Notes under the pieces: generated by a model | Told to the model about the DNA's origin: nothing | Seen by the model: only the letters and a program-made list of their open reading frames with translations | The model's database searches: none | Assembly (NCBI RefSeq): GCF_902459465.1 | Contig: NC_047067.1 | Location: 17,422,001-17,486,000, forward strand | Source of the DNA: Asterias rubens | Lineage: Eukaryota | Direction of reading: 5' to 3' | Length of the DNA stretch: 64,000 nucleotides | In this document: positions 1 through 64,000 of the stretch, piece by piece | How the letters are laid out: every line of letters begins with the position of its first letter | Numbering within the stretch: position 1 is the stretch's first letter | Program-made: the position numbers and the translations under genes

Positions 1-323
1 AACCTTACTTGGTGACGAGTAATGGGGCGAGGTTGATAGTATGAAACATTGTGAGAAACGGCTACCTCTGAAGTAATGTAGTTTTCGAGAAAGAAGTAAT
101 TATCCACGAATTTGATTTCAAGACCTCCAAATTAGATTTTGATGTCCTGAAATCAAGCATCTGAAAGCACACAACTTCGTTTGACAATGGTGTTTATTCT
201 TTCATAATTATACGACCAATTGAGCTCAAATTTTCACAGGTTTCTTATTTTATGCATATGTTGAGATACACCAAGTGGGAAGACTGGTCTTTGACAATTA
301 CCAAAAGTGTCTAGTGCCTTTAA
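1..323. mobile_element. TTAA-flanked MITE, Kolobok-like family 1 (left end cut off by window edge)
   Basis: Ends in ...AATTACCAAAAGTGTCTAGTGCCTTTAA, matching the TIR of the clean copy at 57125-57508; internal sequence is shared with about 9 other copies in the window. Confidence 0.8.
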
Positions 324-751
324 GCAATTAAAGGTAGAGTCAAAGATTGGTAACTTCTTCAAAAGTTAATGACCCCAAGTTACTTGATTGTGAAACAGCC
401 CAGGTTGTAATTGGGTAGACTATTTTGAGAAAGGATCCCCTTAGAACTAATATGGTTTGGATATTGATTCTGAAAAGTGATTCATGCATGAATTGTTTCT
501 CCTATTTCTGAGGGCTGGTGTATGTTTGTGAATGCTGCAGCCGGAAATGCGTTGGTCACCTCACTAAACAATGGATTTATTCAATGTTTTTGTGAAAATA
601 CCAGTGAGTTTTTACTGTTTCTCAGCAAGCAATCACTGTAATCAGCTGAGACTTTTACTGATGACCTTTACTGTACCTTTCTTAATAAATATGCATATTA
701 AGTCAGTATAACATCATGTACATTGACAAAACCCAATCTATGACCCGACCT

Positions 752-1131
752 TTAAAAGCACTGGACACTATAGGTAATCACTCAAAATAGTTGTTAGCAT
801 AAAAACTTACTTTGAGCTGTTTGTAGTATAAAACATTATGAGAAACGACTCCCTCTGAAGTAACGTAATTTTGCGAGAAAGAAGTAATTTTCTACTAAAA
901 TATTCGAATTTGGTTTCAAGACCTTAGAATTAGATTTTGAGGTCCTGAAATAAAGCATCTGAAAGCACACAACTTCATGTGACAAGGTTTTTTTTTTTCA
1001 CTTAATATCTCACCACTTTGACGACCAATTACGTTCCAATTTTCACAGGTTTGTTATTTTGTGCATATGTTGAGATACACCAAGTGAGAAGACTGGTCAT
1101 TGACAATTACCAAACGTGTACAGTGTCTTTT
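752..1131. mobile_element. TTAA MITE family 1 copy
   Basis: Starts TTAAAAGCACTGGACACTATAGGTAAT; internal sequence as other family copies; degenerate right TIR. Confidence 0.8.
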
Positions 1132-1424
1132 ATCATTTCTCAAACAGTCTTTCCCAAACTTAGTATGCCGGTTATGCACAAAAGGTGCTTTAATTTAAAA
1201 TATATAATTTTTTATTTGTTTCTTTATTAATTTGTCCTTTATTTAATTTATTATTATGTTTCAGTTTATATATTCTTTTTGGTGGTGTGTTGGTGTGATG
1301 GGGGGGGGGGGAGGGTAGACTCCCTTCCCCTCCCTCCACTAGCTGGTTACGCCACTGGAAACATAAAAAGAAATAACGGGAAATTATGTGCTAACTTGTT
1401 AAAATAATTACTTGAGTCTATCTG

Positions 1425-1653
1425 GGCCCATTATGCATGGCTTTGCTTTTGCTTACCGCCTAAATCTGCATTCGCGATCAACATTCTCCGTTTGCGCTAG
1501 TTGTGTAAGCGTAGGGCTAGCAATGTGGGGTGCGAGTGCGCACAGCAAAAATTCCCTGCTAACCAATGAAATATGCGTGATGTTTGTGCAGAATTCCCTG
1601 CTTCTGCAAGCGCCAATTATTTGCTTTTGGTAAGCAGAGCCATGAATCGGCCC
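1425..1653. mobile_element. PIF/Harbinger-like MITE (GGCCC TIR, CTG target duplication)
   Basis: TIR GGCCCATT..GCTTACC / GGTAAGCAGAGCCATGAATCGGCCC flanked by CTG on both sides; related copy at 45077-45324 has CAG/CAG. Confidence 0.6.
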
Positions 1654-2659
1654 CTGTTGTAGTCAATATTTTGTTCCGTCCACCAATTGGTTCATGCTAC
1701 ATAACAACAAATTTTGTGCTTTTTTGTGAATACTTATTTTACAATTTGTTATTCTTTTTTATTAAGTTATATTCCTTGTAACTTATTTGCTGTGGTACCC
1801 CTTGTACACGCCTTGAAAAAGACGTGAATCTAGTTTTTCCGCAATTAGGGTTGCTGCAAATCAATGTCTATAGTTGTGAATGAGTTGTCGCACTGAAATC
1901 GTTCGATCCTTACTCTGGTTTACATCTTATTCTTTTTTTTTAGTACATTTAGTAATTTATATTAGCCTGGTTCTTCCTGTCTGCTGCTGAAAAACCAACC
2001 AATGTTGTACATTTTTAATTGTAGCACTGACAGGTGACCAGGCTAGCAGTCATATTTTTCAAGTATTTTCTAAATTATCTCTAATCCTTGAAAATTGAGG
2101 AGTAAATAATAAAAAAATATATGAAAAACAAATTATATGTCTCGTTTATTAACAAGTCTTTGGTTTTTATTTTTCAGTATTGCTTTAGGCAGCTGTAGTG
2201 AATGACTTCAAAGAAATGTATTGCATAAGTAGAGGCTAACGTGTGATACAAAACTTGACTACTTGAAATAAAACAGTAGATATAAATGAATTTTAACTGT
2301 AACTTGTAGTCATGCAAATGAGTGATGCAGCAAACACTTGTTGTGTAAAGGCAGGTTGTTCTTTTGGTAACTGTAAAATACCAGCACCATGCATGCATAA
2401 AATAACCTGAAGCCTCTCTCAGATTTAAATTTGTGGGTGAAAAAATTGTCCCTTTCTTTAAAACTACACTGTTTTATAATATTAACAGCTCTCCAATGCT
2501 CTTTACCAAAATATGTTTTTTATGATCATTAACTTTTGCCTTTGAGAATTATTCAGTGGGTTTTTATTTATCTAGCTTTCATTAAAAAAAAAAAAGGGTT
2601 CACCAAGTTTAATGGGAAACAAAAAGTTTTTCAGTGCACAAAAGACTCTTGGGGGGTTA

Positions 2660-2836
2660 AGCCGACCCCCGCCCCGTCGTCGGAGCGCGCCATCCAAACT
2701 CCCAAACTATCCTATCTTTGTCGTTGAGGGCAGTCTCTTCATTGTAATGATTTTGCAAATAAAGTGGAGATTGTTTCCTGCGTTCTGGTGAACGTCTGCT
2801 CCATTTTACTGCATTACTTCGAAACCTTTGCGAAGA
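2660..2836 (+). promoter_or_regulatory. PSMB2 proximal promoter / 5' UTR (CpG-enriched)
   Basis: Local CpG/GC enrichment (GCCGACCCCCGCCCCGTCGTCGGAGCGCGC) immediately upstream of the ATG at 2837. Confidence 0.5.
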
Positions 2837-2927
2837 ATGGAGTTTCTGATCGGTATACAGGGAGATGGGTTCGTTTTGGTCGCTTCAGATATGACTGCTG
2901 GGCGCAGTGTTTTTCTTTTCAAGCATG
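2837..2927 (+). CDS. PSMB2: PSMB2 exon 1
   Basis: ATG at 2837, [30 protein letters not shown], donor G|GTAAG at 2928. Confidence 0.95.
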
Positions 2928-5900
2928 GTAAGAGCTAAAAATGGTATAAATAAATCCTCATGTCATCAGTAAAGTGGTGGAGCTGTGACCGTATAGTCGT
3001 CTATTTCCGACATAGAATGTCTTTTAAATAAAACCTAATCACATTTCCGCGGCATTGGATATAACTTGTTTATTTTGAAAAGTTAATTATTGTTGAATGA
3101 AAGAACACCTAAGACGTGCTGAGATCATCGAGCATGAATTGTTTGGCTTTGCTTTTTGAATTTTGGATTTGTTTGAATTTGGTTTGGACTGTTGTTGTGT
3201 TGTTTGTTTTGTTTTTCTCAACAATGTTTGTTTGTGTGTGTTTGGACTTGGAGAGTTAACATTAGTTGCGATAACGTAACCCTCCTCCCGACGGCCGCCA
3301 GGTCGGAGGGTTACGAGATTCCTTTGAGCGGAAACGGTTGATCTTGATCTGGTCCAACACGTACTATTTCGACAGCTAGTCACCAGATTTGCCCCATTTT
3401 TACCACTTTCAAAAATCATGACACAAATTCTGAGGGTACAAACTTAATCCGTAATGTCTAATGCAGCCTGCCATAATACTCAAAACACCATTTAGAAAAT
3501 AATTCGAGGAAAAATGGACAAAAACTTACCAGATTCCAGAGCGAAATCCCAGGTTCATATTTTGAACCTGTCGCATCGCTTTGTAAACGCATTATTTTGT
3601 TGTTGGGCTAAACCATTCTGTTACAATGTTGCAGTGCTACAGTGCGTGCGCGCCATTATGAGTGAACGGCGTGCAATGCAAACGGACAGCACGCACACGC
3701 ACTGCAACATTGTAACACCCCTATTACAGAAAGGTTTAGCCCAACAACAAAATAATACGTTCAAAATAAGTTAACATATGCAAAGCTTGATATATTACTG
3801 CAAAAGAATTATTTTTACGCCTCAGTCAAACCTACCTCCATGGTCAAACTATAGTCAAACTCCAGAGCATCCTTACCTAACCTTGCTCTATCATGTATTG
3901 TATGGTCAAAAAGGACAAAGCAGGGCTGTTCAGTCAATGGATCAATTAATTGCATTTTTTGTTAAATTCTATTTTATAGCATGTTTAGTAGATTCATGTG
4001 GTCACACTAAAAAAGCTGACCAGTGATGATGACAACTGCCAAAGTCACCTGGAAGTGGTATTTTTTAAAAATAAAGCTTTTGTCACTAATTTGATGAGTG
4101 GAATGTGAAAAAACAGTTAACTAAGGTTTTAAAAAATCAGGTCCTATGTTATTTACAAATTAGTAGACCCCGACCCGAGAGAGCGCTGTTCGTGATGTCA
4201 ATCGAGGCAGGCTTTGCCTGTAATGCGTAGAGTAAACACAATTGCAAAGTACATGTACGGACCAAGTCGTGAGTTTGTACTTTTCAACAACAAAAAAATG
4301 TTTTTTTTCCCGGCAATGCCGACCAGGTGTATTGCTGCTGAATGCAGAAAAACACTTTTTGAAATGTACCAACTCACGACTTGGACGACATGTACTTTGC
4401 ACGTGTGTTTACTATACGCATTGCAGGCAAAGTCTGCCTCGATTGACGTCACAAAAGGGGTAGGCGGAGTCAGCCCCCCAAACAATGTTATATATTTTGT
4501 AAACATATAAATCGTGACAAACAATTACTAGAAAAATTGTTTTATTGTTCGTAAGCATATACTCTTATGTTTGAAAGAAAAAAAATTCTATTTCCAGGTG
4601 ACTTTAAATGCACTTTCAAACAATATTTGAACAAAAATAAACAGTATGTGTAAGAGTAATAATAAAATATGTATCCAAATTACCTTCAATCTATTGAAAA
4701 AGTTTTATTTTTAACTGTAAAAAAAAGGGTTTTTATTTAATATTACCACGATTTAGTAACAAAAAGAAGCGTTTGCCATGATGCTACTACTGGAACGCAC
4801 TTGGACAATACCATATGAATTGAGTTGGTTCAAGGGCTAATACATTTTTTTTTACTGCTGTTTTTGTTGGTATAGAGCAAGACAACTTACTGATCTTAAT
4901 ATACACTTTATTGATACAAAAAGTTCAGTAACGAGTGGATGATCCGAAGGCGTTGATGACAGCCTGGCACTTTCTTCTCATGCTGCACACAAGTCTTGTG
5001 ATGCGCTGATGATGAGGGATGGCGTTCCATTCTTCATTAAGGAACCTGGTTAGGTCAGCCACAGTTGATGTGTTGGTGGTTCTGGCACGGACAGCGAGGC
5101 CAAGCTGGTCCCACAGATGTTCCATCGGATTCAGGTCTGGACTGTTAGCGGGCCAAACCATCCGGTGCACCCCAACATTTTTCAGGTAGTCAGTCACCAG
5201 TCGGGCTCGATTGGGGCGAGCGGTGTCATCTTGAAAGATTGCATTTGGTCCAAAGTCTGCAAGTATGGGACTGCATTCGGCTGTAGAATATCGTCTTGCA
5301 AATACCCATCAAACAAGGTGTTTTTCATGAGATGAGGGTAAATTATTGTGTCCGATGAGCTCACTGGTGCAATTCATTGTGTAAACCATTAATGGTTCTG
5401 AAAAGCTTGATCGGTTTGATTAATGAGCATTACCTATTGACCATTCACAGACAACGGTAATTTTGGCACATTTGGTTTGTGACTTTGCCTCATTGTTATG
5501 CATGTAGCCAAGTTCAGCAACATGTAATCATTGCAAATGTGATATAATTTTAAAGAGGAACAGTTCAGTTTTGCATTGATATATACCATATACACAGAGA
5601 GTATTAAATAATAACAAATATACTGGATTGAAAAAAGTTTCCTTACTTTTTGTGAGCAGTTTATATAAAAAATGTTGGGGTGCACCAGATGGATTGGCCT
5701 GCTAACAGTTCAGACCTGAATCCCATGGAACATCTGTGGGACCAGCTTGGCCTCGCTGTCCGCGCCAGAACCACCAACACATCAACTATGGCTGACCTAA
5801 CCAGGTTCCTTAATAAAGAATGGAACGCCATCCCTCATCATAAGCGCATCACAAGACTTGTGTGCAGCATGAGAAGAAGGTGCCAGGCTGTCATCAACGC

Positions 5901-8900
5901 CTTCGGATCATTCACTTGTTACTGAACTTTTTGTATCAATAAAGTGTATTAAGATCAGTAAGTTGTCTTGCTCTATACCAAACTTCTTGTCTCAATAAAG
6001 TGGATTAAGATTCAGTAAGTTGTCTTGCTTGTTTGAATTACAGTGTCAATTTGATTGTTCACACAGTAACACAAAATTGCTAATTTTGGCACATTTGATT
6101 TGTGACTTTGTCTCATTCTCATTAACGTGGTCAAGTCCAGCAACATGTAATCATTGCAACTGTGGTATCATTTTAAAGAGGAACAGTTCAGCTTTGCATT
6201 GATATATACCATATACAAAGAGAGTATTAAATAATGACAAATATACTGGATTGAAAAAAGTTTCCTTACTTTTTGTGAGCAGTTTATAACACTAAAGTTT
6301 TTAACACTCGGGTAATTGTCTTCATTTACTGTAGATCAGGAAAAGATGTTTAAGCTTAGTGACAAACTACTGATGCTGTGCGCTGGTGAGACAGGAGACA
6401 CTGTGCAGTTTGCTGAATATATACAGAAGAACATCCAGCTATACAAGATGAGAAATGGTAAGATCATATGTAGACACCTTCCAGTGTCAAGTGACAACAG
6501 TGAAAATAAGTTTGTTAACTATGCATATCTGTTCAGGCATGTCCTCCCAAAACACTGAATTTAAGTACAGAACAATTATTTTACAATGTAGTAAACAGTG
6601 GAGTGGCCAAGTGGTCTACTGGCACTGCAATGAAAATGATTCCAGGTCTTGTCAGAGTGTGGGTTTGGGTTCTGCCGTCGGTTACACCAAACTCTTCCTA
6701 ACTTAGGATGGTGCTTGTCTAACTGGAGGTCTGTATTGTTGTGAATAATTTTGTGCTATGTAACTAGCCGCTGAACTTGACGTCGCGAGTGTTTGAAGTT
6801 GGAGTTCACCCAACACGGCAGTTACTGAGCTTATAGTCATGCATAATAAATAGTGCAGCTCGGCATTGGATGGCTGTGACTTTCCTGATGTGTGTGTAGA
6901 TCCCAGACTGGACTGCAGTATTCAATGTTTGGACGAACTAAACTCTAGTAGGCCTGGATTTTGACTTTGCGGGGGGGGGGGGGGGGGGGGGGGGGGATGA
7001 CTCCAAGCATCCCATTAGCGGTAAGATTCAAGATGAGTTGTCATTATTACCATCTAGTGATTTGTATTGTGACATCATAAATTGTATCTTAAATTCACAG
7101 GGTATGAGCTGTCCCCACATGCAGCAGCAAACTTCACAAGAAAAAATCTGGCAGACTTTCTCAGGAGCAGGGTGAGTCTTTTAAGAGATTACTTATAAAT
7201 CCAGATGAATCTGTCAATTAGGCGAAGAAACAAATAATGGAAAATTTGTTTTGTATAAGTCCACAACAAGAAGCTAAGTGAACAATAGGTTGTATAGTAG
7301 AAAAACATGCAGTCAATCAGGAAATGTTTGAAATTAGCAGTTTTTGTTTATCAGTTTAGTTACAAGAAATAGAAATGTTTTTGTTTGATTTTGTTTTGTT
7401 TTGACCTTATATAATACTAGAGCTGTGATTCGGTAACTTTCTGATTTCTATCTCAATAAACTGTATTATTTTAACTGCACAACTATTCAACATTACTGAG
7501 GGGGTACTTGTCAGAGTTACAGGGCAGTACCAAAAACTATTTCCAAATACCATTGTCTAAACCTTATCTCTTCTAACTATTGTTTTCAGACACCATATTC
7601 CGTCAATATGTTAATAGCAGGCCACGATGACCAGGACGGCCCGTCATTATATTTTATGGACTACCTGGCATCCCTCAACAAGGTCCCTTATGGAGCACAT
7701 GGCTACGGTGCAATGTTCTCACTCAGTATCATGGACAGACATTATAGGAGAGGTGAGGAACCAGACTACATTGGCTTGGACTATCATCATCTTTTACAGT
7801 ACAGAAACGAATTTGAGAAAAAAAATATCTCAGTGCAAAGATTTATAATTGTGTCTATTCTATCTGCACGATGAGAAAAATTATTAATAATGATTATAAT
7901 CCAGTATTTGACCATTCGGCACCAGTGTGATTTAAACACTGTTGACTGGTGGAGTGCCAAGGCGGAGCTGTGTAGTGCACTAGACTTAGGTTTTTTTGGT
8001 AAATTTCAGGGTCTGGGTTTGATGCCTGGTCAAGGCACTTGTGTCCTTAAACAAGACTCTTTACTCGCCTGTGATCACGGATGTGATATTAACTATGTCC
8101 TATTCTAGAGCAGAGTTCTTGTAAGCGTTTTTAGTGACAAGATGCCAGAGTAAAATGCCTGTGGATGTGTTTCCTCTGGATTCAGGGACAGCACTGAGCA
8201 CACGGTGCTTCTCACTCATTGGTGTCAGGTCAAATCCAAAATAATAACTTCTTGTTTTTTCCATCCATGTCTCAGACTTGATTCCTTTTTTAATTAATAC
8301 TCCTTTATGACCCTTTTTGTTGTTCACATTGGCAGATATCAACCAAGAGGAAGCGATGGATATTCTGAAGAAATGTTTAGTGGAGGTAAGTTGACAGTTT
8401 TATTGGGAGGGGGGAGGGGACTAAAGATGTGAGTGGGCGTGCTCTTAATATACAGGAATAAGCACAGAGTTTAAAACAATGGTAAACTTGTTGCTGTGCT
8501 CATGAAAAATATTGTCCCTAACCCTAGCAGTGTCAGTGTTCCTGTGCCGATAATACCAGATCAAACTTGTTGACTGTGTGTTGGCGAGGTCGATTGAATA
8601 AGACATTTGTATTGGTTTAAACTTGCCATGTGCGGATGACCTTTGTGAAAATTCAAGTTTTAGAAATCAGTTATGAACTTGGCAGTCATTGTTTCTTGAA
8701 TTGTTCTGTGGGATTTCTGTAAGAAAGGGGGCAATTTACAGATTAAAATGCATGCCATTACCCATATACATAGAGAGCATTACATTTAGCAATTTATGGT
8801 TAAGCAGCAATATGGTTAAAAGTATAGTCATGTATTTATAGGAGAATGTATACAGAAAGATATAATAAAAGTCACTTGGATAGTTTCAGCTAAATTCAGT

Positions 8901-9410
8901 GATATACGTACTTGTTGAGAAAACAGTAAACTGTCACGGTATTTTCACAGGAATTTTTAATACATTTACCAACCGCATCTCTGGCTGCAGCATTCCCGAA
9001 TGAACACCAGCCATCAGAAACCCTGAAAAACGATTGAATAAATCGTTTTTTTTATTCAAATGTTTTGGGGTAAATTTTTTTAGCAATTAGTTATCTTTAC
9101 AAGGTTTCAGTCCAGCAGATATGAAGTACTTCTGTTTTTCAGCAGATATGAAGTCCAGCAGATATGAAGTACTTCTGTTTTTCATTAATAACAAAACGGA
9201 ACGACAATAAAAAGCATAAATGTTGTGAATTAAATAGGTTTAAGTATTTAATTTAAAAGTGACGTTGAATCTGTACTGATCTACTTTTTATGTTTCACTT
9301 CTGTAAAGGTACAAAAGCGATTTTTGATCAACCTGCCTGCATTCCAAGTCAAAGTTGTAGATAAGGATGGTATTCACTCCCTACCAGTCATCGACGCAAA
9401 AACTCTCTGA
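2837..9410 (+). CDS. PSMB2: Proteasome subunit beta type-2 (spliced gene, 6 coding exons, 199 aa)
   Basis: join(2837..2927,6335..6457,7101..7171,7590..7752,8336..8385,9309..9410) = 600 nt, all GT-AG. Protein [18 protein letters not shown]...[21 protein letters not shown]...[12 protein letters not shown]...AHGYG...KRFLINLP is recognisably PSMB2. Confidence 0.97.
4041..4607. mobile_element. Non-autonomous Kolobok-like DNA element with THAP-like N-terminal remnant
   Basis: TIR AAAGTCACCTGGAA.. / TTCCAGGTGACTTTAA; internal + strand peptide [14 protein letters not shown] resembles the start of a THAP zinc finger. Confidence 0.5.
4867..5340 (-). pseudogene. Tc1-family (DD34E) transposase C-terminal remnant, inverted
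   Basis: Minus-strand translation [42 protein letters not shown] has 34 residues between D and E and the WPxxSPDLNPxEHLW Tc1 motif; frameshifted upstream. Confidence 0.9.
5458..5665 (+). repeat. Extra copy of Tc1 right terminal repeat
   Basis: 208 bp direct repeat of 6081-6288 ending ...TTTTTGTGAGCAGTTTATA. Confidence 0.8.
5668..6288 (+). mobile_element. Tc1 element 3' end (transposase tail, 3' UTR, right TIR, TA)
   Basis: ORF 5680-5925 [19 protein letters not shown]...[12 protein letters not shown]; AATAAA signals; TIR ends GAGCAGTTTA-TA. Confidence 0.9.
6335..6457 (+). CDS. PSMB2: PSMB2 exon 2
   Basis: TAG acceptor; (D)[40 protein letters not shown]; donor G|GTAAG. Confidence 0.97.
7101..7171 (+). 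CDS. PSMB2: PSMB2 exon 3
   Basis: CAG acceptor; (G)[23 protein letters not shown]; donor G|GTGAG. Confidence 0.97.
7590..7752 (+). CDS. PSMB2: PSMB2 exon 4
   Basis: CAG acceptor; [54 protein letters not shown]; donor G|GTGAG. Confidence 0.97.
7930..8090 (+). mobile_element. Degenerate tRNA-derived SINE fragment
   Basis: Decayed A/B-box-like head followed by GGCACTTGTGTCCTTAAACAAGACTCTTTAC, similar to the SINE core at about 39055. Confidence 0.4.
8336..8385 (+). CDS. PSMB2: PSMB2 exon 5
   Basis: CAG acceptor; (D)[16 protein letters not shown]; donor G|GTAAG. Confidence 0.95.
9309..9410 (+). CDS. PSMB2: PSMB2 exon 6 (last coding)
   Basis: AAG acceptor; [36 protein letters not shown]. Confidence 0.95.
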
Positions 9411-10457
9411 AGTCTGATGGATTAGCTTATTCAAAATAAAAATGCAGACCATTATTTGTGACCAGCTATCTTGATTGTACCTAAAACAATCCATGGCATG
9501 CAGAGTAGCGATCTTCCCTAGAATTGGGGGGGGGGGGAGGTGCCTTTCCAAGTGTTTTTTATAAACAGCTAGGGTTTTGAATTGCAATCTAGGAGCCATG
9601 GTAATTGTAAGATGAAACCTGTTGTATTTGAGATTTAAAATGTACTGTAAACAAAGAAATGTTGTCTCCAATTCACTTGTGATCTTGTCAGGGTGAATGA
9701 AGTTAACTATTGACTTTGAATTTTATGCATTTGGATGAACCACCCGTCTTCAGCGCATGTAATGTTACCTGATGTTAACTAATGTTAGGAAGGACACCAT
9801 TTTGATTTGGGCGGGAACGTACATACTTGTACCTTTATTGTAGTCCATAAGTTAAAAAAAAACAATCGTAAATCATAGGTGTTGTTTTTCCTCGCAAAGC
9901 TGGCATTTCTGGCAATACTACAATGTATATTGCTTTGTTTTGACTTAGGCAGGGGATATTAAAAATGTATAAATAATTTACTTTTGGAATTTTGCAGTAG
10001 AACCCTTGCAAAGTACATTAATACAAATTGTATCAGTTGCTTCTAAAAAATCACCATTTTCTAGTGTTCACAAAAATATGTTCAAGTCTAAAAACTGAAG
10101 TCCTTTTTCTTTAGAGTTGCTGACAAAGCTGAACACTTCAGTGTGTATGACAGTTTTTTTTATGAGTTTCCAGAACTTATTTCTATTTCCGAGCAAGTTC
10201 TAAGCCTCAATTTTGAAAAGGTTTCCAGTGAAATTAACATAAGAATTAAATTCAAGAAAGTGTGACTAAAATGTTCTCAAACTTTCAAGCATCCAACTAA
10301 AGCGTCTGTAAGAGATGTTTTGTACTTCTATGAAATGGTTCAAATAAAACAGGAGTGTTTTCTTTTCTCAATCGTTATCGTGTGGTTCTACTTCTGTCAG
10401 ATTTGTGTGCATTTCCTTTGTAGTTTTTCTTCTGTTTCGTTGTCTTTTGCTTTGTTT

Positions 10458-10810
10458 TTAAAGGCACTGGACACTGTTAATTACTCAAAACAATTGTAAG
10501 CATAAAAACTTACTTGGTAACAAGCAATGGAGAGCTGTTGATAGTATAAAACATTGCCCCCCCCCTGAAATAGCGTACAATATAGTTTTTGAGGAAGCTA
10601 AAATAATATTTGAATTGATTTTGAGACCTCAGACGAGGTCTCGAATTCAAGCATCCGAAAGCACACAACCTGTGCGACAAGGGTGTGTTTTCTTCCTTTG
10701 TTCTCTTGCAACCTCGACGACCAATTGAGTCGAAATTTTTCACAGATATGTTATTTTTTGCACGAAATGCACCAAGTGAGAAGACTGGTCTTTGACAATT
10801 ACCAAAGGGA
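10458..10810. mobile_element. TTAA MITE family 1 copy (right end degenerate)
   Basis: Starts TTAAAGGCACTGGACACTG; internal family sequence. Confidence 0.75.
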
Positions 10811-11179
10811 TACATTGTGGTATTACTTATAAATCAAAGAAAGCATTAAACAGGAGGCCGGTATGGTCAACAATAATGGATTAATGGAAGTTTATTTTGC
10901 TTGACAAACTCCTGCGCATATACATAAGATTCTTAAAGATCATTTGGAATGGTATGTGTTGAGTGCGGACAAAATCTCATCTAATCATTTGCACCCCTTC
11001 AATTGGTGTATTTTTGTCTTTTTGGAATTTCAGACAAATCTATGCTTGTCTCTTATGCCTCATCATTATGAAGATCTTTTCTGACAACATTTTACTTTAC
11101 TTCAGCTAGCCTGAGCCAGTCTGCTTCTAGCATTGATCTCCATACTGAAGATCAATAGATGGGTTTTTTTAGCTGTCAA

Positions 11180-11385
11180 AAATGCAAGGCTAGTCGGCGT
11201 CAAAAAAAGCCACAGTGATCAAGTGAAGCACGCCCTCTAGTGGTCTACAATAGTTTGGCTTGTAAAGGCAAAACAGCTAGCTGATCGATCATCACATCAC
11301 ATTACACAACATATCGTTCACGATCACACGTTCGACACGAAGATTGAATCTTGAACAAATAAATCACTAGTAAAGAGAGGTGAAG
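11180..11385 (+). promoter_or_regulatory. SMPD2 promoter / 5' UTR with CTCF-like motif
   Basis: CpG-enriched segment upstream of ATG 11386; 11229-11244 is the reverse complement of ACCACTAGAGGGCGTG (CTCF consensus-like). Confidence 0.45.
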
Positions 11386-11423
11386 ATGGTGATACAACTT
11401 CGTGTTTTAACTTTAAATTGCTG
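11386..11423 (+). CDS. SMPD2: SMPD2 exon 1
   Basis: [12 protein letters not shown](W); donor TG|GTAAG. Confidence 0.92.
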
Positions 11424-14400
11424 GTAAGTTTATTCCAAATTTATATGCTGTTTACTCACGGTCTGTATTTTCGTTAGGCTTTATCATGCTGAGAATAAAG
11501 TTTCCTGTCGAAGGTTATGCTCAAACATTTAGTAGAGTAGACCATGGACTCTGGAGGTGTAGACCCAGTTACTGGGGCGCTGTACTCCTTTTTTTCGAAA
11601 TTTTGACATGTTTATATAATGTCAAAATTTCGAAAAAAAGGAGTACAGCGCCCCAGTTACTGGGTCAGCGGAGGAGAGTCCAAACTGGGCAAATGCAAGG
11701 CCTGCAAACTTCTAGAAACTATTTTAAGGCTCCGGGGGAGCCTTATTTATAGTTTCTAGAAGTACGCAGTCGCAGGGCCCCCAACCAAGGGAACCTTAAA
11801 ATGTGCACCACTCCAGAGATGCCAAGTTCAGGGGCCAGCTATGCGTGAGATTTTACAACCCCCCCCCCTTTGTGAAGTAGTGCACTTCCCATTTTTTCCC
11901 CCCGTTGCTCATTATTTGTTTGTCCCATCCATTCCCATAATGGTTCTTTACCAGTCCCGTTTATATCCCATTCACCATTTATTTTTCGTACAAGCAAATG
12001 CAATCATACAGAAAACAAAAACTTAAAAAAAAGTACTACCACATGGAGTTGAGGCGGCAGGTAAAAAGCAGAGCTTGTCGAGTACGGACCCCCTATCTAA
12101 CAAAGAAAGCAATGTAAGCAATTCTATCGGGTGGTTAAATCTTAAGAAAATGTTGCGGCAAAAATTAGTTTAGGGCGACTTGCACACTTCTTGATATAAA
12201 AAAGCTCAAGTAAGCGGGGTTGCTCAGAAACGATTTCAACAACCTCCACTATGGGAGTTTTGTGCACAGAGCTGTCGGAGAGAAAAACAAAATGTACAAT
12301 GGGTAATTTCGATCCCAGTATCATCAATCTTCAAAATGTTACCACCACAGGATTGCCATGTTCAAGGGCTTTCCTCTCGTACAAAACTTAATGCTCTGAC
12401 TATTTCTAAGGCGGGGCTAGATTCGACGGAGTGAGCAGGCACCCATTAGAAATTGACGTACACTGTGCGTGTATACTATGTAAATTACAAGAAGAACAAA
12501 CGTAAAATGATTTTTTCCCTAATACAGTGAGAAATGAATTTAAATGAAATAGATTTAAACAAAATACCTAACAGTACATGTAATAGAATAAAAGGTGTGT
12601 TATAAGAATAGTACTAGGGAAACATGGGCCCCACAGTGCTGAAAAAACCTTGTCATCCATTAGAGGCGTTTTGTCGTCACTCAGGTTGGGGAGCAAGGAA
12701 ACTTGTAAAAACACACGGAAATCCCAGAGCTGCCAGGACACATCATGTTATGCATCAACAAATCTTTATATTATATTATATGGATATTCTTTTGAATATT
12801 TTATTTGTGCATCTAGATTCATGGTTGGTTGAATATAAGTGGGTGGTTGTTGCAAACTTTGATCCTTTTGATCATCATCAGGGCATGTAACTTCAAGGGC
12901 TGATGGTTGCACGTTTGGTATTGTCACTATTAAATTGGGTTCCATTGTGTGCTGTCTGTTACCTTTCATACTCCCCACTACGGACCGACAAAATTATCTT
13001 TGGATAACGACATCCTAACTGCAAATAATTCGACAAACCGAGATAATTATGTAGGGCCTTCTTAATTACACTTGGCACCATTTTTTATTTTCTTAGATAC
13101 AAAATTCATAGTCAGTTGACCATGGCATTTCAATCCATGAAGAAATTTTGCTTGCACTCATAAGTGGGCTTTGTGTCAAACAGCAGTGCGCAGTGACAGG
13201 GTGGATGAAGATTCTACGCCCTGCAGCATATCATTCCAAGCTGCTGGACACAATCTTCCAGAGAAACACTTTCCCTTAGTATTTTCTATCCTCACTTCTG
13301 TAGACAATTTTTACCCCACTAAAATTGCTCTAGCAAACAAAATTTGTTGACTAATGTTTCAATAAGTAGGATTTGAAACTTTTCATGGTGGAAATACGAT
13401 ATAGAAAGGTTTGCGGTAACACCATGTAATGACTATCTCTAATGAGTTGGGGTGGTTCTGAAAAGAACCATTGGTTTCAACTCGATGTTTCGATCAGTGT
13501 ACTCTGATCGTCTTCTGGAGACTGCTTTCTCCAGAAGACGATCACAGCATACTGATCGAAACGCCGATTGAAACCAACGGTTCTTTTTAGAACCACCCCA
13601 ACTCATTAGAGATAATCATTACATGGTGTTAACGCAAACCTTTCTACATCGTTTCAAAGATACTTTCAAAGTTTGAAGGCCTACTTACAAAATGTTTTGT
13701 TTTTTTACACGGTAGAAAATGCCTTGGTGCCCTACGCCTTCAAGAATGAAGCATCAGGCATGCATTGACTAACACTTGACTAAAATCAGTGGGGAATTAG
13801 AAGTAGGCGTACGAGCCAAGACATTGGATTCTTTTTATTAAAATCTGACGAAATGATTTCCTATTGATTTATACACACAGGGGACTCAAGTACGTCAGTA
13901 AACATCGAGAGGAGCGGATAAGATGCATCGGAGAAGAGCTCGCTAGAGGGCGCTATGATGTTGTTACTCTACAAGAGGTACATTCAGTTTGCCAAAGGGG
14001 GGAGGGGGGGGGGACACGGTGGTGTCAGTATTTGAATGTAATTATAATTATAATACTGTATGTAAAAATATTTCACAATGTATGAACGTTGAGGGTCCAT
14101 CGAGTTAGTCCTAATAACTTATGGAAACAACTAAATGGCCATTGCCTAGGTGCCCCTAAAATGGCTCAAAAAGAAATTTAAATCATTCTCATAGAGGTGC
14201 CCTTGGTATTAACATGCCCTGACGAGAATGGAATATCAGGCTTGAATCTCTGTAGACGTGTACACTATATTTTCCGGTTTCCACAAGAACACAAGTTTGG
14301 GTTTGGAACAAACATTATAACCAGCTGACTACATGTGTGTAAAAAAAAGAATGTTAGGTGATAATAAACTTAATGAAGTCAATTAGTACAATTTGTAAAA

Positions 14401-15488
14401 TTTTAGTGTTTCTTTTTTATGCCATACAATTTCATTAGGTCTGGGTTGAGAAAGATTATGAATCAATCTGTGACAAGGTGAAGAATGTCCTGCCACATCA
14501 TCATTATTTCCACAGGTAAATTATATATTTGTTTTTTCATAGAGGCATCTTATTCGTAAGTCAGCTATTATGATGTTTGTGAGCGCCATCTTGGCTTGTA
14601 GACCCTGTTGATCTTAACAGTTTCAAATAGACCCCTTGGGTCACCATGGTTGAGGTCAAACAATGCACAACTCTTGGCCAATGATGATAGGTCTTCCTTT
14701 GACCTCAGTTAAGCCGGCCTCAGGTCGACCTTGCGTCAACAAAAAATAGTCGGCAACTGACTTTTCAGGATCACATTGCGCCTGAGCTAAGACTATGGGG
14801 AACTTTTCCGTCGGCGATTATTTACGACCTGATCGTAACTGCGATGATTTTAAGACAATCTGAAACAATTGCCGCTCGAAAAAAATTAACAGTCTCAAGA
14901 GTTGAACAGTTTCAACTTGTACGACATGATCCCGACATTCAGGAACCAATCGCAGGTGCACGATTTCTCAGTTTCATGCTCCTTCGCTTCGCTCATCCGC
15001 ATGAAAAACAGTTTCATTCTAAGAACAGCCTCAATGATTACACTATACGACAAAATGATTCAATTTCTGAATTATTTTAATGACAACTTTGGATAAGGGC
15101 CAGGATTCAGATGCCCTTTGAGATAAGGGCCAGGATTCAGATGCCGATTACCCTGGAGTAATTCATAACAATAATATTATTTCTTTAAAAACATTCAGAT
15201 TAAATTATAAGCAAAATACTGTTTTGACAACTCATTAAATATGAAACTAATAATCCATAATTTTTCATGATACATTTCAATTGAAAATCTATTTGAAAAG
15301 AAATTACATAATTCAATATCACCAATAATTCCACCGAGGAATTTTAGCCCTTACGGCTCTTCGGATTATCTGTCCGGCCAAAAAACTCATTAATAACAAA
15401 GAATTCACCTCTCTCAAGTTCCAATCATGAAACTTTGGCCCTTGAGGCTCTACTGAACTTTGTCCTCAGTCCATTTCTCTTCACCGAA

Positions 15489-15537
<49 letters not shown>

Positions 15538-18500
15538 ACCAATCAATTCTAACTCCTTTACTTTTCGCACAGAGACCTCGATAAGGCCAAGCGAGTTTCT
15601 ATATCCCGCTTAATGTACCTGTTTTTGGCTTGTTGGGTTTTCCACCTACCATGCTGCATGATTAACTCTTCCGATATACCCTTATTGGCCAAATGAGTAG
15701 CGCCTCCAGAACGCATGCTATGTAAACCAAAAGACTGCGGACGCTCTATGCCAATTTGTTTCATTGCATCTAAAAAGATTTCCCTGCATCTGGTATAACT
15801 AAGAGGTTTGTGCTTTACCGGTTTGTAAGATTTTGTGCTCGAATGAAATGATAAGGCTGTAAATACATACACATCTTCGCCACATTGTATATCACATTGA
15901 TGCATATATCTACGTAACATTGTTACTGGACAGTAAGTATTCTGTGTGCACGACAAAAAAGTAGTGTTGCCATCTCTAAAAATGTCCGTTTTAGAACGGG
16001 GAATAAAAATTCTCAACCCGGCTTGATTTTCTAATTCAGTGATGTGGCATGCTTTTAGTTGTGCCATCTCATCGTGTCTGAACAGAAGAGAAAACATTAA
16101 CGTCACATAACAAGCCGTCCTTAATTGTATGAGACTACTTTCTTGATTAGCGAATTTATCAGCTATAGATCTCACATGATCAATTGTTAAAGGTTCCTTC
16201 TGCTCTGGGGGTTTATGCAGTGATTTTCTTTGGCTGATTACAATCTGTTTCAGTAGTGGAGAGTCTACTGGGTTTGACTCGATATTCAGGAGAGAATGAA
16301 GCCATTTAATTGCAGCGGAAATCGTAATTATTGAACTTTCAGATTGCGACAAATTACTCTTATCGATGATAAAAGCAGCAACAACAGTGTCTTGAACTGG
16401 GAATCGGAGAGGAATTTTATGAGCAACCAACCAAGCGAAAAAATCTCTGCATTTATAAAGATAACTGTTTAGAGTACTCTCTGCTTTGGCTAACAAAATA
16501 TCCTGAAAAATTTGTTCCTTGAATGCGTCTATACTGTTGGGAAAGCTTGACCAAAAATCTTGACTGCGAATGACCTATACAGCAATTAAGAGAAAATTAA
16601 TTAAGAATAAATAATCAACTCATGTAACTTAATCAAATCTCAGTACAATCAATATATATGGCACATACTGGACTAGTAAACGTATCTGAGCCCAAATAAG
16701 AATTCTTGTTATTCCCCAACTCTAAGATGTCTGAACCTTCAAGAGTTATCATTCCCGTAATCCATGTTCTGTAACAAGACCATAACAAAGGCCAAAAGGG
16801 GGAGGAGGGCCACCAGGGGAAAACAAGGGCTCCTCTGCCTTTACATAAGTACAAATGTCTTAGAACACTAGGGATCAAAAGTACAGGGGGCACTAACAAA
16901 CAATTCTCTTTTGACCAATCCTGTGCTAAGGCATCTACGCCGGCTGTATTTGGATTCCAAAATCTGGAAAAGAAGCGGGACACTTTAGCATTATAATAAC
17001 TTGCAAAACAGTCAACTGAGAAAGGACCCCATGTATCATTGATTATGCTGAAGAATTTGTCTGAAATCATCCAATCATCTAAATCGATCAATCTACTGAC
17101 AAAGTCTGCTTTGTCATTCATGGTTCTTGGTATCCATTCTACTTCTAGACGCACATTGTTATTAATACAAATATTGAAAATATCAATTGCCAAACTATGT
17201 AAATCCACCTTCATGCTTCCTACTTCCACTATACGAGCTGCTGACTGACTATCTGTGAAGATTTTGAGTTGTGAATTGGATACTATTGGCAGGAATGATG
17301 AAATTGCAAATAATATTGTATCCAATTCTCGCCAAGTGGAACTTCTTTTTGCCTCAACTTCAGTCCAATTTTTGTGAGCTGTATGGATATCATTACATAA
17401 TATAGCACCAGATCCCACTGCACTTGCATCCCCACATACTATCTTGTTCACTCTGGTGGAAACAAATAGATAACGCACATTTCTTTTTGAAGCATTACTC
17501 TTCCAAAATTCAATTTCTGACAAGCACAAATTATCAAGTTTGATAATATCGTCTTCATGATGAGCCTGTGATATTTTCACTTGGCAGTTCCTAGTGGATA
17601 GTCTAGTTAAATTACCAACAACAGGGCCCAGAGATATGATCTGGCCTACAAAAGAATGTAGCTTGCGAATTGTGACAACGTCTGCAGAAGTCAACTCATT
17701 GATAGTGCGCAGAATTTTATCAACGCGCCTCTGGGAAACTCGCAAAGTGCCCTCTACGGAGTCCCAATGCATGCCAAGCCAAACAATTTGGTTAACAGGA
17801 TTCCAGCAAGATTTGTCCATGTTATAAACTAAACCAGATCTTATCAAATCAACTTTTACATGTTGGGAGATTTTACTTGCAATGTGAAAATCATTTGTGT
17901 TATTATCACATGAAGCAGGTACCACCACAAAACCATCATCTAAGTACAGGGCAATGAGAATGCCACACGATCTCCAGTGGGTCACGAGTGGTTTCATCAT
18001 CTTGGTGAATAATAATGGTGCGGAAGACAACCCAAATGGAAGAACAGTAAACTCAAAATATCTGCGAACATTGTTTATGATCCAAGAAAAACCCAAGTAT
18101 TTCTGATAGTCGGAAGAGATATCAATGTGGTGATACCCTGATTTCAAATCAAATGAAAACAAGTAAGCATTCTTTGAAAGAAATTGAAGACCTACTTTCC
18201 AGTCATCTAATTTAAAATGCATCTTTGGGACATACTCATTTACGTTAATCAAATCCAAAATCAACCTTCTTTTACCAGATGCCTGATATGCAACAGAAAG
18301 GGGATTGACAACAAATGAAGGGTTTAATTTTTCTTCTATTCTACCAGAGCTTAATAACTCTGAAATTGTCTCCGTCACAAAGGAATCTTCCTTAATTGCC
18401 GACTTGTTATTTTTGAAAAACATGGATGGTGGTGATGTAATGAAAGGAATGCGGTAACCCTCATTGATAACAGACAAAACCATGGATGATGCCCCTATAT

Positions 18501-21500
18501 GAAACCAAAATTGTGAGTGAGCTCGTAACCTGCCTTTCACATTGACTTTATCAGAAATTAAATTCTTAATACTGCTATCCTGATAATCACATCGTACCTC
18601 CAACACGTCAGCAAACTTATGTGACAGGCTTGCCACCTTAAGAGACGCTTGAGCCTGACGTTGATGGCGCTGCAATTGACTCTGCGGGCTTGAATGAGCC
18701 TGTGGGCGTGGTTCCCGCAATTGCTGGTAGGAAGTTGTACCCTGTTCGATGAAAGGCGGGAGCTTGCCATGGAACCGACACACCTCTGGAGTGGAAAGTG
18801 TTGTATCCAAGGGGAAGAGCCGTCTGAGCTCGGGATCGGACTCGGTGTGACAGTGGGGGGCCTGTTGCGTAGGGACACTCCCGGGCCCAGTGGCCAGGCA
18901 TTCTGCAGCTGAAACACACATCATTTGGCATGCCTAAAATGTATAATGAGAAAAAATACAAACAGCGAGAAAAACTGGAACTTCATATAAGGAAAACACG
19001 AACAATATGGGTAACCAGCAGTGAACGACCTGAAAGAACTCACTGGTCACTACCGTAGCTTTATATATCCGAATGCTTTAATGCTTCGGTGAGTTTACAT
19101 CAATTCTAGGCGTGGCTCCCTTGAACCATGACCAACACTTTGCATTGAACGGGGGGCACACTCCCATCATTGATGCTATCCCAACGAATGAAACTAAATT
19201 TTCATGCTCCTTCGCTTCGCTCATCCGCATGAAAAACAGTTTCATTCTAAGAACAGCCTCAATGATTACACTATACGACAAAATGATTCAATTTCTGAAT
19301 TATTTTAATGACAACTTTGGATAAGGGCCAGGATTCAGATGCCCTTTGAAACAACCAAAGACAAAAGGGGGAATTTAACGTTTTACCTCGAAAAAGACTA
19401 CGGTCACCAAAATTCTTGAAAACCACCCCATCTTGCTGTCGTCTATCCGAAGTCTTTTGTTTCTTTCTTCCTTCCAATTCTTTGAGAGCAGCGTCCTCAG
19501 CTATCTGCACCTTCTTCTGATCTTCGGAAGACTGGTCTCTCTTGCCGCCCTTCTCTAACTGTTGAATGGTGATCCAACCTGCTCTACTGCTATCAGCGAT
19601 CTTGATCTTTTGCTTTCTATCCGCTAAAAGGTCCTCAGCCTCGTGAATAGCTTCGACGACCTTGTCTGTATCACCCTTCTGCAAAAAGGCGACTTTTATT
19701 TTATCTAGAATAATCTCTAGCTGTCCACAAAACAGCAATTGGGCAGAATTACCGGGCTTGGTCAACTCCTTCGCTTCCAATTTTATTTTGAGTTCCTTCA
19801 CCGCTGTTTCATCTGTGATAGTGGAGTTAGCCAACTTGTCGAATTTCTTGTCGAAATAACTCTGAAACTTTTCAAACAAAAGCTCAGTGCTTAAAGCAGA
19901 ACCGTGCTCCTCTGCATTAGCCATAACACTATCAGAACTTCATATAAGGAAAACACGAACAATATGGGTAACCAGCAGTGAACGACCTGAAAGAACTCAC
20001 TGGTCACTACCGTAGCTTTATATATCCGAATGCTTTAATGCTTCGGTGAGTTTACATCAATTCTAGGCGTGGCTCCCTTGAACCATGACCAACACTTTGC
20101 ATTGAACGGGGGGCACACTCCCATCATTGATGCTATCCCAACGAATGAAACTAAATTTGTTGTGACCTGAGCATATTTTGTCTGTGCATTGTCGACGGTT
20201 AGTTGCGGGCGCAAGAAAATCGTAGGTCTACCTGAGGCCGGCTTAAGAGTACTGTAAGGATTTGTGACATCATACATGTCACAAATGTAAGGGTTTTGTA
20301 TTTTTTGGAACATTCGATTGTTTATTTCACCTCCATGGTAACCTTGTTGTCAGTGGGGTACGATCTTGCTGTACCATTACTTAACAGAATACCTTGCTCA
20401 ATCATAGCTCCTTGGTGGATTTTGAAATTTCAAAATATATTGGCTGATTGGGTATTTTATTAGTGCTGGGGTATGATCCGTAATGCAGTTTAGGGTCAGT
20501 TTAGGATGACGTTATAAATCATATTTGAAGTGATTTTGGCACATGCATTCTAAGCCCCTTACATTCAAGCACCCTACCAAGCATTTGAATGTTTTTAACA
20601 AGCTTGCGCGCAGAGCAGTCACTTTAAACCAATCCGCATTGTTTTTTTCACCACATCTCTTCCAGATTGATCGGGAGAGCTGCCTCCCTGGATCCTGGTT
20701 TAAATCCTACCAGGGGTAGAACTAAACTAAAAGTCTTAGGTTTAGACTCTACATTGGTCCTTGAGTCTTGTGGGTTTTTAGACCGTCTCGCATTACTGAT
20801 ATTTCCTCCCACATCTGCAAAACATTGTAATAATAACTAGACATTAGGTGTGTGTGAACAAACACAAAGCTGTTCCGTGTTCTTTTGCTTTGATTATGTG
20901 TTAACATTACCAAGGAGTCTATAACTGAATGTTTGAAAAATACTGTACAGTGTCTTGAGTTACGGTGCCACTTCATGGGGTCACGGTAACCTAAGGCTAA
21001 TCTCTAACGCCCAAGGAGTCTGTAACTGAAAAAAAGTTAGAAAATCGGTTGTGTAGTTCTTGAGATATGGTGCCACTTCTGGTTGACCCGGAAGTAGAGG
21101 TCAACTTGGGGTCATGGATTTTCAAAGTTTATTTTTTATGCCTTAGGAGGATAAAACTGAACAAACAGGATTGAAAATCGGTTGTATAGTACTTGGCGTA
21201 TGGTCCCACTTCCGGTTCACCCGGACGTAGAGGCCAACATGGGGTCACGAGTTTTCACAGTCAATATTAATGTCAAGGAGTCTGTAAGTGAAAACAAATT
21301 GAAAATCGGTTGAGTAGTTCTTGAGATATGGTCCCACTTCCGGTTGACCCGGAAGTAGAGGTCAAATTGAGGTCACGGTTTTTCCAAATTTTTCTCCTAT
21401 CCCCAAGGAGTCTTATAACTACAAACAGTCGACATTCTTAAAGAAGAATGTCGTCTTCCTGTGATAATTTATCTCGGAATGTCGACATCCTAAAAGTAGG

Positions 21501-24500
21501 ATGTCGTCTTCCTGTGATAATTTATCTCGGGAAGTTGACATCCCGAAAGTAGGATTTCTTTTGTTGAAAGGATTTTTCTTGTATACGTTTTGTTAACTAG
21601 TATTACATTTCCAACAATATTTATAATATTCATGGTCATAAACTACGTTAAACTAAAATAATGGACGAAACAAAATGTCCCACTCCATAAGGTTTGGAAC
21701 ATAATGGTCCCGCAAGTTCAAATACGCGCGAGACTTGCTTAGTCTACACAGAAGGTAATAAATCATTTATTACAAGCAAATGCAATCGTACAATAATAGA
21801 AAACAAAAACTAAAAATCAATGCAAAACACATGTAGGGGATGGAGGGGCCCATAAAAAGCAAACCTTAACGAGTACGGACCCCCCCCCCTTTTTTTCTAA
21901 CGAAGAAAGCAATGTAAGCAATTCTATTTAGTGGGTGTAATCTTATGTAGCGGCAAAACATTTCAAATTTACAGGAAGAACAAACACAAAAACAGTTAGC
22001 GTAAAATAAAACTTAACCATATATTTAAATGAAACAGAAAAACAAAATACCAAAAATAAATACTAGATAAATTGGGCCCCACAACTCTTGCTGGGAAAAA
22101 AACCATGTCGAAATATACCATTGTTATCCATTAGAGACGTTTTGTAGTCACTTTGGTTGGGGAGCGAGGAATCTAGCAAAAACACACGAAAATCCAATGG
22201 CTGGGACATCAGTTTATACACCAGACAAATCTATTATATGGATATTCTTTTGAATATTTTATTTTGTGCATATGGTCCGTGATTCATGGTCCGTTAAATA
22301 TAAGTGGGCGGTTGTATCGACAACAGACTTTTATCCTTTTGATCACCATCAGCCCCATGTATAATAAACTTCAACGGCTGACGATTGCACTTTTGGTATT
22401 GTCAATGTTAAACTCCGGTTCCATTGTGTGCTGTATGTTACCCTCCACGCATAGATTTTCATGTGAATAGTAGCTGTGTATGATTCATGGTTCGCTGAAT
22501 AATGTGGCGATAACAAACTTTTATCCTTTTGATCACCATCAGCCCCATGTATAATAAACTTCAACGGCTGACGATTGCACTTTTGGTATTGTCATTGTTA
22601 AACTCCGGTTCCATTGTGTGCTGTCTGTTACCCTCCACACATAGATTTTCTTGTGAATAGTAGCTGTGTATGATTCATGGTTCGCTGAATAACGTGGCAA
22701 TAACAAACTTTTATCATTTTGAACTGAATGCTTGATTTATTATCTAGAGGTAAATGCTTGAGGCCAGTAAGAGTATTGTGCACGTACACCATGTAGTTTT
22801 TGTTGGAAACCGTTCGCTAACAGCCATTTATGTTACCCTGTGAAATAAAATCAGAAAATTTATAAGTTTGCTTGTTGCATAAAATTAAATTGAAGATGAT
22901 GCCTGAATTGATTTTTACGATCAGACTTGGACTCTAGACTGACGTGTTGGACTCCTTGAACACTCCAAGTGGTTCAATAGGTAGTGCAATTCCAATACTT
23001 ATGCTGATGTTCTCATGATGTCAGCATCAACAGGAAGTTCCAACAACTTTGTCCCCTTGTACAATTAAATATGCAAATATGGGTCACGTGGTTAATTAAT
23101 TACGATTTAAAAAAAAAATTTGGGTCGGTGGTTTGATGTTTGATCTAGTACAAGTTGATTTCACAGAACCATTTTTCGCTTACTGTGTTTTTAAACATCA
23201 TCGTGTCATGCATGCACACAGGTTATGTTGGGCTAACATTTGAGAAAAAGAAAAGGCAACACTATCGATATAAAGATAAGAATCAAACTTAAATATTACA
23301 AAAAGAAATATATTTTTAGTTTTGGGGATACAAAAATATTGATTTCGGACGGAGATTCGAACTCGCAATTCTCAGATGTGTAGTCGCGACTGATGACCAC
23401 TAGGCTAGAAGGGCACGATGTAAAAATGGTGGGTTTTTACATGTGTGCATCAACAGAGGGGATTATGATCCGGCGAAATAGTTCTCGTTTCATGATTTTG
23501 CGACCATTGTCACTAAATATGAACTGCTAACGCCTATAACTATTAAGTAGGGTTGAAATGTAGTATTAGATGCCTTAAGGGGGTTTTTAATGACGACGTC
23601 GATGTCGTCAAAAACCCTAATTTAAAATAAAAATCTAATTACGCACGTTCGTTTTAACGAAACCCATGCACAGTAATTGGTCCAGAACGCGGTTAGAAAA
23701 ACAAGGACAAATTTAACGCACGTTCTAACGAAAATCCCAACCCTCCATACTTTGTACGTGTACAGAGTAATGTGTCCAGAACGCGGGTAGAAAACCAAAT
23801 AGTATAGACTCCTCTCAAGAAGTCAACAACTCATTGAGGTACATACTGTGTTGTATTACCAAAGAGAATGTTTCACAATAACATGAAAGTGACTGCATCA
23901 AGTTTACAAATTAAAAATTCAAATGAAGACCACGTGGTTAATTAATTAAGAATTTTAACACTTTTTTGTTAGAATAAAGCTTATGTTCTAAGCTTCAATT
24001 TGATATATGATTTAACTCTTTTATCCTCATACTTTAGGAGACGGGGCCTGAACAAAAACGCTGTACAAACGCTATGGGGTTTTAGGCGGAAACAAAGAAT
24101 AATAATAATAATAAAAATAATAAAAATCTCGACGAAAACAACACCTGTTCCGACGGTAGGTCGGAACAGCTAATAATAATAGAAAAAATGTATACAGCAC
24201 CATAGGTCTATCCATTGAAAACAATGCCCCATGGTGCTAATACAGAGAAACATTTAAAATATAGATAAACAGAAAAAACAACAAGGTATACAAATAAGTT
24301 CAAAATCGGCAAAAAATTCAAGCGAACAATGACGAGCATATTTAGCAATTATAGAAATAAACAACATACAATGGAAAATATACAATACAAGTATGCAAAA
24401 TATTAAAATGCAAAATGCAATTAGGGATTGTAAAAACAGACATGACAGACCAGCTGTGACCACAATAAAATTGTAAAAAGAGACACACCAAAACAAATTA

Positions 24501-27500
24501 ATTAAAGAACGGAAAATAAGTGCTAAGAGAGGCTTATAAACATTTTGTTGATAACATGTTTTCATCTAAGGATAACAAAAAACGTTTTTGGTCCTTTGTT
24601 CGTAGTAGAAAACAATCACCTACCCCATTGTCGTTTAAACATGGTGCCCAAACACAAGTCAACCCACATGAAATAGCTTGTGCATTTAATACTTATTTTG
24701 CTTCAGTCTTTTCTGCTGATGTCCCTGTTTGTCAAGACCCTCCCACATGTGATTTTCCCATTCCAGCTCTGTCTAGTATTAACTTCTCAGTTGATGATAT
24801 TCAGCGTACCTTATCTTCCTTACCTCTGGGGAAGGCTCCTGGGCCAGATGGAATCAACGCTAAATTCTTGCGTGACACAGTTTCTACAATCTCTCCGGTT
24901 CTCTGTAGAATCTTCAATGATTCCATTGCCTGTGGACGCCTTCCCCGTGGTTGGAAGCTTGCCAACATCACCCCTGTGTTTAAATCTGGTGACCGTTCCC
25001 TTCTTAGTAACTATAGGCCTATTGCTCTCACTTCTCTTGTTAGCAAGATCATGGAGAGACTGTTATCTGATGTTGTTAAAGATCATTTAAATTCTAATTG
25101 TTTATTGTCTGATAAGCAGCATCGTTTTGTTCCTCACAAATCTTGTGTCACCAAACTTTTGAATGTGTATCATTCATGGGCTACAACTTTAGATAAACGT
25201 AGTCCCCCAAGGATTGATGCAGTTTTCTTGGATATGAGCAAAGCTTTTGATCGTATGCCCCATCATATACTTGTTCGTAAACTTGCTAGTAACTTTAACA
25301 TTCGTGGATCTCTCTGGAGCTGGATAAAAGATTTTCTGGTTGATCGTCAACAAAGAGTCACATTTGTTGGTATGAACTCCTCATGGTCCGTAGTTAGCTC
25401 TGGTGTTCCTCAAGGAAGTGTTATTGGGCCTCTGTTATTCAATTTATTCATCAATGATATATCTAACAACCTCAGTTCTAATTGTGTTCTTTTCGCTGAT
25501 TATGTATTAATTTATCGTCCAATCCGTTTCTGTTTAGATGTAATTTCCCTCCAGCATGACCTTGATGAGCTGAGCACTTGGAGTGTTTCCAATGGTATGA
25601 CGTTCAACCCTACAAAGTCCAAAATTATGCATATTTCCCGTAAACACTCTCTCAACCCCCCTGTTTACACTCTTTCAGGTTTTCCTGTGCAACCCACATC
25701 CTCTGTCAAATACCTTGGAGTCACTCTGAATGCTCAGCTCTCTTGGAATAACCATGTTAAAAATGTTGTTTCAAGTGCCAATAGAACATTGGGCCTCATT
25801 AAGACCATTGCTTTCAATTCTTCTGTTTCAGCTAAGTTCTGTCTTTATAAATCCCTAGTTCTCCCTATTTTAGAATATGGCATGCCAGCATGGCTTCCTC
25901 ATACATCTCTCCAGACTCAGGCCCTTGAACGGGTACAAAAACGTGCTACTCGATTTATTCTCGGGCAGAGGATGGGTGAGATGTCTTACCCCGATAGACT
26001 TAAGTCCCTCAACTGGTCGTCTCTGTCAATTCGTCGCAATTTTTCTGTTTTGTATTTCATCATTAAGTGTAAGTTTAACCTTATTCATTGTGATGTGGCA
26101 GACATCATTTCTGTCAACCATAGATATCCTAATGTTCTCACCTTCAAACACCTGTATGGTAGAACCGATGCTTTGCATTTATCTGCTCCTCATCTTTTCC
26201 CCAGACTTTGGTCTAGTTTGCCAGAAAACATTTGCAATTCACTACTACTGCTCTTGCCCTTCCACAGCTTTCTTAAATCACTTAGATTTTCTGTCTGCCA
26301 AGCTCATGCATCTATTGTCATGTATAGTACCTTTAGCTGAATTACTTGTTCAATATTTTAAGTTGTTTAATTTATCTACAAGTTTACTTTTTATTTATTT
26401 ATTTATTTCCTTTTGTTGTTTATCCTTACCTTATCATTATATCTACTTATTTACTTTAAATTTATTTTGTATTCTTATTATATATTTATTATTTGCTATT
26501 GGTTGTATAATTATCTGTTTTTTAATGCTTTGTGTACTACATGTATATTATGTTAATCTATATTAATTTTATTGTGTACCCCAGATGTGGGGCAACAGAT
26601 CTACGGATCATAGTATGTATTTGCTTTTGTTGTCCCTTGCCCATCTCGGGGTATATTGTCAATGTATTATGTTTTATATTGTTATGCCAAATAAAATAAT
26701 AATAATAATAATAATTACCTTAAGTGATAGTAAAAATCACACAACAACTACAAAAACACTATACAAACATGCCTTTCGGAACAAATAAGTTTTTAGCCCG
26801 GATTTAAAAACATCAATTACTCTCTGTTTCCCTGACGCACAAATTCAGCTGGTTCCACAATTTAGGGACAATGGCGGAAAAAACTCTATCCCCAAATGTG
26901 CATAATCTGGTGTTACAGGGCTGTAGTCTGGTTTTATCACATGACAACCGTGTGTTTCTACTAGTAGTATGCAGTAATTTACAGAGATAGTCAGGGGCTA
27001 GACAATTTAAACATTTATAAACTAAAAGAAACATTGTATACATGATTTTATAATTCACTTCAAGCCAATGGAGCTTCGTAAGTACAGGGATTATGCTCGA
27101 ATTTTCTGGTTCCTGTGAGAATCCTGGCAGCAGAATGTTGTACTCGTTGTTATGGTGCAAGTGTGGACTTGGGTAAACCTGCAAACAAGGCATTGCAATA
27201 ATCTATCTTGGACATGACTAGCATTGTTATAACTTGCTCAGTGACAGAATAATTCAAGTATTTCTTGATCTTACTGATATTATGCAGATGGCAATATGCA
27301 TTGCGAGATACCTCACAAATATGACTTTGCATGTTAAAAGTTACAATCAAAAGATGACCCCAAGATGTTTGGATGATGTAATGCAATATGGCCTCCAATA
27401 TCAATGTCTACAGCGGAAACTTTGTAGTCGTGCCAACAACAAAAACATCAGTCTTATCAGTGTTTAGTTTAATGAAGCTGTAGGTCATCCACGATTTTAT

Positions 27501-30500
27501 ATCGGTACAGCACTTCTCAATGACATTGACATTGGCTGCAGTGTCATCAGATGTTGATGATGTTGAGATGTAACGCATGATCAGGCCATGCTTGCGCAGC
27601 ATGTACACATTGAACAACAGTGGTCCCAATACCGAACCTTGTGGGACACCGTACTGAAGCTGATAAGTTGACGAGGCGGAGCCTGTTTTGTTGTTTTTGC
27701 ATATTCTGACAGTTTGGGATCTGTCAGAGAGGTAGGATCTAACCAGCGCAGAGTGTCCTCCGACAAACCGAGATGCGACCATCTGCTGAACCACATGGAT
27801 GTAGACAAGTTTTATTTTTACAACCAAGTGGGTTGTCTAGCACTTTAAACATGCAAGTTACGCCACCTCGGCTGACACTGATGAGGCCTCTGAAGTAACT
27901 GCATTTGGCTGCTCTGAGAAGTCCAATGACCTTGTTCTGTTGATTTTTGTACAAGTCTCTGTCAATTGTAAGTTTCGTTGAGTGCTATCTGCTCTCTGGT
28001 CTCTTTTTCTTCACTTTATTACTGGGCAGATCACCAGAGTACCAGGATGTATTGAGACGAAGAGTGCAAGTTTTTGTCACTAGTGGAGCATGTTTATCTA
28101 GAAGATTGCCCAACACTGTATTGTAAGTATCAGCATGAACATCAGAGTCGGTGTCTCTCGTAGCTATGTCAACAAATGGTGATCCTGTGACATCCTGAGC
28201 AAAACGAGTAACATCAATGTTCTTGATCTTTCGATAAGCCAGAGATGTCCGTTTGTGTGTGTGTTTGTGGACATCGAGTGTGCATGTAACCAGAAAATGA
28301 TCAGATATTGTAAGATCAAATACTTCAACATATTTGATGATGTCGAGTGATGAATGAGTGATTATCAGATCTAAAACATGTCCTCGGTTACATGTATGTG
28401 TCTGTTTCTGCACATGCTGCTTGAGACCGCAAGATTCCAGGAAGTTTGTGAAAGCCATGGTGTCGTGATTATCTGGTCGATCACAATGTATGTTAAAATC
28501 ACCCATGATTATAAGCTCCATCGGGGAGGTGAGCATATCCTCCAAAAGATGACCAAACTCAGTGAGAAATATGTTCATACTGGAAGCATTTAAAGCAGGA
28601 TCCAGTGAGGCAGCTCTCCCGATCAATCTGGAAGAGATGTGGTGAAAAAACAATGCGGATTGGTTTAAAGTGACTGCTCTGCGCGCAAGCTTGTTAAAAA
28701 CATTTGAGTGCTTGTAGGGTGCTTGATTGTAAGGAGCATGGTACTGTTTTAATCTTGTAAGTTTTTTTTTAAATCCACTCTTAAACTATTTAGGCCTAAT
28801 TTTGTAATGTGTCTTGCAATTGATTTATGTCACACTTACAAACTGGATTTGATTGTGGTTGTCCTTCTTACAGCGGATGCATTGGAAGTGGCTTGTGCAT
28901 TCTGTCAAAGTGGCCCATCGTGAATAACTTCATGCATCGTTTTGCACTGAACAGTTTTGCCTACCATGTCTTTGAGGGAGACTGGTTTGCTGGCAAAGGG
29001 GTGGGGTTATGTGAACTGGAAGTGGAGGATATGACTGTGAACGTCTACACATTACATGTGAGTTTAGGTTTTTGACCATGTACTCTTTGTTTACATGGTC
29101 CCAATTGCATAAAGCTGCTAACCTGGCTAAGCACAACAATTTGCTTAGCTTGAAATCCTTGATAAAAACAGGATTACCAAAAACAAATTCTATTTGTTGC
29201 ATATTGCTTGATACTGGTATTCAGCTGTTGTTTGCTCGTCCTGAAAATCACAGGGAATTTTGGTTGGTAATCTTGTTTTTATCAGGTAAAAAATTTCATG
29301 CTAATCAAATTTTTGTTTTTTAGCAGGTCTATGAGATTGGGCCCTGCCCTTTATTAAAATTTGTCTGCCAGTGTGCGTTCACTGTCAAAGTTCACTCAAA
29401 AGAATAAGGCTGTGCCCTAACTAACTGGTTCAGCAATGGCTATTGATAGATCAATGGAAAGTCCTAATCTTTAACATTACTGCAGTAGCCAATAGCCATA
29501 GCTGTAGCCAAAGTCAACTGATTCAGACATGGCATTTAGTTCACTGTGATGGATTATGAAAGGGTATAGCTTAATTCCCATCATTAAACCTAACTTGTCC
29601 AGCAGTTAATTTTTCAATGTTATTGTTTGTGGATCAGGGTTATGGTTTTCTTTCCTTGCCTTTCACCTGTATGGACCCTGGTTTGAGTTCCACCTCATAC
29701 CGAGCCTATGCATGTAAATCGGGTTTTCACATAGAGTTATATTTAAGAACTAGAGGGCGCACAGATGATACTTCTTGCACAAACGCGACGGGAACGCAAG
29801 GAGACAAGCACGCGCCATCCTGTCTGCCCGTTGAATAAGAAACACACGCTGGAGTTTGTGTTTATTGAACGCTACGCGATGCTGTTTTTTCAACTTACAA
29901 AATGGCCGCACAAACACACGCTGTGAGATAGCTGTTTCGCGCATGCCGGGGTGCGTATATAGGCCAGTGCGCCCTCTAGTTCTTATATATAACTCTAGCG
30001 GTTTTCAGTTCCTGCCTGATTTTTTACATGCACCTGTATATGGGCGTTCCTCCCACATTTGAGAATTCCTTTGTTTTTGTTACCAGTTTCGGCTGACTTA
30101 ATTTGTGATCTAATTTTTTGCCTGTAGAACGTTGCCCTTTATGCACCGTCCGGCATCATCTCTGCAGACAAGTTATTTACGCATCGCCTTCTTCAAAACT
30201 ATGAAGTGAGTGAGTTCGTGAGAGTAACGGGGGCTAGCAGTGATGTGAATATAGTGGCTGGTGATTTCAACACGGAGGACTTCTCGTTGGGATACGAGGT
30301 TGCATTGGTAAATGCGGGCCTTAAGGACGCATGGAAGAAATGCATCAATCAGGACACCAAGGTATGTAAAAGGGGTAAATTAAATCATTGGAGTGGTAGG
30401 AGACCAATTTAAGTGGTAGGCTCTAAGTTCAAATTTGTTGAAGTCCATCATGGGAGCGGTTCACGACTTGTGTCAACGAGGGCTCTCCCCAAGGGCCTCT

Positions 30501-32852
30501 GGTTTAGGTGTGTGTGTAAAGATGTGGAGGCATAATTCCCAGGTTCAAAAACATTTCATTATAGGTGCTATCAACATGCAATAGTTGAATTGCCTTTGGA
30601 CTGTGTTCTTTCTCTGTGATATTTGGTACTCCTTTTATATCAACTTCAGAACCGTGAACTTGATGTTAGCAATTCAGTAAGCTGGTCTGGATACATCATA
30701 TTGGCAACACATTAAGCAGATCTTTGACCTCTAATCACTGTACGTAAAAACAACCCAAAAAAACTTATTGCTTAAATGTCAAAGCTCAATAGACTTGTGA
30801 TTTATGTCACAGTGTTGATTGTGAACATTGTCATTTCACATCTCTAAACAAATATTTTCTACAAGTTGAAGAGTTCTTCTGATAAGGGTTTCAATGTCCT
30901 CTTGATAAATGTCATTCTGAAAAGCTTTTTTTTATTTTTTAAAGTGAATACAGTTTTTGTGTGTGTTATGGAGTAATATTCATTGTTGTTTGACTGGCCT
31001 TCAGAAACATTTTACTTATTTCAAGACTATTTCACCCAGGAGGATAAATCCCTTCACCAATAGACCGATCCATAAGGCTCCACCCACAACACGCGTGTGA
31101 GCAAGAACACGTGAGCCTCTCCAACACTCTTCTGCACAACTCTGCCGCGCGCGCAAAGCATACGCACACGCCATGTCGGATCTTTGTCGGACCTTCGTTG
31201 AGTTGTGATTGGTCAATACGCAATGGGGCGGAGCTTAATGGATCGGTCTTTTATCAGTCCCACTCTATCCTGAGCTGTCTGTTGCCAAGCAATGCCCCTT
31301 CTTAGTTCATCTCTCCATTTTCTGGATAGGTTAATCTTGGAGACCACTTGGTTGTTTTGCATTATCATGTGCTATCATACATGTACATGTACCTCCATGC
31401 TAGGTGACATCGGGTGGATTTCAAAAAGAGTTAGGACTAGTCCAAATTTACCTAGGAGATATTAAAAACTTAAGGCTTGTATCAATTCATATCAAGTCAC
31501 TTGCTGCTCACAGAATCCTAACCATGGAAATGCAGAAATCCCAATTTCTACTTATGTTTCAATTTCAGGACCAGCCTTGCAATACCGTTGAGACTGCAGA
31601 CAATTGCTACGCGCAAATGCAAACCAAGTACTACACGGATTACTCCGGTATGCGCATTGATTTCATCTTGTATGGGAGCAACCCCTGCTACAGTGTGACA
31701 TGTCAAGAACGTAGCCTGGCCATGGAGAAGATCCCAGGCACTGACATGCATTACTCGGACCACAAGGGGGTGGAGGTTCTCTTTGAGATGCACAAGGTCA
31801 AAGGTCAGTATTTTGCACTGTAAAGGACTTGGATTCGGTCATTCAAAGTGAAAGAACATTGTTGTTTTTCGGAAGAGCAAATAACTGTGAAAATCTCATA
31901 ATCGAGCGGTCATGTTGTACTGAAAAAAAAAAAAAAAAAGTGTGTGTTGTCATGATTGTTCTCATCCAGCTTCCGATTGTGCTTGTTGAAATAATCAACA
32001 AAATTGTTGATTATTGGTAAACAATTTTGTTTTAGGGAATCTTCAGATGGAAATAGTATCATTTTATGAATGGTATATCAATGAGCTTTCAGTATGCACA
32101 AACTAATTTTTTTTTTTTTAAACTTAATAATGGCCGATACTGTTCTTTTTAAAATTTATTTTAGTCTAGTCGTGTGAAGTCGGACATATACAAGTTTTGT
32201 AAAAACTTGTAAAAAAGTAATGTACAGTTCATGGAGCCTGAAAATGTAGGGTCAAAAAGAGCAACATACTTTTGTAATGAGATGTAAAATCAAACTGTTG
32301 TGGGTTTTCTTTTATTTCAAATTAAATTGTAGAAAGGAAATCATTTTGAATTGTAATTCAAAGAAAAGGGATCTCTTATAGATAATTAATTTCTCTGTTT
32401 ATTAAACTGGGAATATTAAAGAACAATTCAAGGAGCTTTAAGCATTGTTCTTAAAGTGGTTTATATATATTTTCTTTTTTTTCTGAGATGAATGTGCCCC
32501 AAGAAAATCCTTGAACAATGCTGAAGAGCGTCTCTCCATCCTCCTTCAAATACTCCCGTTCATCCAGAGCTCCATCCGAGATGTCAAAGAGCAAAGGTTC
32601 TCCTACCTCTTGAAGTCCCTCATCATTTTCCTCTTCCTTATCTTCATCTGGATGGGAGGTTTGTTTCATTGGATGACAAGCTGGAGTAGTCTAGGTGCCC
32701 TAGGGGTGTTCGTGGCTGTGGTGGTGTTAGGGATTACAGCATTCTGTATAGGAGGGTTCGTGAAGAGGACAGAGTTGAATCAACTAGTGGGGAAGAAAAG
32801 GGAGATCACCATGCAAGTCAGCAGGCTTGAATCCTTGCTGAGGCACAGTTAA
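11386..32852 (+). CDS. SMPD2: Neutral sphingomyelinase 1 / sphingomyelin phosphodiesterase 2 (7 coding exons, 409 aa)
   Basis: join(11386..11423,13881..13977,14439..14515,28874..29057,30128..30361,31569..31803,32488..32852) = 1230 nt. Motifs [29 protein letters not shown] and two C-terminal hydrophobic helices are typical of SMPD2/ISC1. Confidence 0.93.
11564..11762. repeat. Stacked perfect hairpins (foldback DNA element) in SMPD2 intron 1
   Basis: 38 bp perfect inverted arms 11572-11609 / 11619-11656; second hairpin 11709-11762. Confidence 0.8.
11975..12975. repeat. Unclassified ~1 kb dispersed repeat, copy 1
   Basis: Colinear diverged similarity to about 21760-22660 (TACAAGCAAATGCAATC, GAGTACGGACCCC, GAAAGCAATGTAAGCAATTCTAT, TATATGGATATTCTTTTGAATATTTTATTT). 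Confidence 0.7.
13391..13655. repeat. ~265 bp palindrome; Penelope-like terminal-repeat pair with hammerhead-like cores
   Basis: Arms of about 130 bp around a 6 nt spacer (13522-13527); each arm carries CAGAAGA-C-GATCA..TGATC-GAAAC. Confidence 0.65.
13881..13977 (+). CDS. SMPD2: SMPD2 exon 2
   Basis: CAG acceptor; [32 protein letters not shown]; donor GAG|GTAC. Confidence 0.95.
14439..14515 (+). CDS. SMPD2: SMPD2 exon 3
   Basis: TAG acceptor; [25 protein letters not shown](S); donor AG|GTAAA. Confidence 0.93.
14972..15121 (-). repeat. Split direct repeat B2 (3' terminus of element)
   Basis: 150 bp identical to 19200-19349; contains ATTAAA on the element strand; adjacent partial tandem copy at 15122-15145. 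Confidence 0.93.
15491..15536 (-). repeat. 46 nt poly(A) tract (element strand) in the retrotransposon 3' region
   Basis: T46 on the + strand, 21 nt downstream of the YR stop codon. Confidence 0.9.
15558..16574 (-). CDS. Tyrosine recombinase (phage-integrase fold) of the retrotransposon; open 338 codons after a splice acceptor, no upstream ATG
   Basis: Catalytic R (LLFRHDE), K (RSKTD), HxxR (HSMR), HGRW and Y (NRYI) are all present. Frame opens directly after TTTTCTCTTAATTGCTGTATAG| (AG at 16575-16576). Confidence 0.93.
   Translation of the reverse strand, partial: VIRSQDFWSSFPNSIDAFKEQIFQDILLAKAESTLNSYLYKCRDFFAWLVAHKIPLRFPVQDTVVAAFIIDKSNLSQSESSIITISAAIKWLHSLLNIESNPVDSPLLKQIVISQRKSLHKPPEQKEPLTIDHVRSIADKFANQESSLIQLRTACYVTLMFSLLFRHDEMAQLKACHITELENQAGLRIFIPRSKTDIFRDGNTTFLSCTQNTYCPVTMLRRYMHQCDIQCGEDVYVFTALSFHSSTKSYKPVKHKPLSYTRCREIFLDAMKQIGIERPQSFGLHSMRSGGATHLANKGISEELIMQHGRWKTQQAKNRYIKRDIETRLALSRSLCEK
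16633..18924 (-). CDS. Pol: reverse transcriptase, RNase H and C-terminal DNA adenine methyltransferase-like domain (763 aa)
   Basis: RT motifs [22 protein letters not shown]; RNase H DAS, WREL, TDSQ, ADFVSR; DIRS/PAT-type MT domain VDCFAS..NAK...GVDA..W...LVPP..LI..VL..PWW..PFW. Confidence 0.96.
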   Translation of the reverse strand: MMCVSAAECLATGPGSVPTQQAPHCHTESDPELRRLFPLDTTLSTPEVCRFHGKLPPFIEQGTTSYQQLREPRPQAHSSPQSQLQRHQRQAQASLKVASLSHKFADVLEVRCDYQDSSIKNLISDKVNVKGRLRAHSQFWFHIGASSMVLSVINEGYRIPFITSPPSMFFKNNKSAIKEDSFVTETISELLSSGRIEEKLNPSFVVNPLSVAYQASGKRRLILDLINVNEYVPKMHFKLDDWKVGLQFLSKNAYLFSFDLKSGYHHIDISSDYQKYLGFSWIINNVRRYFEFTVLPFGLSSAPLLFTKMMKPLVTHWRSCGILIALYLDDGFVVVPASCDNNTNDFHIASKISQHVKVDLIRSGLVYNMDKSCWNPVNQIVWLGMHWDSVEGTLRVSQRRVDKILRTINELTSADVVTIRKLHSFVGQIISLGPVVGNLTRLSTRNCQVKISQAHHEDDIIKLDNLCLSEIEFWKSNASKRNVRYLFVSTRVNKIVCGDASAVGSGAILCNDIHTAHKNWTEVEAKRSSTWRELDTILFAISSFLPIVSNSQLKIFTDSQSAARIVEVGSMKVDLHSLAIDIFNICINNNVRLEVEWIPRTMNDKADFVSRLIDLDDWMISDKFFSIINDTWGPFSVDCFASYYNAKVSRFFSRFWNPNTAGVDALAQDWSKENCLLVPPVLLIPSVLRHLYLCKGRGALVFPWWPSSPFWPLLWSCYRTWITGMITLEGSDILELGNNKNSYLGSDTFTSPVCAIYIDCTEI
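18638..18933 (-). CDS. gag exon 2 (CCHC zinc knuckle), overlapping pol in another frame
   Basis: Acceptor TTTTTTCTCATTATACATTTTAG|; [16 protein letters not shown] = Cx2Cx4Hx4C; phase matches the donor at 19386. Confidence 0.85.
18934..19386 (-). other. Predicted 453 nt spliceosomal intron in gag containing the B1/A2 repeat junction
   Basis: GTAAAA...TTTTAG; phase-1 join CGA G|GC ATG gives a continuous 277 aa Gag with zinc knuckle. Confidence 0.8.
18978..19349 (-). repeat. Internal B1-A2 junction repeats
   Basis: B1 19200-19349 and A2 18978-19201 overlap at TT 19200-19201. Confidence 0.93.
19387..19924 (-). CDS. gag exon 1 (helical Gag-like protein)
   Basis: ATG at 19924 just downstream of repeat A1; charged helical protein with [15 protein letters not shown] motif like Gag of YR retrotransposons; unspliced ORF runs to 19271. 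Confidence 0.85.
19935..20158 (-). promoter_or_regulatory. Split direct repeat A1 (5' terminus) with TATA box and Inr-like site
   Basis: TATATAAA at 20017-20024 (minus) and TCAGGT about 28 nt downstream (~19989); identical to A2. Confidence 0.75.
20554..20705. repeat. ~150 bp segment, inverted copy of 28588-28737
   Basis: Reverse-complement alignment by eye with few mismatches. Confidence 0.85.
20836..21420. repeat. Tandem ~130 bp core repeats (about 4 units) after an ACTAG start; Helentron/HINE-like non-autonomous element
   Basis: CAAGGAGTC-like unit starts near 20911, 21012, 21142, 21274, 21404; internal hairpin CTTCCGG-TTGAC-CCGGAAG. Confidence 0.6.
21760..22740. repeat. Unclassified ~1 kb dispersed repeat, copy 2, with ~190 bp internal tandem expansion
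   Basis: Similar to 11975-12975; GATTCATGG unit starts at 22281, 22482, 22672. Confidence 0.7.
23341..23414 (-). mobile_element. tRNA-like SINE head
   Basis: Minus strand has TAGCCTAGTGG (A box) and GTTCGAATC (B box); no clean cloverleaf. Confidence 0.5.
24098..24180. repeat. (AAT)n microsatellite plus 10 bp-stem terminal hairpin (Helentron/HINE-type end)
   Basis: CTGTTCCGAC-GGTAG-GTCGGAACAG at 24145-24169 flanked by AAT repeats. Confidence 0.55.
24175..24516 (-). mobile_element. Probable distal 3' UTR and tail of the L2-like LINE (displaced by CR1 insertion)
   Basis: T-rich on the minus strand, AGCACCAT..ATGGTGCT stem-loop followed by (TAT)n tail, as in L2-type 3' ends. Confidence 0.5.
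24520..26340 (+). pseudogene. LINE reverse transcriptase ORF2 fragment (606 codons, catalytic FADD changed to FADY)
   Basis: ORF track plus TTC GCT GAT TAT at 25492-25503. Confidence 0.88.
24520..26715 (+). mobile_element. 5'-truncated CR1-group LINE (RT ORF 24520-26340, 3' UTR, (AAT)n tail)
   Basis: Motifs [53 protein letters not shown]; 3' stem-loop and AATAAA(AAT)n. Confidence 0.92.
26727..28587 (-). mobile_element. Degenerate L2-like LINE (endonuclease and RT fragments, frameshifted/deleted)
   Basis: [24 protein letters not shown] (EN); [14 protein letters not shown] (RT); SKIDYCN, LHWL, GDRVFS..PKLWN (L2 C-terminus) in different frames. Confidence 0.9.
28874..29057 (+). CDS. SMPD2: SMPD2 exon 4
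   Basis: CAG acceptor; [15 protein letters not shown]...[12 protein letters not shown]...VYTLH; donor |GTGAG. Confidence 0.95.
29130..29345. mobile_element. GGGCCC-ended MITE fragment
   Basis: Shares CCTTGATAAAAACAGGA and CTGGTATTCAGCTGTTGTT with 43930-44085. Confidence 0.5.
29732..29997. mobile_element. MITE with 31 bp TIRs
   Basis: TAGAGTTATATTTAAGAACTAGAGGGCGCAC / GTGCGCCCTCTAGTTCTTATATATAACTCTA (1 mismatch). Confidence 0.8.
30128..30361 (+). CDS. SMPD2: SMPD2 exon 5
   Basis: TAG acceptor; NVALY...[14 protein letters not shown]...IVAGDFN...LKDAW..; donor AAG|GTATG. Confidence 0.9.
31056..31242. mobile_element. Small MITE
   Basis: TIR AATAGACCGATCCATAAGGCTCCACCC / GGGCGGAGCTTAATGGATCGGTCTTT. 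Confidence 0.6.
31569..31803 (+). CDS. SMPD2: SMPD2 exon 6
   Basis: CAG acceptor; DQPCNT...GMRIDFILY...YSDHKGV; donor G|GTCAG. Confidence 0.95.
32488..32852 (+). CDS. SMPD2: SMPD2 exon 7 (two transmembrane helices)
   Basis: In-frame acceptor after polypyrimidine tract is GAG (32485-32487); hydrophobic segments [19 protein letters not shown] and [22 protein letters not shown]; TAA at 32852. Confidence 0.88.
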
Positions 32853-33179
32853 AGGTTTGGTTATAGATTGGTAAAAACTCCAATACTTAATGACCAATCA
32901 AAACGTAATTGGTGAGAAGTATGCAGCTGGTATTATAAACTAATTTGAGATGTAACTTGTTTTGAATAATTTGTCACCCCAAAACATTTGAATCTGAGAA
33001 ACCATTCATGCATGAATCATTTATCTGATTTCTAAAGCTTGATGTTTGTTTGCGAACGCTTTGGCCAGAGATGCATTTTTTTTTTTCAGCTGGAACTTTC
33101 ACAGTTATCTTCATTGATAATTGACAAAAACCAATCTATGACCATACCTTTAAAATTCTCAGTGAAACCCTGAAGCAGA

Positions 33180-33336
33180 TTAAAGGCCGAGTTATAGTCG
33201 GTCGCGAGATGGTCGAGCAATGGAAATCTTGCACACGATCAAAAAAAGACACAGTTTTCAGGCCTCAACGATATAAACTATAAACTGTGTCGCGTGTCAA
33301 AATTTCCATCACGCGACCGACTATATACCGGCCTTA
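33180..33336. mobile_element. Short TTAA MITE
   Basis: TTAAAGGCCGAGTTATAGTCGGTCGCG / CGCGACCGACTATATACCGGCCTTAA. Confidence 0.7.
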
Positions 33337-34209
33337 AGACATTAAGTTGGAGATTGTTATTTGCTAAATGGGTTGAATTCCCATTTGCTCACAGAGGTGC
33401 CCTTTAAAGGGCAATGATACCAGGGTGTTTCTCTTTGGTAAAGCCTTTACCAAAGAGAAATACACTGGTGTCCTTGCCCTTTTAAAAGAATGCATCCGGG
33501 CTGCAAAAGGACCCTCAAAAGAGTCTATTATTATTACTATTGGTTTATTAAAAAAACAATCAAACTTGGCAGCCAGAGGCTGAATTGTGTTTAAAATTAC
33601 AGGGCATAAGAAATTATATATATACTATTTTTAAAATTACAGAAAAACATTACGAAATATAAAAATATTTATTTAAGTACAATTACAAAATACAAGATAT
33701 TCAAAGACTAAAATACAAAAATTCTTTCCGCTAGGGAGGCATAACACACTTCTGGCTACAAACTCTGTTAAGTGCTACAATTAATTTTATATTTTAAAAT
33801 ATCATCAACAGAAGCACGAAAGAGCACTACGAGAGCATGCAGCAAGAGGCAAGTTAAAAATAAATAGCGATTGCACCAGAAACATGTACATGTACATACA
33901 GCAAGGTAAAACAAAAAAGAACTAGCACAGTGACCTGTAGCCCTGAAGATAGCTGTGTTGAGAAAATTATGTTGATGATCAGGTTTAGATGGGGGAGGAA
34001 AGCCCAAAATATGGCAAATCCACACAAATTAGGTAGAGACTGAAAACCCAATTGTTGTGCAAGGCTCCGTTCCGAAGTGGTATTGGACCGTCATGTACGT
34101 GTAGATTCGAGGCAGGGAAACCACTGACCTTACTTGTTGTGAATTCCTGAACAATCCTATGGAAACAACAGCCTGACCTGGCCTTGATACCAATGTGGGA
34201 TATGATGTC

Positions 34210-34651
34210 TTAAAGACACTGGACACTGTTGGTAATTGTCAAAGACCAGTCTTCTCACTTGGTTTATCTCAACATATGCACAAAATAACAAACCTGTAAA
34301 AAGTTTGAACTCAATTGGTCGTCGAAGTTGCGAGATAATAATGGAAGAAAAAACGCCCTTGTCACACAAAATTGTGTGTTTTAAGATGCTTGATTTTGAG
34401 ACCTCAAATCTAATTCTGAGATCTCTTAATCAAATTCGTGGAAAATTCGTTCTTTCTCAAAAACTAAGTTACTTCAGAGGGAGCCGTTTCTCACAATGTT
34501 TTATGCTATCAACAGCTCTCCATTGCTTGTGACCAAGTAAGTTTTTATGCTAACAATTTTGTTGAGTAATTACCAAACAGCTCTCCATTGCTTGTGACCA
34601 AGTAAGTTTTTATGCCAACAATTTTGTTGAGTAATTACCAATAGTGTCCAT
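34210..34651. mobile_element. TTAA MITE family 1 copy with ~68 bp internal tandem duplication
   Basis: TTAAAGACACTGGACACTG start; AACAGCTCTCCATTGCTTGTGACCAAG.. duplicated near the right end. Confidence 0.8.
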
Positions 34652-35259
34652 TGTATGTTGTGTAGTTGTACTTTTTAAGTGCAACTGCATATTATTTCAA
34701 GTTGAACAGATTTTATTCTCTTTATTTGAAAAGCAAGCAAACCAAGTTTTGAGTTTGGCAGTGAGTGCCAGGTTTTGACCTGTCACATTTTGTTGTGTAA
34801 ATTTGTGTACAAAGTTGATATTAAGCAGACGATTTTGTGACAATGGCCCCTAAATCATGAAGATGCACAATGAGGGCGGTTCAAAATTGGGGGGGGGGAG
34901 TGTGCCACCCTCTGGTAACACTGCTTATCTAAGGTTGACTGTGTCCACACTTTTTGTCCCATTTTAACACAATTGTGTCTGATAACAGTAAAATTCTCCT
35001 ATCTGAATATATTTTTTTACATAATTCATCATAATATTAACACTTTTTTCAACTCGATATTGATATTTTCTAAATTGATAATAGTATCATGGTATATGGC
35101 CGTTTTTGCTGTTTAAACTTGAATTTGTCAATTGTCTGTAATCTTATTCTTGCTGCAATATTATATTTATCAATATGAAATTCATGAATAAATTTGACTA
35201 TTGAATATAAAAAAGACAAATTAGACAATGATTTGAAGTTATTTAGGTCAATGCAAAAC

Positions 35260-35561
35260 TTAAAGGCACTGAACACATTTGGTAATTGTCAAAGACCAGT
35301 ATTCTCACTTGGTGTATCCCAACATATGCATAAAATAACAAGCCTGTGAAAATTGGACTCATGATAAAAGACAAAACATCCTTGTTGTACAAAATAGTGT
35401 GCTTTCAGATTGGAATAAAAGGCTTCTGGCCGGAAGTATTTTATTATTTTAGTGGTATTAAACTTCTTTCTCAAAAACTTTGTTTCTTCAGAGGGAGTAA
35501 GTAAGGTTTTATGCTATTATAAATATTTTGAGTAATTACCAATTGTGTGCAGTGCCTTTAA
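35260..35561. mobile_element. TTAA MITE family 1 copy
   Basis: TTAAAGGCACTGAACACATTTGGTAAT / ATTACCAATTGTGTGCAGTGCCTTTAA. Confidence 0.8.
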
Positions 35562-35879
35562 CTGAGTGGGGGGGGGGGCTGTTCGCCCCTTCAAACATAA
35601 AACTATAACCATTCAATTACAACACCGGGTAAACCCCCTTTTGTTTTGCTTTCTCTGTCTATTTCTACTTTTTGTCCTTGGGAGCAAATTTCTTTTGGGT
35701 TGGGTACAATTGTTTTGTCTGTAAAATAGAATTGCCGTTCTCACAAATTTTCCTTATTTTCTTTAACTTAAGGATTCACTTTTTAAATCGATTGGGAAGA
35801 AGACAAAAAGCATAACGACAGTGGCAATTTTGATGTACCAAGGTGTGTATAGGAAATAAATTGCGGGTGAGGACTTTTT

Positions 35880-36116
35880 TTCTCTGTCGATTCTGAGGTT
35901 GTAGCGCCATCTATTGACCTAAGTTTTTAGTCTATAAATCCAAAATGGCGCGCTCCATGAAAGAAGGAAAACCATCTTCATCTGTCATAAACTCACCGTC
36001 CGTTGTTTGAAGCTTTAATTTCTTGTTGGTTGATAGATTCCCGTTTTTTACACTGAAAACTAACGATTCGTTTACGTTTCTCAATTTTTATATATTTACA
36101 CGGTAAATTTGACACG
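35880..36116 (+). promoter_or_regulatory. NUP37 promoter / 5' UTR
   Basis: CpG-enriched; CAAAATGGCG (YY1-like) at 35941 and GCGCCATCTATTG upstream of ATG 36117. Confidence 0.45.
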
Positions 36117-36269
36117 ATGAATGAAAACATGAAGCCGAAGGGAACATCGTTTACTTTCCCATGTAAAGACGTTGTCACGTGTGTAGAGTTCTGCCCGTAC
36201 GAAGCTGCATCTCAACTCATTGCATTTGGTGGTCAGTTAAGAATCAATGTTGGTGCCTGCAGATTTCAG
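36117..36269 (+). CDS. NUP37: NUP37 exon 1
   Basis: MNENMKPKGTSFTFPCKDVVTCVEFCPYE...GACRFQ; donor CAG|GTAAC. Confidence 0.92.
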
Positions 36270-39200
36270 GTAACGATCAAGCTTTATACTTTGAGACAAT
36301 TCCAAGCACATTTTTCCTTATATAATTATAAAATATAAGTTAAAATATAGGCCTATTGACTATTTTTTTTAAATAACTTGTTTTTTCCCCCATGTTTTGT
36401 TGGGGGTTTAATTTTTCAATTCTTTTATTAAAATAAATTAATGGCAAAGTTAGTAGTTACCGTCTTTTTCATTTGATATGATTATGAACTACAATTTACC
36501 TCAACTCAATGACATATCCCTTTTTTTTGGTAAAAATGAGTGAAAAAGTGGTGGCGCCTTACGTTACGGAAAGTTATTCAAATGAATAACTAAAACAAAT
36601 TGAATAATTGTATATGTTGCTATATTAGTTGCGATAACATAACCCGGCCTCTACCGTCGCGTCGGCAGGAGGGTTACGTTATCGCAACTATTGCTTTGTC
36701 TGCTTAGTTGAGCAACTTGTGATCAAAGTCAACAAACAATGACTTAGGTCCTTAGGACAAGTAATAGTAGTAGTAGTAGTAGAATGAGCATGGAGCAACT
36801 CCTCCATGGTATGAGAAAGGAGTTATGATCACATTTTCCAGATTGATGTGCTGACTGCTGGAGCTCTTGTTGTAGAGTCTTATCTGGGAGAGTGTAGCCA
36901 TCATAAAGAAGGGGATAAAGAATATTAAATTTTGTTTTTTTACTCGTACACTGATGAGTGTTGGCACTGTATAAAAATATCACAGGCATATTACTCGGGT
37001 GGGAATCGAACCCATGACCCTTGCAATTCTAGAGCAGTGTCTTACCAACTAGACTTCTGAGATTGCCCTGTAGCTAGAGGCAGTTAATGTTTAATGCTTC
37101 TTGCTTGAAAGTTATGGCAGTCGGTCAGTAAATGAAGTAATGTCAGCAGGGAATTGGTTTCATTCGGTTACAACTGGATTCATATAAAAAATATCATTTA
37201 ATTGTTTGTTTCTTTGATTGCAGGAAGAAGACAAAACAGTTGAAGGATTTGACTACAAACACCTGAGAGATTTTCATCATGATACTCAGGTTGTTGCAAT
37301 CTCATGGAGTCCAGAAACATCCCTAGAAGTCTTGCCAAGATGCATCAGGTACCTTATTCCTTATTCTTTACTTTAGACTATTGTTAAAGACACTGGACAC
37401 TATTGGTAATTGTCAAAGACTGGTCTTCTCACTTGGTGTATCTCAACAAACTCATTAGGTCGTTGAAGTTGCAAGATAAAAATGTAAAGGAAAAACAACC
37501 TTGTCACACGAAGTTGCAAGCATGCCTTCAGATGCTTGATTTCGGGACCTCAAAATCTAATTATGAGGTCTCAAAATCAAATTCATGGAAATTATGGTTT
37601 TTTTTTATTACTACGCTACTTCAGAGGGAGCCGCTTCTCAAAATGTTATATAGGGGGCCTAATACAAGCTCTCCAAGTAAGTTTTTATGCTAACAATTAT
37701 TTTGAGTTATTACCAATAGTGCCTAGATCCTTTAAACTTTGGATGTTCTTTTGAAGAACTAGTGTAACAAATTGTCAAAGATTGAGAAATTAGTAAAAAT
37801 ATTTATTGTTATATGAATATTTTCTTACAGATTCTGCACTGCTGGAGCAGATTACAAAATCCGACTGTTTTCCTCTGATATGAAAGAACAAGACGTCATG
37901 GAGGTAGGGTACTGGACTGGACATGGTTGGAGAAAATTATTATCTCATTATTTTCTGTTTGCAGCAGTCGATCTGTTATGATTTACTATTCAAAGAGGCT
38001 TGACATTTTCTATAGCATAAGAAAGACAGCCAGACTCCAATTTGAAGTTCTCCGAATTTAAGATGAAACATTAGCAACATTGTCAGCTGCCGCAATGCTA
38101 GCATCCCAAAGTTTTGTTTTAAAATCACAATATCCAGAATATTTATTGTAAAATGTGGAAGTTATTTACAGCTTAAAATGCATGGACTTACATGGTGTTT
38201 AACAGACCTTGCGCATAGGCTATCATCACTGAGTTCAAAGAATAGAAACATTCATGCGTGTACGCACCACACACAGCTCTCAGCCAATGATAGATTTCCA
38301 TTGACCACAGTGAGGGTGTTGTTTGAGCATGTGATGTAATATGCAAGAGATCGTTGGGTGCGTTCGATTAGCTTCCCTGGGTCGGGTGATCTCCTGACAA
38401 GAGCTAATCGAACGATCACACTCGCCCTCTCGTGGTGACGGCATGCACCTCAGGTCACCCCCAAGTGACCCACTCCACAAGCAGGGCACTGGGGGCTGGC
38501 CCGGGTGAGCCCTGTCAAAGCTATTCAATCGTACCGTGGCAGACCGGGGTCGACCCAGGGAAGCTAAAGGAACGCACCCTATAAAAGGCACTGCTCATAA
38601 CATGACATCATCATATCATTAAGTTTGTATACAAATTTGTTCCCAGTTATTTGAAGGTCATTCTGATCACATCAATGATGTAGCCTTTGAGCCGACTGAA
38701 GGGCAGCTGATAGCCAGTGTAAGCGATGACCATACATGCCGTGTATGGGACATGGAGGGTACACAGAAGATCTGTTTTGCATTGAAAGCCGCCGGTATGT
38801 CAGCATGTTGGAACTCTCAGGACCCCATGAAGGTTTGTGTCATGTTCATGTGATCTTGAGTTGAATCTTCCAAGGGGCAGGGCCAGTTTTAGTTTGCAAA
38901 GGGCACGTGGCGAATTGTGGTTGAGCGGTCTAGTACATTGGACTTGAAGGCACGTGGCATGTCATGGCTGTGGGGTCAAGGGGTATAGTGTATCAGACTT
39001 GAGTTCTGATGGCTGAATCATCAGAGTGGGGGTTCGATTCTCAGTCATCATGACACTTGTGTCATTGAGCAAGGCACTTTACCCAGGTGTATAAATTGGA
39101 GCCAGAGGGGGCTTAGATCAGTATATTGTGTTGGATTGACAGCCCCCTCTCTTGACTTGAACCGTGAACAAACTACAAAATTCCTTTTTCTGTTCTTATT

Positions 39201-41421
39201 TGACAGTTACAGTCCGAGCTGTGTTATAAAACACATATTGACTGGCACAATTTGGTAACTAGTGTACGTCTATTCCCCCTCGGGCCTGTGAGTGACCAGA
39301 AGAGGGGCCTATTTCCCGAGGCCGAAGGAAGTAGGTCGCTCTTCTGGTCACTCAATGTCCCTCGTGGGAATAGACGTATGCTAGTTACCTCGTTGCCAGT
39401 CAATATGTGTATACTAATACAACAGATCGCTGTTGCATTGCCACAAGTTCTTGTTTTGATCATTGTATATGTATATCATGTTTTATAGAGGGCTTCAAAT
39501 ATTATGTGATTGTTGACAGCAGTTTTAGTTGCTCTTACTACAAGATGACACCCCCACTCATGATCTATTTCTGCGTTATGTTTCATTAGTGTTCACCAAC
39601 CAGTACATGAATGTATAAAAGTATAAAAACAAACAAACAAATAAATAAACAAACAAACAAACAAACAAATGAATGATCAGCTTGCTGGATCGGTCACCTC
39701 AAAAATAAGAATGAATTGATACAAAAATAATTACTTTGGTTATCCAATCAAAATGACTGACATGAAGATTTTGTTCACTGCAGGCTTTCAAATTGTGTAC
39801 CTACTGTTACATAAGTCAACAGGAAAACCTTTTTTACACTTTCCCTGGCAAAGTGTCAAGTTACTGTTTTCTTACTCTCTTAATGTTGCTTTCTGATCAT
39901 AGTTAATGGTTGCTGAGAAGCGTGGCACCATTCGGTTCTACGATCTTGTGAACCAACAACCAATCATGTCACTGGATGCTGGCCATGTGATGTTGAAGTC
40001 TGCCGATTGGTGCCCGTGTGACCCTACCAGGGTCGGAGCAGCTGTGGAGGGGGAATGGATGATTTGGGATATCACAAGATCAAGGTTAGGTAACGGAAAG
40101 AGCGCAATTTAACAAAAGATGACATATCATATCAAGGCACAATTACTCATTGCTTTCTTTAATAAGGTTACCAGCCATGATACTACCATGTCATTTGTTT
40201 TGTTGTGGCTGTTCCAAAATAGTTCTACTCCAAGAAACTACATGTAGTTGCTTAAATAACACCACATTTGGGGTGGGGGATGGGATTTTTTCTGTAGTCG
40301 TAATTGTATGGAAAGTTTTTGATGCAAGCAGTATTTGTTTACTTGTTCGTTTCATCAAGGTTCCATTTCAATAAATCTAAATATTACTCTATTTGTTTAC
40401 AATCACATCTTGATGTTTTTACAGTCGCTCGGAAGACCATCAGCAGGCTCACACAGAAGGTGCAAGACAGTTCCGCTGGTCTCGCGTTAACGAGAACTTA
40501 TTTGCGACGACTGGTCGTCCTGGCAACCAGGTGAAAATATTCCACATGGGACACCATCAGGTATGGACGATTAACAGCTTTTAACTGATATTTGTTCAGT
40601 TTTTGTGATATTGCTGATTTGAGATTTTGAGGTTGTATCCAAATAAGTGAATGTGACTTGATTTTCAAATTGTTATTGTTTTATTAATTGGTTTATTGCT
40701 TAAATCACATTGCAGCCAAAGGTTGAGTTACATTAAATTTACAATATTCAAAAATACAGTATTAAAACCCAGAACAAGAAAAGAAAATATGCAGAAATAC
40801 ATGTATGACAATCAGTCCGTAATATGTAAATAATTTAAATTTGCAAACTTATTTGAACAAACTTGTGAACAAGCTTTTAAAGCATAGGATGCCTGTAAAG
40901 CCCTCTCACACTTAGCATCAGTCACAGTGTAGTGACCACAAGCTCATTCTTACCTGGGCTGTGCATTTTGGTGCACAACTTTGGGTATGGTGTGTGTATA
41001 CGTAGCCCCCTTGCATCTACTGTGTTCCATCTTCATTGTGTGCTTAGAGTCAAAGGAATTCCTTAAAGGCCTTTTTTGTTTGCGTTCTTTTTTTTGAGGG
41101 GGGGGGGGGGGGGGAGTTGGGGTGGGTGGGGGTACCTTCATGGACAGAAGACTACTGGGGTACCCTTTGACCCCATACGGGCATGGTATGATATGTGGGA
41201 GTTTATTTTTTAAGTTATCTCTAAAAAATTTAAGGATTCAGAGGAGGCCTTGTAATTTCACTTCCACTCTCTCACTGAGCCCTTCTTTGTCTTTTACCCC
41301 TCCCCAGGTCCCAGTGAGCAGTGATCTACAAGTGCTGGGTGGGTTGACATGGCATGCATTCCTTCCTGTTTGTGCTGTTGGAAGCAACAGAAAAATACAT
41401 CTCTGGATTGCAGAGGCATGA
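36117..41421 (+). CDS. NUP37: Nucleoporin Nup37, WD40 (7 coding exons, 322 aa)
   Basis: join(36117..36269,37224..37348,37831..37903,38647..38832,39903..40084,40425..40560,41308..41421) = 969 nt, all GT-AG. Motifs ISWSPETSL, FEGHSDHIN, ASVSDDHTCRVW, LMVAEKRGTIRFYD, NENLFATTG, GLTWH. Confidence 0.95.
36622..36690. repeat. ~68 bp self-complementary mini-element
   Basis: TAGTTGCGATAACATAACCC ... GGGTTACGTTATCGCAACTA; left arm is also found at about 3262. Confidence 0.7.
36970..37085 (-). mobile_element. tRNA-derived SINE
   Basis: Minus strand AGTCTAGTTGG (A box-like) and GGGTTCGATTCCC (B box). Confidence 0.6.
37224..37348 (+). CDS. NUP37: NUP37 exon 2
   Basis: CAG acceptor; EEDKTVEGFDYKHLRDFHHDTQVVAISWSPETSLEVLPRCI; donor AG|GTACC. 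Confidence 0.95.
37384..37735. mobile_element. TTAA MITE family 1 copy
   Basis: TTAAAGACACTGGACACTATTGGTAAT start, TTAA end. Confidence 0.8.
37831..37903 (+). CDS. NUP37: NUP37 exon 3
   Basis: CAG acceptor; FCTAGADYKIRLFSSDMKEQDVME; donor GAG|GTAGG. Confidence 0.95.
38356..38579. mobile_element. MITE
   Basis: TIR GGGTGCGTTCGATTAGCTTCCCTGGGTCG / CGACCCAGGGAAGCTAAAGGAACGCACCC. Confidence 0.7.
38647..38832 (+). CDS. NUP37: NUP37 exon 4
   Basis: CAG acceptor; LFEGHSDHINDVAFEP...SVSDDHTCRVWD...DPMK; donor AAG|GTTTG. Confidence 0.95.
38911..39100 (+). mobile_element. tRNA-derived SINE with MetaSINE-like core
   Basis: TGGTTGAGCGG A box, GGTTCGATTC B box (39031-39040), TTGTGTCATTGAGCAAGGCACTTTACCC core. 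Confidence 0.65.
39231..39410. repeat. ~180 bp imperfect palindrome (foldback mini-element)
   Basis: ACACATATTGACTGGCA..GTAACTAG..ACGTCTATTCCC..GAGTGACCAGAAGAG and its reverse complement around CCGAGGCCGAAGG. Confidence 0.75.
39903..40084 (+). CDS. NUP37: NUP37 exon 5
   Basis: TAG acceptor; LMVAEKRGTIRFYDL...SADWC...WMIWDITRS; donor AG|GTTAG. Confidence 0.95.
40425..40560 (+). CDS. NUP37: NUP37 exon 6
   Basis: CAG acceptor; RSEDHQQAHTEGARQFRWSRVNENLFATTGRPGNQVKIFHMGHHQ; donor CAG|GTATG. Confidence 0.93.
41308..41421 (+). CDS. NUP37: NUP37 exon 7 (last coding)
   Basis: CAG acceptor; VPVSSDLQVLGGLTWHAFLPVCAVGSNRKIHLWIAEA-TGA. Confidence 0.93.
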   Translation, partial: VPVSSDLQVLGGLTWHAFLPVCAVGSNRKIHLWIAEA

Positions 41422-41705
41422 ACAACTTAGTATTTTTATGGAATATTTTTGTGAAACACAGTGCGCCCTGTACAGTTTGCTTAGGATACCATTTTCGCAG
41501 TTCAGGTCTACAGGTTTGTAGTTCTCCTGCAGGGCCAGCTGCATGACCCTGATTGTTCATGGCGTGACACCCTCTTAGACCCGGTCCTCAAAGAAGCTCG
41601 GTGTTTCTCCGGTTTGGAATTCCACTGGTTGTGGCTTCGGTCACTGAAGCATATCGCTTATATGAGGCCTGTGGTTTCTGGCTCGTGGGTCACACAAAAG
41701 ACAGC

Positions 41706-42035
41706 TTAAAGGGAAGGTACACTATTAGTAATTACTCAAAATATTAACGTAAAAACTGAGCATTGGAGAGCTGTTGATAGTAAATAACATTATGGGAAAC
41801 GACTCCCTGTGAAGTAAGGTAGTTTTTGAGAAAGAGATAATTTCTCACTCTTTTATTCCTATCTGAAAGCACACAATTAGTCCAACAAGGGTGTTTTTTC
41901 TTTCATATTCTTCTCGCAACTTTGATAACCGATTGAAACCAAATTTTCATAGACTTGTTATTTTATGCTTATGATGGGAACACCAAGTGAGAACACTGGT
42001 CTTTGACAATTGCCAAACGTGTACAGTGCCTTTAA
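41706..42035. mobile_element. TTAA MITE family 1 copy
   Basis: TTAA at both ends; family internal sequence. Confidence 0.8.
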
Positions 42036-42126
42036 GCCCCGACTTCATCATTGCTCCTACGGTAAGATTTGAAGTACTCGTCGGTTTAGAATACCGAGTA
42101 AAGACCGATTAAGCAAACGGGCTTGA

Positions 42127-42777
42127 CTAAAAAAGGGTTCCTAAAAGGATGTCCTGCCTAAGTTGAATCGTGGTTTGCAAAGCAGCAAGTTGAAGATAGT
42201 ATTCTTTTGTGAGGCTATTGATTGTTTGTTTTTTCACATTCATGTCATCCATGTAAAGGTCCAAAATAGCCTGTGCAATGCCATGGTGTGATTGTATGTA
42301 TTTGACTTTTTCGGATAAAAAAAGGCCTCTCAAGGCCGTGGTAAACTGCTGAGTGCGCTCTTTAATATGAACCCCCCGTACTCTACAGATGAGTCCGGCT
42401 TGTTTCTGGGATGTCACTATCCTCACATCGCACTCGGTATAATGTTGCAGAATTTGGTCAAAGACGCCGATTACCTTAATTATTTAATGTTGGGCAAAGA
42501 ACATGGAAAGGTCCCACTCCAGTAATGGCAAATATCCAAACAGCTTGGGTTGTCTGTACTCTATCTTTTGTGTGAGTGTTGGGCTCTGAGAAGAGCCGGC
42601 TTTGTCTTGACATCTTGAACAGTACACTCTGCTCTTCAGGAGAAGAATCATGTCCTGCGGAAAGTATTCTTGGATCGTTTCTTTAGAATCATCAAAATTA
42701 ATAAGATCTTTTTTTTTGGGGGGGGGGTGGTAATAAAAGATAGGGAGACATGTGTTTCCCACAAACATATTGTACAT
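42127..42777 (-). pseudogene. Unidentified protein-like reading frame interrupted by one in-frame TAA
   Basis: ORFs 42484-42777 and 42127-42426 are in the same frame, and the segment between them is open after the single stop; family not recognised. Confidence 0.35.
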
Positions 42778-44443
42778 GGTTTGTTGGGTTTCATCCTTGT
42801 AACAAAATAAATATTGATGAAATTATAAGAGATTGTCACTGTATTTATTTTATATTTATTTGTTTTTTTCTGGTTAATTGCTACAATTTATGAAATTGCC
42901 TGGACCATATCATCACTGTTTTCATGAAGAGGCAACTTGGCCCATGCAGCCAAACTTTCATGTTTGGGGAAAACCGCATTGAAGTTAAAAACCTACTGTT
43001 TAAGTCAGTGATTCAGTCACTATTTACCAATAACCAATTATATTTTCCAAGCATGTTATTCTAATCACTATAAATGAGTAATTTCTAATCACTGTAAATG
43101 AGTAATTAACTGTTCAACTTAAGTTTCTCTTCATGAAAACTGCGCTACGAGGTGTATGTGCAGTACGTCAGGTAAAAACCAATGTGTAATGACACAATTC
43201 TGTTTGTAAAAACAAAAATTGATCTAGGTCACAATTTGCCTCTTTGTGAAAACTCAAAAACGCTGAGTTCATGTACACATTGTCTTTTTGGCCCTGTGCT
43301 AGCCTATGTACTTCAATGTAAAAAATTGCAAATCTAAATGTGGCTGTTCGTGAAAACGCATAACTGAGGTTTTGGTAAAATGGTCCTTGTGCTAATGGAA
43401 ACTTTGAGAAAAGTAACATCCGAAGTGTGTAAAAACACCAATATGCCAAAATGTGTGATTTTTTGAAGAGATGACTTCATGAAAACAGTGACGATAAATG
43501 TGAACTTCGTCTTTTCAAGTGATTACTTTCTCAACATGTTAAATTACTCCTGGCAGGGAAGAAAGTGATTGCGAAATACAGATTCAAAATTAGATTTTTT
43601 CTTCTTTATTTGCATAAAATGTACATACCTATCAAAAACAACCCAATAACACAGCTTAGCACTTATTCAAAGAGCTGCTTAATGCACAACAAAATACTTG
43701 TGCTTACTGGGATATGTGCTTACTGGGATATGATTACCAGCCAATAGACAATGTCATGTGTACCATCTTTGACTGGTATCCTGCGTATTTTTGCTAAGCA
43801 ATATTTCCTTAATCAAAATTATCTGCTCGAGCGGCTCAATGAAACTAGGGCCAGTTGTAATTCATATTTTTCTCCGATGATGAAGTTCTCAAACTTCAAC
43901 AGCTTTCCTTTTCTGTACCACTGGTTGCACCAGGGCCCAGCTTAGCATGAAATTTCTTCCTTGATAAAAACAGGAACCAACAATATTATTATTGGTTGTA
44001 TATTGCTTGTTACTGGTATTCAGCTGTTGTTGGTAATCCTCGTTTATCAAGGCAACAATTTCATGCTAAGCAAATGTGAGGGCCCTTTTTGCGCGTGTGA
44101 CGTCACATGCAAGAGGTCTATTCAATTCATGTTATAACAATCCATCTGGTTTCAAAGAACATTTCTCTCTCTTGAATACATTCAAGTATAAACAACTTTG
44201 TTTTAAAATACTGTTCCTTTCTATTACTGCACACAGATAATCATGAAGTTAATGTCTAAAAAAACACAGCCTTGATCCGGCACAAAGATCTCATCAGTCC
44301 ATGGCGTTCTAGCCATCAAATCGTTTCCTTTCCAGCCAAACTGCATCCTTGATTGTTTTACAACTGCGTAACACCCTGAACACTGTTCATCAAGTAGCTG
44401 ATTCCAACAGTCACATGTATCTACAGGTGGGGGTGGGTGGGGG

Positions 44444-44599
44444 TCATAGCCCAAACCACAACGGCACACCGCCTCGTTCTCTCAGGAGATTGTCTTTTAC
44501 TTTCTGCTTAGCTTTGACTTCTTCTATCATGTCCTCTTCATCTTCGTCTGTTTCTTTCTTGAACAAATTATCAGGGAACTCGAACGTCTGGTTGTCCGG
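44444..44599 (-). CDS. MRPL23: MRPL23 exon 4 (last coding)
   Basis: TAG acceptor; PDNQTFEFPDNLF...RGGVPLWFGL-TGA. Confidence 0.95.
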   Translation of the reverse strand, partial: PDNQTFEFPDNLFKKETDEDEEDMIEEVKAKQKVKDNLLRERGGVPLWFGL

Positions 44600-47500
44600 C
44601 TACAAGAAAAATGATGTTGACAATTTATTACCCGAAACATAGATTTAACATTGGTTGATTTAACACAATCCCTCAATAGAAGGAAGGACTTTGGCTTGAA
44701 ACCAAAATGAACACAAATAATCCTTGTGGAAGTTTAACACCCAACTCTTTGGGCAAGTTCTGGTCAATTCAAATATTTTACTGAGAAAATACTCCTTTCT
44801 CAATGTTGTCTACTATCAAAAGCTCTCCGTTGCTCGCTACCAAGTAAGTTTTTATGCTAACAAAGAGTAATTACCAATAGTGTCCAATGCCTTTAAAGGG
44901 TTTGTGTACTTTTTGTAAAACTCAATATACAAACGTGCACAGATTTACACTAACCTTACATACAATATAAAGGCACAATTCTGTGGTTAAAAAGGCGCAT
45001 GAGTTTTTGGGCTTGTTCCATCTCAGACCACAAAAGTCTCAGTCGTAGATCTTGATTTCAGACCTTGAGGCATCAGGGCCCAATTACATGGCTCTGCTTA
45101 CCGCCAAAATCTGCGCTTACGATCACGATTCCTTGCTTACGTGCAAGCGCACAATTTTTGCGCTAGCCTTGTAAGCGTAGAATGCCTAGTAACGTGGAGT
45201 ATGCACGCGCAAAAGCCAAAATTTGCAGCTAACCTGTGAAATACGCTTGCCAAAAGCACAGAACTACCTGCTTCTGTAAGCGCCGATTCGGTGCTGAAGG
45301 TAAGCAGAGGCATGAAATTGGGCCCAGCTGTGACGTTTACTGAATGTCAATTAACATCAAACTTACCAATGTGACATGTGCCAACTTGAAGTCATCTTTA
45401 GGCTTGAATCTTCTATTCCTGTGGTCACGCTTGAATGCCACATACACTATCTGTGTATTTACCTTGGCCACAGGAACGTTGTATAATCTGTCCAGGTAGT
45501 TCTTCACATCAAACTTTGTCATTCTGATAAAAAATAATAATAAACCACACAAAAAATTACAATCAGTGGTACATTTTCCACAAGTCTTCTTACTTTACTA
45601 GGCATAATGCTTACATAGAGTTAGTGTTTTAACGAGGATTACCACATTTCATCCTATACCATAATCCCTATGCATGTACTACAGAAACATCATATTCCAA
45701 AGCCACTGAATCTTACCAATATTATGAAAACATGCATGTTTACCCATATACAGCACCCCCCTGACTTTGTGCATAGTGAAACCTTGTCTGCAAGGTACAA
45801 ATAGTTTCCTGAAAGGGTCTGGGTACTTTTTGGAAAACAAAACACAATATCAACAAATTTAAATTAAACAGTTTGAAGATAATGATAGTAGAAAGATTAC
45901 CTTAAAAATATTACTTGCTGTGGTGCTGTAGTTTTTATGAGAAATGAGTTATGGCACGCTTTAAGTTTACATGCTAAAATAATTTTCGTTTCACCGAGAC
46001 AAAACTTATTTTCGTTTCACCGAGACAAAACTGACTTTCGTGACTTGTTTTACTCATATCTCAAAAACTACAGCACCTCGATAAAGTAATATTTCAAGGG
46101 AAGCTTTCTACCATCATTCTTCAAACCGTGTAAGGTTAAAGTAAATCTGTGGACATGGTGTTTTGTGTCCTACAAAAAGTACCCGACCCTTTAAAGGAAC
46201 ACGTTGCCTTGGATCGGTCGAGTTGGTCTTTGAAAAGCGTTTGTTATAAAATGCATATTGGTAGAAAGATGCTGTAAAAGTAGAATACAATGATCCACAC
46301 AAACATGCCTCGAAATTGCACGGTTTTCCTTTTACCTCGTCGACTAACACGGTCGGCCATTTATGGGAGTCGTTAGTTCGCACAGTAAAAGGAAAACCAC
46401 GTAATTTCGAGGCAAACTTGTGTGGATCATTGTATTCTACTTTGAAATTATCTTTCCAACCATATGCATTTTATGACAAACGGTTACAAACGCTTTTTTA
46501 TAGACCAACTCGTCCGATCCAAGGCAACATGTTCCTTTAAGCAAGGTCATCTTGCAAATTAGATATGTGTACGGTTAGTAATTAGTATACAAAGCACTCA
46601 TAGAGTTAGCGCATGCCTCCTCTAACAAGCTTCTAACTTACTGTACAGGACATTCAAAAGTGACGACATTTGGGGGTCTTTCCTTGTCAGATTTCACCAG
46701 TTTCATATAGAAGTCTGTGAAGAAGACCCGACATTGAGGGTTGCCTTTTACATACAGCGGATATCTGTAAGTGTAAGGGTAAAAACATTGGAAAATTAAA
46801 TAAAATATTACGACAGTTATTAGTTAAGTCTCAGTGCAGCTCTTTTCTGTATTTTTTACTGCCAGATTGAGTCAAATCTCCCAAAGCACAATTTCATGGC
46901 TGTCGCATTGTCTCAATCGTTGGGTTGTCTGAACCGTCGCATTGTCTCAACCGTTGGGTGGGTAGTCTCAACCGCTGAGTTGTCTACACCATTGAGTTGT
47001 CCGAACTGTTGAGTAGTGTCAACCGTAGAGTTGATCGAACCATTAAGTTGTCCGAACCGATGAGTTCTCCGAACCGATGAGTTCTACGAACCGTTGTTCT
47101 CCGAACCGTTGAGTTGTCTGAACTGTCGAGTTGTCTCAACCAGCGAGTTGTACGAACCGTCGAATCTTCTGAACGATTGAGTTGTCCGAACCGATGAGTT
47201 GACCAAGTGATAACTCCGGCAAAATAATGCATGGCCCTCTTCAGATAGACCAGAATTGGTAACTTTGTGTATTTTGGGACAATTTGCGAGAATTGCTATG
47301 CATGTATGCTGGCATTACGAACGTTGGATCCTATCCCAGATTTCAGAGCTAGTTCCTATTTGGGCTTGTAAATGTAAACGGGTCCATGGACTACTTCAAC
47401 GAGAGGGACTATATTGTCCTAGATTTGATTGGCACTATCATTTAGTTACTGTACACTTGCAGGAATCCCAGAAGTGGAACCACACACAGGGAAAAGAACA

Positions 47501-47830
47501 TAATATTACAATACAATCATCGTATGACCCGAGTTAAGTTTTCGTGCTACATTAATGTGCAACTGCACACTATAAAGCGTACACAAAAAATATTACATTT
47601 ATTTATTTGTTATTGTTAAAAAGAAAAATTAATAAATATTTATTAAATTATTATTTATTTACTGCCTGCTGATTTTAAACCTTGATTTTATTAGCATGTT
47701 TTAGGCGTAGGGTGTTAATTGTGATCTACATATCACATTCAAGTCTTGTATTGTCTTAGTTATATTGTCTTGTTTACACATTTCTCATCTTGGAGTTATA
47801 AAAGCGAACCTACCTTACAAATCGAGACAT
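44444..47830 (-). CDS. MRPL23: Mitochondrial ribosomal protein L23 (4 coding exons, 150 aa)
   Basis: complement(join(44444..44599,45367..45523,46642..46764,47814..47830)) = 453 nt, GT-AG. MSRFVRYPLYVKGNPQCRVF...MTKFDVKNYLDRLYNVPVAKV...RDHRN...FEFPD...RGGVPLWFGL matches uL23m. Confidence 0.95.
44765..44896. mobile_element. TTAA MITE family 1, right-end fragment
   Basis: ...TTACCAATAGTGTCCAATGCCTTTAA; shares its TTAA with the start of another MITE end. Confidence 0.65.
45077..45324. mobile_element. PIF/Harbinger-like MITE with CAG target duplication
   Basis: CAG|GGCCCAATTACATGGCTCTGCTTACC ... GGTAAGCAGAGGCATGAAATTGGGCC|CAG. Confidence 0.8.
45367..45523 (-). CDS. MRPL23: MRPL23 exon 3
   Basis: CAG acceptor; MTKFDVKNYLDRLYNVPVAKVNTQIVYVAFKRDHRNRRFKPKDDFKLAHVTL; donor |GTAAGT. 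Confidence 0.95.
45810..46194. mobile_element. TTAA MITE family 3
   Basis: AAAGGGTCTGGGTACTTTTT / AAAAAGTACCCGACCCTTTAA. Confidence 0.65.
46191..46540. mobile_element. TTAA MITE family 2 (largely palindromic)
   Basis: TTAAAGGAACACGTTGCCTTGGATCGG / CCGATCCAAGGCAACATGTTCCTTTAA; second copy at 52226-52606. Confidence 0.85.
46642..46764 (-). CDS. MRPL23: MRPL23 exon 2
   Basis: CAG acceptor; YPLYVKGNPQCRVFFTDFYMKLVKSDKERPPNVVTFECPV; donor |GTAAGT. Confidence 0.95.
46905..47215. repeat. Minisatellite of ~17 nt units (GAGTTGTCCGAACCGTT-like)
   Basis: More than 12 diverged head-to-tail copies with no spacers. Confidence 0.85.
47814..47830 (-). CDS. MRPL23: MRPL23 exon 1 (coding part)
   Basis: ATG TCT CGA TTT GTA AG|GTAGG; phase 2 matches exon 2. 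Confidence 0.85.
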
Positions 47831-48189
47831 ACTTGTTCGTATTCTCTCCACACAAATTCCAGTAAAAAACACATGTACTGGCTGCTCTCTGTGGGGGAAG
47901 ACGAACTAGACATACACAGCGCCCTCTACCTTTAAAGTTGAGATACAAGCTTATTTTTTTTTTTGACGGCTGATTTATTTTTCCATAAAACCCCCCAGAT
48001 ATTTTTGGCATTTCAGATCATAGGTTAGATTTGTCAGATTCAATGTGCATTATTTTGCGCATAAATGATGCCATTATTCTGCATTTTTGTCCTTTATGAA
48101 CAAAATGTCAGAACAGTCAGACTATTGTTTATTCAGATAAAACATGAAACAGTCATGTACAAATTCTACATTTATTTTTTGGTGATACT

Positions 48190-48661
48190 TCTAGGAGGGC
48201 CAGGGGGCGCCCTTCCGTAAAACCACGACTAACACCGAAACAACTACTAATTCTGCAACGCCTATTAAACGTGCGAGTAAAAATTGTTACTGCCGATTAA
48301 AAATAAAACACATTTCATTCACTGCCCACCGCCCGAATGATGAAAAGTTATTCTATATTTAAAACTAAATGGAAGTGAACAGTTTAGTTAAACACATTTG
48401 AGGCAGAGCTTGTTGAAAGCCGACGACCGACCGGAGCAGTTTGTGTTCTTTAAATACTTTATTTTGGCGCAGTTCTGAGTTTGCTTGTAATTACTAATGT
48501 GTTCGTAGGAACGCTCCCGTTCACACAGTCACAGAAGCAAGCAGCATCGGCTCATCTCAGTCGGACTTGTTTGTTTTGCTCAGTTGTAAAAAATTGTATG
48601 GCAGACTGCATACAGTGACACCGAAGAGAGAGAGTTTGCAGCCGTTTTCAAGTTGACTCAG
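48190..48661. promoter_or_regulatory. CpG-rich promoter region upstream of MRPL23 and probable non-coding first exon of a + strand gene
   Basis: High CpG density; donor CAG|GTATGT at 48662 followed by an intron-like AT-rich sequence. Confidence 0.45.
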
Positions 48662-49204
48662 GTATGTTTCCCATCTTTCTTGTTCATACTTTTACTTTAG
48701 AATTAGCAAGGAAAGTCTTGTAAACACAATACAAAGTAAAGTGTTTTTGATTTCATTAAAATTAATTATTGAAATTGAAAGTCGTTAGCCGACTCTAAAA
48801 ATTAAAGTTCAAGCACAGTACATCATCAATCATTACAAATTGTTACATTTTTGTCGCAATCTGATACTTATTATACTTATCTTGTGTTTAATAAATTTGT
48901 ATTGTACCAAGAGACCATCTGTAACACTGCCATCATTTGTTTTGTGAGGGTTACAAAGTAACAAACACGAGACAGTCACAGTCACACACAGTGGACAAAT
49001 TCCTAAAAAAAGTACATATTTTTTATTATTTTTGGTTCATTTACCAAAGTGTGATCCCATGTTATGGCAGTTGTGTCATCCATCGGACTGACTGCCAACA
49101 AAAGCGGAGATATTGGGGTACATTCAACATTTCCAATATTGACCCCTTGCACACGCGTCACACGTGGCGACTGATGCCATGCTCACCATAGTTGGTGGGC
49201 TTAT

Positions 49205-49975
49205 GAGTCAACTCAGTTTCAAGTCAACTCGGTCCCAAGTCAACTCGGTCCCTCGGTCCCAAGTCAACTCGGTCCGTATGGTTGACGGGAAGTAATTGTA
49301 TGGTTTCTTTTAATTGGAAAACAAATATGTCTTTTGACTTTGTACATGAAACGGGATGTGTGCATAGATGTTCAGGTATAATAATATTTGATTCCTTCAA
49401 TAGCGACCCATTTGTTTCTATATTCAACATTGAAAATTACCGATTGAAAATTACCGATTGTGTTGGCCAATAAATTTCAATACAAAAAAATGTCTTCAAA
49501 TGTCTCTTTGCTTTTAACCAGAGTATTGTTTTCTGTATGGCTCTCAACCATTCATTAATTGATAAACATTAATAATTGAATCCTCTTTAATTTCTTTTCC
49601 AGTAACTTACATTAAAAATTAAATTGTATAAAAACAGTACAAATACATATTATTAAAAAATAAAGAAAGGAAATTAATGTTTGGTTAAATTATGAAGAAA
49701 TCTTTCAAACCAACTTACAAAGAAAAATACAGAGTTTCAAAAATCAACTAATTAAAAAACTAAAACTATGAGGGAAATTAATGTTTGGTCGATAATAAAA
49801 AACAAACATAATATTGTTCAAATAACTTTGGTTGCGGTCCCCCGCCTTCGGGCCTGTGCAAGCTTCCTGTCTTGGGACCGAGTTGACTTGGGACCGAGTT
49901 GACTTGGGACCGTGTTGACTTGGGACCGAGTTGACTTGGGACCGAGTTGGCTTGGGATCGAGTTGACCGGTACCC
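49205..49975. repeat. Foldback-type element: inverted arrays of 16 nt repeats around an AT-rich core
   Basis: (CAAGTCAACTCGGTCC)n at about 49220-49276 and (GGGACCGAGTTGACTT)n at about 49874-49968. Confidence 0.8.
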
Positions 49976-52225
49976 GTTGGTATTAACGCTACGTCGCCTA
50001 AAATGTGCACTTCACTGCATAACGCACAGCATACCATAGAGTTATAAAAACCCACAGTGAAATTGTCCACTTATGATTATGGCCCATTCAAGTTTTTCTC
50101 TGCTGATGACGTCAGGTGAATTGGGTCAATATACAACCTCCAGGAACATACAATGTACTATGTATTTAGATGGGTTGTCTACCAACTGGGATTACTAGTA
50201 TTTAAGTCGCTTACGGTCTCAGAATTTGAGTCTGATATGGCCATGACACGCCATGCATGGTGTTTCTGAACGGTTATATTTGTTACTTAGTTTAGATATT
50301 CTGAAAAAGGGTTAAGTTGTCAGTTTGTGTAATTACTATAGGGAATCAGAGTGTGGTGAAGAGGTTTTCAACTAGTGGTTTAATCCCAATGAGGCCTGGT
50401 TCTTGATAATTTTACCGAGACGAAGTCGAGGTAAATTATCAAGAACCAGGAAAAAGAACACTGAACAACAACAATGGTTAAAATGCAATAACAACAAAGG
50501 CGTTTAGATCCAGAATGATACAACAACTCATCGTTCAAGCTGGCCAATCGCAGCGGGAACAAGCGAGCTGCCATACCCCGGGTTCTGATGGCTCTTTGAA
50601 AAAAACCCTGATTGCTTCTTAGGCTTTAATTGGAATTTCAAGTGAAGTTGATGAGAGCTGTCGAAACTAACTACTTTACATTTGATTTTATACAATGAAC
50701 ATGTCCCATTATATGGTCCACTAAACATGTACCATTTAATAGAAAGGGAATTGGGCTCACCAGATCAATTATACATTATTTAATTACATTCAGAAAAAAA
50801 CACAGGAAACGCCTATTAAATCAAAACTTGTGTTTCTGAAAATCAAGCATTTTGTCGCTTTCAAAATTGTGTACCGGTAGTGGTCCTTTTTCACTTTTAA
50901 CTAAGCTCTCCAGCCACCACTGTCTCCAGCTCAAACAAAGTTAGTTCAACACCCAAACCCTCAGACTCTTGTCTAATAATAAATGATTTGAATACATGTG
51001 TGTACTAATCAAAACCTTGTACCACACACTTCAAAAGGTCTTTAAAATGTGGGAAACCCCTCAACACCAGGACATTTGCATCATATACCCACTTCAATTT
51101 GAACCATGATGTGTACAATTTGATAACTATTATTATCATGCGGCCAGCGTTATCGTAATTGTGTGCGGAATTGTAATACTGTATGATTGATAACAAGGGA
51201 ATTGTTGACACTTTTGCATACGTCAGCGGCAACGGCAATGGCAGCTTGATATTCCAAGTAAAGTTGCTTGTCATAGTCATTGATCAGTAAGGATTTTCAA
51301 AGAAACTAGGGCTCTCATATTCACTGTATAATTTTTGCTTTTTAAAACACATGCATGTATTACATGACATCCGGTTGAGAAGTGCGGCATCAGCAGGCAG
51401 ATAACACATTGTTCATTTGTACTGTCTGCAACACAGTAGGTGTACTTAGAATACTTTGTAAATTGTTATCTGAAATTGACATACATTTTGTACAATCTAC
51501 ATCTAGCTGTGTTGACAATGACATCATAGATTCCGGGTGTGAATATGAAACTGGACAAATTGGAATGTGATAATTTAAATACACGTATGTAGGGTTCAAA
51601 AATCCAGAATATATTTTACAGTACGTAGGTAAAACGGCTCTGTTTGCAGATCGTTGCATTCTGTCTGGGGTCCATAATACGTGTACACTACACCTAAACA
51701 TTTTCAAGTGAACAGATGAGTTAAGACATCATAGTCATTTTAACCCAATTGTCATACGTACCTCAGTAAGTATCCAGCACTGTTGTTGCAAAGGGTAAGT
51801 TGGAACAATTCAAATTGCCTGTGCACTAATTTTTGTCTTCACTAATTAACACGTTGCTGTTTTTTTGTCATTTTTTGACACTGATATAACAGGCATAATA
51901 TTCTTTTTAATCCGATTCTTTGTCCGATTTCTTTTATTTTTAAAAACATTACATGTGTAAAAACCTCTATATTAGTGATTGAACAATAAGAATATGATAC
52001 TTTGTAATTTGAGAGCGTCATGCTATGCTCTCATATAATGTGTGTGCTGAATATTCAATACGGTTCAGTACAAGTATAGTAGGCCTAACCCTCTCGCATT
52101 ACCAAATTGTTTTTACAAAAACAACTGCATTGATCGCATTGCTTGACTACGCAAGCATGTAGAACATTTTCTTACACAATAACATGTATGGATTTGCAGG
52201 GTGGCAAACTTTATAAACTTCTACA

Positions 52226-52606
52226 TTAAAGGAACACGTTGCCTCGGATCGGTCGAGTTGGTCTTTGAAAAGCGTTTGTAACCGTTTGTTATAAAATGCA
52301 TGGGTAGAAAGATGTTGTAAAAGTAGAATACAATGATCCGCACAAACATGCCTCTAAATTGCCTGGTTTTCCTTTTACCTTGTCAACTAACACGGTCGGC
52401 CATTTATGGGAGTCAAATTTTTCCATAAATGGCCGACCGTGTTAGTTCGCACAGTTAAAGGAAAACCACGAAATTTTGAGGCAAATTTGTGTGGATCATT
52501 GTATTCTACTTTTTAAACATCTTTCCAATCGTGCATTTTATAAAAAACGGTTGCAAACGCTTTTTATAAACCAACTCGTCTGATCCAAGGCAACGTGTTC
52601 CTTTAA
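52226..52606. mobile_element. TTAA MITE family 2 copy
   Basis: TTAAAGGAACACGTTGCC / GGCAACGTGTTCCTTTAA. Confidence 0.85.
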
Positions 52607-55600
52607 TTGTACGATCCTGGGTCGTTGTAATCTTTTGTGTACACGTACACCAAGTATTTGGGATAAATGATTTGGGTTATTTGGATCTTTCCACTGTCCA
52701 TTTCCAAAGGATTGTGACGACATATTTTACTTTGGAAAGATTCTCTTCCCATCACTTTATTAAGGAAGCTGAACTTGAACAATGTGCAGCTTAAAAAAAA
52801 GAATTCATAATAATAATGCCTATAGATGATGTTTTTAAAATTTGGTTTCACTTGTCTAGAACATGGTCTAACTAATTTGTGTCAAAAGTGGAATGCACTC
52901 ATAACATTCCATGTTCAATTTTCGAGTGCTTTATGTACACGTACACAAAAGCCTATCCCTTGCACTTATAAGCACAATGTATACAAATGAAATTCAAATG
53001 CCATTAAATTGTTATAATAAATGAAGGTGGATGGGGAAAAGACAATTTTGTACTGTCCACTAAACAAACCAAATTATGCACTCGAAACTGGTATAACCAC
53101 AGCATACATGTACTACATTTGTGTGTAAGTTATACAGTCTTGTCCATCGGTACCCAGCCTGTCCTAGAAACATGAAATGACATTTGCGGCCAATGTAATT
53201 GCATGATAATGAAAATGGGATGTGCGTATGTTGAAGAGTAGCATTCTTTGTAAATTGGCAATCTGACCCCTGAAGAAATCTAATGATAATGCCTGCAGTG
53301 ACACTGTTCTGTATCATCAGCGGCCTGAAATGTTTGTGAATGATGAAGACAGAAATGTGCACTTACATGTATTTGTTTTTCTTGCCTGCTGTATTTTTCA
53401 GTTTTGTTTGTGCTAGGGTTGCACCAGGCTGTGGTGTTAACTTTCTGTACAAGGCAAAACATTGTCCCTTTTCACAAATTTTAATGACATTGCAACATTA
53501 GTTAACATGATTACCGTTTTATGCCCAAGTGTTTTTAAAGAGTTTAAAGTTACAAAACAGGTAGGCCTACAGTTTTTGTTTACATGTTCATAATGTAGTA
53601 AAAGAAACCTTGTAGGCAAAGTGCACAATAATTTATGTGCGGTACCGTGCAGTTCACATCATAAAGGGGAAGATTCAAGTTCAACATCAGTGTTTTGTAA
53701 TCAGAGCTCATTATTAAATGACAATTTGTCAGTTTCCAAGAAGATATTATCATGTGTTCGCGAGGAAACCTGCTTAATGCATTATTTTGACTACAGTTGA
53801 AATGTGGACCTACGTGCAGTACACTTTTCCTTGCATACTTACTCAACATAATTAAAAGGTTTTTATCAGACTCTTAACCTTTGAACACAATGTGACATGA
53901 CCTTGACTCGTTTGCACAAACAAATGGGCGGAGAATGATTAGTAGAGGCGGCTGTATCCAAAGGACTCCTAGATACATGTATGTCATGGTATTAAATTTT
54001 GGAGCATCGTAGCAGTACATAATGGCAAAGTACCAGATGACATGCGATCCACTTCCACCAATCAAATGAAAGGTTCTGCATTAGCGATCGTATTCTGTAT
54101 GAAGCTATGAGGCCTTGTTCGAAACATTAAAAAAATGTTCATACAAGAGGGCACGTTAACAAATATAAAGGATATTGCAGCAGGTACCAATAATACCAGG
54201 GGCATGGTGGCAAGGGTAAGATCATGGGAAAGCACCAAGGTATTGGATGTGTGCTTCAATTTTACAAGGGCAAGGGCAAGGGCAACAAAGGCATTGAGTG
54301 ACCAGGGGGCATAGAGGCAATTGCCTTATATTGCCTCCGTGAAGCATCACGCTTGGGCATCATCATCCTTTGTCTCAGTGAAGTTTCAAGGCTTAAATAT
54401 TGAACACTGACTTTTGGAGATAATTTTGCAATTTGTTACAGCACTGAGGCTCCAAGTGTCTGGTCTACACAGGGAATTTAACAAAGTTCCTGCCCGTCTG
54501 CCCCCCCCCCTTCAATCTGTAATAAAGTTGAATGTGTGCATTGCTTTCATGCATGTGATGCATTTCAGTATAATTTGAAACATTCTGCTGATATATTTGT
54601 ACCGAATCCAGACAGTATGTCTCCGTGCCTGTCTTGTCTGATCTGGGCGGCAGTGGTAATGAGATTGCGGATACTCTTGCAGCAATTGAGAAATGGAGTA
54701 TAATGGATGGTTTTAATCATGGGCTATAGGACAGGGGTGAGCACTAATGGTGTCTGGAGTTAACATAAATCAAATTTTAAAGTCGACTTTGATCACACAC
54801 AAAAAAGAAGAAAAAAAGAGCATGCATTGCATGTACCGCGGTTGGTTATTGGGGCGTGATACATTATTGCATCAAGAGACAGTCAAGTTCTTGTTGGGCC
54901 CTGGGATGGGTGGAGATGTACATTATGACCTGTTTGTGGATATTGTTTGTTTATTGAATTGATGTCATCCTTTGCTGTATTGAATTGCTGTTTGGGGAAT
55001 GGGGGCTTTTGGTGTGACATCTTTTAATTTGAATGGGTAGCATTTCAATAAAAAAAGAAGAGTTTTGTCAAGCTGGTTCCCCATGCACATGAGGATTCTT
55101 TTTGCCAAAGAACAATCAGCGAGACAAACTTACAGATCCTGTAGTTTTAAGTAATAAATATGGATTTAGGTCTTGTAGATTTAGACATGGGAATGTTGGA
55201 TAGACATATATAAATGGTGAGAAATGGTCCCTGTGAGGAATATTTCCAGGCAAAACCAGGACAACTCAAGAAACTACAGAAACATATCTTTAAGGTAGTG
55301 TTTGTAACAGGGACAGATGGACTTGAAACAAAAATTCATACTTTCTTAAAAACCTCAAGTTTTTCTTTGTTTTGACCGATAATCAGAAAAAGGGGCAATT
55401 GGTCTAACCTAATTTACTTTTATGAAAACTCAATTTCTAGTCAATCCCAATACAATTTCTTTTGGGAGATAAATAAAGTTTTCTCGTGTCATGAGGCAGC
55501 ATACATGAGTCATTGAAATGTCACTCATACATGTTGGAAATTTATTGGAAGCTGCACAGCAGGAAAATAAAAAACAGAAGAGTAATTTCTGAATCGGTAT

Positions 55601-55669
55601 AATTCATCAAATGATTTTTGGCATAGGTTTAAGGCTGCCTGATGTCTTTTATTTCAAAGAGAGAATAGT

Positions 55670-55910
55670 GGAAAAAAAAAACCTTGTCGCAAAAGTTGTG
55701 TGCTTTCAGATGCTTTATTTCGAGACCTTACAAATTCTGAGGTCTCAAAATCAAATTCAAATGTTATAGTGAGAAATTCCTTCTTTCTCAAAATATAAGT
55801 TACTTAAGAGGGAGCCGTTTCTCATGAATGTTTATACTATCAACAACTATCAACAGCTGTCCATTGACCATTAACAAGTAAGTTTTTATTCTCGTGTCCA
55901 GTGATTTTAA
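55670..55910. mobile_element. TTAA MITE family 1 partial copy
   Basis: Internal family sequence (GTGTGCTTTCAGATGCTT, GAGGGAGCCGTTTCTCA). Confidence 0.65.
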
Positions 55911-57124
55911 CTGCTGATGAAAAAATAGCATTGCCCCTTCAGGTACATGGGGTTGAAGGACACAATAGAATTCACAGAGTACATGTTTGTGTCACAATGC
56001 CAGAATGTTATATTAGGGTGTCACTGTCAGAACATCTCTCCCTGCTGAAATGAAAGTCAGACCATCTTCAGGGTCAGACCAGACAGTCACACCGGTCATA
56101 CCCTGCAGGGGGCCCCATGTACTCTGTAATTTGCGACTTAATAATCAATAGAATATTCTAAATTTAGCCTCCCACGTACCATTTGCATTTTGCCAAGTGC
56201 AGTGGGATGGGGGTCAACAACTGGAAGAGTCCAGTTTAAGTTTCGGATCATATTTCTGTTATTTGCTTTTTTATCAAAATTTGATCTGAAGGCATGACAT
56301 TAAAGATTGCAATCGAAGATTGATTTTGAAGAGCAGCTGGAAACTAGATAGCCTGTAAATGATGAAAACAATACTGAAGACAGAGATTATACCGTATTAT
56401 AAAGATAAGACCCAGAAAAGCCAGAATGTTCATTTTGGAAGGAATTGCATTTTGCTTCCTTTAAATCTAACTCCCTTGAGTAATTTACTTGACCAACGTT
56501 CAGGTCCAACCCTGATTTATGAAATTAGGAACATGATCTAATGCACACTTGAATGGAACATCCATATGAAAATCTTGAAGTCTACAGGGTAGACGGAAAC
56601 TTTTGAAGGCCAAGACCTGTTAGTTGATTTCACAAATTGAGTAAATATTGGTAAGCTGTCATTAACATTCTTTGTTGCTAAGACGAGTGTGATGTCATAA
56701 CACAAATCACTATGGCGATATTGACAACCCATCTTAAAGATGAATCTAAGTGTTTGTGAAAATCCAGCGCAGGTCAATCGAGGCCATGACCTCCAAGCCT
56801 TTTTTTACCATGCGTGACAAAGTTTTTAATCAGTTCATTGAAATGATTTGACAAGTCATAGTAACTTACAAATTCTCTGAAACTCTGCATGTTGCAGTGA
56901 CTCCTACCTAGATGCAGATAATTTCACTCTGTATTTGGTCATACATGTACCTAATTTGAATGATGCTGAGTTTGAGGTTAATATCCCATCGTTACATGAA
57001 CAAAGATGAAGTGCTTTTTCTTTAAAGGGAAAATTATTGGTTTCAGGTGGGTCCCCATCCTGTTGTTTTCAATAGGCACACTGTGGCTGTGATGCTTCTA
57101 AACTAGCCTGTTCTTACCAATTAT

Positions 57125-57508
57125 TTAAAGGCAGTGGACACTATTGGTAATTACTCAAAGTAATTATTGGCATAAAATCTTTCTTGGTGACGAGTAATAG
57201 GGAGAGGTTGATGGTATAAAACATTGTGAGAAACGGCTCCCTCTGAAGTGCCATCGTTTTTGAGAAAGAAGTAATTTTCCACGAATTTGATTTCGAGACC
57301 TCAGATTTAGAACTTGAGGTCTCGAAATCAACCATCTAAACGCACACAATTTCGTGTGACAAGGGTTATTTTTCTTTCATTATTATCTCGTAACTTTGAT
57401 AACCAAATGAGCTCAAATTTTCACAGGTTTGTTATTTTATGCATATTGAGATACACCAACTGTGAAGGCTAGTCTTTGACAATTACCAATAGTGTCCACT
57501 GCCTTTAA
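57125..57508. mobile_element. TTAA MITE family 1, clean full-length copy (Kolobok-like)
   Basis: TTAA|AGGCAGTGGACACTATTGGTAATT ... AATTACCAATAGTGTCCACTGCCT|TTAA, perfect 24 bp TIR starting with RR. Confidence 0.9.
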
Positions 57509-60500
57509 GTACATTTAACTAATCATAATGTTTGTCATATTTAGTTACATGTGTGTACATTTGGGGGACTGGGGTCGTACATGTGTAGACTTGAGATCAA
57601 GGATCCTGCATTGTTTTTTTTTAAATGAACACCAGAATTAGAGTCCAATAGTTTGGGTGTTGAGTCTCATGGTGTAGGATTTGTTTCTATTCGTCTCTAC
57701 TCGATCATTGTAAAACACTGAATGATTAGAATGCTATGTTGTCCATCTACGCATAACTTGTACAATGTGCAGTGTAAATGGTGGCTGAAAAAAAAAAACC
57801 CAAAAAAAAACCACCCCATTTTAAATGGGGTGTCATTTTAAATGGGGTGTTTTTTTCTTCTTTTAATTGATTGATTCAAATTGGAAAAGAAGGTAAAAAA
57901 TGGCCATTCAAAGAGCCAACATTTCCTGAGAAGATGATAAGTTCTAAAGAATTGTGTGTGTTCACTGAAAGGCCTATTGCCGTGCTCTCTAGAAATTATT
58001 GAAATGTCTTTTACATAACAATAAAGTTTCCAGAAAAATTCATCTATGCTTGGCCCTAAGTGCAACCACAGTTCATTCACACGTATGTTAAACAGTGCAT
58101 CTATTATCAAGAATTAGGAAGAAGATTATTGATCTGTTCCTGAGACGCTTTTGACATGTGTGATTTGTTTCCAAGAATAAAGGAGATGGGTTCACTCCAA
58201 GGTTAGGAAACAGAATTGAACCTACAGAGTTTAGTCATCATTTATGTGGTTGTTGAACTGTGGACTTGGTGGGACAGCCTATGCGCGTGGCCCACCTTTT
58301 GTGTTATTATTATAGATTGATGTGGGCGGCTACATTCTGTGTTGTGTTTACTTTCAAACACTGATACACCCAATGCAGAGGTCGGGAAATAGAAACAGTG
58401 TGTGTTGATGTGACACATCCATACAATTACAGACAGAGGGTGGCAGTTGGATGAATTTACCATTTAACTTGAAGAGCTTAGACAAGATGGATTGAATATT
58501 TTGACTGATCTGAAAAGTGCCTGTTGATTTTATACAGCAAGGAGTTGACACACAAATGTGAGTATCTTTTTCAAAAACAATATTTAAATGTACAAAAGAA
58601 AAGGAAGTGGAATGTTTCAGACTTTGAAGTTAAATTTAATACCACGTGTTCTACCAAAGAGCTAATGTACATATGTACAGTGTACATGTATGATGAGGTT
58701 CAGTATTGTTCATCGGCCTGCCAACTTGTTACCCCAAATTTGTTTATCTAATATCCAGGGTTTGAATTTGGGGACAACATGATTTGTAGTTCGAAATTTT
58801 TATATCCTGAATAATTTTGTTGTTTGGAAAACCCAGAATCAAAATGATTAAAACAACTTTATAGACAGGTTTACAATTTACTCAAAGATTTATCTCATTT
58901 GACAATGGGTAGGCCTTGGTATCCTTTAATACTGAAAATTGAAAATTGAAAATTGAAGGTTATTTATTAGACTAAAAGTAAACATTTGAAAAACATAAAA
59001 CCACCAAACTTGTTGGTCGATTTCACTGGCCTACAGTGAAATTACTCGTCTGCAGTTTGTCTCCATGGCCAGTGTTAATTTCAAGCCCTCTTGTTATGAG
59101 ATTGCCGTTGCTAACAGTTTTATGCGTGGTTACCTGAAATTCCACTGAATAAGTTGACAATACAACATTGCATAGCCTGTAATTAACTATTTTTTAGCAT
59201 TCACCAATTTGTTTAACCAGCATGTACAGTACATGGGCCTATTGTGAACAATAAGTGTACGATTTGTGTTCTGTAGAGGCCATGCGTGTTTGTTCCATCA
59301 CCATGTAAATGATTGCGCTTGGTGGTGACATAATGGGCTGATGAAAGCACACAGTCATGACAGTGCAGCCAGCCCATATTGTGCACACACATGGAGACAG
59401 TACAGTCTATGCTTGCCCTGTAGGCTGATACCCAACCCATGCAAGTAGGCCAACATCGCCCTGGCATTTGACTACATGAAAGCTACTTAGAATTCACTCA
59501 GAAGATCCCCATGTACTCTGGCATGCTTAATTTGACTGCAGGCCAATCTGACACTTGATCGCTGGACGGGTGGTTTGCCAGCAACATTACTTTATGTGAT
59601 TTATTCTCAGTCCACATGGTTAGAATAGAGAGGCAGGAATATGTTTGCTGGGTGTATTTTGTCTGATTCTGGGTAAGTCCATCTGGCAATTTTGAAATAG
59701 AGAAATTTTAATTAAGCAATGTTAAAGGTTGGCCTTATTATTGAGGTTTGATGTAGACACTTTTATGTTGAGCAATTTCATTGCATTCCACTCGCGCTGA
59801 AGCTTGCCTCAAACTGTTAGACTCTGTTGTGTTAGTGCGGTTAGTGTTAGTGCTACATTTCTAAGTGCAGGAAAAGACTCACAGTGCAATTATGGAATCC
59901 AGATATTTTGTTTAATTTTAACATTGCTGGTAGGTTCTCAGGCCTGGCAGTATGCCATTCATTTTATTTGTTTATTATTTATTAATTAATCTGGTTGTTA
60001 GGCCAAGTATTCTTAGAAAAGCGTGTGAAAAGACAATAATTTTTGTACTGTCCAGGGGCCCTTGTAAAATCTTGTCACTACATTTTGTCGGATTTCCGGA
60101 CCTACAAAAAAACACATGGATGTTTTTACCAAGGTTGTTGTGAAATCATTGTGTTGAGGGAATTTTAAAGACGTTCTGATGTGACACTAAAGGCATCACA
60201 GCATATTGTAAGAATTGTCGCCCTGGGAATTTGTTCCTCCATTTATGATTTATACTGATGGGCTAACAACAGTGTAATGTGATTTATCAGGATTTTCTCC
60301 CTCATTAAATCTTTTCCGCGGAGTCACTTGCAGTTTTCAAGAAACATCTCAAAACTTTCCTGTTCAATGACTGATTGCTTTGACTGTTTACCCATTATCA
60401 GTGCCATTATTTATTTGCTTATTGTTTAGTTTCTTGTAAAGCGCTGTGGTACCTTGTGTAAGAGCACTATATAAATGTCTCTTTTATTTACTATATTATT

Positions 60501-60884
60501 TCAGGATTTTCTCAATATCTTCTCCTTGAGCCTTCACATTTTCTTCAAAGCAGTAAAGTAGTCATGGCATTAAAATAATATTTTCTTGATAACATTGTGT
60601 GATCCGTTGAAGTAGGGTCTAGAATACACAATGTTATGTAGATGACCCAGTAGTTTAGGATCTGTGGTCTCAAACAAACTTAGGTTCAAAAGAAGAAATA
60701 TCTACTCCACAAACTGTTTACTAACCAAAATGACTGATGGAATAAATGCACAAAAGTTGCTCGAATGCATGATCACAGTTTTTAGCCGTCCTTCGTTGCT
60801 GTCATTATTCATGTATGTATCTAGGCTAAACATTAGGACCGTAATTTTGGATGCTCCTCTTTTTACACTGGTGGGCCTACATCA

Positions 60885-60950
60885 TCATGTTAACTGTGAA
60901 CAGTTACAATGTTAACTGTGAACAGTTACAATGTTAACTGTGAACAGTTA
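60885..60950. repeat. 21 nt tandem repeat x3
   Basis: (ATGTTAACTGTGAACAGTTACA)-like units repeated three times. Confidence 0.85.
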
Positions 60951-62646
60951 CTGTACACACTAATTAAATGAACAGTATCAAAGGTAATCTGTCTGTTGCT
61001 TCATAAAAGGTAATCTGTCTGTTGCTTTAGCAGCCCCCCCCACCCCCCATTGGTTATATCATGCCTTGTAAATCAATCATGGCTGGTGCAATAAATTAGT
61101 GAGCTAGGTTTTGCATCACAATAGGGACTAGGTCATTAACCTACATGTAATGTTTTGAATTACATAATGTGTGTATGCCGTATGTCATGTACACATGTAG
61201 CATGGTCAATATGTAACAATGCAGCCACTTTATAAAGATTAATAATAGATATTTAATTCATGGAATCCCACCTGAGTTGTATTTTCTTTGCGCTGGACTC
61301 TGAAAGTAATATAGGTATCCATGCTTAAATGTGGACCTTGCTCTAAGGGTGAAATGGTAATACCAAGTAATAGTATTACAACAAATTTATCAACAGCTTT
61401 TGTAAAATTATGTATTATATTATATTGTACACAGTAGCCTACTGTGTGCAGCCAAAATTATACATATTATATTCCTAATGAGGATTTAAACAGTAATAGT
61501 AGCATGCTGCAAAAAAAAAATTATGTTCAAATTTCATGTTTCTTTTTATTTTCTACATTATCAAAACAGTGATGACAATATCATTATCAATCATAACTCG
61601 TTGATAAAAAAATACATCTTTTTGTTTAAAATTTCAAGAAGTAGATGTTGACAAATATGACACTGCAGATGGATTTACTTTAGAAGCGGAACTTGTTGTC
61701 CCTTATATGACTCAATGTTATTGTTATAATGTGTTTGGTTTACATGTGGCCCTATTCTGTTTATTCTGTCAAGCACAATTCAAACTGTTTTCAAACTTCT
61801 CGCTTATGATTAATAAATGCTTATCATGTGTGAATAACCCGGATACATATTTTTCCCGTGAGTGGAATGCGTGAAATGGTTTGTCAAGTTACTATTATGT
61901 GAACATATTTCTGCTGTAAATTGTCCCTTTTTTCAAGTTGGCCCCCCATAAAAAGCATGTTGTGGATCGATGCATCAGTTCTTTTTGTTACAACACATCA
62001 TTCATATTCACAACTCCGTCCTCGCCATAGTCCTATTTTGGGATGAATGCTGTTTGCAGAGAATGCATACATGGGCCAGTGATGTGACGTGTGCAATAAG
62101 TCGCACAGAGCTGTTGGACATGTTTGTACACAGTGTGCATCCTGGGCTGATGGGCATGAATCACTGATGATGTCATGATAATCTGGGTTGGTGGGTGCCT
62201 TTGTAAGCCCACTGACGTATGACGTGGACCGGGGCTATCTTCATTTCAGGTCTGCTTTTTCAAGTAAAGTGGGAAATCCCCCATATTTTTGTAAACCCTT
62301 AAATTAGAACTGATTGTAATTCCCCATGGGCAAGCTGCCAACATTTAGGTGGTCTATTTTATATAAATTAAGTACTGTTTAGTGCCGTGCATGTTGGTGG
62401 AGTGATAAGTTCATTTCAGTAGCAGAAGTTTGACAGTAAGCAACTGTTGGCAGTGGTGTTTTTAACAGAATTATCAAGGAGTGACAAATATTGTGAACTT
62501 TTGTAAGTAGATTTTTGTTGTTGACAAAAACAATCTCTCTAACTTTTTTGTTCCTAACATTTCATAAAAATGCCACTTAAATAAATCAGTGAGCGTGCCC
62601 ATTACTTGTGGGCTGAACTCGTCTTGGAGAAATGATTAATGATAGG

Positions 62647-62820
62647 AAAAACAGCAGGCCTGGAATTTCATCTTTGAAAGGGCAAGGCCATTTTCTCTGC
62701 AAAGGGCACTTCCATTGTAAAATCTTAAAGTCTATGGGACACTTTTGAAGGGGCACCAAGGCCAAGACCAGGGGCAATGGAAGCCATAGCCTTCGTGACC
62801 AGTGTGTAATTCAAGGCCTA
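62647..62820. mobile_element. CAGGCCT-ended MITE (related fragments near 13720, 14150, 33400, 54150)
   Basis: CAGGCCTGGAATT / AATTCAAGGCCT ends; GGGCAAGG/GGGGCACC internal motifs are shared with the other fragments. Confidence 0.5.
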
Positions 62821-64000
62821 AAACAGTAAAAAAATCCCGTCCATAAAAACACTAGGAAAATACAGGCCTACATGTTAAAAGCATTGTCAGTGTTCTCCAC
62901 ATGTTTTTTAAAACTGGGGCATTGAGAACCCAATTTTGTTAAGTTTGGCGAAACAAAGTTCTTGGAATTATGTTGTACTCAGTGTATATCTTCTGGCAAG
63001 TTTGATCTGAAGGAAGAAAAACAAACAAACAAACAGAACAATGAAAGCATTTAATTTGTTATTTATTTAGTGATTAATTAAATTATTTATTTATTTATTT
63101 ACTTTTAATTTTCAATTTACATGTATTTTATTTAATTTTTTAATTTTGTATTATTGTTTATTTATTTTTAGTGGGGGGAGGGTATCAGCCGCAATTGGTG
63201 CACATTGTTCCGATTTGCAAGCTTGTGGGGATTTAGAGAACCCCGATAAGTGAATCAGTGATCTTCAAAATTTAAGGGAATCACTTCATCTATTTTGTTG
63301 ATGAAACATGAAACCAATTAAATTATTCCCAGCAACTACACTGTAACCCCTCGAGCACTACCTTACTGAACACATGTTTTTGTTCACTGGTAATGCAATA
63401 CTAAAGTCAATTAAATGAAATAGAATGACATCATTGGTGTTTATAGCCTTTGGCAAGCATTAGGGTACATGTAGATGTGACAACTTATAATCCCCAAAGC
63501 TTCTTAATGTCCAGACCCTTGGTGTACACATGATGCAGTCTGCAGTTAAAACTGAATCAATTAACAAATCAGCCATACCCAACCAACCAGGGTAACTATC
63601 TGTTGTTATGTAAATTATTGGCTGGGGATGTTGACACCAAGTCAGGACCAGTGCATTGTGTGCAAATGAGGCTGGTGTTTCTCCCAACCACAACGCTCTA
63701 AAATTCCCCAGTTATGAATCACAATATCTGCACCTGCATTGAGCTGGGTTTGTAAGGAATCATTTAAACATGAGGAAAACAAAGAGTTTAAACATCCAAA
63801 CAACTTGCAGGGGCTCGCCCATGTATGGTCTTCCTAGACCATTGGTTGAAATGTGGTTCACCAGTGACTCATCACTTGAACTTTAAATGGTCTATAAAAG
63901 GTTATATTAAATGTTGATTCTTTGTTGTTTGCACTATAAATTATGTCACATCGGAAATGAAATGTTGCTGGTACTCGTACATATGTAAAAATGGTACGGA

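Follow-up and report, generated by a model that had tools for sequence, protein, structure and literature searches.

The 64,000-nucleotide stretch of Asterias rubens DNA analysed here (contig NC_047067.1, positions 17,422,001 to 17,486,000; hereafter the window) contains exons of SMPD2, two of its frames matching SMPD2 chain 8j2f (E values of 6e-15 and 0.026), and a PAT-like tyrosine-recombinase (YR) retrotransposon (Table 1). RNA contigs splice the SMPD2 exon end at 14515 to 28874, across the insertion site, and the element therefore lies antisense inside an SMPD2 intron, as an earlier note made from the sequence of the window had claimed. The insertion is nested in a host MITE. When the left flank was compared with runs X13 and X6 for an empty allele, the loose ends were traced to other MITE copies. 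Identical 3-bp TTA/TAA flanks were found in five of the ten parsed copies of this MITE family (5 of 15 MITE loci were left unparsed), the window copy reading TTA/TAA. A TTAA (piggyBac-type) MITE was rejected, as TTAA stood on both sides in none of the ten parsed copies. PIF/Harbinger-type MITEs feature a 3-bp TWA duplication, and such a duplication characterizes the host MITE family. Rebuilt, the host MITE is ~347 bp long with a TWA duplication; thus the nesting proposed earlier holds, but the TTAA label and the 343 bp length do not.

At the insertion site, MITE copies without the element have the sequence CTCAG TT GTTGTG, and comparison of these with the filled site shows that the element spans 14972-20156 without target-site duplication (TSD). 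The A repeat pair (18978-19201 versus 19935-20158) matches over 224 bp and the B pair (14972-15121 versus 19200-19349) over 150 bp, each with 0 mismatches, and no long inverted repeats were found in a repeat comparison of the whole element. At the outer edge of the A1 match, 2 nt (20157-20158) belong to the host target, which sets the element end at 20156 and the length of A at 222 bp; elsewhere B measures 144 bp in every copy that has retained a 3′ UTR, L006 excepted, and it reaches 150 bp in the window copy because of the 30-nt duplication. Of what the earlier note had read from the window, a very young PAT-like element with identical split direct repeats, its left end and the insertion without TSD were borne out, whereas the right end (20158) and the repeat lengths (224 and 150 bp) had to be revised.

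Table 1. Features of the element and its host locus (window coordinates; strand as given)
Feature	Position	Strand	Remark
SMPD2 exon upstream of host intron	14437..14515	+	protein match and RNA contig joint
Host SMPD2 intron	14516-28873		14.4 kb
Host MITE, left part	14712..14971	.	
Target dinucleotide and host MITE, right part	20157..20243	.	
PAT-like tyrosine-recombinase retrotransposon, whole	14972..20156	-	5,185 bp; order A1-gag-B1A2-RT/RH/MT-YR-B2
A1 repeat	19935..20156	-	222 bp
TATA-like TATATAAA	20024-20017, inside A1	-	likely promoter
gag exon 1	19387..19924	-	538 nt, ATG at 19924
CTT TTT CGA, predicted +1 frameshift site (UUU_CGN)	19388..19396	-	ends 1 nt before donor; putative function
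Intron 1	18934..19386	-	453 nt, GT..AG, contains B1 and A2; predicted, then seen in RNA contigs
B1 repeat	19200..19343	-	144 bp
ATTAAA	19309-19304, inside B1	-	likely poly(A) signal
Two-stem hairpin across B1|A2 junction	19187..19247	-	GCGAAGC in loop; crossover point 19200/19199
A2 repeat	18978..19199	-	
gag exon 2 with CCHC knuckle	18638..18933	-	spliced Gag 277 aa
Linker, RT (YLDD at 17946), RNase H and methyltransferase-like frame	16633..18933	-	+1 to gag
Intron 2 (predicted)	16575..18597	-	2,023 nt, GT..AG, phase 0, joins linker to YR
Tyrosine recombinase exon	15558..16574	-	Cre-like; first Met only at residue 160
Genomic poly(A) tract	15491..15536	-	36-58 nt across copies
30-nt duplication	15116..15145	-	inner edge of B2, with 6 nt from the flank of B1; probable scar of template switching
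B2 repeat	14972..15115	-	
Paired repeat changes	L001 20087/19130; L009 19974/19017; L005 19270/15042		

Three frames of 222, 766 and 338 codons are open with intact catalytic motifs, as had been noticed before, and a fourth, 114-codon CCHC frame (18638-18982) had been overlooked. Pfam matches were obtained for RVT_1 (1e-17), Phage_integrase (4e-11) and zf-CCHC (1e-5), plus weak matches to RNase H families; the match to Dam (methyltransferase, MT; 2e-5, 24.7 bits) lies under the curated cut-off of 28.1, and the Dam family is also precomputed for several homologs. Alignment of the YR to Cre/Tre found R166, K195, H285, R288, W311 and Y320 all in place, in agreement with the earlier description of its catalytic residues as intact, and integron integrase was absent among 17 matches of the YR. 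In the ESM Atlas, gag exon 1 matched unnamed clusters only.

The element combines the A1-B1-A2-B2 order, RT/RNase H and YR without integrase, an MT after RNase H, the absence of a TSD and a CCHC knuckle in Gag, the last being joined to Gag only after splicing. Based on these features (repeats, MT, knuckle, no TSD), the previous placement in the PAT group rather than in DIRS or Ngaro was upheld, and the element is confirmed as young, intact and PAT-like, on the minus strand. A DIRS1-like element was rejected, since inverted terminal repeats (ITR) and ICR, present in loci L185-L197 of the G000 genome, are absent here; a Ngaro-like one was rejected as the element has an MT and its B1A2 is not downstream of the YR. 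A YR search of G000 yielded no evident Ngaro. G000 also harbours PAT-like families with B1A2 after the YR (L181) or between MT and YR (L183). In a quick RT tree of 46 rows (L145, L148 and L156 were dropped for an open stretch under 250 aa), which holds no named PAT or Ngaro row and carries a long-branch warning, the element is placed within a group of RT relatives (support 100), some of them with split repeats and a knuckle. The eight rows of the intron type share a single clade of 13 rows (SH-aLRT 96). This clade belongs to a larger one of 35 rows, which also holds intronless relatives and the G000 families whose B1A2 follows the YR or separates MT from YR, and outside which ten ITR/ICR elements are found. 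The families compared throughout are related, so family counts are not independent.

The B1|A2 replication junction is housed within a spliced intron of gag. The GT donor at 19386 and the AG acceptor at 18934 were predicted from the sequence to join the N-terminal part of gag to the knuckle in frame, and the predicted 453-nt joint was then recovered when the assembled contigs of four runs were compared with 15560-19934: it is present in X3, X5 and X7 (three of the four runs, from two studies) and was not seen in X15, a shallow run. Depth at the joint was 1335, 464 and 31 in X3, X5 and X7, versus ~480, 185 and 40 for the unspliced form, contig depth being no copy number and not used as such. 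X3 and X7 cover the SMPD2 exons and not its introns, and therefore represent RNA; such RNA-type runs cover the element end to end, which demonstrates its expression. Among the G000 loci, no genomic copy without the 453 nt was found. Furthermore, other G000 families have diverged in their A and B bodies but not in the donor TTTTCGAG|GTA and the acceptor AG|GC, and both sites are also kept in metagenome relatives at 45-49% RT identity. Joining of gag to its zinc knuckle by splicing of intron 1 is thus practically certain.

A second intron very probably joins the linker to the YR, as judged from conservation and automated gene models. The YR lacks any Met upstream of residue 160 and opens at a pyrimidine tract followed by AG, in phase 0, in every G000 family examined (nine of the ten loci listed), and all four intact linkers retain a GTAC donor of phase 0 at 18597. 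The predicted linker-YR product of 447 aa equals two RefSeq models (0 and 1 mismatch), a third model shares the junction, and a Patiria miniata gene model has a homologous linker-YR junction; the RefSeq proteins identical to products of the element family are labelled Asterias rubens. The intron 2 joint was not seen in contigs of any of the four runs. Direct joining of the gag donor to the YR acceptor was rejected, the former being in phase 1 and the latter in phase 0. A search for longer YR fusions found none, which is weak evidence.

G000 contains at least 11 near-identical loci of the element (40 of 134 candidates were scored), five of them full-length at 99.0-100% identity, a copy number and divergence that support the young age put forward earlier. 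All four frames are open in four of the five full-length copies. The other copies include one with an internal deletion (L009), three of the form A-RT-YR-B (L006-L008), one A-gag-B (L011) and a 178-bp remnant (L019). In copies that hold both copies of a repeat, every change within it (three of three; Table 1) is present in both. Mutation after insertion would leave such changes unpaired; each repeat pair was therefore copied from one template, and it is with high confidence that we derive both ends of the element from a single template. The window copy and L006 carry duplications of 30 and 25 nt, respectively, at the inner edge of B2, both with 6 nt from the flank of B1, which may be mis-registered template switches. 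In all likelihood, the unspliced RNA, reaching from late A1 to early B2, would serve as the genome template, with B1|A2 restoring both ends.

Folding of the B|A junction yields a bubble flanked by two stems (z −5.0 versus 200 shuffles). Of the 14 junctions tested, nine reach z −2.6 or lower and five are without a strong hairpin. Covariation was scored on only the nine junctions that fold, leaving out the other five, and the window copy supplied the structure: pairing holds in 88% of cells, and both sides have changed in 10 of the 22 pairs, as against 0 of 500 shuffles. G-T cells outnumber A-C cells (13 versus 2), which favours the sense strand. In the loop GCGNAGC, all four letters occur at N among 69 genomic matches, for which the pattern fixed the other letters; the available text of PMC13037366 describes GCGNAGC as a stable DNA mini-hairpin.

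Right ends of the insertions keep AAA in 41 of 42 cases, left host ends show AA in 16 of 32 only, and no permuted copy was found among 19 two-junction copies (20 rows, one locus appearing twice). Permuted-looking metagenome contigs (L102, L108 and L109) were set aside since collapsed repeats can produce them. If a double-stranded circle with two equal junctions underwent staggered exchange, both permuted copies and mismatches on both sides would be expected; taken alone, the circular-intermediate model to which the earlier note referred would lead one to expect neither one-sided ends nor a lack of permuted copies (0 of 19). These two observations, together with the single-stranded nature of DIRS-1 cDNA (PMC7192593, available text), lead us to favour an exchange of one strand at the folded junction. 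The YR might, as one conceivable route that we put forward short of calling it probable, cut the folded sense strand at GAAA^A and exchange one strand, host replication completing the insertion, as happens with integron attC and CTX phage. Against this speaks the Cre-like character of the YR, Cre being a double-strand recombinase. The same character fits integration via a double-stranded circle with two strand exchanges, the hairpin acting as an RNA signal or cDNA primer rather than as recombinase substrate, a course of events to which we give close to an even chance. Such a circle is the standard DIRS model (PMC7192593 and PMC3266345, as far as their available text goes), and the number of A residues is unchanged at the single site for which an empty allele is known; moreover, the hairpin lies mostly in the B end, and would be missing from the RNA 3′ end and present at B1. 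Set against it are the one-sided ends, the absence of permuted copies and the description of the loop motif as a DNA mini-hairpin.

The near-identical copies also carry a strand bias: among 48 changes in 10 copies, the sense strand shows 31 T>C versus 2 A>G (P value 1e-7), an excess compatible with both misinsertion by RT and ADAR-type editing of the cDNA strand. ADAR avoids a 5′ G, and at the T>C sites a G lies 5′ of the antisense A in 0 of 32 (expected 6.4; P value 8e-4), the context having been noticed before it was tested. Deamination by an ADAR-type activity of antisense-strand adenines, in the cDNA of an RNA:DNA hybrid, is accordingly entertained as a tentative source of the bias, one that we rate below an even chance: misinsertion by RT as rU:dG or dA:dC would yield the same direction, and two older families show no significant bias (19 versus 12 and 17 versus 11).

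The RT frame is at +1 relative to gag, and gag exon 1 ends in CTT TTT CGA G. If the ribosome slipped from UUU to UUC, GAG would be the next codon and exon 2 would be read in the RT frame, giving Gag-Pol (945 aa) and Gag-YR (629 aa), products that the element probably makes. UUU_CGN is the +1 frameshift motif of influenza PA-X and amalgaviruses, according to the available text of PMC5052127. The sequence CTT TTT CGN G precedes the donor in eight families (window, L037, L048, L054, L047, L102, L108 and L115), with A, T or C at N, and the degenerate copies L046, L111 and L052 deviate from CTT TTT CGN; for comparison, 18 of the 46 Phe-Arg pairs in RT frames are spelled TTT CG. In 14 intronless relatives (one per cluster, selected for an open +1 frame), in-frame TTT CGN occupies 13 of the 1,285 codons in the overlap, compared with 5 of the 2,197 upstream of it (P value 0.003; 10 of the 14 elements), and is missing in four of the 14. 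RT is at +1 in 38 of the 56 usable metagenome loci and not at +1 in the remaining 18 (24 of 80 loci, without knuckle or RT start, were dropped).

Alternatively, RT and YR could be translated from their own AUG on RNAs starting in A2, TTT CGA being merely a conserved coding or splice-enhancer sequence. A2 equals A1 in sequence, including the TATA box; the RT frame contains an AUG at 18924 in the families of the window, L037 and L041/L054, and the RefSeq models begin at this AUG; and A-RT-YR-B half elements are common. However, the L048 family has no linker AUG although its frame is open from the acceptor, contig depth is alike on both sides of A2 (477 versus 486 in X3, a crude measure), and TTT CGN is enriched in the intronless relatives. 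We therefore regard initiation in A2 as unlikely, and retain the +1 slip. Errors of assembly or polishing are a very improbable source of the differences, private and paired, that separate the copies: assembled contigs rather than raw reads were compared, and the A-repeat variant of the window itself is never the majority letter in any of the four runs, but the bias goes with the strand of the element, whichever genome strand this lies on (L004 is on +), a shared variant at 17313 is present in run X7, and the L009 deletion joint is found in three runs.

Taken together, the locus in our judgement holds a recently copied, transcribed PAT-like element with B1|A2 in a spliced gag intron, a likely +1 slip at UUU_CGA and a hairpin that is possibly a single-stranded recombinase substrate, a reading that we hold to be the probable one. 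The available text of nine papers (PMC6681497, PMC4157794, PMC9210276, PMC7192593, PMC3266345, PMC13003380, PMC5052127, PMC8547959 and PMC3212892; figures and two key papers of the Poulter group fall outside this scope) describes no intron-housed junction, UUU_CGN site or junction hairpin for PAT elements. More doubtful is an extension of this reading to a clade of PAT elements of marine animals with a retrovirus-like programme, in which unspliced RNA would be the genome, one splice would yield Gag and, by a splice-dependent +1 slip at UUU_CGN, Gag-Pol, a second splice would yield Gag-recombinase, a folded single-stranded cDNA junction would be integrated as in integrons and CTX phage, and each cycle would leave a strand-specific T>C footprint. 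Expression, end restoration and integration of split-repeat YR retrotransposons are largely untested, published models, in the literature as far as available, coming from DIRS-1 only. In this family such steps can be tested at precisely defined places, namely two introns, a putative slip site, a junction hairpin that covaries and a proposed position for the cut, and its near-identical copies record the replication cycle. A mere young PAT copy in an intron would be ordinary; if the slip and the single-strand steps are true, a viral frameshift motif and bacterial folded-DNA recombination would be extended to a eukaryotic retrotransposon.

Integron attC and CTX phage attP are long imperfect palindromes that form two stems and a bubble, the crossover lying at the edge of the bubble and homology being one-sided. 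The junction of the element resembles them in its palindrome, two stems, bubble, edge crossover and one-sided homology, whereas its YR is Cre-like by sequence and the use of a single strand here is putative. With influenza A PA-X and amalgaviruses (PMC5052127, available text), the element shares an in-frame UUU_CGN and a downstream ORF in +1; it differs in that, with a splice donor 1 nt beyond the end of the candidate slip site, the shifted frame is created only by splicing. As described in the accessible text of PMC3266345 and PMC7192593, DIRS1-like elements are alike in RT-RH-MT order, YR, lack of target duplication, A-rich junction trinucleotide and ends restored from an internal junction, but the present element has no ITR or ICR and does not require a match between target and junction (AA is missing at 16 of 32 left ends). 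Ngaro and VIPER (PMC8547959 and PMC6681497, in the parts available) likewise have split direct repeats and isolated AB remnants, comparable to the 178-bp L019; they carry B1A2B2 at the 3′ end and no MT, whereas the element has an MT and an internal junction near its 5′ end. The element is also like SpPat1, the echinoderm form of Pat1 (PMC4157794; Szitenberg et al. 2014), which shares A1-B1-A2-B2, methyltransferase, Gag zinc knuckle and YR orientation; the word 'intron' does not occur in the text of that paper, figures aside. According to the same text, the nematode form of Pat1 places the repeats between MT and YR, whereas B1A2 here lies inside gag, in an intron.

The joint left by deletion of the RT region in L009, an internally deleted copy of the main element's family (window 17232/18829), was seen in three RNA-type runs from two studies; therefore this RT-deleted derivative is shared and transcribed. 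The intron-2 donor (window 18597, minus strand) was also found joined to an acceptor internal to RNase H in RefSeq protein models P0151 and P0161.

Half elements, organized as either A-RT-YR-B or A-gag-B, are frequent, the youngest family included (loci L006, L007, L008, L011, L038, L040, L043, L049, L051 and L055). They could have arisen via recombination between repeats or via YR action at the internal junction. In addition, an A+B remnant of 178 bp (L019, at C1 of the searched genome, G000) is inserted within an array of tandem repeats.

In a distant family, the zinc knuckle itself is apparently interrupted by the repeat block, being split into C-F-K and C-G-E-F-G-H (L161:877-1275; likewise in L158-L160 and L162), with a pyrimidine-AG acceptor and ATAAGT as the single visible donor. 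As this family is remote in the RT tree from the main intron clade, the arrangement possibly represents a second origin.

The SMPD2 intron that holds the main element also harbours two remnants, one of them with a 606-codon open frame; these and other features of the window are listed below.

Additional features of the window, with presumed assignments based on motifs or likeness
Feature	Window position	Strand	Presumed assignment
Inverted repeats, 316 bp, 96% identity	4867-5981		Tc1/mariner-like transposase (fragment between the repeats)
Exons 5′ of SMPD2	7500-7874, 9252-9407	+	Resemble proteasome subunit beta 2
Intronic remnant	24520-26340	+	LINE-like RT/endonuclease
Intronic remnant	26813-28785	-	LINE-like RT/endonuclease

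Two further young PAT-like families reside in the same genome (L181, L183 and L184, at C12, C10 and C23, respectively), with repeat identity of 99-100% and B1A2 positioned either 3′ of YR or between MT and YR. In L183, the gag/RT overlap contains TCT TTT CGT, and a hairpin across the B|A repeat junction is present. Several DIRS1-like families with ITR/ICR were also found there (L185-L197), one of which carries a 766-codon RT frame in approximately ten copies.

Follow-up and report, generated by a model that had tools for sequence, protein, structure and literature searches.

A conserved gag intron holds the internal repeat junction of a PAT-like retrotransposon in Asterias rubens

Because retrotransposons are copied through RNA, introns are expected to be lost from them. 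The window analyzed here, a stretch of 64,000 nucleotides from Asterias rubens, contains a tyrosine-recombinase (YR) retrotransposon whose gag gene is interrupted by a spliceosomal intron, and within that intron lies the internal junction of the element's terminal repeats. Why does such an intron persist? Where an intron is conserved in a retrotransposon, it informs on how the element picks its replication template. The best explanation, and in our judgment a likely one, is that the B1/A2 junction resides in a conserved gag intron, with spliced RNA acting as message only and intron-retaining RNA as the replicable genome.

A PAT-like element with its repeat junction inside gag

The element is a complete PAT-like retrotransposon of the DIRS order (Table 1), whose ends are set by four other full copies, ~99% identical to it, which terminate at the same bases. 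Along the minus strand, it reads A1, gag exon 1, a GT..AG segment containing B1/A2, gag exon 2 with a CCHC knuckle, pol, YR, and B2 (slashes mark repeat and splice boundaries throughout). In all full copies A1 equals A2 and B1 equals B2, as split direct repeats. The initial annotation had placed the internal B1/A2 inside gag; the repeat coordinates and the GT..AG ends bear out this order, since B1 and A2 both fall wholly within 18934-19386.

Table 1. Coordinates of the element and its features in the window
Feature	Position	Strand	Details
Complete PAT-like (DIRS-order) tyrosine-recombinase retrotransposon	14972..20158	minus	about 5.19 kb; RT, RNase H, Dam-like MT, YR
A1, 5' terminal repeat	19935..20158	minus	224 nt, 100% identical to A2; TATATAAAG at 20016-20024
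gag exon 1, coding part	19387..19924	minus	179 codons plus 1 nt (538 nt); helical Gag, end ...DRSLFR-G
Spliceosomal intron	18934..19386	minus	453 nt, GT..AG, phase 1; splits the Gly codon of the conserved LFRG motif
B1, internal copy of 3' terminal repeat	19200..19354	minus	155 nt, 99% vs B2; ATTAAA at 19304-19309
Conserved hairpin over the B1/A2 junction	19186..19247	minus	outer stem GAATGAAACTG/TAGTTTCATTC, inner stem TTTTCATGC/GCATGAAAA
A2, internal copy of 5' terminal repeat	18978..19201	minus	TATAAA at 19060-19065
gag exon 2, coding part	18638..18933	minus	98 codons including the split Gly; stop codon 18638-18640
CCHC zinc knuckle	18872..18919	minus	Pfam PF00098, E 1.1e-5, 25.7 bits vs gathering cutoff 20.8
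pol ORF (RT, RNase H, Dam-like methyltransferase)	16633..18924	minus	+1 frame vs gag exon 2; overlap about 290 nt
Tyrosine recombinase ORF	15558..16496	minus	PF00589 (Phage_integrase), E 3.5e-11
B2, 3' terminal repeat	14972..15126	minus	matches B1, 155 nt, 99%

Pfam assigns the reverse transcriptase (RT) domain to RVT_1 (E 1e-17, 65 bits; cutoff 29.6), gives a weak RT_RNaseH_2 match for RNase H (E 0.003), and matches the methyltransferase (MT) region to Dam (PF05869, E 2.1e-5) at 24.7 bits, under the 28.1 cutoff, with an equally weak match in the brittle star element L047 of Amphiura filiformis. An MT-like domain after RNase H separates DIRS and PAT from Ngaro. Among the ORFs of the element, none had a Pfam match to an integrase or a protease family. 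The zf-CCHC finger of Gag is present and is joined to Gag only once the intron is removed. In each of the four sea-star families, pol is read in the +1 frame with respect to gag exon 2.

RT, RNase H, a putative MT, YR, the A1/B1A2/B2 repeats, and a Gag zinc finger are shared with SpPat1 of Strongylocentrotus purpuratus, for which 5'-proximal internal repeats are already known as the "echinoderm-form Pat1-like" layout (Goodwin and Poulter 2001/2004, via Szitenberg et al. 2014, PMC4157794); the published comparison sought by the initial annotation thus exists. According to that paper, the nematode form has its internal repeats between MT and YR, the echinoderm form places them elsewhere, and the echinoderm form is also known from Nematostella, Lottia, and a dorylaimid nematode. 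Here B1A2 occupies 18978-19354, between the helical part of Gag and the knuckle, and not between MT and YR. Classified by its domains and repeat layout, the element is a young member of this echinoderm-form PAT-like group, and it is probably active. Contigs from uninterrupted copies of the host repeat give the empty site as GGTCACAACAA/CTGAG, and the occupied site reads CAAC-AAATTTAG...GCATGAAA-CTGAG, with no target-site duplication; comparison of the two puts the crossover within the B/A run of A residues.

The intron in protein, RNA, and genomic copies

The donor reads TTTTTCGAG/GTAAAA, with GT at 19386-19385 of the minus strand, and the acceptor, ...TTTTTTCTCATTATACATTTTAG/GCATGCC, follows a pyrimidine-rich tract, with AG at 18935-18934. 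Counted from the Gag ATG at 19924, the 538 nt of exon 1 set phase 1. Joining 19387 to 18933 yields an 834-nt coding sequence of 277 amino acids (aa) that has no internal stop, runs through the junction peptide ...DRSLFRG/, and includes the zf-CCHC match; the unspliced ORF (19271-19924) encodes 217 aa without the knuckle. Both products agree with those that the initial annotation had derived. Homologues of exon 1 were found at E values of 1e-105 to 1e-35, and a profile search with the exon 1 Gag returned 901 relatives. Over its full length (residues 1-276 on 1-267), the spliced product matches an NCBI protein of Patiria miniata at 56% identity.

Twenty-seven intron-naive ORF calls end shortly past xFRG, with unconserved tails of 1 to 74 aa, and selection on the truncated Gag is accordingly not apparent. 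For annotation, this means that intron-naive ORF callers give such elements a truncated Gag without a zinc finger, and such calls affect classifications based on the character "zinc finger in Gag."

The splice joint foreseen in the initial annotation turned up in the public run X10, whose library type is not on record. There, one contig of depth 30.8 joins 18932 to 19386 (cut +1), skipping 453 nt with CT..AC ends on the plus strand, beside an unspliced contig over the donor at depth 34.9; the exon-1 contig, at 69.9, is roughly the two summed. The contig over A has a depth of 50, which is not twice the exon depth, and it does not branch into flanking DNA, so X10 is RNA-like as far as these depths and branches tell of a library of unrecorded type. 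X1 and the metatranscriptome X3 likewise have unspliced contigs over the donor, and an X1 contig extends to 20023, within the TATA motif of the predicted promoter. An X2 contig with a loose end at 18829 was considered as an alternative splice and set aside: its likely source is the deletion breakpoint 17232/18829 of the C12 copy, at the same base.

Could the X10 joint come from something other than splicing? If X10 were DNA, the joint would imply an intronless DNA copy in that animal. On this account no splicing occurs in vivo: the joint would stem from an artefact of assembly or from another individual's intronless retrocopy, and the gene models cited below would be ab initio. It draws on the unrecorded library type, on the joint being confined to a single contig whose shorter side spans 27 nt, and on the contigs of X1, X2, and X3, among which no splice joint was found. 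X2 seems to contain DNA, since its contigs branch from A1 into the flanks, and the public runs labelled "RNA-Seq" were only metatranscriptomes with small shares. We consider this account barely credible, because the intronless junction has no match in the reference assembly with up to 2 mismatches allowed, the depth pattern of X10 is unlike that of DNA, and GT..AG ends, phase, and a Met-less CCHC exon kept across phyla are hard to explain otherwise.

Retention in genomic copies, also anticipated by the initial annotation, is complete in this genome: the exact donor and acceptor are kept in all five full copies and in one internally deleted copy. Outside this family, the intron was compared in another family from the same genome, in three from Patiria miniata, in an element of the coral Porites, and in one ENA locus. 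These six further families or loci (L031, L042, L043, L022, L044 from Porites, and L045) share the codon, the phase, and the GT..AG ends, making seven in all from Porites to sea stars, and all show A1, gag, G/GT..B1 A2..AG/GC, and CCHC. The flanking nucleotides, CTTTTTCGAG/GT ... AG/GC, are also conserved from coral to sea star. NCBI gene models (Gnomon), which may be partly ab initio, read ...LFRG/(M/L)PND.C..C....H....C in Patiria miniata (P0002, P0004, P0007, and P0009) and in A. rubens (P0028). As judged from these sequences, the intron arrangement is conserved across animal phyla. Locus L046 (P0135), a degenerate fragment without repeats, gave no information.

The initial annotation had named three observations that would speak against its reading, namely, absence of a spliced form, unconserved splice sites, and intronless copies; all three were looked into, and none was found. 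Taken together, the data support a genuine GT..AG phase-1 intron that holds B1/A2, the sole internal B/A junction of the element, and whose removal fuses the helical Gag to the CCHC knuckle. The spliced RNA encodes the complete Gag, with helical domain and CCHC knuckle, and the B1/A2 junction is gone from that message.

A second promoter could offer another way to the knuckle. Under this proposal, a transcript from the promoter copy in A2, inside the intron, expresses the knuckle and pol, and the GT..AG fusion is incidental. A2 is indeed 100% identical to A1, TATATAAAG included; exon 2 of the window copy opens with G/GC ATG; a uORF of 21 codons, running from A2, terminates with AUGA at the pol-frame ATG 18924; and a Patiria NCBI model begins at the homologous pol-frame ATG (L042, 8010). 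We nevertheless hold the proposal to be very improbable. Exon 2 lacks a Met in L042, P0009, L044, and L045, so that there the knuckle is expressible only by splicing; L031 shows no open pol frame at the acceptor; and the exact spliced joint exists in the X10 contig. An A2 transcript may well be made in addition to splicing, but it would be no substitute for splicing as the source of the knuckle. The AUGA stop-start from the A2 uORF to pol was also considered as the route to Pol for the family as a whole and was rejected, given the closed pol frame in Patiria L031 and overlaps of 92 to 386 nt.

Splicing and the replication template

The preferred reading, in which spliced RNA is message and intron-retaining RNA is genome, rests on the split-direct-repeat template model of Goodwin and Poulter, which, for PAT-like elements, is a model only. 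Under that model, the transcript would start inside A1 and end inside B2, at start and poly(A) sites predicted from motifs, and the untranscribed parts would be copied back from the internal B1A2, giving a B2/A1 junction to be used by the recombinase. Spliced RNA, being without template and hairpin, would be confined to the message role, and new copies would come only from intron-retaining RNA, which would explain why the intron persists. Its persistence could be likened to that of retroviral packaging signals, which lie downstream of the major splice donor. The intron contents are exactly the sequence modelled as needed for rebuilding the ends, and this offers a simple, testable reason for persistence. 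Splicing as a putative "switch" between the Gag message and the replicable genome, which would imply a regulated ratio of spliced to unspliced RNA, is consistent with all of the data. The circle model may be incomplete, since linear single-stranded cDNA intermediates have been reported for DIRS-1 (PMC7192593).

What the intron carries can be described further. The hairpin over the junction has a minimum free energy of -25.8 kcal/mol (z -3.3), and across 12 sequences 89% of the cells are paired, vs 41-52% when the pairing is slid. Changes on both sides, as compensatory evidence, are found in 9 of the 20 hairpin pairs, and none of 500 shuffles matched the observed values. The hairpin loop GGATGAGCGAAGCGAAGGAGC was considered as a hammerhead core, and the idea was dropped: an Rfam search with cmscan (14900-20250, E<=1) gave no match. 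In each of the four sea-star families, positions 31-46 of B hold a predicted poly(A)-signal motif, and the donor sits ~80 nt upstream of the predicted B1 poly(A) signal. A further role of the donor, acting through U1 snRNP, may be to keep polyadenylation from occurring too early.

The intron might instead be a passive accommodation and no switch. On this view, the noncoding B1A2 block landed in gag, flanking splice sites let Gag be made, splicing is inefficient and unregulated, and the intron persists simply because full-length RNA alone is copied. The roughly equal spliced and unspliced depths in one run (X10) agree with this, as do the unconserved read-through tails after LFRG and the unsplit gag of a relative. 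That relative is the brittle star element L047 of Amphiura filiformis, in which gag is contiguous with its CCHC and the repeats A1...B1 A2 B2 have their internal copy at the 3' end; L047 is a natural control, with B1A2 outside gag and gag unsplit. Conservation of position, phase, and flanking nucleotides from coral to sea star argues for a function beyond tolerance, and we regard passive accommodation as rather unlikely. It largely overlaps with the message-and-genome reading, and the sole difference is whether the ratio is regulated.

Going beyond the division of RNA into message and genome, it is tempting to join these observations into a wider reading, which we offer tentatively and with some doubt. 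The gag intron of echinoderm-form PAT-like elements would be an ancient self-exclusion module, older than the cnidarian-bilaterian split, that carries the sole RNA copy of the B/A hairpin, a putative recombinase site or replication origin. Splicing would be an irreversible commitment to the Gag message, and the nearby 5' splice site would shield the genomic RNA against polyadenylation at the internal B1 signal. The intron also opens a way into the little-understood replication of PAT-like and DIRS elements, with the questions of which RNA serves as genome, where its transcript begins and stops, and what role the B/A hairpin plays.

Comparison with known systems

The placement of the internal repeats is thus already published. 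A gag intron around B1A2 goes without mention, and the word "intron" is absent, in the accessible text of PMC4157794 and in five other papers (PMC3266345, PMC6681497, PMC3783388, PMC2685390, and PMC9210276); an earlier mention in the primary descriptions is possible.

Among relatives, the Ngaro layout of L047, which includes a putative MT, shares a homologous helical Gag (FRG...CCHC), RT, RNase H, the weak MT match, and a hairpin-forming B/A; it differs in having its internal junction downstream of the ORFs and a gag that forms a single uninterrupted ORF. DIRS-1's internal complementary region (ICR) likewise holds an internal duplicate of the two terminal sequences and is a proposed template for regenerating the ends (PMC7192593, PMC3266345). 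Unlike the present element, DIRS-1 has inverted terminal repeats, an ICR 3' of the ORFs, and no intron. In 2003, Arkhipova and colleagues (cited in PMC8557442) reportedly described Penelope-like elements with a spliceosomal intron kept in genomic copies. Those elements belong to another order, use a target-primed mechanism, and have an intron without a replication junction.

Spliced gag messages are familiar from other retrotransposons. Drosophila copia makes a spliced subgenomic gag RNA. The same is reported for the Ty1/copia-type elements BARE (PMC3735527) and EVD of Arabidopsis (PMC5580714). As in these elements, splicing here would divide the transcripts, one part serving as message for Gag and the other as replicable full-length RNA; in copia, BARE, and EVD, however, the intron removes pol and so raises the Gag:Pol ratio, whereas here it removes a 453-nt noncoding repeat junction and pol stays downstream of exon 2.

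In retroviruses, the major 5' splice site lies upstream of both the packaging signal and gag, and the unspliced RNA is the genome. The element resembles them in that a putative cis element of replication occupies the spliced-out region, spliced RNAs would be messages only, and both RNA forms co-exist. A retrovirus-like division fits the presence of both forms in X10, a run of unrecorded library type, and genomic copies that always contain the intron. The element differs from them in that the spliced and not the unspliced RNA encodes the complete Gag, and in that its intron holds a terminal-repeat junction or template, where retroviruses have a packaging signal; it is also not known to have an export factor. 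Should the self-exclusion reading hold, a tyrosine-recombinase retrotransposon would have arrived independently at retrovirus-like RNA sorting.

The gag intron and its two probable RNA forms

The element-strand order of A1, gag, B1/A2, knuckle, pol, tyrosine recombinase (YR) and B2 described in the initial annotation agrees with the positions of the ORFs and repeats, and B1 and A2 both lie wholly inside the gag intron. The intron donor reads TTTTTCGAG/GTAAAA (GT at 19386-19385, minus strand), while the acceptor, preceded by a pyrimidine-rich tract, reads ...CATTTTAG/GCATGCC (AG at 18935-18934, minus strand). Gag exon 1 comprises 538 nt from the ATG at 19924, which places the intron in phase 1. 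As predicted, removal of the intron fuses Gag to a CCHC zinc knuckle: joining 19387 to 18933 yields an 834-nt coding sequence of 277 aa without internal stops (joint peptide ...DRSLFRG/...). The Gag read from unspliced RNA ends without the knuckle, also as predicted.

Features of the window element and of homologous loci
Locus	Feature	Position	Strand	Remarks
Window	Complete retrotransposon	14972-20158	minus	from ORFs, domains, repeats
Window	A1	19935-20158	minus	= A2, 224 nt, 100%
Window	gag read-through ORF	19271-19924	minus	217 aa, no Pfam match
Window	gag intron	18934-19386	minus	453 nt, GT..AG, phase 1; read from sequence
Window	B1	19200-19354	minus	= B2, 155 nt, 99%
Window	B|A hairpin	19186-19247	minus	two-part, straddles junction; MFE -25.8 kcal/mol, z -3.3
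Window	A2	18978-19201	minus	= A1, 224 nt, 100%
Window	CCHC knuckle ORF	18638-18961	minus	107 aa, E 1.1e-5
Window	Upstream ORF	18921-18986	minus	21 codons
Window	pol ORF	16633-18924	minus	763 aa; RVT_1 (E 1e-17), weak RNase H match, Dam-like methyltransferase match
Window	YR ORF	15558-16496	minus	Phage_integrase, E 3.5e-11
Window	B2	14972-15126	minus	= B1, 155 nt, 99%
Window	Host-repeat terminal inverted repeats, around element	14709-14731, 20224-20246		23 nt, 96% complementary
Window	Tandem array adjoining host repeat	20911-21410		period ~105-133 nt, 3-4 copies, 70-90% identity
L031, Patiria miniata	A1	7763-7996
L031	gag intron	8539-8965		donor CTTTTTCGAG/GTAACA, acceptor CCAG/GCATGCC
L031	B1; A2; B2	8567-8702; 8697-8930; 10920-11057
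L042, Patiria miniata	gag intron	7524-8000		full 5.3-kb element, L031 order
L042	NCBI model	8010-11438		471 aa, Phage_integrase domain
L043, Patiria miniata	BEL/Pao LTR element	7565-15557		just after donor; 847-nt LTRs, 99.9% identity
L022 (P0028), second Asterias rubens family	gag intron			donor CTTTTGCGAG/GTAAAA; junction motif inside annotated intron
L044, Porites	A1; B1; A2; B2	6813-6991; 7630-7732; 7727-7904; 11374-11477		RT and YR present
L044	gag intron			gag ends ...LLFRG; donor CGAG/GTTTGT, acceptor CAAG/GCCGTCG, then RRQPNPQDICFTCGWPGHW
L045, ENA locus	gag intron			L044 arrangement; donor CGTG/GTAAGC, acceptor ATAG/GCCGTCG
L047, Amphiura filiformis	gag ORF with knuckle	7001-7747		uninterrupted
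L047	A1; B1; A2; B2	6755-6928; 11605-11732; 11731-11904; 12000-12127

Four public sequencing runs (X1, X2, X3 and X10) were compared as assembled contigs with their depths. The spliced joint 19387^18933 is present in one contig of X10, a run of unrecorded library type whose organism code is that of most runs containing the stretch. This contig (depth 30.8) links 18932 to 19386, skipping 453 nt with CT..AC on the plus strand; the cut is shifted by +1, and the joint is exactly the GT..AG of the intron on the minus strand. Unspliced X10 contigs cross the donor (19314-19415, depth 34.9) and the acceptor (depth 43), and the exon 1 contig (19386-19964) has a depth of 69.9, approximately the sum of the spliced and unspliced values. 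The repeat A contig continues into B1 at a depth of 50, below that of exon 1, and has no branches to flanking DNA. Because DNA would about double the depth of A and branch at the flank of each copy, we take X10, a library of unrecorded type, to be RNA on the evidence of its contig depths, in which case the two forms are about equally abundant. The donor is also crossed unspliced by contigs in X1 and in X3, a true metatranscriptome; the splice joint was not found in the contigs of X1, X2 or X3.

Conservation of the intron and a brittle-star control

A search with exon 1 returned three Patiria miniata NCBI proteins of 272 to 282 aa, named “CCHC-type domain-containing,” and a profile search added a fourth together with the Asterias rubens model P0028. 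All five sea-star proteins read ...LFRG/(M/L)(P/S).....C..C....H....C, and the spliced product of the window aligns over its whole length with one of them (P0002, Patiria miniata; 56% identity). Two further Patiria elements, L042 and L043, share the order of L031. In L043, a BEL/Pao element lies within the gag intron, which is now 8.5 kb long; the NCBI model still splices over it.

The exhaustive profile search gave 901 relatives of the helical Gag. The 163 proteins examined for xFRG and CCHC, of which it supplied ~150, include 27 intron-naive ORF calls that stop 1 to 74 residues past xFRG, with unconserved tails and no knuckle; one cluster of such calls is named Porites. Conservation of donor and acceptor, which the initial annotation had asked of related families, extends from the sea stars to the Porites element and L045. 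Exon 2 lacks a Met in L042, L044, L045 and the homologous protein P0009, so there the knuckle can be expressed only via splicing.

The homologous Gag of the brittle star Amphiura filiformis (XP_072045836, P0144) carries its knuckle in a single uninterrupted ORF. Its element has RT and RNase H domains and a weak Dam-like match, and the positions of B1 and A2 place the internal junction downstream of the ORFs. FRG and CCHC also occur in one sequence in 59 further Gag homologues of the 163 examined. Presence of the intron thus tracks whether B1A2 sits inside gag, with Amphiura as a natural control.

The junction hairpin, integration and genomic copies

Around B|A, a stretch of about 55 nt is almost unchanged among Asterias and Patiria families that cannot be aligned elsewhere, and it remains recognizable in Porites. 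The hairpin was examined at the B|A junctions of the window, L031, L042, L043, L044, L045 and L047. Paired cells make up 89% of the total across 12 sequences, versus 41 to 52% with the partners slid; compensatory base changes, with both sides altered, occur in 9 of 20 pairs, and none of 500 shuffles reaches the observed values. The Amphiura junction has a like-shaped hairpin of different sequence. The structure has no Rfam match and may serve as a recombinase site or in replication. Only B1|A2 and a B2|A1 joint contain it in full. Provided that transcripts begin downstream of the A1 TATA motif and finish past the ATTAAA of B2, the intron would hold its sole RNA copy.

The element lies within another repeat, here called the host repeat. 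An empty site, GGTCACAACAA/CTGAG, was recovered from the loose ends of contigs of uninterrupted host-repeat copies; the occupied site reads CAAC-AAATTTAG...GCATGAAA-CTGAG (flanks 14930-14971 and 20159-20200). By comparison of the two, the crossover falls within a short A run at B|A, and the insertion is precise, with no target-site duplication.

In the Asterias rubens assembly (417.6 Mb, 150 contigs), five full family copies share ~99% identity (the window and contigs C2, C13, C10 and C1, the last being L041), and C12 has an internal deletion (17232/18829). The exact donor and acceptor sequences are kept in every copy spanning the intron. Consistent with the expected retention of the intron, complete intronless copies were sought in the assembly and none was found; a 32-nt spliced-junction pattern gave no match with up to two mismatches.

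Copies on C4 (L038), C48 (L039) and C14 (L037, with further deletions) retain A, exon 2, pol, YR and B, without gag exon 1 and B1; the copy on C17 (L040) is made up of A, gag exon 1 and B. Copies of both types have their own flanks. One small A+B remnant was also found. The two partial types are what recombinase resolution of a circle carrying a pair of B|A sites should give; homologous recombination between A1 and A2 and between B1 and B2 should also give them, and the observed copies fit either origin.

Proposed mechanism and relation to known elements

B1A2 and the hairpin lie within a conserved intron; the element probably yields spliced as well as unspliced RNA, and in the spliced RNA the knuckle becomes part of Gag. 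Following the Goodwin-Poulter model of split direct repeats (summarized in PMC6681497 and PMC7192593), B1A2 may serve as the template for restoring those stretches of A1 and B2 that are not transcribed. Spliced RNA would then be a replication dead end, which would keep the intron in the lineage. More speculatively, premature polyadenylation at the B1 poly(A) signal may be held in check by the donor, which lies ~80 nt upstream of that signal.

In each of the four sea-star families, Pol is in the +1 frame with respect to gag exon 2, and the two overlap by 92 to 386 nt. A hypothetical transcript started in A2 would carry an upstream ORF running from the ATG at 18986 to a UGA that shares bases with the pol-frame ATG at 18924 (AUGA). 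The ACQM start is common to the window and L042; L031 has no open pol frame there. The L042 NCBI model, 3.4 kb in extent, begins at a pol-frame ATG just past the gag acceptor, so a further splice may join the pol start to the recombinase ORF.

Comparison with the literature shows that 5'-proximal internal repeats are already known as the “echinoderm-form Pat1-like” layout of SpPat1, reported also from Nematostella, Lottia and a dorylaimid nematode; the nematode form has its internal repeats between the methyltransferase and YR, and a Gag zinc finger is ascribed to both forms (PMC4157794). No mention of an intron was found in the accessible YR-retrotransposon literature. The nearest functional parallels are retroviruses, where cis signals lie downstream of the major donor, and copia, BARE (PMC3735527) and EVD (PMC5580714) with their spliced gag RNAs, although the copia/BARE/EVD intron removes pol, whereas that of the window element does not.
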